This document shows positions 1-32,000 of a stretch of DNA of 32,000 nucleotides, one piece after another. Every line of letters begins with the position of its first letter. Positions within the stretch are counted from its first letter, which is position 1. A program made the translations under genes and the position numbers. The notes under the pieces were generated by a model that was given only the letters and a program-made list of their open reading frames with translations, had not been told where the DNA came from and made no database searches. Source of the stretch: Halomicrobium mukohataei DSM 12286 (lineage in GTDB: Archaea; Halobacteriota; Halobacteria; Halobacteriales; Haloarculaceae); the NCBI RefSeq assembly GCF_000023965.1, contig NC_013202.1:210001-242000 (forward strand). The letters are read 5' to 3'.

Positions 1-221
1 TCGAAATCCTCGAAGTCGTTGTTGCTCGTGTCGCCGTCGTAGAATCGATCTGTCAGGATCTGATACACCGTATCACGTGGTGTGACCGGACCCAGACGGT
101 TGTCTTCGGTAGCCAGTGTATGATATCCGTTGATCTCTGCCTCGACACTCCGGCTCATTCCGAAGGCCGCTGCAGCGGTCCCAAGCGTTTTCATCCAACT
201 CCGCCGCGTTGTCGAACCCAT
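1..221 (-). CDS. Secreted glycoside hydrolase family 13 (alpha-amylase-like) protein, N-terminal fragment; the gene continues past the window start
   Basis: Reverse-strand ATG at 219-221 (open-ended, not in the ORF track). It reads MGSTTRRSWMKTLGTAAAAFGMSRSVEAEINGYHTLATEDNRLGPVTPRDTVYQILTDRFYDGDTSNNDFEDF. This has a twin-arginine signal (TRRSWM plus hydrophobic stretch) followed by a VYQI.TDRF.DGD motif characteristic of GH13 enzymes. Confidence 0.6.
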   Translation of the reverse strand, partial: MGSTTRRSWMKTLGTAAAAFGMSRSVEAEINGYHTLATEDNRLGPVTPRDTVYQILTDRFYDGDTSNNDFEDF

Positions 222-514
222 GCTACTAGTCCTGTTGTTATCTTTCATCGCAGCTATCTAATCGAGACGATATGAAAAAAGTATTTTGTATGGTTGTAGT
301 ATATTTACAACATAGTTCGAGAGTGGTGGCACGATAGCTGTCGACCGTCATCACCGATGTTGAACGCGTCTCTGGCCGTTTATACCCTGTTCTCGATATT
401 GACCCGGCAAAATCCGAAAACCGGCGTTGCTCGTCGAGTGATGGCCCCGCCCTTTGGGAGACAGATGGCAGTACGGTCTGGCCGATTGTCGTTGCTTTCA
501 CTGCCCGGAGAACT

Positions 515-1243
515 ATGTCTGTCCAGCCCGTTTCTCGATCCATGCGAGTCCTCTGTGGCCGTGCCGTCGATCCCGACGCTGACATCGAGCGGACCCGGCG
601 GTTGGCCGACGAGGTCGCCGACAGTCGCGTCCCCGCCCTGCGCGTCTGGCGGCCACACCGACAGGTCGCCTTCGGTCGCCGTGACGCCCGCGAGGACGGC
701 TACGAGCGGGCCCGCGAGATTGCCACGAAACGTGGCTACGCCGTCCTCGAACGCGCGGTCGGCGGGCGAGCGGTCGCGTACACCGGTCGGACCGTCGCGG
801 TCGCGCTCGCGGTGCCGACCGACGGCGGTCGCTCGGGTATCCAGCGTCGTTACGACGCCGCCAGCGACCGGTTCCGAGCGGCTCTCGACACGCTCGGCGT
901 CGACGCCAGCGAGGGAGAGCCACCGGAATCGTTCTGCCCCGGCTCTCACTCCTTGCAAGCGGCGGGAAAGGTCGTCGGCATCGCCCAGCGAGTCCGCCAG
1001 CGCGTCGCCGTCGTCGCGGCGATCGTCATCGTGGCTGACCACGGCGAGGTCGCCGACGTGCTCGCGCCGATCTACGACGCGCTCGACGTGTCGTTCGATC
1101 CGGACAGCGTCGGCAGCGTCGCCCGTGCAGGCGGGCCGAGCGAGCCCGACAGGGTGATCGACGCCGTCGTCGAGACGTTCGCGGACGGCCACGACACCAC
1201 CGTCGAGCGCGTGGACTCGACGAGCGGACTCCGAGACACTTAG
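515..1243 (+). CDS. Lipoate-protein ligase family protein (BPL/LplA/LipB catalytic-domain-like)
   Basis: 242-aa ORF with WRPHRQVAFGRRD, GGRAVAYTG and FCPGSHSL..GKVVGIAQR motifs, as in haloarchaeal proteins annotated lipoate--protein ligase family. The real start may be the MRVLCGR Met at 542. Confidence 0.65.
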   Translation: MSVQPVSRSMRVLCGRAVDPDADIERTRRLADEVADSRVPALRVWRPHRQVAFGRRDAREDGYERAREIATKRGYAVLERAVGGRAVAYTGRTVAVALAVPTDGGRSGIQRRYDAASDRFRAALDTLGVDASEGEPPESFCPGSHSLQAAGKVVGIAQRVRQRVAVVAAIVIVADHGEVADVLAPIYDALDVSFDPDSVGSVARAGGPSEPDRVIDAVVETFADGHDTTVERVDSTSGLRDT

Positions 1244-1261
1244 GGACGGCCACAGCGGAGA

Positions 1262-2539
1262 GTGGGTATGCTCATTCGGAACGCGACGCTCGCGGACGGA
1301 CGGACTCGGGACGTGCGCGTCCGCGGAGAGACGATCGACGCCGTGGACGAGGATCTCGACCCGGCGGACGAGGACACCGTCGACGCGGCAGACAGACTGC
1401 TCTTGCCCGGAGCGATCGACGCCCACGTCCACTTCCGCCAGCCCGGCTACGGCCACAAGGAGAGCTGGGCCAGCGGTTCGCGGTCGGCCGCGGCCGGCGG
1501 CGTCACGACCGTCGTCGACCAGCCCAACACCGACCCGCCGACGGTCGACGGGGCCGCCTTCGATCAGAAGGCCGAGCTGGCCGGCGAATCACTCGTCGAC
1601 TTCGGCATCAACGGCGGCGTCACGGGCGAGTGGGAGCCCGCGGAACTACTTGACCGGCCCCTGTTCGCACTCGGCGAGGTCTTCCTCGCGGACTCGACCG
1701 GCGACATGGGGATCGACGCCGACCTGTTCGAGGACGCACTGGTCGCGGCGGCCCAGCGGGACGTGACCGTCACCGTCCACGCCGAAGACGCCTCGCTGTT
1801 CAATCGGGCGGCGAGAGATCGCGACGACGCCGACGCCTGGAGCGCGTTCCGCACCGCCCGCGCGGAAGCCGCCGCCGTCGAGCGAGCCTGCGAGGTCGCG
1901 GCCGAACACGACGCCCGGATCCACATTGCACACACCTCCACACCCGAGGGGATCGACACCGCCAGCGACGCCGGGATGACGACCGAGGTCACGCCCCATC
2001 ACCTCCTGCTCTCGCGGTCGGACCTCGACGAGTTGGGCACGCACGGCCGGATGAACCCGCCGCTGCGCAGCGAGAAACGCCGCCGAGAGGTGTACGACCG
2101 CGTCGTCGACGGCACCGTCGACATGATCGCGACCGACCACGCGCCCCACACCCGCGAAGAGAAGGACGCCTCGATCTGGGACGCCCCCTCCGGGGTGCCC
2201 GGCGTCGAGACGATGCTCCCGCTCTTGCTGGCCGAGGCCCGGACCGGCGATCTGACCTACGAACGGGTCCGAGATCTCGTCGCCGCGAACCCCGCCGACG
2301 TGTTCGACCTGCCGGAGAAGGGCCGGATCGCCGAGGGCAACGACGCCGACCTCGTGCTGGTCGACACCGACGACGTGCGCGAGATCACCGGCGACGGGCT
2401 CCACTCGAACTGCGGGTGGACTCCCTTCGAGGGGTTCGAGGGCGTCTTCCCGAAGTGGACGATGGTCCGTGGCACGGTCGTCTACGACCGGTCTGACGAC
2501 GAATTCACCGATCAGCAGGGCGAGAACGTTCGAGCCTGA
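1262..2539 (+). CDS. pyrC: Dihydroorotase
   Basis: 425-aa ORF. It has the amidohydrolase metal motif DAHVHFRQPG, then HAED and ATDHAPH motifs, and its length fits archaeal PyrC. The ATG at 1268 is a likely start (1262 is GTG). Confidence 0.85.
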   Translation: MGMLIRNATLADGRTRDVRVRGETIDAVDEDLDPADEDTVDAADRLLLPGAIDAHVHFRQPGYGHKESWASGSRSAAAGGVTTVVDQPNTDPPTVDGAAFDQKAELAGESLVDFGINGGVTGEWEPAELLDRPLFALGEVFLADSTGDMGIDADLFEDALVAAAQRDVTVTVHAEDASLFNRAARDRDDADAWSAFRTARAEAAAVERACEVAAEHDARIHIAHTSTPEGIDTASDAGMTTEVTPHHLLLSRSDLDELGTHGRMNPPLRSEKRRREVYDRVVDGTVDMIATDHAPHTREEKDASIWDAPSGVPGVETMLPLLLAEARTGDLTYERVRDLVAANPADVFDLPEKGRIAEGNDADLVLVDTDDVREITGDGLHSNCGWTPFEGFEGVFPKWTMVRGTVVYDRSDDEFTDQQGENVRA

Positions 2540-2923
2540 TCAGACGATCCCGTCTCGGGATCGGTCGATCCGGGAGGTCGGGACGGGCCGGACGACCCCG
2601 AACAGTAGTCTGTTCGTCAGGATTCCGCTCCCGACTCCGAACTGCAGTGCCGCGACGGTCGAGACCGGGGGATTGACGACGAAAACGGCCAGGAGACTCG
2701 CGGCCACGACGGCGACGGCCACGGCTGTGAACCCCCACGTGGAGTCGTCCGGTGTGTAGCCGCGATCCCCCGCGATGGCGAATCCGGCTGTCCCCAGTGC
2801 GGTAGCGACCACGAGCCACCAGTGTTCGACGAGGGTCCCAGTTTCCGCGAGTACCAGCGCCGCGATGATCTGTACGACGCCGAGAAAGCCGTCGAGCAGT
2901 ACGATTTTCGCCCGAGTGTCCAT
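2540..2923 (-). CDS. Small integral membrane protein (about 4 TM), function unknown
   Basis: 127-aa ORF with four hydrophobic segments and low Arg content, unlike the Arg-rich alternative frames. An AT-rich box (caattaac on the coding strand) lies about 25-33 nt upstream of the start. The stop abuts the pyrC stop (tgatca). Confidence 0.55.
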   Translation of the reverse strand: MDTRAKIVLLDGFLGVVQIIAALVLAETGTLVEHWWLVVATALGTAGFAIAGDRGYTPDDSTWGFTAVAVAVVAASLLAVFVVNPPVSTVAALQFGVGSGILTNRLLFGVVRPVPTSRIDRSRDGIV

Positions 2924-2969
2924 GGACGGTGTTCCAGCGGCCCGGTGTTAATTGTGCGGGAGAGCCCAC

Positions 2970-3326
2970 TCAAAGGAGTGCCGCTGTCGCGCTGACCCCG
3001 AGCATCGCGCCGAACCCGAATCCGGTGACCCGGGCCATCGCGCGCCGGGAGTCGGCCTCGGTCCAGTCGCCCGCCGCGTCGAGGTGTCGTTGCATCGCCT
3101 CGACACCGCGGCCGGCGAGGACCGAGCCCGACCAGCCAAGCAGTCCGAAGCCGAACGCGAGCGCTCCGAGGGCGAACGCCTTGCGGGTGCCAAAGAGCGT
3201 GCCCTCGGCGTAGAGGGCGAGCACCGCGACCGCAATCGGGCCGGCGAGGGCCCCTGTGGCCAGTGCGGAGCCGACGATCCGGGCCCGCGGGCGTGCCCAG
3301 TCGGTCGCGGTCCGGCCGACCGCCAT
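2970..3326 (-). CDS. Small membrane protein (118 aa, about 3 TM), last gene of the ABC operon
   Basis: Internal Met (MAVGRTATDW...) of the 2970..3956 ORF. Its ATG (3324-3326) shares one base with the TGA of the upstream permease (TGATG). The product has hydrophobic segments. Confidence 0.5.
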   Translation of the reverse strand: MAVGRTATDWARPRARIVGSALATGALAGPIAVAVLALYAEGTLFGTRKAFALGALAFGFGLLGWSGSVLAGRGVEAMQRHLDAAGDWTEADSRRAMARVTGFGFGAMLGVSATAALL

Positions 3327-4255
3327 CAGTCGATCGCCTCCCGCATTCGCGGATCGAGCGCGTCCCGCATCCCGTCGCCCAGCAGATTGAACCCCAGCAC
3401 CGTGACCGCGAGGAAGAGTCCGGGGAAGAAAGAGAGCCACCACCGGCCGGTCAACAGGCCGTTGTCGACGCCCCGAGAGAGCATCAGTCCCCACGACGGC
3501 GTGCCGGCCTGAGCACCGAATCCGAGGAAAGAGAGGGCCGCGAGGTCGATGATCGCCAGTCCGAAGTTCAGCGTCGACTGGACCGTGATCGGCGCGAGCG
3601 TGTTCGGGAGGACGTGGCGCACGAGCACGCGGGGATCGGTCGCGCCCAGCGCGACCGTCGCGTCGACGTACTCGTCTTCGAGCACCGTCAGCGCAGCTCC
3701 CCGGATCACGCGAGCGAAGCGAGGCGTGTACACGAGCGTCAGGGCGGCGACGGCCCGCCAGAGACCCAGTTCCCGCGGGAAGATCGCGACCAGCGCCAGC
3801 GCCAGCAAGAGCGGTGGGAACGCCAGCAACACGTCCATCGTCCGCATCACGACGTTGTCGGTCACGTCGCCGTAGTACGCCGCGACGATGCCCAGGCCGA
3901 CGCCGACCACGGTCGAGGTGCCGACCGTGATCGTGCCGAACTGGAGCGCGAGCCACGCGCCGTAGAGACAGCGCTCGTAGATGTCTCTGGCGGCCGAATC
4001 GGTCCCGAACAGGTACTGGTCGGCCGGACCGGTGCCGGTCCAGCCCGGCGGCGCGCGGTCCGGGACCGCCGTCCCCAGTCGCGAACTGGCGAGTGCCTGG
4101 GGATCGAGCGTGATGCGTGCGTAGAGTGCGATCGCCAGCATGCCGAGAATGATCGTCAGGCCGACGAGAGCGAGCCGGTTCGACAGGAGCTTCGAGAGGA
4201 ACGGCGACGCTCGAAGCCGATCGACCGCGCCGCGCCGTCTGGTTTCGGTGCTCAT
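3326..4255 (-). CDS. dppC: ABC transporter permease, DppC/OppC-like
   Basis: 309 aa, polytopic. It has the binding-protein-dependent transport inner-membrane signature region (..ALGATDPRVLVRHVLPN..). Its start overlaps the stop of the preceding permease by 4 nt. Confidence 0.88.
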   Translation of the reverse strand: MSTETRRRGAVDRLRASPFLSKLLSNRLALVGLTIILGMLAIALYARITLDPQALASSRLGTAVPDRAPPGWTGTGPADQYLFGTDSAARDIYERCLYGAWLALQFGTITVGTSTVVGVGLGIVAAYYGDVTDNVVMRTMDVLLAFPPLLLALALVAIFPRELGLWRAVAALTLVYTPRFARVIRGAALTVLEDEYVDATVALGATDPRVLVRHVLPNTLAPITVQSTLNFGLAIIDLAALSFLGFGAQAGTPSWGLMLSRGVDNGLLTGRWWLSFFPGLFLAVTVLGFNLLGDGMRDALDPRMREAID

Positions 4256-5295
4256 TGTTGAATGCGTGGGTCGAGGTAGCCGTAGGTGATGTCGACGACG
4301 AGGTTCACGAGCGTAAACAGCAACGCGAACGTCAGCACGGTGCCCTGGACGACGGGGTAGTCCAGCGCGCCGATGGCGGTGACGATCGTCAGGCCCATCC
4401 CGTTGATACCGAAGACCGTCTCAGTGAGGACGGCTCCGCCCAGCAGCGTCCCGAACTGGATCCCGATGATCGTCACCACGGGGATCAGCGCGTTCCGGAA
4501 ACCGTGTTTCAGAACCGTGATCCGAGCGCCCTGGCCCTTCGCCCGAGCGGTGCGCATGTAGTCCTGGCGCACCACTTCCAGCATCGACGAGCGCATCATC
4601 CGCGAAATCAGCGCGGTCGAGTAGATCCCGATCACCAGCGCGGGCAAGAAGAGGTGATGCACCGCGGAGGTAAAGGCCGTCCAGTTGCCCAGCAGGAGCG
4701 AGTCGACGGTGACCAGTCCGGTCAGGGGGAGCTCTCGGCCGAGGAGGAGCCAGCTGTCGGGCAGGAACAGCGTCGAGTCGATGCGGCCGCTCGTGGGAAA
4801 CCAGTCGAGATACGTCGCGAAAGCCAGGATCAACAGCGGTCCGGACCAGAAGATCGGGACCGAGATACCAGTGAGCGCACCGATTCGGGTGACGTGGTCG
4901 GTCAGCGAATCCTGGCGGATCGCAGAGAGGATCCCCAGTGGAAGCCCGAGGAAGATGCCCGCCAGCTGGCCGAGAATCGCCAGTTCGAGTGTGACCGGGA
5001 GCCGGTCGAGCAGGACCGATCGGACCGGTGCGCCGCGGCTGATGCTGTAGGACTGTCCGAAGTCGAATTGTGCCGCGTCGGCAAGAAAGGAGAGGTACTG
5101 TATCCACAGCGGGCGGTGGAGGCCGAGCTCTCGGCGGACCTGTTCGAGTTGCTCCGCGGAGGCTCGCTGGCCGGCGATCACTCTGGCGGGGTCGCCCGGA
5201 GCCAGATGCAGGATCGCGAAGACGACCGTCGCGACGCCGAACAGCACCGGGACGAGCAGGGCGATCCGCTTCAGGACGAACCGTATCGAGACCAT
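4252..5295 (-). CDS. dppB: ABC transporter permease, DppB/OppB-like
   Basis: 347 aa, polytopic, with a TARAKGQGARITVLKHGFRNALIPV signature typical of DppB/OppB permeases. Confidence 0.88.
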   Translation of the reverse strand: MVSIRFVLKRIALLVPVLFGVATVVFAILHLAPGDPARVIAGQRASAEQLEQVRRELGLHRPLWIQYLSFLADAAQFDFGQSYSISRGAPVRSVLLDRLPVTLELAILGQLAGIFLGLPLGILSAIRQDSLTDHVTRIGALTGISVPIFWSGPLLILAFATYLDWFPTSGRIDSTLFLPDSWLLLGRELPLTGLVTVDSLLLGNWTAFTSAVHHLFLPALVIGIYSTALISRMMRSSMLEVVRQDYMRTARAKGQGARITVLKHGFRNALIPVVTIIGIQFGTLLGGAVLTETVFGINGMGLTIVTAIGALDYPVVQGTVLTFALLFTLVNLVVDITYGYLDPRIQQ

Positions 5296-5307
5296 GTCGA
5301 ATCGTGG

Positions 5308-7074
5308 TTACTGCAGTTCGACGGTGTTGAGGTACGGTCCGCCGACGGAGCTCACCGTGTAGGTGTCCTCGACGACGGCCTCGTTGATCGCTCGAAGCGT
5401 CTCGGCGTAGTCGACGAACACCCACGGAGCCTCGTCGTGGGCGAGCTTGTTGGCCTCCTGGTACATCGTATCGCGCTCGTTCGTGTCGTAGGTCGACTGA
5501 GCCTCCCGGACCAGTTCCATGTACTCGGTGTTGGCCCACGCCGAGACGTTCAGCGTGTTGTACCCGTCAGTGTCGAAGCTGATCCAGTCCTGTCCGTCCG
5601 GAACGTCGTCGAGCGGGACCTGTGGGTCGAGCAGGACGTAGAGGAAGTTGTCGGGATCGGCGTTGTCTGTGTACCACCCGAGGAAGCAGGCGTCGTGGCG
5701 GCCCTGGTCGGTGTAATCGAGATAGGGGCCGAAGTCCGAGAACTGGTTGATCTCGACAGAGAGACCGATGTCCTGCAGATCGGAACGGACCTGGTTGGCC
5801 GTCTGGACCGGACTGGGGTTGTAACCGCGCGGGTTCGAGAACGTCGCTAGCTCGAACTCGAAGCCGTCGCCGTAGCCCGCTTCCTCCAGCAGCGACCGGG
5901 CCTCGTCTTTGTCCGTCGGGTAGGGATCGAGACCGTCGTTGTGTCCCAGCACGTCCGGCGGCAGCGGCTGGGAGGCCTGGGTGGCAAAGCCCTGGTAGAT
6001 CTGGTTGACGATGGCCTCGGTGTTGACCGCGAGCGAGACCGCACGCCGGACTCGGCGATCCCGGAACGGCTCCATCCGTTCCATGTTCATCGCCATGTAG
6101 CCGACGTTGATTCCGTTCTTGCGCAGCAGCGTCGCCGTGTCGCTGCTGTCGGCCCGCTGGAAGCCGTCGGAGTCGAGGTTGTCGGTGACGTGTGACGCGC
6201 CGTTGATCACGTCCTGAACGCGCGTGCTGTTCTCGGAGATGGTCTTGAAGACGACAGAGCCGACGTTCGGACCGGGACCCCAGAACGACTCGTTGGCCGT
6301 CAGGCGGATCCGGTCGTTGGGGTTGTCCAGCTGGTCGAACGCGAAGGGGCCGGTCCCGATCGGTTCGGTGCCGAGCCCGACCTGCGCGTCCGGGCTCGCG
6401 TCGAAGCTCTCGATCTGGGCCTTCGAGAGCACCGCCGCCGCGAACATCGCGAGGTTGCGCAGGAAGGGCGCGTAGCGCTGGCTCAGTTCGATCGTCAGTT
6501 CGCCGTCCTGGCTGGCGTCGACCGATTCGATCCAGTTGCCGAGCGTGAAGGGGCCGTATCCGGATCGGTTGGCGTCGCCGAGGTAGTAGTCGTATTCGGG
6601 ATCGGTAAAGCGCCGGAAGGTCGCCTCGAAGTCCTCGGCGGTGAACGGCTCACCGCTGTGGAAGGTCACGTCCTCCCGAAGCGTGAGCGTCGCCGTCGTC
6701 CCCTCCAGCGAGTAGTCGGTCGCGAGTCCGGCTTCCAGTTCGCCCCCGCTGCCGGCGGCGAACTGGATCAGCGTGTCGAAGATCTGGTTCGTCACCTTCG
6801 CGACCTCGCCGCTCGTGGTCTGCTGGGGGTCGTAGTTCTCCGGGTGGTCCCCACGGGCGTAGACGAGCGTCTGGTCGCCGGCAGTGTCGTCGCCGCCGTC
6901 GTCACCTTCGGCGGTGGTCGCGGCCTCGTCGGTCTCCATCTGTTCGTCGCCGCCCTCTGTCGGCGTCTCGTCGTCACCGTCGTCGCCGGCACAGCCGGCG
7001 AGCGTTACCGTGACGGCACCAGCACCGGCCGCCCTGAGGAAGTCGCGTCGTCCGAGTGGATCGTCAGACTGCAT
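5308..7074 (-). CDS. ABC transporter substrate-binding protein, family 5 (DppA/OppA-like), Tat lipoprotein
   Basis: The ORF is 5308..7089. It has a Tat motif (GRRDFLRAAGAG), a lipobox (LAGC) and an acidic Asp/Glu/Thr linker, followed by a long periplasmic-binding-protein-like body. The start is placed at the second Met (MQSDD, 7074) because a TATA-like ATTATAG lies 24-30 nt upstream of it. Confidence 0.88.
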   Translation of the reverse strand: MQSDDPLGRRDFLRAAGAGAVTVTLAGCAGDDGDDETPTEGGDEQMETDEAATTAEGDDGGDDTAGDQTLVYARGDHPENYDPQQTTSGEVAKVTNQIFDTLIQFAAGSGGELEAGLATDYSLEGTTATLTLREDVTFHSGEPFTAEDFEATFRRFTDPEYDYYLGDANRSGYGPFTLGNWIESVDASQDGELTIELSQRYAPFLRNLAMFAAAVLSKAQIESFDASPDAQVGLGTEPIGTGPFAFDQLDNPNDRIRLTANESFWGPGPNVGSVVFKTISENSTRVQDVINGASHVTDNLDSDGFQRADSSDTATLLRKNGINVGYMAMNMERMEPFRDRRVRRAVSLAVNTEAIVNQIYQGFATQASQPLPPDVLGHNDGLDPYPTDKDEARSLLEEAGYGDGFEFELATFSNPRGYNPSPVQTANQVRSDLQDIGLSVEINQFSDFGPYLDYTDQGRHDACFLGWYTDNADPDNFLYVLLDPQVPLDDVPDGQDWISFDTDGYNTLNVSAWANTEYMELVREAQSTYDTNERDTMYQEANKLAHDEAPWVFVDYAETLRAINEAVVEDTYTVSSVGGPYLNTVELQ

Positions 7075-7097
7075 GCCCCAAAATGACAATAGAACAA

Positions 7098-7104
7098 CTA
7101 TAAT
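7098..7104 (-). promoter_or_regulatory. TATA-like box (ATTATAG on the minus strand), candidate internal promoter for the binding-protein gene
   Basis: This is the only AT-rich patch in the 85-bp spacer between the ATPase stop and the binding-protein start. Its spacing fits a leaderless transcript starting at 7074. Confidence 0.35.
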
Positions 7105-7174
7105 GGTATGTGCGGGCCGACTACCGTTCGAGTCCGATCGGTAGCGACGTAGTTACCACACGCGTACCGAGCGC

Positions 7175-9892
<2,718 letters not shown>

Positions 9893-10091
9893 CTGTCAGA
9901 TACTCTCCCGTGTACCGTATTACTATCGTGGCGTTTCGGACAGTAGACTCTCCCTACCAGTCGGTCACCGAAGCGAGAGGAGTGGCTTCGAGTCGGTCGA
10001 CGATCGCCCACGGTCGTGGTTGATAACTGAAACGAGCCCGGCAGCTAGCAGGCAGCGACTACTATTTGCGTGTCGCTACCACGGTCGAGCA

Positions 10092-10610
10092 ATGAGTGAC
10101 CCAGCCCAGCGAGCGAACACTCCCTTCGACCGCGTCGTCGGCCCGTGGGAACGGGTGATCGACGAGATGCACGCGACGGCCGAACGACACCGCGAGGACG
10201 GAAAACGGGTGATCGACTGTCATCCCGGCGACGTGGCGACGCTCACCGGCGACCCCCGGACGGACGCGGCGTCGACCGGCGACATCGAGCCGGACCGCCG
10301 CGTCGGCCTCGACGCCGTCCTCCCGGGATCGGAGTTCGAGGCGGTTCAGGCGGTGCTGAGAGATCGGGACCCGGACCGCGTCGAGGTGTTTCGGGCGCGT
10401 GGCAACGGCCTCGTCTTCCTGTTGCTCTCGCTCTCGTGTGGCGACAGCGTCGTCTTGCTCCCGCTGTACTACGAGCGCGAAGACGCGGACGCGCTCCGAT
10501 CGATCGCCCGTGACAGTGGGTTCCCGGTCCACGTCCGACCGCTGACCGACGGCGAACGCGTGCGCGTGACAGTCGACGATCCCGAGCTCTGTGTGCCGTC
10601 TCGCTCGTAG
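10092..10610 (+). CDS. Hypothetical protein (172 aa), haloarchaeal-type acidic protein
   Basis: Internal ATG (MSDPAQRAN...) of the 9729..10610 ORF. Upstream of it the frame runs through the divergent promoter and the ATPase start. Codon third positions are GC-rich. I recognised no domain. Confidence 0.5.
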   Translation: MSDPAQRANTPFDRVVGPWERVIDEMHATAERHREDGKRVIDCHPGDVATLTGDPRTDAASTGDIEPDRRVGLDAVLPGSEFEAVQAVLRDRDPDRVEVFRARGNGLVFLLLSLSCGDSVVLLPLYYEREDADALRSIARDSGFPVHVRPLTDGERVRVTVDDPELCVPSRS

Positions 10611-10650
10611 AGCCCGTCGGGCACCGACTCAATCCGGCCGGCGAGGTCTC

Positions 10651-10731
10651 ATACGGTTTATTGTAGTTGCTTACCGGTGATCGTCGCCACGGAGTAGACG
10701 ATCACCGGTAAATCGCTACAATAATCCGTAT
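10651..10731. other. 81-nt long imperfect inverted repeat (hairpin) between convergent genes
   Basis: ATACGGTTTATTGTAG-ttgc-TTACCGGTGATCGTC-(11-nt loop gccacggagta)-GACGATCACCGGTAA-atcg-CTACAATAATCCGTAT. The inner 15-bp stem is perfect. The outer 16-bp AT-rich stem has one mismatch. Confidence 0.8.
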
Positions 10732-10751
10732 CAGTCACCACCCACAGGGCA

Positions 10752-11432
10752 TCACGTCTCCTCACCAACGTCGATATCGTGGCCACACTCCGGGCAGGAC
10801 ACCTCGTCGTGGCGCAGCGCCGCGGAGTGTTCGCGAACGTCGCGCATCACTTCCGAGATCTGGTCTTCGGTCTCCAGTTCCTCCTCGACGCTCAGTTCGA
10901 CGCCCTCGACCTCCAGCAGAAACTTCGCGACCTCCGTGGCCTCGTACATCACGTCGTCGAGTTCCTCGGCCGTGAAGAAGTCACACATCGCACCATAGAG
11001 GAACGTCGCGCCGGCCTTGCGGACCTTCTCCTCGAAGGACGCGCGGGCCTGATTGACCGCCTGTGGCGTGTACGTGTCGGTCATGAACGGGACCAGTTCG
11101 GGGAGGTTCTCGCCGATCTTGGTCATCTCGACGCCGGTCTCGGTCCGGAAGTCCGCACAGAGGCGGGCGATCGCCCACTCGCGGGCGGTGACGTAGGTCC
11201 GTTCCCGCAGGAACTCGTTGGCCCGGTCGTAGGTCCCGCCGTCGATCTTCTTGAAGCGGTCGTACTTGCGTACGTCGGCCGGAACGTCCGTCTCCAGAGA
11301 GTCGCCGTCGGCAGCGTCGAGGGACTCGTCGTCGGCCGGCTCGGACCCGTCGGCCGCGTCCGGTTCGGTCGACGACGGCTCGGCTCGTGAGCGCTGTTCG
11401 TCGGTCTCGTCGGGGGACGCGCCGTCTGTCAT
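10752..11432 (-). CDS. Conserved hypothetical protein (226 aa) with an acidic N-terminal tail and a C-terminal CPECG motif
   Basis: Internal ATG (MTDGASPDETDEQ...) of the 10752..11573 ORF. The Arg-rich upstream extension looks non-coding. A T5 TATA-like element lies 25-29 nt upstream of this ATG. Confidence 0.6.
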   Translation of the reverse strand: MTDGASPDETDEQRSRAEPSSTEPDAADGSEPADDESLDAADGDSLETDVPADVRKYDRFKKIDGGTYDRANEFLRERTYVTAREWAIARLCADFRTETGVEMTKIGENLPELVPFMTDTYTPQAVNQARASFEEKVRKAGATFLYGAMCDFFTAEELDDVMYEATEVAKFLLEVEGVELSVEEELETEDQISEVMRDVREHSAALRHDEVSCPECGHDIDVGEET

Positions 11433-11447
11433 GCCCCACCCTCTGTT

Positions 11448-11470
11448 CCGGCAGTGAAAAAGTCTGCCGG
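11448..11470 (-). promoter_or_regulatory. Palindrome CCGGCAG-N9-CTGCCGG whose loop holds a T5 TATA-like box (ACTTTTTCA on the minus strand)
   Basis: The T5 run (11457-11461) lies 25-29 nt upstream of the ATG at 11432. The usp genes in this window show the same spacing. Confidence 0.4.
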
Positions 11471-11517
11471 CGTCCGCCCGGGCCGCGCGGAGCCGAACAC
11501 GACGCCGGGACAGACGC

Positions 11518-11545
11518 CGCCACTTCGGGGAGGTGGCTTTTTCAG
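11518..11545 (+). promoter_or_regulatory. Palindrome GCCAC-N9-GTGGC followed by a CTTTTTCA TATA-like box for the usp gene
   Basis: The T5 run (11538-11542) lies 26-30 nt upstream of the ATG at 11568, suggesting a leaderless transcript. Confidence 0.4.
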
Positions 11546-11567
11546 GAGTGCCTGCATTGAGCCGTCT

Positions 11568-11936
11568 ATGCACGTCCTACTCGGAGTCGGGGGCAGCGAT
11601 CTCTCCTATCAGGCCCTCGACGAGACGATCGAACGAGCACGCGAGGCCGGCGACGAGGTGACCGTCGCCGTCTTCGACGGCCACGAGACAGACGCGGGCG
11701 GAGACGAAGTCCAGGAACGGGTCCGCGAGCGGCTCGACGAGACCGGCTTCGAGGCCGAGATCAGACTGCTCAGCGGCGATCCGGGAAGTCGACTCGTCGA
11801 CGTCGCCGAGAGCGAGGGGTTCGACCGGATCGTCCTGGGCAGCGGCGAGCGGTCGACGCTGGGCAAGATCCAGCTCGGTTCGATCGCCGAGTTCGTCCTG
11901 CTGAACGCACAGACCCCGGTGACGCTGATCCGATGA
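11568..11936 (+). CDS. Universal stress protein (UspA family)
   Basis: 122 aa starting at MHVLLGVGGSD. The C-terminal G..G(x9)GS-type motif (VLGSGERSTLGKIQLGSIAEFV) is typical of Usp domains. Confidence 0.8.
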   Translation: MHVLLGVGGSDLSYQALDETIERAREAGDEVTVAVFDGHETDAGGDEVQERVRERLDETGFEAEIRLLSGDPGSRLVDVAESEGFDRIVLGSGERSTLGKIQLGSIAEFVLLNAQTPVTLIR

Positions 11937-12457
11937 CGCGACGCTATCCAGACGAGCCGGCCGGTACGTTCCCGGCACCGCCCCGCCAGGTGACCGACCG
12001 TGAGGGCCGTTCGATCCAGTTGCGACGCGCGGACGCCACCGACCGGACGGCGCTGATCGAGATGTACAAGCAGTTCGATCCCGCCGACCGCGCCCAGGGC
12101 ATCCCGCCGGCCCGCGAGACGGCCATCGAGCGGTGGCTGGAGAACATCCTCGATACGGACCGGTACAACGTCGTCGCGAGCCACGAGGGCGATCTGGTCG
12201 GCCACGCGACGCTGGTCCCCGACGATGACGACGGGTACGAGCTGGCGATTTTCGTCCTCTCGGCGTACCAGGGAGCGGGAATCGGGACCGAACTCGTCGA
12301 GACGCTGCTGGGCCACGGCCAGTCCGAGGGGATCGAGCAGGTCTGGCTCACCGTCGAACGGTGGAACGATCCCGCGATCGCTCTCTACCGGAAGGTCGGC
12401 TTCGAAACGTCGAACAGCGAGCGGTTCGAGCAGGAAATGGCGATCCGGCTCGCTTGA
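11933..12457 (+). CDS. GNAT family N-acetyltransferase
   Basis: 174 aa with acetyl-CoA binding motif A (YQGAGIGTELVETLL) and a downstream ALYRKVGFE motif. Its ATG overlaps the usp TGA (ATGA). Confidence 0.85.
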   Translation: MTRRYPDEPAGTFPAPPRQVTDREGRSIQLRRADATDRTALIEMYKQFDPADRAQGIPPARETAIERWLENILDTDRYNVVASHEGDLVGHATLVPDDDDGYELAIFVLSAYQGAGIGTELVETLLGHGQSEGIEQVWLTVERWNDPAIALYRKVGFETSNSERFEQEMAIRLA

Positions 12458-12714
12458 CCCACGCCGGATCGGTGGAGATGTCGATCCGGCTCGCTTGACT
12501 CACGCCGGATCGGTGGAGATGTCGATCCGGCTCGCTTGACTCACGCCGGATCGGTGGAGATGTCGATCCGGCTCGCTTGACTCACGCCGGATCGGTGGAG
12601 ATGTCGATCCGGCTCGCTTGACTCACGCCGGATCGGTGGAGATGTCGATCCGGCTCGCTTGACTCACGCCGGATCGGTGGAGATGTCGATCCGGCTCGCT
12701 TGACTCACGCCGGA
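12434..12714. repeat. 41-bp direct tandem repeat, 6 full copies plus one 28-nt copy
   Basis: Unit cgatccggctcgcttgactcacgccggatcggtggagatgt starts at 12441, 12482, 12523, 12564, 12605, 12646 and 12687. Copies 2-7 are identical. Copy 1 (one mismatch) is the end of the GNAT ORF. Confidence 0.97.
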
Positions 12715-12719
12715 GCCGC

Positions 12720-13166
12720 CTAGACGGAGAGTACGGGCTGGCTGGCGTACTCGATGACGTACAGCGCCGCGCGGCCGATCGCGTCCACCGAGTCGTCGCT
12801 GCCCGGCTCGCGGGGGACGACGATGAAGTCGGCGTCGAGATCCTCTGCCACGTCGAGAATGACGCTTCCCGGGGACTGGCGGAGCCGCGTCGGCGAGAAG
12901 CCGGCGGCGGTCGAGTGGTTCAGTCCGGCCTCGTGGCCCCGGTCGTCGAGTCGGGACTGCATCTCGGCTGCGAAGACCTGATGCTGGTCGGCGATCGCGT
13001 CGGCGTCGACCTCGTCGGCCTCGATCGCGCGAATCAGCGTCTCGTCGAGGACAAAGAGGAGGTGGATCTCGGCGTCGTAGGCGTCGGCGATGGCCAGCGC
13101 GTACTCGACGGCCGCCTCGGACTGATTGGAGCCGTCCACCGGCGCGAGCACGAGGTCGATGTCCAT
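12720..13166 (-). CDS. Universal stress protein family protein (degenerate ATP-binding motif)
   Basis: 148 aa from the internal ATG (MDIDLVLAPVDGSNQSEAAVEYAL...) of the 12720..13514 ORF. It has Usp-like N-terminal and C-terminal (PVLSV) regions. Confidence 0.75.
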   Translation of the reverse strand: MDIDLVLAPVDGSNQSEAAVEYALAIADAYDAEIHLLFVLDETLIRAIEADEVDADAIADQHQVFAAEMQSRLDDRGHEAGLNHSTAAGFSPTRLRQSPGSVILDVAEDLDADFIVVPREPGSDDSVDAIGRAALYVIEYASQPVLSV

Positions 13167-13189
13167 ACCGGGAGGTGCCACCGGACCAG

Positions 13190-13210
13190 CAAAAAGCCCG
13201 CGGCTTTTTG
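13190..13210. promoter_or_regulatory. Palindrome CAAAAAGCC-cgc-GGCTTTTTG supplying T5 TATA-like boxes to both divergent usp genes
   Basis: A 9-bp perfect dyad centred on 13200, which is exactly midway between the start codons at 13166 (-) and 13234 (+). Each T5 run lies 25-29 nt upstream of its ATG. Confidence 0.5.
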
Positions 13211-13233
13211 ACGCCCCCCGCGGTAGTACCGGT

Positions 13234-13689
13234 ATGTTCGATACCGTCGTCATCGCGACGGACGGCTCCGCAACGGCCGAGCGGGCCGTCACCGCCGCGC
13301 TCGACCTCGCCGGCCAGTTCGACGCGACCGTCCACGCGCTGTACGTCGTCGACTCCGGAGAGGTCGCCGGTTCTCCGGAGGCCGTCCGCGAGGAGTTCGA
13401 GCAGGCGCTCGCGACCACCGGCGGCAAGGCGCTGACGTTCGCTCGGGAGGCCGCCGAGGCCGAGGAAGAGGAGGACGCCGTCGTCACGACCGTCCGCGAG
13501 GGCGATCCCGCCAAAGAGATCTGCCGCTACGCCGAGGAGATCGACGCCGACGTGATCGCCACCGGGACCCGTGGCCGCCACGGCGAACACGGCTACCTGC
13601 TGGGCAGCGTCGCCGAGGGCGTCGTCCGCCGGGCCGAGATGCCCGTGTTGACCGTCCGACAGCTCGAAGAGGCGACGAACGGGCTGTAG
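13234..13689 (+). CDS. Universal stress protein (UspA family)
   Basis: 151 aa starting at MFDTVVIATDGS, with a canonical ATGTRGRHGEHGYLLGSVAEGVVRRAEMPVLTV ATP-binding motif. Confidence 0.85.
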   Translation: MFDTVVIATDGSATAERAVTAALDLAGQFDATVHALYVVDSGEVAGSPEAVREEFEQALATTGGKALTFAREAAEAEEEEDAVVTTVREGDPAKEICRYAEEIDADVIATGTRGRHGEHGYLLGSVAEGVVRRAEMPVLTVRQLEEATNGL

Positions 13690-13732
13690 ACGAGACCGCG
13701 ACCTTCTTTGGCCGTCGCCCGCTGGAACGGGT

Positions 13733-14812
13733 ATGGACGACTGGCTCATCGACGACGAGCGGCTCTCGCTGGAGCGGAAATCGATCCTCCCGGGGGAGGG
13801 ATTCTTCCTCCCGGACTCGATCGAAGAGGAAGAGCAGGAACGCGAGGCCGCCGAGCAGATGGAATCGACCGAGGTCGTCGTCATCGCCGACCCGGACGCC
13901 GACGGGCTGGCCTGCGTCGCGCTCGTTCGCGAGGCGCTTGGCTCGGGATCGCTGGTCCCCGCCGGTCCGCACGAACTCGACGAGGCGCTCGAATGGGCCG
14001 CCGAGTACGTCGAGGCCGACGCCACGCTGGTGATCTGTGATCTCTGTCCCGACAGCGAGAGCGACATCGCCGCTCTCGACGACCTGACCGCTCGCGTCGA
14101 CGACGTGCGCTGGTACGACCACCACCAGTGGAACGAGGACCTCGGCGCGGCGGTCGACGACAGCGGCGTCGACCGTACCGTCGGCGACTCCGACGAGGTC
14201 TGTACCGCGGACGTGGCCCTCGCACAGCTGGAGTACGACTTCGACGACCGTTTCGCCGAACTCGCCGCCGTCACGCGAGACCACGACCTCTGGATCCGCG
14301 ACGACGAGCGCAGCGACGACCTGGCGGACCTGAGCTACTGGATCGAGCCCGAAGAGTACATCGAGGCCGTCCTCGAACACGGCCCCGACCTCTCGCCGGA
14401 GTGGCACGAGTTCATCGAGGAGAAGCGCGTCGAGAAAGAGGCCCTCATCGAGAAGGCCGTCGAGCGCGCCCAGCTGCGCGACGTGGGCGAGTGGACCGTC
14501 GGCGTCACCTACGGCCGCTGCTCCCAGAACGAGGTCGCCGAGGCCCTCCGCGAGCAGGGTGCCGACGCCGCCGTCATCGTCAAGCCCGCCGGCTCGGCCT
14601 CGATTCGGGGCACCGAGACCTTCGAGCGCTGCCACGAGGTCGCCGCCCAGGTCAACGGCGGCGGCCACCCCCGCGCTGCGGGGTGCAAGCCCGACGTGTA
14701 CGACGACATGCTCGACTACGCCCATCACTGGAGTACTCGCGGTGCGGTGGCGAAGCAGGCCATCGTGGACGCGTTCAAGAGACTACCCGAAGAGCCAGAA
14801 GCGGCGGAGTAG
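13733..14812 (+). CDS. DHH/DHHA1 family phosphoesterase (RecJ-like)
   Basis: 359 aa with DHH motifs IADPDADG and YDHHQW, and the DHHA1 motif GGGHPRAAG. Confidence 0.85.
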   Translation: MDDWLIDDERLSLERKSILPGEGFFLPDSIEEEEQEREAAEQMESTEVVVIADPDADGLACVALVREALGSGSLVPAGPHELDEALEWAAEYVEADATLVICDLCPDSESDIAALDDLTARVDDVRWYDHHQWNEDLGAAVDDSGVDRTVGDSDEVCTADVALAQLEYDFDDRFAELAAVTRDHDLWIRDDERSDDLADLSYWIEPEEYIEAVLEHGPDLSPEWHEFIEEKRVEKEALIEKAVERAQLRDVGEWTVGVTYGRCSQNEVAEALREQGADAAVIVKPAGSASIRGTETFERCHEVAAQVNGGGHPRAAGCKPDVYDDMLDYAHHWSTRGAVAKQAIVDAFKRLPEEPEAAE

Positions 14813-14815
14813 CAT

Positions 14816-14869
14816 ACCGCGCCGGAGGCGCGGTTTCACCGGCCTGAACGACGTGAAGGCCGGCTTTTT
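14816..14869 (+). terminator. Two consecutive GC hairpins followed by T-runs, downstream of the DHH gene
   Basis: ACCGCGCC-gga-GGCGCGGT followed by TTT (14816-14836), then CCGGCCT-N11-AGGCCGG followed by C-TTTTT (14839-14869). The first hairpin starts 4 nt after the stop codon. Confidence 0.5.
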
Positions 14870-15008
14870 CGCCACCGGGAGAGCGAGCTCTCCCGAGCCT
14901 CACTTCGCTTCGCTCAGTGAGACCACGTTTTTCGAGGAGTGGTGCGCGAGCGCACCCGACGCTGAAAAAGGTGGGTTTGAAGCGAGCGGGAAACGGACAG
15001 ATAGTCGT

Positions 15009-15464
15009 ATGTCACCTGCCCTCCCTGCGTGGCTGCCAGACCGTCCGGCTATCACCGATTCGCTCACGAGAGCCATCTTCGTCGGTGGTACGCTGTACGT
15101 CGTCGAGAGGTCGCTGTCGTACGCTGCCACCGCCGGGCTGGCCTTTCTCGCTTTACAGTTGCTGGCCGACACCGCCGAGAACGTCGTCGGCGACTACGCC
15201 GACAGCGTTGTCCTCGGGACGCTTATTCTGGGAGCGACCGGCTACGTGGCCGTGCTGGGATCAGCGTTGGGAACTCTCGTCGGCGGCGTCGCCGCTGGTG
15301 GGTGGTTCCTCGCCGACGGCGTCCAGCACCTCCGTCACGGTGTCACGCGAGACGAAGTCGGCGTCCAGTACACACACGAGGGCAGTGCCCTCACCGGACT
15401 CCCGAAGGCGCTACTGGCGCGGCTCGCGGAGCCGTTGTTGCTCGAAACGCGCGACCGCCAGTAG
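15009..15464 (+). CDS. Hypothetical membrane protein (151 aa)
   Basis: Internal ATG (MSPALPAWL...) of the 14559..15464 ORF. It has three to four Gly/Ala/Leu-rich hydrophobic segments. The upstream part of the ORF crosses palindromic spacer DNA. Confidence 0.5.
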   Translation: MSPALPAWLPDRPAITDSLTRAIFVGGTLYVVERSLSYAATAGLAFLALQLLADTAENVVGDYADSVVLGTLILGATGYVAVLGSALGTLVGGVAAGGWFLADGVQHLRHGVTRDEVGVQYTHEGSALTGLPKALLARLAEPLLLETRDRQ

Positions 15465-15471
15465 GACGGCG

Positions 15472-15903
15472 CTACTCGCCGATAACCCACTTCTCGGAGT
15501 ACTTCTCGCCGCAGGGACAGACCGCGTAGGCGTGGATCACGTCGCCGTCCTCGTAGATGCCGCCGACCTCCTCGTTCTGTTCCTCGGCGAAGGCGAAGAC
15601 GAACTTCGCCGTGTGGTTCTCGTCGGGTTCCTCGTCCTCGTTGGGACAGACACCGCCGGTCAGATCGTCAGCGATCTCGCCGTCGGTGGCCATCGCCTCG
15701 CGGGCCAGTCCCATCGGGTCGATGCCGGTGGCCGACTGGAAGGCGCTGCGCCCCTGATCGCCGTCGATCACCAGCACCATGCCGTCCTCGACATCCTCCG
15801 CGTACTCCGCGAGGGCGTCGGCGTTGCCGACCGCGTCCTCGTGCAGGAAGAAGGCCACGTCCTCGATGCGCTCGCCCGCCAGGAATTCGGTGCGCTTGCT
15901 CAT
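15472..15903 (-). CDS. Conserved hypothetical acidic protein (143 aa) with a C-terminal CPCG motif
   Basis: A clean 143-aa ORF with GC-rich third positions and haloarchaeal acidic composition. I recognised no catalytic motif. Confidence 0.6.
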   Translation of the reverse strand: MSKRTEFLAGERIEDVAFFLHEDAVGNADALAEYAEDVEDGMVLVIDGDQGRSAFQSATGIDPMGLAREAMATDGEIADDLTGGVCPNEDEEPDENHTAKFVFAFAEEQNEEVGGIYEDGDVIHAYAVCPCGEKYSEKWVIGE

Positions 15904-15995
15904 ACACTGTGTGTGACCGCTTGCGGGGAAAAGCCTCGCGGCTCGTCCGGCCGAAATGACAGTATCTATTGTGACGCCGCTGTCAGCAATCTCGT

Positions 15996-16157
15996 ATGGT
16001 CTTCGAACTGATTGCCGGATTCGTCGCTCTCGTCGCCGCGTCGTACATTGGGACGACGATGGCCCTCCGAGGCTACTTTGGCGCGACGTCGTTCGACCGA
16101 GTTCAGCGGCGAGAGTCGGGGGAACCTAACGACGATGATTCGTCAGCGGACGACTGA
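15996..16157 (+). CDS. Candidate small membrane protein (53 aa): one TM helix plus an acidic tail
   Basis: ATG at 15996 and TGA at 16155-16157 give MVFELIAGFVALVAASYIGTTMALRGYFGATSFDRVQRRESGEPNDDDSSADD. It is below the ORF-track cutoff. Third positions are GC-rich, and an AT-rich atctatt lies about 25-30 nt upstream. Confidence 0.35.
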   Translation: MVFELIAGFVALVAASYIGTTMALRGYFGATSFDRVQRRESGEPNDDDSSADD

Positions 16158-16266
16158 GGGTTTCCGATGCAGTCGTGTGCAGTTGGCATTCGCGCGAACG
16201 AGCGGTCCGAAGGACCCGGCAGTTCGCGCGATTCACTCCGAGCGCGCCGAAGGCGCGGCTCGGAGG

Positions 16267-16336
16267 TGTTTTTGTACTAAATTTTTGCGAGCGGGGGTGC
16301 CCGCAGCGAAGCGAGGACACCCTCCGAAGTAAAAAT
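16267..16336. terminator. Bidirectional T-run/hairpin terminator zone between the convergent small ORF and arlJ
   Basis: The plus strand has TTTTT at 16269-16273 and 16282-16286. The minus strand has TTTTT (A5 at 16331-16335) immediately after the arlJ stop. GC hairpins such as GCGGG-ggtg-CCCGC lie between them, and AAATTTTT / AAAAATTT form complementary ends. Confidence 0.5.
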
Positions 16337-18085
16337 TTAGATGCCGATAAACTGCGTCACCAGCCACTTGGTGGCGATCGAGGTGACGCTGCCGATCCAG
16401 GCCAGCAGGACGAAGTGCATGTAGGTGTTGCCCTTGTGGCCGCCGTCGACGGTGCGGACCATCAGCGCCGACAGCATCGCGCCGAACATGATGATGATGA
16501 TCAGCAGGAACTCGATCAGCGGGATGTTGTAGACGCTGGTGTTGATCAGGGTGCTGGCGTCGAACCCGGCGTTCGAGGAGAGGTTCAGCGACATCGACGA
16601 GAGGATGTTGACGACCTGCAGGCCGATGAAGAAGGCGAACGTCGACGCCGCAGTGATACCGTACAGGAGCCCGATCAGGGTCGTTGCGGCCTGGTTGCGC
16701 TGAGTGCGCAGCGCCTGGATCTCGTTCATGTTGGCCGCGATCAGTTCGCCCAGCAGTTTCGGCGAGCCGCCCATCTCGCGGCCGATAAGGTACATCTCCG
16801 AGAACGTCTGAATCAGGTACGATCGGCAGTCGGCGGTGAAGTATCGCCAGGCCTCGGCGGGCTCGATGCGCATGTTGAGTCGCTTGTAGAGGTCGTCGAC
16901 GTTGGGCGACAGCGCGCCGAAGTCCTTCTCTCGGAGCGTTCGCAGGACCATCGAGGTGGTCGACTGCTTCGCGCCTTCGGTCGCGCCCAGCGCGCGGATG
17001 AAGCTCGGGAACTGGTCGTCGCGACCCTTGATCCGCTGTTCCTCCTGTCGGATGACGATCCCGGGAATCAGCAGTGGCGTGATCGGGATGGCGGCGTACA
17101 TCGAGAGCGGGACCCGATCGAGGAAAAAGAGGAGGTCACCCACCGTGATCGGTGAGACGCCGAACATCCCCCCCAGCGAGATGAAGATGAGGACGGCGGT
17201 GAGAGCGACACCGACGTAGGTCGCCTTCTCGATGCGGTTCTCGACGTCGGAGGGGTAGTCGTCGGGGTGGAACCACACCGGATCGTAGGGGGCCATCGAG
17301 CGGATCGCGAGGTAGAAGCCAGACTGGACGAAGATGTACATGACGATGACGGCGCTGACGGTCATGGTCGGGTCGGTCCCGGTCAACACCGGCAGGACGA
17401 CGGCGAACACGAGCGCGAACGTCATCGAGAGGACCATCGACAGGTAGAGGTCCTTCATCACTTCGAGGTTGTCCAGCGTCCCCTCGTACACCGTCGTGTA
17501 GTTCTGGATGATCTGCTCCTGTTCGCTGAGGAGGTAGTCCTCCAGGGACTGGCCGGCACCGAGCGTGTACGCGAGTCGGTCGAGGAAGTCAGAGACCGCC
17601 GCCGAGGGGACTTCCTTGGCGCGGCGGCGGCAGGCGTCGTCGAGGCTCTGGTTCCAGGTGTCGACCAGCTCGACGATCCGGTGCATCTCGTTTGCCAGTT
17701 CGCCGTACTCCTCTTCCTGTGCCAGCGTCCGGAACACCTCCATGCGGTCGATCTTCGTCGTCGCCAGCACCGTCATGTGGGTGACCAGCAGGTGAAAGCG
17801 GTTGTTGAGCTGGCTGCGACGCTGTGAGATGAGGATCTTGGGGTAGAAGATCGCCGCGGCCATCGCCAGGAACCCCAGCATCGGGATCGGGGCCCGGATC
17901 ATCATCGGCAGATCGAGCACCAGCGCGGCGACGGCGCTCAGCAGGAAGAAGGCAATCGCCGGCAGCAAAATGAAAAAGAGGTACCGCTGCAGCGGAATGT
18001 GCATCTGCCGGTACGCGTCCAGCAGGTCGTCGAAGATCTCGGACAGCGTCAGGTTCAGGGAGTTTTCCGCTTCGTTGGATGCCAT
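16337..18085 (-). CDS. arlJ: Archaellum assembly membrane protein ArlJ (FlaJ)
   Basis: 582 aa, polytopic, with duplicated T2SS-F/TadC-like architecture. It is the last gene of the arl accessory operon, and its ATG shares one base with the arlI stop. Confidence 0.9.
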   Translation of the reverse strand: MASNEAENSLNLTLSEIFDDLLDAYRQMHIPLQRYLFFILLPAIAFFLLSAVAALVLDLPMMIRAPIPMLGFLAMAAAIFYPKILISQRRSQLNNRFHLLVTHMTVLATTKIDRMEVFRTLAQEEEYGELANEMHRIVELVDTWNQSLDDACRRRAKEVPSAAVSDFLDRLAYTLGAGQSLEDYLLSEQEQIIQNYTTVYEGTLDNLEVMKDLYLSMVLSMTFALVFAVVLPVLTGTDPTMTVSAVIVMYIFVQSGFYLAIRSMAPYDPVWFHPDDYPSDVENRIEKATYVGVALTAVLIFISLGGMFGVSPITVGDLLFFLDRVPLSMYAAIPITPLLIPGIVIRQEEQRIKGRDDQFPSFIRALGATEGAKQSTTSMVLRTLREKDFGALSPNVDDLYKRLNMRIEPAEAWRYFTADCRSYLIQTFSEMYLIGREMGGSPKLLGELIAANMNEIQALRTQRNQAATTLIGLLYGITAASTFAFFIGLQVVNILSSMSLNLSSNAGFDASTLINTSVYNIPLIEFLLIIIIMFGAMLSALMVRTVDGGHKGNTYMHFVLLAWIGSVTSIATKWLVTQFIGI

Positions 18086-19758
18086 CAGTCGGGGCGCGCG
18101 ATCGTGAAGGGGAGCCCTTCCACGCCGTCACGCTGGAAGTCCTCGATCAGTTGGTTCACTTCGTGGTAGCCGACGATGTTCTCCTGGATCGCCCGGCGGA
18201 TGATGTTGGCCCGGAACTCCAGTTCGCCGTAGATCTCGCGGGTGTCTTCGTAGCCAAGCAGCGTCGCGATCTGCTCTTCGAGGACGTAGGAGTTGTTCAT
18301 CGCCTGGAAGTTGATCTCGTCTTCGACAGGGTCCCAATTGAACGCCTGTCGGGTGACGACGCCGTCCATCTCCTTGGAGTAGCCCTCGATCTCCTGGACC
18401 GAGGTGACGCGGCGGAGCACGTCGTCGCCTTGCTTGACGCGGTTCTGGAACAGTGCGATGTCGGCCACGTCCATGAACGTCTCCGGGACGTTGATCGGTT
18501 CGCCGGTAAAGCGCTGGATCATCGAGACGATGTCGCTGGCGTGGAACGTCAGCATGACCGGGTGGCCGGTCTGTGCGGCCTGGAACGCCATCCGACCCTC
18601 CTCGCCACGGACCTCGCCCACGATGATGTAGTCGGGGCGGGAACGCAGCGCGGCCGCCACGAGGTCGAACATGTCGACGCTGGTCCCCTCGTCTTCGCCC
18701 TCGCGCGTGAGGAGTTTCTGCCAGGTGTCGTGGGGCGGCAGCACCTCGGCGGTGTCCTCGGCGGTGTAGATCTTCGAGTCCCGCGGGATGAACGACATGA
18801 TGGAGTTCAGCGTCGTCGTCTTCCCAGAGGCCGTCTCCCCGACGACGAAGACCGTCTGCTCGTTTTCCAGCGCGAGCCAGAGGTACGCCGACAGCTCCGG
18901 GGAGAGCGTGTTCCACTTGGTGATCTGGAAGATCGACAGCGGCGTCTCGGTCCCCTGACGGATCGTGAGCGAGGGTCCCTTCGCGCTCACGTCGTCGGAG
19001 TAAATCAGGTTCAGACGCGACCCGTCCGGCAGCGTCGAGTCGACGATCGGGTCGGAGTCAGAGACCGGGTCGCCCATCCGCTCGCCCATGTTTCGCAGCC
19101 ACTGGTCGAAGGCCGCCTCGGACTCCCACTCGACGGTGGTTTCGAGCATGCCGTAGACCTCGTGGTCGACGTGGCACTCCTGGCGACCGATGACGTGGAT
19201 GTCCTCGTTTGCCGGGTCACGCATCACTGGTTCGAGCGGTCCGAGGCCGACGATGTCGCGGTTGAGCCGATAGAGGATGTTCTCGTACGTGCTCTCGGTG
19301 ACTTCGACCTGTCCGACGCTACCGAGGTTGGCAATACGGGTCAGGACGCCGTCGTTGCCGTCCTCGTCGCGGATCTTGGTCGACTCCTGGAGCAGTTCCT
19401 CGATCCGGTCGTCGTACTCGTTTTCGTTCTGTGGTGCGGGCTTGTTGACGGACTTCTGGAGGAGCTTGTTCCGGACTTTGCTGAAGACGACCGACTCGTC
19501 TTCGTCGAGTTCCGGCTCGATGGCGTAGTACTTCATGTCCTGTCCGATGTCGCCGTAGACGTGACAGAAGATGGGGCCACCGACGGGGTAGAGGACGTTT
19601 GGCCGGTCGGACTCGTAGTCGTCGTCGGCCTCCTCGATGAACTCGGGGAACTCGCCGGTGATCTGCTTGAACTTCTTCAAGTGGTCTCGCAGGTGTGGTC
19701 GTCGCGCCGCTACTTGTCGAAGTTCGTCGGATGGCTTGGGTCGTCCGTGATCTGTCAT
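18085..19758 (-). CDS. arlI: Archaellum motor ATPase ArlI (FlaI)
   Basis: 557 aa with Walker A (GETASGKTTT) and Walker B region (PDYIIVGEVRGEEG). This is the VirB11/FlaI secretion ATPase family. Confidence 0.93.
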   Translation of the reverse strand: MTDHGRPKPSDELRQVAARRPHLRDHLKKFKQITGEFPEFIEEADDDYESDRPNVLYPVGGPIFCHVYGDIGQDMKYYAIEPELDEDESVVFSKVRNKLLQKSVNKPAPQNENEYDDRIEELLQESTKIRDEDGNDGVLTRIANLGSVGQVEVTESTYENILYRLNRDIVGLGPLEPVMRDPANEDIHVIGRQECHVDHEVYGMLETTVEWESEAAFDQWLRNMGERMGDPVSDSDPIVDSTLPDGSRLNLIYSDDVSAKGPSLTIRQGTETPLSIFQITKWNTLSPELSAYLWLALENEQTVFVVGETASGKTTTLNSIMSFIPRDSKIYTAEDTAEVLPPHDTWQKLLTREGEDEGTSVDMFDLVAAALRSRPDYIIVGEVRGEEGRMAFQAAQTGHPVMLTFHASDIVSMIQRFTGEPINVPETFMDVADIALFQNRVKQGDDVLRRVTSVQEIEGYSKEMDGVVTRQAFNWDPVEDEINFQAMNNSYVLEEQIATLLGYEDTREIYGELEFRANIIRRAIQENIVGYHEVNQLIEDFQRDGVEGLPFTIARPD

Positions 19759-20519
19759 TAGGCAACACTCCTGGATTCGATGACGATGCCGGTCCCCGAC
19801 CGCACCGAGAACCCGATGGTGTCACCGACCTGTTCGCCCATCCCGGCGAAGCGTTTGACGCTGACCTGCCGGCGCACGTCGTTGCCGACCTCGACCATCT
19901 CCAGTTCGATGAACACGTCGGCGATCGCGCGGAAGGGACCGATCGCTTCTTCGGCCAGCGTCGAGGGGTCGACGGTCAGCATGATGCACTTGCCCCGAGA
20001 GATCACGTCCCGGAAGAAGGAGATGATCTCCAGGGCGGCCTGTCGCTCCTCGTTCTGGCGGACCAGCGCCTCGAACTTCGGGTCGTTGCGCAGGATGGCG
20101 TCGAACGTGTCGATGATGATCACGTCCGACTCCCACATCACCTCGGCTTCCATCAGTCGACGGAGCAGCTCCTTGCGGTCTTGCTCCTCCTCGTTGCCCG
20201 AGAAGGTGTTCCCGTCGCCGATGTCCGCGTGCAAGAACAGCAGGTTCTCGTCGAGGATGTGATCGACCACGTCGTACGACAGCGAGTGCATCTGATCGAG
20301 GAAGCTCCCGACGGTCAGCTCCGTCGACAGCATCGTCACGTCGTTTTCCTCCTCACAGAGGCCGTAGCTGAACCGCTGGCTCATGGCCGACTTCCCCGCC
20401 CCGTAGTCACCCTCGACGAGGATGATACTGCCCGGGGGGATCCCCCCGCCCAGTTCCTTGTTCAGTCGGTCGTGATCGTCCAGTCCCAGCGAGTACAGAT
20501 CGTTACGTGCGATACTCAT
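19758..20519 (-). CDS. arlH: Archaellum protein ArlH (FlaH), KaiC/RecA-like
   Basis: 253 aa with Walker A (GDYGAGKS) and a RecA-like fold signature. It sits between arlG and arlI. Confidence 0.88.
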
Positions 20520-20968
20520 GTTCGGAATTCGAACACCTCCTCGTCGCCGTTGACGACGATCTTCACCCGGTGGTCACCGGGATCGAGCGGTTCCGAGATG
20601 TCCAGTCGGACCACGTCACCAGCGCCCCAGACCTCGGCTCCGCCCACCAGAGTCACTTCTACGTCCGTCTGGTAGGCACCGTCGACGAAGATGTCGAGCC
20701 GGTCGGCCCTGGCCGGCAGCTGTAACGTTCCGGTGTTCTTGACGTGGAGCGTGATGTTCTGGTTGCCGTCGGCGTCGTAGATCGCGTCGCTACCGCTGTC
20801 AGAGATGATCTCGATGTCACTGCGAACGTCTGAGCTCACGTCGACGCCTTGCTCGCTGATGGCGTCGCTGAGCTGGCCGACGCTGTCGGTGAACACCCCG
20901 ACGACGCTGGCGGCGACCATCATGCTCGCGATGAAGATGATCAGGTGAGACGCGGAGACGCCTGCCAT
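20516..20968 (-). CDS. arlG: Archaellum stator-associated protein ArlG (FlaG)
   Basis: 150 aa with an N-terminal archaellin-like hydrophobic helix ([24 protein letters not shown]). Assigned by operon position. It has an ATGA overlap with arlH. Confidence 0.75.
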
Positions 20969-20969
20969 C

Positions 20970-21413
20970 TCAGACCACCTCCGTCGTCGTCGCCGTGTCG
21001 GCGACGCCGGTGCCGGAGACGACCTTGACGCGCCCCGGATCGTCGTCGAGCGCCGTCACGGTGATCGTCAGCTGCTCCTGTGGGAGCCACAGATCGGTGT
21101 CATCGTCGCCACCGACCGACGTGTCGTACCCCGACTGGTAGCTGTTGTCGGCCAGTAGATCCACGTCGCTGACCGCCAGCGACTCGGAACCGGTGTTGTT
21201 GACCGCGACCGTCAGCGTCCGGCTGGTGGTGTTCCAGGTCGCGCTCGTCACGTCGATGGCCGTGTTCTGCTGGGCCAGGGTTCGGTCGGTCCGATCCTCC
21301 TGGGCCTCGGAGACGCGCTCGAAGCCGTTGGTCGTCGCCGTATGGAACATGCCGAAGGCGATGAACATCCCGGCGAAGACGATCGCCGCCGAGCCACTAA
21401 CGCTGAAGCCCAT
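20970..21413 (-). CDS. arlF: Archaellum stator-associated protein ArlF (FlaF)
   Basis: Starts [21 protein letters not shown], a typical FlaF N-terminus. The ATG at 21413 is preferred over the GTG at 21422. It overlaps the arlCE 3' end by 17 nt. Confidence 0.75.
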
Positions 21414-23058
21414 CGGAACCACCTCCGCGAACCAGCTTCGACAGGGCCACTGCGTCGGCCCCGCTGTCCTCGTCGAGCTGACTGATGTAGTGGAGACTCC
21501 GCGTGTGGTGGTCGATCGTCAGCCCGCCCTTGCCGCCGGACTCCTCGAAGCCACGGAGGACCTCGTGGAGGTCGTCGGCGACGGCCTCGTCGATCCAGTC
21601 GATCCGCTCGTAGTAGTCGATGGCGCGTGCGGCTTCCCGGTAGCTTGCCTGTTCGAGGAGGTATTCGAGCCACTCGACGACGATCAGGTCGCTTGCGAAG
21701 CCGCCGGGAAGCTCCGAGAGGTACGGCTTGCCCCCGTCATCCGCCGACGCGTTCGGCGTCTGCTCTAGCTCGGGTTCCGGCTCCGGTTCCGCAGTGGTCG
21801 TCGGCTCTGGTTCCGGCTCCGGTTCCGCAGTGGTCGTCGGCTCCGGCTCTGGCTCCGGTTCCGGCTCGGGCTCTGGCTCCGGTTCCAGCTCTGGCTCCGG
21901 TTCCGGTTCCGGCTCGGGCTCTGGCTCCGGTTCGCTCGCGTCCGCTTCGGCCGTGAGGTCCTCGTCGTCGTCCTCGATGACGTCGTCGAACAGATCGTCG
22001 TCCGCGAGACCGTCGAGGTCGTCGCCGTCCTCCTCGATGCCCGAGGAGAGTTCGTCGTCTTCGAGGGCCATCTCGTCGTCCCCGTCGTCCTCGTCGAGCG
22101 CCATGTCGCCGCCGGGACTGTCCTCTTCTGCCCACTCGGCGTCGCCGGAGTCGTACTCGTCTTTGAGTTCCTGAAACGATTTTCCGCCCTCCCCGTCGCC
22201 GTCGCCACCGTCGTCCATGTCCATGCTCATGTCGTCGTCCTCCTCGTCGAAGTCGCCGAGGTCGTCGCCCCCCTCGTCGAAGTCGTCGAAGTCGTCTTCG
22301 AAACTGCCGCCGTCGTCCTCGAAACCGCCGTCGTCGCTACCGTCGTCTGCAAACACGTCGTCGACGCTGTCACCGCCGCCGCCCAGATCGTCGCCGTCGT
22401 CCTCGACCAGATCCTCGTCGAAGAACCCCTCGGCGTCGGCGTTGGCGATGTCTTCGTCGATGTCCTCCTCTGTCTCGTCGTCATCGTCGTCGAAGAGGCC
22501 GAAACCGCCGCCGCCACCCATGCCGCCACCGCCGCCCATACCGGCGTCGATGTCGTCCGCGAAGGGGTTGACGCCACGGGTGACCATCTCGTAGATGTCA
22601 AGCAGCTTGCGGACGTTCTCTTCGACTTCTTCGACGGACTCGCTGATCTGCTCGTTTTCGGTCCGGACCGTGTTGACCGTCGACGACAGCGATCCGACCT
22701 CGTTTTCGAGCTCGTCGAGGCGGTGTTCGAGTTCGTCGGTGTCCTGGCCGGCGTCGTCCATGTCGCCGAACTCGTCGCCACCGAACCCGTCCATGTCGTC
22801 GCCACCCATGCCGCCGAGATCGCCGAACTCGTCGTCACCGCCGTCGTCGGCCATGAGCCCCCCGCCGTCGGCGAGTTCGTCGCCGTCGTCACCACCCGCG
22901 TCGTCCGACTCCTCGTCGTCCGAGAGAATGGAGTCGAACATGTTCTTGATGCTCATCCCGACGAGCCCGCCAGTGAGGAGAACGACGAGAGCGGGCGCGA
23001 AGATCGATCCCTCCGGGATCGCCACCTGAAGCGTCGGGAAGAGCGCAATGCTACTCAT
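21397..23058 (-). CDS. arlCE: Archaellum accessory fusion protein ArlCE (FlaC domain plus FlaD/E domain) with very long acidic low-complexity linkers
   Basis: 553 aa. It has a FlaC-like coiled coil ([58 protein letters not shown]) and a C-terminal FlaD/E-like domain ([24 protein letters not shown]...[12 protein letters not shown]). D/E/G-rich and (EP)n tracts lie between them. Confidence 0.8.
21766..21933 (-). repeat. In-frame coding repeat: 6-nt (GGYTCN)n tract encoding (EP)n, with a 36-bp tandem duplication
   Basis: ggttccggctccggttccgcagtggtcgtcggctc occurs at about 21773 and again at about 21809 (period 36). The tract encodes [12 protein letters not shown] twice, embedded in 56 residues of EP/EL repeats. 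Confidence 0.9.
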
Positions 23059-23086
23059 CGTACCTAAAACTGGATGTTCATACCCT

Positions 23087-23094
23087 TCAATATT
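23087..23094 (-). promoter_or_regulatory. TATA-like box (AATATTGA on the minus strand) for the arlCE-arlJ operon
   Basis: It lies in the AT-rich stretch 23060-23160, 29-36 nt upstream of the arlCE ATG at 23058. Confidence 0.35.
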
Positions 23095-23304
23095 CCGTCT
23101 ACCATATCATATCTGATAACAGACTCGTTAGTTACTGGCCAGAAGTACGGAATAAACCGCAGAGAGGCTGGCGAGATCGTCAGCGAGATCCTTCCGACAC
23201 GTCGTCGCGGGAAGGATCGTCAGACGAACGGTATCGACCGCGTCTCCGTCCGTCGCGTGTCTGGCATGCGTCAGACGCAGGTACCCGACGACGCCTCGCG
23301 CGGG

Positions 23305-23823
23305 CTACAGCGTCGCGGTGCCCTGACTCGCGCTCTTGACGATCAGATCGCCAGTCGCGGCTTTGAGACGAAGCGAGCGGCCGTAATCGCCGCCGACGTC
23401 CTCGCCGAGGATCGGGACGTCGTTCGCCGCGAGCGTCTCGCGGACGATGGCGGCGTTGCGAGAGCCGATGCTGGAGCCGTTCTCCGAGAAGTCGAGCATG
23501 TCGCTCCCGCCCGCGATCTTCGCCTCCATGGAGCGACGCTGTGCGCCGGCCCGCTCCATCTCTTCGAGTAACACCTCGACACCGGTGTCGGCGAACTTCG
23601 CGCGAGCGCCCTCGCCCTCGTCGTGTCGTGGCAACATAACGTGAACGAGACCCGCGGTGTTCGAGTCCGGGTCGTACAGTGCGACCCCGATACAGGATCC
23701 CAGCCCGCTGGTGGTCAGCACCGCCTCGTCCGTCGTCACCGCGTACTCGGCGATACCGACCTTCTTGCGCTCGGGCTGCCCGACCGACTCCTGTTCCGTC
23801 TGGCTCCCGTCGTACACTTTCAT
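23305..23823 (-). CDS. cheD: Chemoreceptor glutamine deamidase CheD
   Basis: 172 aa from the internal ATG (MKVYDGSQ...) of the 23305..24687 ORF. It has the CheD signature TSGLGSCIGVALYD ... GLVHVMLP. Confidence 0.9.
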   Translation of the reverse strand: MKVYDGSQTEQESVGQPERKKVGIAEYAVTTDEAVLTTSGLGSCIGVALYDPDSNTAGLVHVMLPRHDEGEGARAKFADTGVEVLLEEMERAGAQRRSMEAKIAGGSDMLDFSENGSSIGSRNAAIVRETLAANDVPILGEDVGGDYGRSLRLKAATGDLIVKSASQGTATL

Positions 23824-23825
23824 TG

Positions 23826-25037
23826 TCAGAATATCTGTTCGACGTCGGCGTCGGTCTGGTCGGCCCTGTCCACTTCGAGTTCCTCGAGCGCCTGGCGGAG
23901 CTCTTTCTCGTCGGGGAGGGCGTGGATCTCGCTGCTGAACTCGATCTCGTCGGTCCGCATCTCCGACTCGATGATGAACGAGTGTTCCTGGTGCTGGCCG
24001 ACCTGTGCCGCGAGCGGGTCGACGATCGCCTGCCCGATGTCGTGGACGAGCTGTGGCGGAGTGTGATCGACCGAGGTCTGGAGGACGTTCGCCCAGCCGT
24101 CGACGAAACCACTGGTCATGATGTTGCCCAGTTCTTCGATCGCGGCCTTGTGTTGCTCGGTGAGTCCCTCGCCGTCCGGTTCGGTCGGCATCAGCGCCTC
24201 GGCGACGTTCTGGGCCGAGACCTCGTCGAACAACACGAGGAGGTAGCCACTGGGGACGCCGGTGAACTCCACGACCGTGCCGACGTAGGTGTCGTCGCCG
24301 ATCTGCTTGGGCACGTCTTCGATGGGTGCGAAGCTGATCTGGGTCACTTCCGCCTCCGTCGGGATGCCGGTCATCATCTCGACGTTCTCGGCCGCCTGTT
24401 CGGTCCCGCTCGTCGTCATCTCGTTGAACACGCTCAGCTTGTCGATCGGGATGGCGTCGCCGCCCGGCTCCGCGTGGTCGGTCATCAGCTCCGCGAGCGT
24501 GTCGTACTCGGGGAGCATGTAGATGTAGAAGTTGAGCGACTCGCCGACCCACTCGATCTGGGACTTGAAGACGAACACCTGCGGCTGGTCGGCCACCGTC
24601 GGCGCTGGCGGGAGTACGTCGGCTCCGGTCGCCTCGATGTACTCGGGGGGACTGTGTTCGATCGTCGTCCCGAGGTAGTCGGCCCACCCGTCGATGAAGC
24701 CGCTCATCATGATGTTGCCGATCTCCTCGACGCTGCTCTGTGCCATCTCGCCGTCCGCACCGCCGGGCACCAGCGCCTCCGTGATCGGACCGACCGAGTC
24801 CGACTCGAAGACGAGCACGGTGTCGCCGTCGAGTGCCCCCTCGAAGTCGAACTGCACGCCGACGAAGTCCTGACCGGCGAGTTCTTCGCCAACGTCGTCC
24901 CGGTTCAACAGCGTGATCTTCGTCACGTCGACGACGGCGTCGATGCCGGTCATCTGGGCCAGCGACTGAGTCGCCTGTTCGGCACCCTCGTGTGCGAGCT
25001 GGTTGAACGTACCGAGCGACTGAATGTCGACTTTCAT
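23826..25037 (-). CDS. cheC: CheC-family CheY-P phosphatase with a duplicated CheC domain
   Basis: 403 aa in two homologous halves, each with E-x2-N motifs (VEEIGNIMMSGFIDGWA and IEELGNIMTSGFVDGWA). Confidence 0.85.
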   Translation of the reverse strand: MKVDIQSLGTFNQLAHEGAEQATQSLAQMTGIDAVVDVTKITLLNRDDVGEELAGQDFVGVQFDFEGALDGDTVLVFESDSVGPITEALVPGGADGEMAQSSVEEIGNIMMSGFIDGWADYLGTTIEHSPPEYIEATGADVLPPAPTVADQPQVFVFKSQIEWVGESLNFYIYMLPEYDTLAELMTDHAEPGGDAIPIDKLSVFNEMTTSGTEQAAENVEMMTGIPTEAEVTQISFAPIEDVPKQIGDDTYVGTVVEFTGVPSGYLLVLFDEVSAQNVAEALMPTEPDGEGLTEQHKAAIEELGNIMTSGFVDGWANVLQTSVDHTPPQLVHDIGQAIVDPLAAQVGQHQEHSFIIESEMRTDEIEFSSEIHALPDEKELRQALEELEVDRADQTDADVEQIF

Positions 25038-25038
25038 C

Positions 25039-25398
25039 TTACGAGGGGACGACGTCCTCGATAGCCTCCATCACGCTGGGTTTCTGGAACGGCTTGGTGA
25101 TGTATCCGTCAGCACCGGCTTTGACGGCCTCTTTCATCTTCTCCTCCTGTCCGACGCTGGTACACATGATGACGTTGGCGTCGGGGTTGGAAGTCTTGAT
25201 CTCGTCGGTCGCCTCGATCCCGTCCCGGATCGGCATCACGATGTCCATCATCACCAGATCCGGTGTCTGTTCTTTGTACACTTCGACAGCTTCGACGCCG
25301 TTTTCGACCTCCCCCACGATGTTGTGATCCTCTTCGAGGATCTCGCGCAGGAGGTTGCGCATAAACTCCGAGTCGTCGGCGATCAGTACGTCTGGCAT
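25039..25398 (-). CDS. cheY: Chemotaxis response regulator CheY
   Basis: Single receiver domain with acidic pocket ADDSEF, phospho-acceptor MMDIVMP, T in CTSVG and K in ITKPF. The ATG at 25398 is preferred over the GTG at 25407. Confidence 0.9.
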   Translation of the reverse strand: MPDVLIADDSEFMRNLLREILEEDHNIVGEVENGVEAVEVYKEQTPDLVMMDIVMPIRDGIEATDEIKTSNPDANVIMCTSVGQEEKMKEAVKAGADGYITKPFQKPSVMEAIEDVVPS

Positions 25399-25427
25399 AC
25401 CTATCACTGCAGTTGTACCGTGAATAG

Positions 25428-25436
25428 CTAAATAAA
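25428..25436 (-). promoter_or_regulatory. TATA-like box (TTTATTTAG on the minus strand) for cheY-cheC-cheD
   Basis: An AT-rich element 30-38 nt upstream of the cheY ATG, in the 108-bp spacer after the upstream membrane-protein gene. Confidence 0.4.
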
Positions 25437-25506
25437 CCCTTGCACGGAATTATCGGGCTTGATATTCGCTCGACGGCAGCCAGGTTCCGGACGCTCGAAG
25501 GGACGA

Positions 25507-27504
25507 TCACAGAATCGGCACAAGACGGGCGATCAGCCCGACGACGTCGAACGCGAACGGGCCGTACGCGAAGTATTCCACCGACGCCAGTGAGAGATAG
25601 ACGGTCGTCGCGCCACCGGCCACCGCCATCCCGATAGCGACGGATCGGGGTGAGACGCGATCGGGGGCGACGGTCCGACCGACGACGAGGACGGCAGCGA
25701 CCGCCGCGACACAGAGCCCGAACAGCGCGTGGAACTGGATCGCCTCCCCGAGTGCCGGATCGAGGACGCCGAGGACGACCGCCGCCAGAGCCGGCCCGAC
25801 CAGGATCGTGCCGGCGTAGACACCAGCGATCGTCCGGGGAGCCCCGGAGATCGCCTCCCGAACCGCAGGGAGACGGAAGGGACAGTACGACGCCAGTGCG
25901 ATCGCTGGCAGCAGGTACCGGACGGTGAGCTGGCTGAACAGCGGGAGCCGAGGGAGATAGACGAGCGTGAGCACGACGGCGTAGCTCGCGACGAGCAGAT
26001 CCGTCTGGCGTCGCGGACCCAGCCGGGAGAGGGCGACGCCGTGTCGCCGGATGTGAACGGCGGCGACCGCCGGGAGTGCGAGGAGCGTCCCGACGATCGG
26101 CGTCGACTCGACGACCGAGAGATCGATCGTCTCGTAGTCGTTGATTCCGGACAGGGACGCCGAGTTGCCGCGTCGGACGAAGATCTCCCAGAGCCGCTCG
26201 TGTTCGCCCGCGGCTGCAACGCCGTCGGAAACCGCAGCAACGGCGTAGTTACCGATGAATACGAGTTGCGCCAGGACCGTCTCGGCGAGCGTCGAGAGCG
26301 CGAAAAGCGGCGACAGGAGTCCGAAGAGTTCGTCGAGGAGTGTCCGCTGTGTCTCGTCGCCACCAGTCGGGTCGGCGTCCGCGTCGCCACCGGCCGTTCC
26401 CGAAGCCGCGTCACCGTCGCCCGCTTTGGCACCATCGGTCGGTGCGAGTTCGACGCTCTCGGGCCCGACGTTCGGGAGGAGTCGTGGCGGACGGAGCGGA
26501 TTCCCGTTGATGAGCACGTTCGTGACGGCCATCGGGAGCACGGAGAGCACGAAGATCCCCCCGACGACGGCGAGACGACGGCGGCTCTTCCGGGGTTCGG
26601 TGAGGAAGTCGACGGCGAACAGCGCGGCCGTGAGGAAGAACCCCTCGAAGGCGTGGACCCACGCGACCAGCCCGAGCGCACCGTACGCGAGGCCGTGTGC
26701 CACGTAGCTCGCCCGGCCGTCCAGTTGCCGGCTCCGTGCGAACGCGAACACGGACCAGAAGACGAGCGCCGTGACCAGCACGTGGCGCTTCGGAATCGTC
26801 GCCCAGAAGCCGACCGGCGTCGCGAGCGCGAGGGCGACCCCCGCGGCGACGGCCACGCGCCGGTCGTGGAACGCACCGACGAGCCGGTAGCACGACACCG
26901 CGACCACTCCAGCGGCCGCGAGCGTACTGAGCTGGAGCGCGACCAGCGGCAGCTGGGATCGATCGAGCGCCGTCGCGAGAACCACCGCAGCGGCGAACCA
27001 GGCGCTCGCGACGGCGACGGCGACGAGACGGAGCCACCGTCGATCGAAGCGGGCGGCCAGCCGTCGCCCGAGGCCGACGACGCCGAGCGCCCACCCACCG
27101 GCGAGCACGAGGCGAGGCGGCGCGACGACGCTGGCACCCTCAAGGAGCCAGAGGAATGGCAGCGCGGCCACGACCTGCCCGTAGTTGCGGGCGTAGAACC
27201 GACCGCCGTACTCGTGGAGGCCGGGCTGGGTGCCCAGCGTCAGCGAGTACTGGAAGTCCGGCGGTGTCATCGCGAGTCGGCCGTCCGCCAGATTCGCGAC
27301 GGCGTTGGCGATGGGGTACGTGTCCGTGATGAAGAAGCCGACCCGCCAGGACAGCGCTCCCAGTAACACGACGCCGAGCCACAGCGTCAGGCCGATCGCG
27401 TCCCCGAAGACGAACTGTCCCGCGCGGTCCGCGTACCGGGAGAGACGGTCCGACCAGACCGAACGGAACTGGGCGTCGACGCCGCTCGATCGATCACCGT
27501 TCAT
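25507..27504 (-). CDS. Large polytopic membrane protein (665 aa, about 15-16 hydrophobic segments), function unknown
   Basis: A long ORF with regularly spaced hydrophobic helices and a central acidic Gly/Asp loop (..GDGDAASGTAGGDADADPTGGDE..). Its ATG overlaps the stop of the upstream gene (ATGA at 27501-27504). Confidence 0.7.
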   Translation of the reverse strand: MNGDRSSGVDAQFRSVWSDRLSRYADRAGQFVFGDAIGLTLWLGVVLLGALSWRVGFFITDTYPIANAVANLADGRLAMTPPDFQYSLTLGTQPGLHEYGGRFYARNYGQVVAALPFLWLLEGASVVAPPRLVLAGGWALGVVGLGRRLAARFDRRWLRLVAVAVASAWFAAAVVLATALDRSQLPLVALQLSTLAAAGVVAVSCYRLVGAFHDRRVAVAAGVALALATPVGFWATIPKRHVLVTALVFWSVFAFARSRQLDGRASYVAHGLAYGALGLVAWVHAFEGFFLTAALFAVDFLTEPRKSRRRLAVVGGIFVLSVLPMAVTNVLINGNPLRPPRLLPNVGPESVELAPTDGAKAGDGDAASGTAGGDADADPTGGDETQRTLLDELFGLLSPLFALSTLAETVLAQLVFIGNYAVAAVSDGVAAAGEHERLWEIFVRRGNSASLSGINDYETIDLSVVESTPIVGTLLALPAVAAVHIRRHGVALSRLGPRRQTDLLVASYAVVLTLVYLPRLPLFSQLTVRYLLPAIALASYCPFRLPAVREAISGAPRTIAGVYAGTILVGPALAAVVLGVLDPALGEAIQFHALFGLCVAAVAAVLVVGRTVAPDRVSPRSVAIGMAVAGGATTVYLSLASVEYFAYGPFAFDVVGLIARLVPIL

Positions 27505-27986
27505 GGACGGACCTCGACGGTTTCGTCGGCCTCGAACACCGTCTGGTCGTACTCGAAGCTCTGGACGCGAACGGTGATCGTGGCTCGGTACCGCTGTTCG
27601 GTGACGCCGTCGGGATCGAGGCCGCGATCGCGCATCCCGAGACGGACAGTCTCGGACTGGCCGCCGGAGAGCAGTCGGGTCGTGGTGCGATCGACGCCGA
27701 GTTCGGGCACCGACACCCGGTAGACGAGCCGTGGCCGCCCCTCGATATCCGAGACGGAAATGGTCGCGTCGGGGATCCGCAGGTAGTCGACGCCCGTGCC
27801 AAAGCGGCCGCCCTCGACGACCAGCGCGCTCGTGTCGAGCCGTTCGACCGTGGCGTTGGCCCGCCCGTCGCCGACGGTCGTCGGATTCCGTGCGGTCGCG
27901 TCGACGACGCCGAACGGACCGGTCAGAAGGAGCGTGACCGCGACGACGGCGACGGCGAGCCGTTCGAGACGGGCCACGGAGACCAT
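27501..27986 (-). CDS. Signal-anchored small protein (161 aa), function unknown
   Basis: Internal ATG (MVSVARLERLAVAVVAVTLLLTGPFG...) of the 27501..28106 ORF. It has an N-terminal hydrophobic anchor followed by a beta-rich-looking domain with one N-A-T sequon. A TATA-like CATTTAATG lies 26-34 nt upstream. Confidence 0.55.
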   Translation of the reverse strand: MVSVARLERLAVAVVAVTLLLTGPFGVVDATARNPTTVGDGRANATVERLDTSALVVEGGRFGTGVDYLRIPDATISVSDIEGRPRLVYRVSVPELGVDRTTTRLLSGGQSETVRLGMRDRGLDPDGVTEQRYRATITVRVQSFEYDQTVFEADETVEVRP

Positions 27987-28032
27987 GCTAACAGAGCTAC
28001 CGCTACGACCGACATTAAATGATTCGCACCAC

Positions 28033-28593
28033 CTACAGCTGGACGCCGTCCTCGCCCTCGACGGCCGCCAGCAGTTCCGCGATGGAGTCGTCGGGCGAAC
28101 AGCCACTCGTCTTGACGAGCTCTCGGAGACTCTCGGGCGGGTAGCGGACGGGAACGTTCGACTCGCTCAGGAGAATGCCCAGCACCTCCTCGACCGGCGT
28201 CGAGCCGTCGACCTGACGGGCGTACCACAGCATGAGACTCTCGAAGACGGTGATGATGTCGTTCGAGACCATCCGCTGTTGGCTCACGGTGCCGTCGAAC
28301 TTGGCCGTCACGTCGAAGCCGTAGCGGGAGTTCCCCTCGTCCATGGTCTCCGCGAGCCACTCGTGGACCGTCGCGTCGTCCAGCGTCGGCTCGGGCTCTG
28401 GCGTCGGTTCGGGCTCGGGCGTCGGGTCCGGTGCGGGACGGGACGGCGTCGTCGAATCCGTCCGAACGTCGGGCGAGACGACGTACCTGCCCTCGTCGAT
28501 CTGCTCGACGTGGTCGTCGTCGGAGATGTCGAGCTCTTCGGGCGAGAGGATCTTCCCGTCTTCCGGATTGGGCTCGTCGGGCCCCTCAGACAT
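28033..28593 (-). CDS. Acidic hypothetical protein (186 aa) with a Pro/Glu linker
   Basis: A clean ORF with an acidic N-terminus, a PAPDPTPEPEPTPEPEPT linker and a globular-looking C-terminal half. A TTATATTT box lies 22-29 nt upstream of the ATG. Confidence 0.6.
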   Translation of the reverse strand: MSEGPDEPNPEDGKILSPEELDISDDDHVEQIDEGRYVVSPDVRTDSTTPSRPAPDPTPEPEPTPEPEPTLDDATVHEWLAETMDEGNSRYGFDVTAKFDGTVSQQRMVSNDIITVFESLMLWYARQVDGSTPVEEVLGILLSESNVPVRYPPESLRELVKTSGCSPDDSIAELLAAVEGEDGVQL

Positions 28594-28654
28594 GTGTAAC
28601 AGTGTGACACACTCAAATATAAGTCCGTCGCCCCGCGGCGGCGCTGGGCGCTGA

Positions 28655-28683
28655 GGTGAAAAACAGAGAAGCGTCGGCGTCAG
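28655..28683 (-). terminator. T-run terminator candidate after archaellin copy 1
   Basis: The minus strand reads TAA-CTGACGCCGACGCTTCTCTGTTTTTCAC. This 3' flank is conserved after all three archaellin genes. Confidence 0.45.
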
Positions 28684-29385
28684 TTAGAGGCTGACCGCAG
28701 ATTTCCCGGAGAGGGACTCGGGCACGACCAGCGTCGCCGTCGTCTCGCCACCGGCCTGCGTGTTCAGCTTGACCGTTGCGGTCGAACCCTCGCCGAGGTC
28801 GGTATCAATCTCGAAGTTCGAATTGGTATTACCATCGCTGTCTTCAACTGTTCGACCGTCGTTGCTGTTGGACACGTCAGTGGTTTCGAAGGTCATCGTA
28901 GCGCGGTCAGCAGGATCGTTGAGCACAGAGCTCTCCGTTATCGAATTGTCGTCATCTTGGAACGTTCCGATTCCGAACGCACCACCATGGTTACTCGTAG
29001 AAAAGTCATCTCTCGTCGCTGCGACGATGTTGTACGTCCCATCGCTGGAGACCCACTGTGCAGTGGTGGTCTCCAGATCGACGTTGTCGGCACCTGGAGC
29101 CTTCTTAACGGTCAGCGTCACGCGAGTAACCTCCGCCGTGTCACTACTAGCTGTGGTGTCATCGATGATTCCGTCACCAACTGCGTCGACGACTTGCAGT
29201 CGGTTGGTGACCTGCGCACTGGACTGTTCACCGCTCTCTTCGGCACTGGACTGCAGGAACCCGGCGGTGTTGATCAGCACACCGGCGGCGATCGCCGCGA
29301 CCAGGACCATCGCGATGAACACGATCAGCGTCCCGATCCCGACCTGCCCGCGGTCGTTTTCCTCGTCGTTGAATAGTTCGATCAT
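28684..29385 (-). CDS. Archaellin (FlaA/FlaB = ArlA/ArlB family), copy 1
   Basis: 233 aa. It has a class III signal peptide and hydrophobic N-terminus ([45 protein letters not shown]), nearly identical to known haloarchaeal archaellins. Confidence 0.95.
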
Positions 29386-29472
29386 GGTTGTGTCGTGTCC
29401 CGAGTGCGAGCACTCCGGACGCTACCAGAACGTGACCACTACCCGGTAATAAGGCTAGGCTGCCAATTATCA
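29386..29472 (-). promoter_or_regulatory. Conserved 87-bp archaellin upstream block (promoter plus leader), copy 1
   Basis: Near-identical to 30390-30476 and 31353-31439. Similarity begins at TGATAATTGG (minus strand). It contains the dyad GAGTGC-GA-GCACTC at 29402-29415. Confidence 0.6.
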
Positions 29473-29673
29473 ATTTATGAATCGACAATATCGGAGAGAA
29501 GGTCGATTCTTGAAACTGAAAACCGGGCTGGAATCGAAGAGCGGTCGACACGGACGACGCGATCGTCAACATCCCTTCGAGAGAGTTGACCACGCCCGAG
29601 CAAAGACATCTTCGGGCAGGGAGGGTCGTGGCTCGATGGCGCCGAGTGATCGCGAGCGCGTCGCTATCGACCC

Positions 29674-29702
29674 TGACAAAAACAGAGAAACGTCGGCGTC
29701 AG
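29674..29702 (-). terminator. T-run terminator candidate after archaellin copy 2
   Basis: The minus strand reads TAA-CTGACGCCGACGTTTCTCTGTTTTTGTCAG. Confidence 0.45.
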
Positions 29703-30389
29703 TTAGAGGCTGACCGCAGATTTCCCGGAGAGGGACTCGGGCACGACCAGCGTCGCCGTCGTCTCGCCACCGGCCTGCGTGTTCAGCTTGACCGTCGCAG
29801 TCGATCCCTCGGAGAGGGAGTCACTAACGAGTGCATCATCGTTACCCCCATCAACAGTTGCACCGCCACTGTTGGTAGAACTCAACTGAGTAGTCTCGAA
29901 GGTCATGGTAGCGCGGTCCGCAGGATCATTAAGCACGGTGCTGTCAGAGATAGAAGCGTCATCATCTTGGAATGTCCCGGTCAAGAATGCCGCATCGTGG
30001 TTGGTGTTGTCGAATCTAGTGTCCTCGACAATATTGAAGGTCCCACCGTCGGAGACCCACTGTGCGGTAGTAGTTTCCAGATCGACGTTGTCGGCACCCG
30101 GAGCTTTCTTAACTGTCAAGATGACACGAGCCACCTCAGCGTCGCCGCTCGTTGAGGAGTCAGCATCGATGATTTCTTCACCAACTGCGTTGACGACTTG
30201 CAGTCGGTTGGTGACCTGCGCACTGGACTGTTCACCGCTCTCTTCGGCACTGGACTGCAGGAACCCGGCGGTGTTGATCAGCACACCGGCGGCGATCGCC
30301 GCGACCAGGACCATCGCGATGAACACGATTAGCGTCCCGATCCCGACCTGCCCGCGGTCGTTTTCCTCGTCGTCGAATAGTTCGATCAT
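29703..30389 (-). CDS. Archaellin (FlaA/FlaB = ArlA/ArlB family), copy 2
   Basis: 228 aa. The N-terminal ~70 aa and C-terminal ~31 aa match copies 1 and 3, and the centre is divergent. Confidence 0.95.
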
Positions 30390-30476
30390 GGTTGTGTCGT
30401 GTCCCGAGTGCGAACACTCCGGACGCTACCAGAACATGACCACTACCCGGCAATAAGGCTAGGCCGCCAATTATCA
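30390..30476 (-). promoter_or_regulatory. Conserved 87-bp archaellin upstream block, copy 2
   Basis: Same block as 29386-29472. The dyad variant GAGTGC-GA-ACACTC is at 30406-30419. Confidence 0.6.
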
Positions 30477-30677
30477 GTCTATGAATTTCCGATTTTGGTG
30501 ACGATCTCCATTTTTGTAAGTGAAAAACGGGCAGCAGCAGTAGTTCTGAAGCCGGTCGGTGCTGGCCCCATGGCGGTCAAAGACATCCGTCAGTCCAAAA
30601 TGCGTCTGGCACAGATCTGTTTGTGGAAAGGAACAGCAAACAAAATCGTCGCAAGCGTCTCGCTGTCGACCGTGAAG

Positions 30678-30701
30678 AAAACAGAAAAATGTCGGCGTCA
30701 G
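30678..30701 (-). terminator. T-run terminator candidate after archaellin copy 3
   Basis: The minus strand reads TAA-CTGACGCCGACATTTTTCTGTTTTC. Confidence 0.45.
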
Positions 30702-31352
30702 TTAGAGGCTGACCGCAGATTTCCCGGAGAGAGACTCGGGCACGACCAGCGTCGCCGTCGTCTCGCCACCGGCCTGCGTGTTCAGCTTGACCGTCGCAGT
30801 TGAACCTTCAGTGAGGTCCGCATTGACAGTGCTGACCACTGTATTCCCGTTATTATGTGAATCAGTACGGAACGTCATGGTTGCGCGGTCAGACGGATCA
30901 TTCAGGACATCACTGTTGCCGATCGAATTATCGTCGTCCTGGAACGTCGAGATTGCGAAGGTAGCATCTCCCGAGGTCCCTCCAGTGCCTGAGGCTGGCT
31001 CACTAACGACATTGAATGTCCCATCAGAGGAGACCCACTGTGCAGTCGTAGTCTCGAGGTCGACGTTGTCAGCACCTGGAGCCTTCTTGACGGTAATGTT
31101 GACCGTCGTCACCTCGAAACCACTGTCATCGACAATGTCTTCACCAACTGCGTTGACGACTTGCAGTCGGTTAGTGACCTGCGCACTGGACTGTTCACCG
31201 CTCTCTTCGGCACTGGACTGCAGGAACCCGGCGGTGTTGATCAGCACACCGGCGGCGATCGCCGCGACCAGGACCATCGCGATGAACACGATCAGCGTCC
31301 CGATCCCGACCTGCCCGCGGTCGTTTTCCTCGTCGTCGAATAGTTCGATCAT
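30702..31352 (-). CDS. Archaellin (FlaA/FlaB = ArlA/ArlB family), copy 3
   Basis: 216 aa with the same conserved termini as copies 1 and 2. The centre is shorter and divergent, with an N-I-T sequon. Confidence 0.95.
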
Positions 31353-31439
31353 GGTTGTGTCGTGTCCCGAGTGTGAACACTCCGGGCGCTACCAGAACAT
31401 GACCACTACCCGGCAATAAGGCTATGCCGCCAATTATCA
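31353..31439 (-). promoter_or_regulatory. Conserved 87-bp archaellin upstream block, copy 3
   Basis: Same block as 29386-29472. The dyad variant GAGTGT-GA-ACACTC is at 31369-31382. Confidence 0.6.
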
Positions 31440-31579
31440 CAGTTGAAACGGACATCTCCAGACGAAACGACCGGTTTCAGGGATGAGAAATACGGTGGAG
31501 AACCGAACGGAACGGCTGTTTTCAGCGCAGGCCAGTCATCCGGAATCGCGAAGTCCCGAGGATCACTGGCCCAGTCGTC

Positions 31580-31864
31580 CTAGCTATCGTAGGCGACGAG
31601 GCTGTACATCACGAACAGGAACCCGAACGTCGTCAGCCCGCTGTTGACCAGCAGGAGCGACCGGACGCCCTCGAAGTCGTTGACGAACGCGCTGATCATC
31701 GTCGCGGCCGCACCGGCGACCGCCAGCGCGAACCCAAGCGAGAGGTGCAACATCGCGTCACGGGACGTCTGGACGTACGCACGCATAGCCATCCCGACCA
31801 TCGTGAGTCCGGCGACGACGAAGACGAGCGTAGAGATAGCGTACAGGAGTTCTATCATCGGCAC
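31580..31864 (-). CDS. Small membrane protein (94 aa, 3 TM), function unknown
   Basis: An ORF with three clear hydrophobic helices. An AT-rich box (tttattag on the minus strand) lies upstream. The start could instead be the second Met (MIELLY). Confidence 0.55.
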   Translation of the reverse strand: MPMIELLYAISTLVFVVAGLTMVGMAMRAYVQTSRDAMLHLSLGFALAVAGAAATMISAFVNDFEGVRSLLLVNSGLTTFGFLFVMYSLVAYDS

Positions 31865-32000
31865 TAACGTACGCTATTCCGTTCCAGCTAATAAATCCAC
31901 CCTCGAAAATATTGTTGCTGATAATCGAACCGAGACGTGATAACGAGACCGTTCGCGCGTGCGAGACTATCCTTCGGAGAGGGTCCGCCAGGCCTCGTCG

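What the first reader, a model, noticed from the sequence alone, without database searches (positions are those of the whole stretch)
12434..12714. Near-perfect 41-bp tandem array (6.7 copies) derived from the 3' end of the GNAT gene, filling the whole gap between convergent genes
The unit cgatccggctcgcttgactcacgccggatcggtggagatgt starts at 12441, 12482, 12523, 12564, 12605, 12646 and 12687. The last copy is cut after 28 nt at 12714, only 5 nt before the stop codon of the convergent usp gene. Copies 2-7 are identical to each other. Copy 1 differs by one base (gaccc versus gactc) and is the authentic end of the acetyltransferase ORF (..EMAIRLA*), with similarity running about 7 nt further upstream (gaaatgg versus gagatgt). 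The array therefore arose by repeated duplication of the last six codons, the stop and about 20 nt of 3' flank. Every later unit keeps a relic mini-ORF ATG-TCG-ATC-CGG-CTC-GCT-TGA (MSIRLA*). Each unit carries the dyad GATCCGGC-N13-GCCGGATC, and the next unit supplies the complementary half after N12. The array is thus an unbroken chain of 14 alternately oriented GATC-containing 8-mers spaced about 20-21 bp (roughly two helical turns), able to fold into alternative hairpins on either strand. The period is not a multiple of 3 and each unit has one TGA on each strand, so all six frames are closed. The near-zero divergence implies very recent expansion or continuing homogenisation. Plausible roles are a multi-hairpin bidirectional terminator or insulator between convergent genes, a phased protein-binding array (iteron- or centromere-like), or a hypervariable slippage locus.
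Basis: seen in the sequence. Interest (0 to 1): 0.75.

Follow-up and report, generated by a model that had tools for sequence, protein, structure and literature searches.

The report
Variable 41-bp hairpin repeat array
This is a run of nearly identical 41-base repeats copied from the tail of an acetyltransferase gene plus the hairpin just behind it; its copy number runs from 1 to about 7 among closely related Halomicrobium strains, so it is an ordinary hypervariable minisatellite that may also stack terminator-like hairpins between two convergent genes.

Summary
The array is real: window 12433-12714, period 41, 6.9 copies, copies 2-7 identical. The window is Halomicrobium mukohataei-type chromosome and matches CP045142.1 exactly over 10.5 kb. 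The GNAT C-terminus (FExEM[A/S/G]IRL) is conserved across Haloarculaceae, so the unit was copied from the gene's last six codons, its stop codon and a downstream stem-loop.

The same locus has different copy numbers in relatives: 6.7 (window), 4.6 (CP168057), 3.7 (LC1Hm), 2.7 (H. katesii), 2.7 and 1.7 (metagenomes) and 1 (KBTZ05). Differences are whole 41-bp steps, even between genomes at least 99% identical in the flanks. Units are identical within a genome but differ between genomes.

More distant lineages keep 1.4-1.9 decayed copies. Haloarcula has none, and its two genes overlap.

No copy was found elsewhere (window, related loci, metagenomes, viral contigs, plasmids, phages), and Rfam gave no match.

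The 9-bp stem enclosing the GNAT stop codon stays paired in five lineages, with two compensated positions and one G-U that pairs only on the + strand RNA. The hairpin may therefore be a functional 3' stem-loop.

Verdict: a hypervariable minisatellite, a new member of a known kind. A terminator role is possible but untested and not dose-critical.

The parts
11568..11936 (+). usp gene (122 aa, PF00582), first gene of the usp-GNAT operon. Its stop overlaps the GNAT start (ATGA).
11933..12457 (+). GNAT N-acetyltransferase gene (174 aa). Its last six codons and stop (12437-12457) form the 5' part of repeat copy 1.
12433..12714 (.). 41-bp tandem array of 6.7-6.9 copies. It is a polymorphic minisatellite.
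12441..12481 (+). Copy 1, the founder copy (atgG / gacC variant). It holds the authentic GNAT C-terminal codons and stop.
12482..12686 (+). Copies 2-6, five identical 41-bp units (atgT / gacT variant), each with a relic ATG-TCG-ATC-CGG-CTC-GCT-TGA.
12687..12714 (+). Copy 7, truncated after 28 nt. The 3' arm is cut to GCCGGA.
12441..12471 (+). Founder stem-loop: 9-bp stem CGATCCGGC/GCCGGATCG with a 13-nt loop that holds the GNAT stop codon. Predicted -15.3 kcal/mol as RNA. The stem is kept by compensatory changes in other lineages.
12482..12676 (+). Five further copies of the same stem-loop (arms at 12482/12504, 12523/12545, 12564/12586, 12605/12627, 12646/12668). The alternative inter-unit hairpins (10-nt loop) are about as stable.
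12715..12719 (.). 5-nt non-repeat junction (gccgc) between the array and the Usp stop codon.
12720..13166 (-). Convergent usp gene (148 aa, PF00582).

Best explanation
This is a hypervariable minisatellite (VNTR). An ancestor of the Halomicrobium mukohataei / katesii / LC1Hm clade duplicated a 41-bp segment. That segment held the last six codons and stop of the GNAT gene plus the stem-loop just downstream (shown). The resulting direct repeat has since expanded and contracted in whole-unit steps (shown). The likely mechanisms are replication slippage or unequal homologous recombination and gene conversion between the many genome copies of a polyploid haloarchaeon, probably helped by stable hairpins in single-stranded DNA (inferred). 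The same processes keep units identical within a genome. Every unit carries its own stop codon, so copy-number change never alters the GNAT protein. It changes only the length and hairpin content of the spacer between the convergent genes. The founder hairpin encloses the GNAT stop codon and is probably a functional 3' stem-loop of the usp-GNAT mRNA, acting in termination or 3'-end protection (inferred from covariation). The multiplication itself is most likely a nearly neutral by-product with at most a weak, dose-insensitive effect.
For: Copy number differs at the orthologous locus.
- Window, identical to CP045142.1: 6.7 copies.
- CP168057.1: 4.6 copies; KBTZ05: 1 copy. These two share the identical GNAT protein and right flank, and their gaps of 197 and 33 bp differ by exactly 4 x 41.
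- LC1Hm: 3.7 copies, gap 129 bp.
- H. katesii: 2.7 copies.
- Metagenome contigs of the LC1Hm type: 2.7 and 1.7 copies, gaps 88 and 47 bp.

Genomes 99.1-100% identical in the flanking genes differ by 1-4 units.

Evolution is concerted: units are identical within each genome, but atgG/T, gacC/T, ccggA/G and ggTG/GA variants are fixed between genomes.

The unit derives from the gene, because the C-terminus is conserved family-wide. Lineages with about 83-85% flanking-gene nucleotide identity to the window (GNAT protein 87-90% identical) keep 1.4-1.9 decayed copies. Lineages with 80-81% GNAT protein identity, and Haloarcula, have none, and in Haloarcula the two stop codons overlap.

The locus is unique. 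The hairpin motif occurs only here in the window and in related loci. All three metagenome hits are this locus. Viral contigs, plasmids and phages gave no hit, and Rfam gave none.

The stem is 100% paired in five lineages, with two fully compensated positions and one U-A to U-G change. The G-U costs 0.6 kcal/mol on the + strand RNA, against an A-C mismatch on the - strand.

Hairpins are stable in ssDNA at about -10 kcal/mol.

Polyploidy and efficient gene conversion in haloarchaea are described in PMC4056108 and PMC8223754.
Against: No transcript, 3'-end or binding data exist, so neutrality of copy number is inferred only from its variability. Copy numbers in short-read metagenome contigs (L004, L130) could be under-assembled. 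The single-copy KBTZ05 allele comes from one draft assembly and could be a collapse, although it sits on a 3.3-Mb contig. Several lineages let the array fill the spacer right up to the Usp stop, and unrelated lineages carry other strong hairpins at the same position (L140 z = -4.9, L132 z = -2.4 on the + strand). Both hint that structured spacer DNA here may be favoured. Ploidy and recombination were not measured in Halomicrobium.
Confidence: 0.66

Rival explanations
1. The array is a functional multi-hairpin transcription terminator or insulator. Each unit's stem-loop acts as a T-tract-independent, structure-type termination or 3'-end-protection signal for the usp-GNAT mRNA, and in mirror image for the convergent usp mRNA. 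Stacking the units makes termination near-complete and limits antisense overlap. Copy number tunes this effect.
For: The stem is conserved by compensatory changes, and its one wobble pairs only on the + strand RNA. No T-run exists anywhere between the two genes, so a canonical archaeal T-stretch terminator is absent. In Haloferax volcanii, hairpins lie upstream of 503 mapped termination sites, and one tested hairpin terminated 59% of transcripts in vivo (PMC7237163). Other lineages have unrelated strong hairpins or two hairpins plus T5 in the same spacer. Hairpin clusters have been proposed as terminators in bacteria (PMC8355165, title and abstract only).
Against: Copy number ranges from 1 to 6.7 among near-identical genomes, and KBTZ05 has lost the 3' arm entirely, so dose is not under visible constraint. 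Haloarcula relatives have zero spacer and overlapping stops. The compensatory changes can also arise mutationally, by quasipalindrome correction through template switching (PMC7202029, PMC8604942). Only five lineages were compared, and 13 of 500 shuffles reached the observed score. The whole-array + strand fold is no better than shuffles (z = -0.85).
Confidence: 0.22
2. The array is a phased protein-binding site (iteron-, centromere- or operator-like). GATC-containing 8/9-mers in alternating orientation every 20-21 bp would recruit a dimeric DNA-binding protein cooperatively.
For: 13 regularly spaced, alternately oriented GATCCGGC sites occur in the array, against about 4 expected in the whole 32-kb window. 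Spacing is close to two helical turns (sequence).
Against: The spacing and the GATC follow from duplicating one hairpin whose 5' arm is the Ile-Arg codons ATC-CGG. No replication, partition, integrase or regulator gene is nearby; the neighbours are Usp, a peptide ABC transporter and archaellum/Che genes. The locus is unique with no second array. Site number varies from 1 to 13 among near-identical strains.
Confidence: 0.03
3. The array is a member of a dispersed or mobile repeat family (REP/BIME-like, MITE-like) or a degenerate CRISPR-like array.
For: The units are palindromic and sit at the 3' ends of convergent genes, which resembles REP/BIME clusters. The repeats are regular and have a palindromic core.
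Against: The unit is the flanking gene's own 3' end. There are no unique spacers, and no cas, RAYT or transposase gene next to the array in the window. No copies occur elsewhere in the window, related loci, metagenomes, viral contigs, plasmids or phages.
Confidence: 0.03
4. The array is an assembly artefact: a single or double copy inflated by the assembler.
For: Perfect repeats are hard to assemble, and the short-read contigs break at this array.
Against: Arrays of at least 2.7 copies appear in four independent isolate assemblies, with lineage-specific unit variants and different right junctions. The Logan contig end-points show that the raw reads contain a repeated unit with both variants.
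Confidence: 0.03

Closest known systems
Prokaryotic VNTR / minisatellite loci, e.g. MIRU-VNTR of Mycobacterium tuberculosis (own knowledge: Supply et al. 1997, 2000)
   Same: The units are 40-100 bp, head-to-tail and intergenic. Copy number differs among closely related strains in whole-unit steps. Units carry short ORFs and stop codons that overlap the end of the flanking gene. Slippage or unequal recombination is the accepted mechanism.
   Different: MIRUs are a dispersed family of about 40 loci lying between co-directional genes of operons. This is a single locus whose unit is visibly the 3' end of its own flanking gene. It lies between convergent genes, and each unit is a strong hairpin.
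Perfect tandem repeats of Borg elements of Methanoperedens (bioRxiv 10.1101/2022.05.18.492195)
   Same: These are archaeal, perfect and recently formed tandem repeats that evolve fast. [quoted passage not shown]
   Different: Borg repeats are A-rich, pervasive across the element and have no uniform secondary structure. Here there is one GC-rich hairpin unit at one chromosomal locus, with a traceable founder copy.
REP / BIME palindromic clusters of enterobacteria (own knowledge)
   Same: They are clusters of alternately oriented palindromic units downstream of genes, often between convergent genes, and act as mRNA 3'-end stabilisers and weak terminators.
   Different: REPs occur in hundreds of dispersed copies mobilised by RAYT transposases. 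No dispersal was found for this unit in what could be searched, and no transposase lies next to the array. The unit is a local gene-end duplication.
Structure-type termination signals in Haloferax volcanii (PMC7237163) and hairpin clusters as terminators in bacteria (PMC8355165)
   Same: A stable hairpin lies directly downstream of, and here around, the stop codon, with no T-stretch. Several hairpins stand in series.
   Different: No 3'-end mapping exists for this locus. The Haloferax S12 hairpin shares no sequence with it. Here the copies arose from one another by recent duplication and vary in number.

Membership tests
VNTR / minisatellite | Head-to-tail tandem copies of a 10-100 bp unit | tested here: met
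   Period 41, 6.9 copies, 98% matches; exact in-register copies.
VNTR / minisatellite | Copy number differs at the orthologous locus among strains, in whole-unit steps | tested here: met
   1, 1.7, 2.7, 3.7, 4.6 and 6.7 copies. Gaps of 33 versus 197 bp differ by 4 x 41, and gaps of 47, 88 and 129 bp rise in steps of 41.
VNTR / minisatellite | Copy number changes faster than point substitution in the flanks | tested here: met
   Genomes 99.1-100% identical in the flanking genes differ by 1-4 units.
Archaeal intrinsic terminator (T-stretch type) | Run of at least 4-5 T on the transcribed strand downstream of the gene | tested here: not met
   No run longer than TT on either strand of the array. 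The scan found no hairpin-plus-T site in 12300-12800.
Haloarchaeal structure-type terminator (hairpin upstream of a mapped 3' end, PMC7237163) | Stable conserved hairpin at the gene's 3' end | tested here: met
   Predicted -15.3 kcal/mol, z = -4.3. Stem 100% paired in five lineages, with two compensated pairs and one G-U.
Haloarchaeal structure-type terminator (hairpin upstream of a mapped 3' end, PMC7237163) | RNA 3' ends mapped within about 10 nt downstream of the hairpin, or termination in a reporter | not testable with these tools
   No transcriptome data were available.
CRISPR array | Repeats separated by unique spacers of similar length; leader and cas genes | tested here: not met
   The sequence between dyads is itself invariant, so the whole 41 bp repeats. 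No cas genes occur in the window.
REP/BIME or MITE-like dispersed palindromic elements | Many copies dispersed at unrelated loci | tested here: inconclusive
   None in the 32-kb window or related loci. All three metagenome hits are this locus. None in viral contigs, plasmids or phages. The full genome was not scanned, because one search was wasted.
Iteron / centromere (parS-like) array | Adjacent replication-initiator or partition genes, and a conserved number of sites | tested here: not met
   The neighbours are Usp, GNAT, an ABC transporter, DUFs and archaellum genes. Site number varies from 1 to 13.
Any Rfam RNA family | Match at or above the gathering score | tested here: not met
   No hits at gathering score. 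The best permissive hit was Magnesium-II at 19.4 bits against a cutoff of 40.

The most novel reading that the evidence does not exclude
The stem-loop enclosing the GNAT stop codon is a genuine T-tract-independent hairpin terminator or 3'-end protector in a haloarchaeon. Tandem amplification has built spacer DNA from nothing between two convergent genes that ancestrally overlapped. That would give a tunable, bidirectional multi-hairpin insulator. Its natural allelic series (1, 1.7, 2.7, 3.7, 4.6 and 6.7 units in culturable strains) could be used to measure hairpin-dependent termination in Archaea.
Probability: 0.2. Interest if true: 0.55.

Novelty: new member of a known kind. Interest (0 to 1): 0.3.

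Why it matters
The finding has three modest uses.

1. It is a ready strain-typing marker for Halomicrobium. It is also a warning that this locus breaks or collapses short-read assemblies.

2. It is an unusually clean example of how a minisatellite is born. The founder copy, the decayed 1.4-1.9-copy intermediates and the overlapping-gene ancestral state are all still visible. It shows intergenic DNA between convergent genes being created entirely by duplication of a gene end.

3. If the conserved stop-codon-enclosing hairpin is a terminator, the natural 1-to-7-copy series in cultivable strains would be a convenient system for testing structure-dependent termination in Archaea, which is still poorly understood.

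Tried and rejected
- **Wasted genome scan:** This used the only scan, so the complete Halomicrobium genome could not be searched for other arrays.
- **Rfam:** nothing at gathering score. The permissive search gave only a 19-bit Magnesium-II hit, which is noise.
- **Mobile-element origin:** viral contigs, plasmids and phages gave no matches, so this reading was dropped.
- **Promoter/terminator scan:** it found nothing in the array. Its one hit, at 11519, is more likely a promoter TATA element.
- **Whole-array RNA fold:** the + strand is no better than shuffles (z = -0.85) and the - strand gives z = -3.5. This is not informative, because shuffles of a GC-rich repeat also fold well. The single-unit folds tell more.
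- **CRISPR reading:** rejected, because there are no unique spacers.
- **AGATC termination motif of Haloferax:** absent from the unit, which holds only GGATC, CGATC and AGATG.
- **Mini-ORF MSIRLA:** treated as a relic. The GGAG directly abuts the ATG with no spacing, the peptide is six residues, and the ORF is simply the copied gene end.
- **Other H. mukohataei assemblies:** the tool collapses places with the same neighbouring genes, so the other assemblies carrying the identical GNAT (ACV46359, QCD64914) could not be viewed.

Full report
**1. Observation**

The array is in the sequence as described. Tandem Repeats Finder reports 12433-12714, period 41, 6.9 copies, 98% matches and score 543. 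It is by far the strongest repeat in the 32-kb window. The 41-mer CGATCCGGCTCGCTTGACTCACGCCGGATCGGTGGAGATGT matches at 12441 with one mismatch, and at 12482, 12523, 12564, 12605 and 12646 with none. None of 100 shuffles gave a match. A 28-nt partial seventh copy ends at 12714. Five bases then separate it from the TAG stop (12720-12722, minus strand) of a 148-aa Usp gene.

Copy 1 holds the last six codons and the TGA of a 174-aa GNAT acetyltransferase at 11933-12457. Each unit has a 9-bp inverted repeat, CGATCCGGC/GCCGGATCG, with a 13-nt loop. The next unit supplies a second possible partner 10 nt further on.

One detail needs correcting. There are 13 complete GATCCGGC octamers, not 14, because the last one is cut.

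**2. Source and reality of the repeat**

The GNAT protein is identical to ACV46359.1, QCD64914.1 and QFR19720.1 of Halomicrobium mukohataei. The window matches CP045142.1 exactly over 10,525 nt, array included.

Four k=31 Logan contigs from independent sequencing runs (L002, L003, L144, L147) stop at the last 31-mer that still contains the base specific to copy 1. That is where a de Bruijn graph must break on entering a repeat. The repeat is therefore in the reads and was not invented by one assembler.

**3. Origin**

About 20 homologues across Haloarculaceae end in ...FExEM[A/S/G]IRL(A). The gene end is therefore ancestral and the repeat was copied from it. The orthologous spacer forms a series.

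| Lineage (GNAT protein identity to window) | GNAT-Usp spacer |
|---|---|
| Haloarcula pelagica, and a second 74%-identical lineage | The two stop codons overlap (gap -4); no repeat |
| 80-81% lineages | 23 or 77 bp; no repeat and no such hairpin |
| 87-90% lineages (L132, L139, L006) | Founder unit plus a decayed second copy (1.4-1.9 copies, periods 39-42), followed by unrelated sequence |
| H. mukohataei / katesii / LC1Hm clade (at least 95% flanking-gene nucleotide identity) | Perfect 41-bp arrays |

**4. Polymorphism**

| Genome or contig | Copies |
|---|---|
| Window / CP045142 | 6.7 |
| CP168057.1 | 4.6 |
| Halomicrobium sp. LC1Hm, CP044129 | 3.7 |
| H. katesii, KB905378 | 2.7 |
| Metagenome contig L130 (LC1Hm type) | 2.7 |
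| Metagenome scaffold L004 (encodes the identical LC1Hm GNAT) | 1.7 |
| Halomicrobium sp. HM KBTZ05 | 1 |

- KBTZ05 and CP168057 share the identical GNAT protein and right flank. Their spacers of 33 and 197 bp differ by exactly 4 x 41.
- The repeat unit contains sequence (GCCGGATCGGGAGAG) that KBTZ05 lacks. KBTZ05 is therefore a contraction, not the ancestral state.
- Flanking genes are 99.5/99.3% identical between KBTZ05 and CP168057. They are 99.7/100% identical between LC1Hm (3.7 copies) and L004 (1.7 copies). Copy number therefore changes much faster than point substitution.
- Units are identical within each genome. Variants atgG/T, gacC/T, ccggA/G and ggTG/GA are fixed between genomes, and their order within arrays differs: T,G; T,T,G; T,G,T,T; G,T,T,T,T,T,T. 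This is the signature of concerted evolution by slippage or unequal exchange.
- The right-hand junction differs in every lineage. In three lineages the array runs to within 0-5 nt of the Usp stop.

Caveat: copy numbers in short-read metagenome contigs may be under-assembled, and KBTZ05 is a single draft assembly.

**5. Uniqueness**

- The relaxed hairpin motif ATCCGRC-N10-16-GYCGGRT occurs only in the array within the window, with 0.16 expected by chance. Among fetched loci it occurs only at this locus in related genomes, apart from two chance hits in unrelated bacteria.
- A 30-nt degenerate junction pattern found three metagenome contigs, all at this same locus.
- Viral contigs, plasmids and phages gave nothing, and Rfam gave nothing.
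- The neighbourhood is ordinary chromosome: a peptide ABC transporter, DUF5806, usp-GNAT, two more usp genes, DUF5807, and archaellum and CheC genes. There are no rep, par, orc, cas, RAYT or integrase genes.
- The whole genome could not be scanned, because my one genome-contig scan used a pattern that was too short.

**6. The hairpin**

A single unit folds to -15.3 kcal/mol as + strand RNA (z = -4.3) and to about -10 kcal/mol as ssDNA. The alternative inter-unit hairpin is equally stable at -16.8 kcal/mol.

Across five lineages all 45 stem cells pair.

| Lineage | 5' arm / 3' arm | Comment |
|---|---|---|
| Window and L006 | CGATCCGGC / GCCGGATCG | Reference stem |
| L139 | CGATCCGAC / GTCGGATCG | One compensated pair |
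| L132 | CCATCCGAC / GTCGGATGG | Two compensated pairs; the 5'-arm changes are synonymous third positions of Ser and Arg codons |
| LC1Hm | CGATCCGGC / GCCGGGTCG | U-G on the + strand RNA, but an A-C mismatch on the - strand (-14.7 versus -13.8 kcal/mol) |

In L132 the 3' arm matches the first, coding 5' arm and not the second copy. The conserved structure is therefore the loop that encloses the GNAT stop codon. The loops and 3' flanks vary freely.

This suggests constraint on a + strand RNA stem-loop. The evidence is thin: five sequences, with 13 of 500 shuffles reaching the observed score. Template-switch "quasipalindrome correction" can also produce matched arm changes without selection (PMC7202029, PMC8604942).

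**7. Mechanism**

Shown: the unit derives from the gene end, changes occur in whole units, evolution is concerted, expansion is recent, and the locus is unique.

Inferred: expansion and contraction occur by replication slippage, or by unequal recombination and gene conversion among genome copies. Haloarchaea are polyploid and equalise copies efficiently (PMC4056108, PMC8223754). Hairpins in ssDNA probably promote polymerase stalling. Every unit carries its own stop codon, so the GNAT protein is unaffected. Only one residue varies with the founder-unit variant (A or S).

Function: no T-stretch exists between the two genes. In Haloferax volcanii, T-stretches are the main intergenic signal. However, hairpins lie upstream of 503 mapped 3' ends there, and one tested hairpin gave 59% termination in vivo (PMC7237163). 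Other lineages carry unrelated strong hairpins in the same spacer: L140 has a 14-bp stem (z about -5), and L132 has two hairpins followed by T5. A terminator or 3'-protection role for the founder hairpin is therefore plausible. Stacking hairpins could add up.

Copy number is unconstrained, however, and one strain has lost the 3' arm. I therefore rank [quoted passage not shown] first (0.66). I rank "selected multi-hairpin terminator or insulator" second (0.22). Protein-binding array, dispersed element and assembly artefact each get about 0.03.

**8. Comparison and novelty**

The array meets all three tested criteria for a VNTR or minisatellite. It fails the tests for a T-stretch terminator, CRISPR, an iteron or centromere, and any Rfam family. 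The test for dispersed REP-like status is negative as far as it could be run.

The closest analogues are MIRU-VNTRs (unit size, intergenic position, overlapping mini-ORFs) and the perfect tandem repeats of Borgs (archaeal, recent, seeded by partial repeats, able to start within an ORF end). It differs from both in being a single locus whose founder copy, intermediates and pre-duplication state can all still be seen. Its unit is also a conserved hairpin.

Nine papers in the held library mention both Halomicrobium and "tandem repeat", and judging by their titles and abstracts none is about this locus.

It is a new member of a known kind. Interest is modest at 0.3.

Noticed in passing
window 11519-11546 (+): The only bacterial-type 'hairpin + T5' hit lies in the divergent DUF5806/usp intergenic region. 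Its T5 (11538-11542) is 26-30 nt upstream of the usp ATG at 11568. It is more likely the TATA-like box of a leaderless usp-GNAT transcript than a terminator.
   Followed up: partly
window 21768-22368 (within ORF 21397-23058, - strand): Several in-frame tandem repeats (periods 6, 24, 36, 30 and 21) lie inside a 553-aa, 34% acidic protein with FlaC and Arch_fla_DE domains (an ArlC/D/E fusion) in an archaellum/CheC cluster.
   Followed up: partly
L140 1535-1611: In an 80%-identical GNAT lineage, the whole 77-bp GNAT/Usp spacer is one long hairpin with a 14-bp stem (TAGTGACTGTTGTA...TACAACAGTCACTA; z = -4.9 and -5.6). It is unrelated in sequence to the 41-bp unit. Structured spacers recur between this convergent gene pair.
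   Followed up: partly
L139 1501-1543: In one lineage the GNAT stop codon inside the hairpin loop is lost. The ORF reads through the loop and 3' arm, giving a 180-aa protein ending ...EMAIRLLPPTSDR*, while the stem stays compensated (CGATCCGAC/GTCGGATCG).
   Followed up: partly
L138 2022-2025 and L141 1522-1525: In Haloarcula pelagica and a related metagenome lineage, the convergent GNAT and Usp genes overlap by 4 nt at their stop codons. Zero intergenic DNA is therefore the likely ancestral arrangement.
   Followed up: partly
L146 1-101 and L147 1-101: Strain CP168057 has a DDE_Tnp_1 transposase gene about 1.4 kb upstream of the GNAT gene, beyond DUF5806. The near-identical KBTZ05 has DUF7529 at that position, so the two strains also differ by a local insertion-sequence event.
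   Followed up: no
window 13733-14812 (+): A conserved 359-aa, 25% acidic ORF downstream of the usp pair has no Pfam match at E <= 0.001, although it is syntenic in all Halomicrobium and Haloarcula loci examined.
   Followed up: no

Follow-up and report, generated by a model that had tools for sequence, protein, structure and literature searches.

Archaellins of other archaea are glycosylated by AglB/STT3-type enzymes. In Haloferax volcanii, the dolichyl-phosphate-mannose mannosyltransferase AglS completes an N-linked pentasaccharide outside the cell; this haloarchaeal multi-pass enzyme works at the outer face with a dolichyl-phosphate-linked sugar donor, and it acts on surface glycoproteins that include archaellins. 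In PMT/ArnT-like enzymes, the catalytic residue is acidic and opens the first outer loop, and the sugar donor is a polyprenyl-phosphate monosaccharide. ArnT, PimE, and Emb modify non-protein acceptors. In the case of ArnT, the acceptor is lipid A, which to our knowledge is absent from archaea. PglL and TfpO (PilO) transfer oligosaccharides that have been assembled beforehand, and they are members of an O-antigen-ligase-like (Wzy_C) family.

One preprint describes PglL and TfpO as dedicated to type IV pilin O-glycosylation and places tfpO next to pilA (bioRxiv 10.1101/2020.04.19.049825). The same work describes the pilA-tfpW-tfpX genes of Pseudomonas aeruginosa group IV, in which TfpW is a GT-C pilin O-arabinosyltransferase and TfpX is a small accessory protein. 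TfpW is presented there as an enzyme that uses a lipid-linked sugar to O-glycosylate pilin Ser/Thr residues on the outer face and that holds an essential acidic motif in its first loop. O-glycosylation in archaea is counted among the enigmatic pathways (PMC8305020), and the mechanism of archaeal protein O-glycosylation is an acknowledged gap. The gene pair described here, B-C, makes the question testable.

The pair is located in a 32-kb window (the whole stretch of DNA that was analyzed). A preliminary description of this DNA had reported three minus-strand open reading frames between the archaellin genes and the che/arl genes. We found all three, flanked by three archaellin genes and by cheY, cheC, cheD, and arlCE. 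The genes and their associated features are as follows.

28033 to 28593, minus strand: gene A, 186 amino acids, a DUF7500 protein and a separate unit of the archaellin/chemotaxis cluster
27501 to 27986, minus strand: gene B, 161 amino acids, a single-pass membrane protein and the proposed partner subunit of C
25507 to 27504, minus strand: gene C, 665 amino acids, a polytopic protein of an unnamed haloarchaeal family with a predicted GT-C fold
28615 to 28622, minus strand: TATA-like box TTATATTT, 22 nt 5' of the A start
28014 to 28020, minus strand: TATA-like box with the hexamer TTTAAT (28014 to 28019), about 28 nt 5' of the B start, the putative B-C promoter
27501 to 27504, minus strand: ATGA, in which the B stop codon overlaps the start codon of C, read from the sequence and suggestive of translational coupling

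Both TATA-like boxes had been assigned to A and B beforehand, and both were present at the distances given above. The entire 32-kb window contained 28 AT-only runs of at least 6 bases, and those in the region were located 22 to 31 nt 5' of the A, B, cheY, arlCE, and DUF7521 starts. No such run was found ahead of C in the scan of the window. This distribution would fit leaderless transcripts and one promoter for A with another for the B-C unit.

Gene A had been described as a gene with no assignable motif. This view is now outdated, as residues 11 to 178 matched Pfam DUF7500 (PF24332; E = 7.3e-68; 228.8 bits versus a cutoff of 27). The PAPDPTPEPEPTPEPEPT linker that had been noted in A was confirmed, and ArlCE does carry the long (EP)n linker to which it had been likened. 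The A protein is acidic (43 Asp plus Glu versus 11 Lys plus Arg), and no membrane helix was found in it. The preliminary description had also grouped A, B, and C into one module, but the locus consisted of two units instead: a DUF7500 gene trails the archaellin genes in many haloarchaea, whether B-C is present or absent, and one example of the latter is Halosimplex halophilum (locus L081). A is a cytoplasmic protein of the archaellin/chemotaxis cluster and is not part of the B-C pair; it would be produced separately from its own promoter. Even if only the fold assignment of C holds, DUF7500 would gain a place among the general genes of archaellin clusters.

In the case of B, the predicted N-terminal anchor and beta-rich ectodomain were recovered in a structural model (pLDDT 84.6), which contained one membrane helix (residues 3 to 22) and an all-beta, Ig-like sandwich (residues 41 to 160). 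A Foldseek search with this model returned generic Ig-like domains only. The N-A-T sequon reported for B was present at 27849 to 27857, and a sequon near the membrane helix recurred in many B homologues. An earlier start for B, at the GTG of 28106, was considered and rejected; it was mechanically possible, but 60+ homologues begin at the ATG position.

The ATGA overlap was confirmed, and the idea that B and C are co-translated was strengthened by the conservation of the overlap across the family. Specifically, an HMM placed B immediately ahead of C at 68 of 80 loci, and an NTGA overlap in frame with C was present in 56 of 66 loci. Judged by gene order and overlap, B-C is a conserved gene pair.

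The AlphaFold2 model of C (pLDDT 82.3; pTM 0.84) contained about 16 membrane helices, which agreed with the 15 to 16 hydrophobic segments counted earlier, and its C-terminus consisted of membrane helices throughout. The central acidic Gly/Asp loop was also recovered; it spans residues 334 to 388 and was disordered in the model, with pLDDT values below 50 at residues 342 to 388. The best Foldseek match of C was ArnT (5f15; E = 5e-4; probability 1.0; TM 0.38/0.45). AglB (3wak), STT3 (6s7o), AftA, DPY19, EmbA/B, ALG9, PglB (3rce), Pmt1/2, and PimE were further matches, and the probabilities of these GT-C matches were 0.7 to 1.0. All matches with a probability of about 0.9 or higher were GT-C enzymes, and the TM-scores against solved GT-C structures were modest (0.3 to 0.45).

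C itself exceeded no Pfam or NCBIfam cutoff and had no Pfam match; its sole NCBIfam match was a sub-threshold one (E = 0.03) to LA_3751/2, a putative glycosyltransferase of Leptospira. Among 36 diverse C homologues, 16 matched LA_3751/2 (up to 3e-10) and six matched PMT_2, two of them over the Pfam gathering score. PMT_2 was the only Pfam family reached by any C homologue. If C were simply a secondary transporter or permease that lies in the cluster by chance, the many membrane helices and the lack of a named domain in C itself would be accounted for. This explanation seemed highly improbable, as Foldseek yielded no confident transporter match (probability 0.35 or lower and TM about 0.1, versus 0.9 to 1.0 for GT-C enzymes) and the HMMs matched by C homologues were those of PMT_2 and a putative glycosyltransferase. 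The modeled fold and the remote HMM matches backed the earlier suggestion of a GT-C-type lipid-linked glycosyltransferase, and the model of C points with confidence to a GT-C fold. The fold assignment alone would provide a functional class for two "hypothetical protein" families of Halobacteria.

Three features of the C coding sequence were relevant to its putative activity.

27322 to 27324, minus strand: codon for Asp61 in the FFITD motif, invariant, the proposed catalytic acid/base
26782 to 26805, minus strand: codons for the conserved basic loop W234 to H241 (WATIPKRH), which lies between membrane helices
26341 to 26505, minus strand: variable, disordered, acidic Gly/Asp loop (residues 334 to 388), defined by composition and pLDDT

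Asp61 did not vary among the diverse homologues (36 of 36) and is located just past membrane helix 1 (residues 36 to 50 in the model), where the first loop begins. The Arg-rich N-terminus and cytoplasmic loops of C suggested that this first loop is on the outer face. W234, P238, K239, R240, and H241 were likewise invariant among the 36 homologues; all of these residues, Asp61 included, were shared by arl-linked and pilin-linked members, and the WATIPKRH motif was specific enough for use as a genome-scan pattern. In C homologues, the motif is within the stretch that aligns to PMT_2, and we propose that this loop accommodates the phosphate of a lipid-linked sugar donor.

The conserved residues were also informative about a possible non-catalytic role, in which B-C would be a membrane scaffold or chaperone for the extraction, processing, or assembly of filament subunits, as proposed for TfpY-type proteins, and the loss of sequons described below would be an unrelated lineage trait. 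Such a role would fit the synteny with filament subunits and the Ig-like domain of B, which has no enzymatic signature. It would also have a precedent in TfpY-like pilin accessory proteins, which function in assembly and do not glycosylate, according to one report (PMC11841053). The Asp residue after helix 1 and the basic outer loop were nevertheless invariant among paralogues with an identity of only about 35%, as expected for a GT-C enzyme that is active. In addition, we know of no purely structural protein with a GT-C fold, and we consider a non-catalytic B-C to be quite unlikely.

The synteny of C across Halobacteria bore out the link between B-C and filament subunits, as paralogous pairs were spread over this class and in most cases came right behind genes for such subunits. 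The order archaellin-DUF7500-B-C-cheY was found in 24 loci, and the order archaellin-[B]-C-DUF7500 was found in seven loci that adjoin an arl cluster of another type. The layout with the pair between archaellin genes and cheY also occurs in Haloarcula hispanica, which is genetically tractable and in which the pair comprises HISP_13585 and the gene upstream of it. The preliminary description had held that homologues unlinked to arl or che genes would speak against a filament role, and formally this was the case: at 49 of 80 C loci, neither arl nor che genes were present within 10 kb. The proteins encoded there, however, were paralogues of other clades. Specifically, the arl-linked C proteins formed a single clade, and other clades adjoined PilA-type pilin genes; one to four such genes (PF07790) were directly upstream on the same strand in 22 of the 49 loci, and several more had pilin genes nearby. 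Some genomes, such as that of H. katesii, carried both arl-linked and pilin-linked paralogues. About a quarter of C loci had neither an archaellin nor a pilin neighbor, and glycan genes at other C loci included those for a polyprenyl-phosphate sugar transferase, a GT4 enzyme, a nucleotidyltransferase, an AglJ-like GT2 enzyme, and DUF2298. A Halorientalis subclade of C was without B and was located beside genes for a polyprenyl-phosphate glycosylphosphotransferase and a GT4 enzyme. Because the unlinked loci contained other-clade paralogues that were mostly near pilin or glycan-synthesis genes, they widen the filament hypothesis rather than refute it.

We then considered the sequons of the archaellins encoded next to B-C, which are the proposed substrates at this locus.

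28684 to 29385, minus strand: archaellin gene, 233 amino acids, PF01917, 0 sequons versus about 3.0 expected by shuffling, proposed substrate
29703 to 30389, minus strand: archaellin gene, 228 amino acids, 0 sequons versus about 2.4 expected, proposed substrate
30702 to 31352, minus strand: archaellin gene, 216 amino acids, PF01917, 1 sequon (N85-I-T) versus about 3.2 expected, proposed substrate

The 228-residue archaellin was identified by the N-terminal sequence that it has in common with the two Pfam-confirmed archaellins. The preliminary description had reasoned from the N-glycosylation of archaellins, but two of the three adjacent archaellins lacked an N-X-S/T sequon and the third had one. 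Because of these counts, the rationale does not apply at the window locus.

A similar pattern was observed in other genomes. The 13 archaellins from nine loci with B-C had 0 to 2 sequons, and 10 of them had none; the 23 archaellins from 12 clusters without B-C (DUF7500 or cheCD present) had 3 to 11. In a Mann-Whitney test, U was 0, with p = 5e-7 when archaellins were the units and 1e-4 when loci were; the contrast is confounded by phylogeny, as the C-linked clusters are from related lineages. For 46 archaellins in genome loci with C, the mean was 0.76 sequons versus 1.84 expected, and some C-linked archaellins (loci L007, L011, and L045) kept two or three. Halosimplex, which belongs to the same family, has an arl cluster without B-C and an archaellin with four sequons. 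In a rough tree of archaellins, the sequon-poor C-linked ones were found in three or more places. In aligned sequon columns, N-[IVL]-T was replaced by E-L-T and N-V-T by T-T-T, such that Asn was lost and Thr was kept. Pilins beside paralogous pairs showed no sequon depletion (0.96 versus 1.23 expected).

These counts bear on the idea that C elaborates AglB-attached N-glycans with a terminal dolichyl-phosphate-derived sugar outside the cell, as AglS does, on surface proteins generally. The GT-C fold would fit this idea equally well, as would the remote matches of the PMT_2 type, the AglJ-like GT2 gene and other glycan genes near C paralogues, the normal sequon numbers of pilins beside paralogues, and the sequon near the membrane helix in many B homologues. 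The adjacent archaellins, however, are almost without sequons, and therefore there would be little or no N-glycan for C to elaborate. Repeated placement right behind filament-subunit genes in separate clades is also unexpected for a general envelope enzyme. We consider N-glycan elaboration unlikely.

Previous work on Haloarcula marismortui reported archaellins that are without sequons, yet show weak glycoprotein staining (PMC10117864). For H. marismortui archaella resolved at 3.0 Å by cryo-EM, the authors state that experimental evidence of glycosylation is lacking and report no glycan density (PMC13357602); the archaellins in that study are atypical 450-residue forms from a species that may or may not carry B-C. 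The undemonstrated glycan on Haloarcula archaellins (PMC13357602) would suit an alternative in which B-C modifies a membrane lipid, a lipoglycan, or an envelope polymer at the filament base, with its gene placement due to co-regulation or inheritance. The top rank of ArnT among the structural matches of C, the matches to AftA, Emb, and PimE, and the glycan-gene neighbors of the B-less Halorientalis subclade are in line with a non-protein acceptor. This alternative would leave unexplained both the near-perfect inverse relation between B-C and archaellin sequons and the separate paralogue clades right downstream of archaellin or pilin genes, and we regard it as improbable.

The reading that we prefer, and for which we judge the case to be evenly balanced, is that B-C is a two-subunit membrane glycosyltransferase dedicated to type IV filament subunits, most likely O-linked. 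Several observations speak against it: the cryo-EM report on H. marismortui archaella, the modest TM-scores and sub-threshold HMM scores of C, the phylogenetic confounding of the sequon contrast together with the C-linked archaellins that kept two or three sequons, the undepleted pilins beside paralogous pairs, and the C loci with neither an archaellin nor a pilin neighbor. O-linkage appeared most likely because the adjacent archaellins have lost nearly all Asn sequons and have kept Thr/Ser at the same surface positions. At the window locus, the substrates would be the three archaellins encoded just upstream of B-C. C would take a sugar from a dolichyl-phosphate-linked donor at the outer face of the membrane, with Asp61, which opens the first outer loop, participating in catalysis and the K239-R240-H241 loop gripping the donor phosphate, and would pass the sugar to an exported archaellin. 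The overlapping stop and start codons would allow B to be made in a fixed ratio with C, and B, in a putative complex with C, would supply in trans an extracellular domain of the kind found in cis in most GT-C enzymes and might present the substrate. The O-linked modification would replace the AglB-dependent N-glycosylation of other haloarchaea.

A more specific version, which we offer tentatively and consider doubtful as it stands, is that B-C would be the first protein O-glycosyltransferase to be identified in archaea, a two-subunit GT-C enzyme that acts on archaellin Ser/Thr residues and replaced the AglB route in the Haloarcula/Halomicrobium lineage and in the second arl-cluster type, with paralogous pairs serving PilA-type pilins in the same manner. 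B-C is a candidate for the archaeal O-glycosylation machinery, and the old puzzle of sequon-less, weakly staining Haloarcula archaellins gains a concrete candidate gene. If confirmed, the proposal would mean that archaeal filaments are able to switch between N- and O-linked coats, that a new GT-C family has a partner subunit encoded in trans, and that archaea converged with bacterial pilin glycosylation systems.

Compared with known systems, C shares the GT-C fold with AglB, STT3, and PglB (GT66), which were among its structural matches. Unlike those enzymes, its likely substrates are without Asn sequons; the C sequence has no WWDYG motif (and no WW or WWD), no STT3 Pfam match, and no C-terminal soluble domain. 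AglS and, as proposed, C are haloarchaeal multi-pass membrane glycosyltransferases of the outer face. AglS extends an N-linked glycan, for which the archaellins beside C lack sites, and its gene is in an agl cluster, whereas the C gene is in an arl cluster. Unlike PglL and TfpO, C had no Wzy_C-type domain in a Pfam search. PMT (GT39) and the PMT_2-ArnT group (GT83) resemble C in the GT-C fold and in the acidic residue that opens the first outer loop. C differs in its Thr60-Asp61 motif, which is not the Asp-Glu pair of PMT, in its large, disordered, acidic loop (residues 334 to 388), and in its helix number (about 16 versus 11 to 13); no MIR or PMT domain was matched in Pfam, and C was below the PMT_2 threshold.

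The TfpW/TfpX system differs from B-C in several respects. About 11 membrane helices are described for TfpW, which ends in a periplasmic TPR domain, whereas C has about 16, and neither a TPR match nor a soluble C-terminal domain was found in the Pfam search and model of C. Unlike TfpX, B is upstream of its partner, translationally coupled to it, and predicted to be an Ig-like sandwich. The hosts of B-C are archaea, the filament is the archaellum, and the activity of B-C is the one proposed above. Both systems have a large GT-C gene directly downstream of a filament-subunit gene together with a small accessory membrane protein, a layout found in 31 archaellin-linked and at least 22 pilin-linked loci. 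By this analogy with Pseudomonas TfpW/TfpX, the pair would be a glycosyltransferase dedicated to filament subunits and probably O-linked.

The preliminary description had reported three genes on the minus strand between the archaellin genes and cheY, and we found all three ORFs, referred to here as A, B, and C. They were flanked by three archaellin genes on one side and by cheY-cheC-cheD-arlCE on the other. The features of the locus and its surroundings are as follows.

25507 to 27504, minus strand: gene C, ORF of 665 aa
27501 to 27986, minus strand: gene B, ORF of 161 aa
28033 to 28593, minus strand: gene A, ORF of 186 aa
28684 to 29385, 29703 to 30389, and 30702 to 31352, minus strand: three archaellin genes
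31580 to 31864, minus strand: DUF7521 gene, small membrane protein with its own AT-rich box
15472 to 15903, minus strand: DUF5807 gene, uncharacterized family, 3' of arlJ
10752 to 11573, minus strand: DUF5806 gene, uncharacterized family, 3' of arlJ
9729 to 10610, plus strand: DUF7529 gene, uncharacterized family, 3' of arlJ
11933 to 12457: GNAT acetyltransferase
5308 to 9892: oligopeptide ABC transporter block

Pfam searches confirmed cheY, cheC, cheD, arlCE, and two of the three archaellins; the middle archaellin (29703 to 30389) was identified in translation by the N-terminal sequence common to the other two, which were the ones covered by the Pfam scan. The sequence details described previously were also present: A contained the PEPEP linker, B contained the N-A-T sequon, ArlCE contained the (EP)n linker, the B stop and the C start overlapped as ATGA, and AT-rich boxes were located 5' of A and B. 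Runs of at least 6 AT-only bases were scarce (28 in the whole 32 kb), and in this region they were located 22 to 31 nt 5' of the starts of A, B, cheY, arlCE, and the DUF7521 gene. No such run preceded C in the 32-kb window. Because A and B were each preceded by an AT-only run and C was not, we assigned A to one transcription unit and B-C to another; both predicted transcripts are probably leaderless. The block 5' of the archaellin genes was conserved in several genera (L081, L082, L163, and L164 among the genome and metagenome loci collected for comparison) and contained cheW, a KaiC/ArlH-like ATPase gene (PF06745 plus DUF7125), an HTH_20 regulator gene, and the DUF7521 gene.

The idea that A, B, and C form a single module was not borne out for A. 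A is a DUF7500 protein that matched PF24332 in Pfam with an E value of 7e-68. In its family, a conserved N-terminal motif (ILSPEELDI..DEHV.EIDEGRYVVSPD) and a variable Pro/Glu-rich linker precede a C-terminal domain of ~100 aa, and residues D112, F117, W123, and Y124 are invariant. A is strongly acidic and lacks a membrane segment. The Halosimplex halophilum cluster had the order archaellin-DUF7500-cheY-cheC-cheD-arlCE, without B-C, and the last archaellin gene was followed by DUF7500 in many metagenome-contig clusters that lacked B-C. Thus, DUF7500 belongs to haloarchaeal archaellin/chemotaxis clusters in general and lies outside the B-C pair. No paper on DUF7500 was retrieved when the literature was searched. 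When A, B, and C were compared with PDB sequences in sequence and profile searches, only chance-level matches were returned (malate synthase, cytochrome oxidase III, the CS1 fimbrial subunit with an E value of 0.06, and uL15). Several DUF7500 homologues carry the UniRef label "DIX domain-containing protein," which, if real, would hint at head-to-tail polymerization.

Our results indicated that C is very likely a GT-C glycosyltransferase. The window protein reached no Pfam model, and its sole NCBIfam match was to a Leptospira putative glycosyltransferase family (E 0.03). A word-indexed search yielded 169 homologues. Every one came from Halobacteria, and with few exceptions they were labeled hypothetical; an H. 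katesii protein was 94% identical to the window 665-aa protein. When 36 diverse homologues were examined, 16 matched the NCBIfam putative glycosyltransferase family (best 3e-10), and 6 matched the Pfam family PMT_2 (dolichyl-phosphate-mannose protein mannosyltransferase-like), 2 of them above the gathering threshold, in a region corresponding to residues ~195 to 330 of the window protein. An exhaustive HMMER search of 1.84 billion representatives placed 471 clusters (50% identity) in the family at E ≤1e-3 and 283 at ≤1e-30. As judged by this search, the family is compact.

The AlphaFold2 model of C, which was built on the homologue alignment, was confident (pLDDT 82.3, pTM 0.84) and contained about 16 membrane helices and a disordered acidic loop at residues 342 to 388. 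In a Foldseek search of the PDB, the top match was ArnT (5f15; E 5e-4, probability 1.0, TM 0.38/0.45), and the next matches were all GT-C enzymes (AglB, STT3, AftA, DPY19, EmbA/B, ALG9, PglB, Pmt1/2, and PimE). Transporters and receptors had probabilities of no more than 0.35 and TM-scores of about 0.1. The modest TM-scores to GT-C structures placed the likeness at the level of the fold and not at the level of the family. Asp61 (in FFITD) was invariant and was positioned directly after the first membrane helix, where ArnT, PglB, AglB, and PMT have their catalytic acidic residue. Residues W234, P238, K239, R240, and H241 (in WATIPKRH) were also invariant and were located in a short loop that is predicted, from the way Arg-rich loops alternate, to lie on the outer face. 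It is unusual for basic residues to be conserved in an outer loop; such conservation would be expected of residues that bind the phosphate of a putative lipid-linked donor. These invariant residues fit an active GT-C enzyme. Oligosaccharyltransferases have a WWDYG motif and a soluble domain, and PMTs have a MIR domain, whereas C has none of these.

It is probable that C works with the 161-aa B protein. The proposal that B is a subunit is based on the conserved coupling of B to C and on the lack of any soluble domain in C. We used the C alignment to scan genomes, and in the 80 loci recovered, B was immediately 5' of C in 68, as detected by HMM. The B stop overlapped the in-frame C start (NTGA) in 56 of 66 of these loci, and in most of the others the C start was within a few bases of the B stop. 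B had no match in Pfam or NCBIfam. In its model (pLDDT 84.6), a membrane helix (residues 3 to 22) was joined by a short linker to an Ig-like beta-sandwich (residues 41 to 160). Foldseek returned generic Ig-like domains only and no specific function. As a subunit, B would supply an extracellular domain to C in trans. We also considered whether B is pilin-like, but its N terminus lacked the class III signal-peptide pattern of the neighboring archaellins and pilins. In many B homologues, the membrane helix was followed some 15 to 20 residues later by the sequon motif G-x-G-N-[AV]-[TS]-V (alignment A2 columns ~60 to 70; window 27849 to 27857), and the Haloarcula B proteins had G-D-G-T-A-S-V at this position. 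The motif may have a structural role, or it may be that B itself carries a glycan.

The 80 loci fell into three genomic contexts. In the first (24 loci; Haloarcula, including Haloarcula hispanica, Halomicrobium, Halovenus, Salinibaculum, and Halapricum), the order was archaellin(s)-DUF7500-B-C-cheY-cheC-cheD-arlCE..J. The second (7 loci; Natrinema, Natronomonas, and Salinirubellus) was another type of arl cluster, in which arlJ..F on the opposite strand was followed by archaellin(s)-[B]-C-DUF7500, with a bona fide DUF7500. In the remaining 49 loci, arl and che genes were absent within 10 kb. In 22 of these 49, one to four PilA-type pilin genes, with a Pfam Pilin_N match and a conserved N terminus, were on the same strand immediately 5' of B-C, and several more had neighboring pilins on the opposite strand or side. 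Other loci in this group were located amid glycan-synthesis genes (polyprenyl-phosphate glycosylphosphotransferase, GT4, sugar nucleotidyltransferase, AglJ-like GT2, and a DUF2298/YYY membrane protein). A rough neighbor-joining tree placed the archaellin-linked C proteins of the first two contexts in one clade and the pilin-linked C proteins in others, and both kinds were found in single genomes (H. katesii L001/L064, Salinibaculum L011/L079, and Natronomonas L036/L027). The preliminary description had named homologues unlinked to arl/che genes as evidence against an archaellum role. Formally, this was the outcome, since such homologues formed the majority here. What emerged, however, was a set of paralogous B-C pairs, most of which are attached to a type IV filament-subunit locus.

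Several other observations were made in these loci. Tandem arrays of one to four PilA-type pilin genes, and up to six, directly preceded B-C in L064 (H. katesii), L016, L021, L038, L042, L078, L059, L061, L070, and others (positions ~6800 to 9400). Some Halovenus/Salinibaculum clusters (L007, L011, and L013) had two tandem arlF-like matches at positions ~16000 to 17000. A C subclade inside the archaellin-linked clade (L015, L029, L046, L049, and L065; Halorientalis and Halovenus) had no B and no filament genes nearby; these C genes were head-to-head with a polyprenyl-phosphate glycosylphosphotransferase gene (Bac_transf) near GT4 and nucleotidyltransferase genes, suggesting that they were recruited to another glycan pathway. 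A phosphoribosyltransferase gene conserved 3' of C in 20 loci was considered as a sign of an arabinose-type donor pathway like that of the bacterial enzyme TfpW. It encoded an ordinary adenine/hypoxanthine phosphoribosyltransferase and is therefore a housekeeping neighbor.

Archaellins encoded beside C were poor in N-X-S/T sequons. Two of the three window archaellins had none and the third had one, compared to about three each expected from shuffling. In the genome loci with C (46 archaellins), 24 archaellins had no sequon, and the mean was 0.76 versus 1.84 expected. As a control, metagenome contigs were scanned with the archaellin alignment and the loci were then classified; loci scored as lacking B-C had DUF7500 or cheC/cheD and at least 3 kb of downstream sequence. 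The 13 archaellins of 9 loci with B-C had 0, 0, 0, 0, 0, 0, 0, 0, 0, 0, 1, 1, and 2 sequons, and the 23 archaellins of 12 loci without B-C had 3 to 11. The ranges were fully separate (Mann-Whitney U = 0; p = 5e-7 for single archaellins and 1e-4 for loci, values that overstate independence because the lineages are related). A contrast within the family was provided by Halosimplex, in which pilin-linked B-C paralogues were present (L019, L040, L050, and L076) and none was in the arl cluster; the archaellin had four sequons.

In the alignment columns that held sequons in archaellins without C, the C-linked archaellins had replaced the Asn and kept the hydroxyl residue, as N-[IVL]-T became E-L/I-T, N-V-T became T-T-T or Q/D-A-T, and N-M-S became D-L-T/S. 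Across the window archaellins and loci L081 to L162, Glu, Asp, Thr, or Gln stood in place of the Asn and the +2 Thr/Ser was retained, for example, in the D-L-E-T-T-T of the window archaellins. The Ser content was 13.1% in C-linked archaellins versus 9.4% in those without C. On a rough archaellin tree, the C-linked, sequon-poor archaellins occupied at least three places, and one such group (second context) nested within sequon-rich archaellins. Some C-linked archaellins (L007, L011, and L045) kept two to three sequons. Pilins beside paralogous pairs were also examined for sequon loss and were not depleted (0.96 observed versus 1.23 expected). A second, divergent archaellin type in Salinibaculum (N terminus AQSGIGTLIILIA) had more sequons than shuffling expects. 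The metagenome contigs L154 (821 to 5713) and L161 (1733 to 5825) each had five tandem archaellin genes, all with zero sequons, and both ended before the point at which any B-C pair would be seen.

Whether the B-C pair would act on the filament subunits encoded upstream is, in our estimate, evenly balanced, and it is a more doubtful proposal that the linkage would be O-glycosidic and substitute for N-glycosylation; the grounds for both are synteny and the sequon pattern. According to a review, the archaellins of Har. marismortui unusually lack canonical sequons, yet both were weakly stained as glycoproteins (PMC10117864). A 2026 cryo-EM study at 3.0 Å of the atypical 450-aa archaellins of Har. 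marismortui stated that there was no experimental evidence of glycosylation, and the paper mentioned no glycan density (PMC13357602). For Har. marismortui at least, this result weighs against glycosylation. The archaellin of Methanospirillum is mainly O-glycosylated, so O-linked archaella exist. A search of the literature for archaeal O-glycosyltransferases returned unrelated eukaryotic and plant papers only.

C very probably represents a new GT-C family, so far unnamed, whose likely partner is encoded in trans, and through B-C an open question in archaeal glycobiology could be tested directly by genetics. The nearest described system is bacterial: in group IV strains of P. aeruginosa, tfpW and tfpX are located behind pilA. 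The tfpW product is a GT-C enzyme that attaches O-linked sugar to Ser/Thr of pilin and for which an acidic motif is essential; it interacts with the small accessory protein TfpX (bioRxiv 10.1101/2020.04.19.049825).
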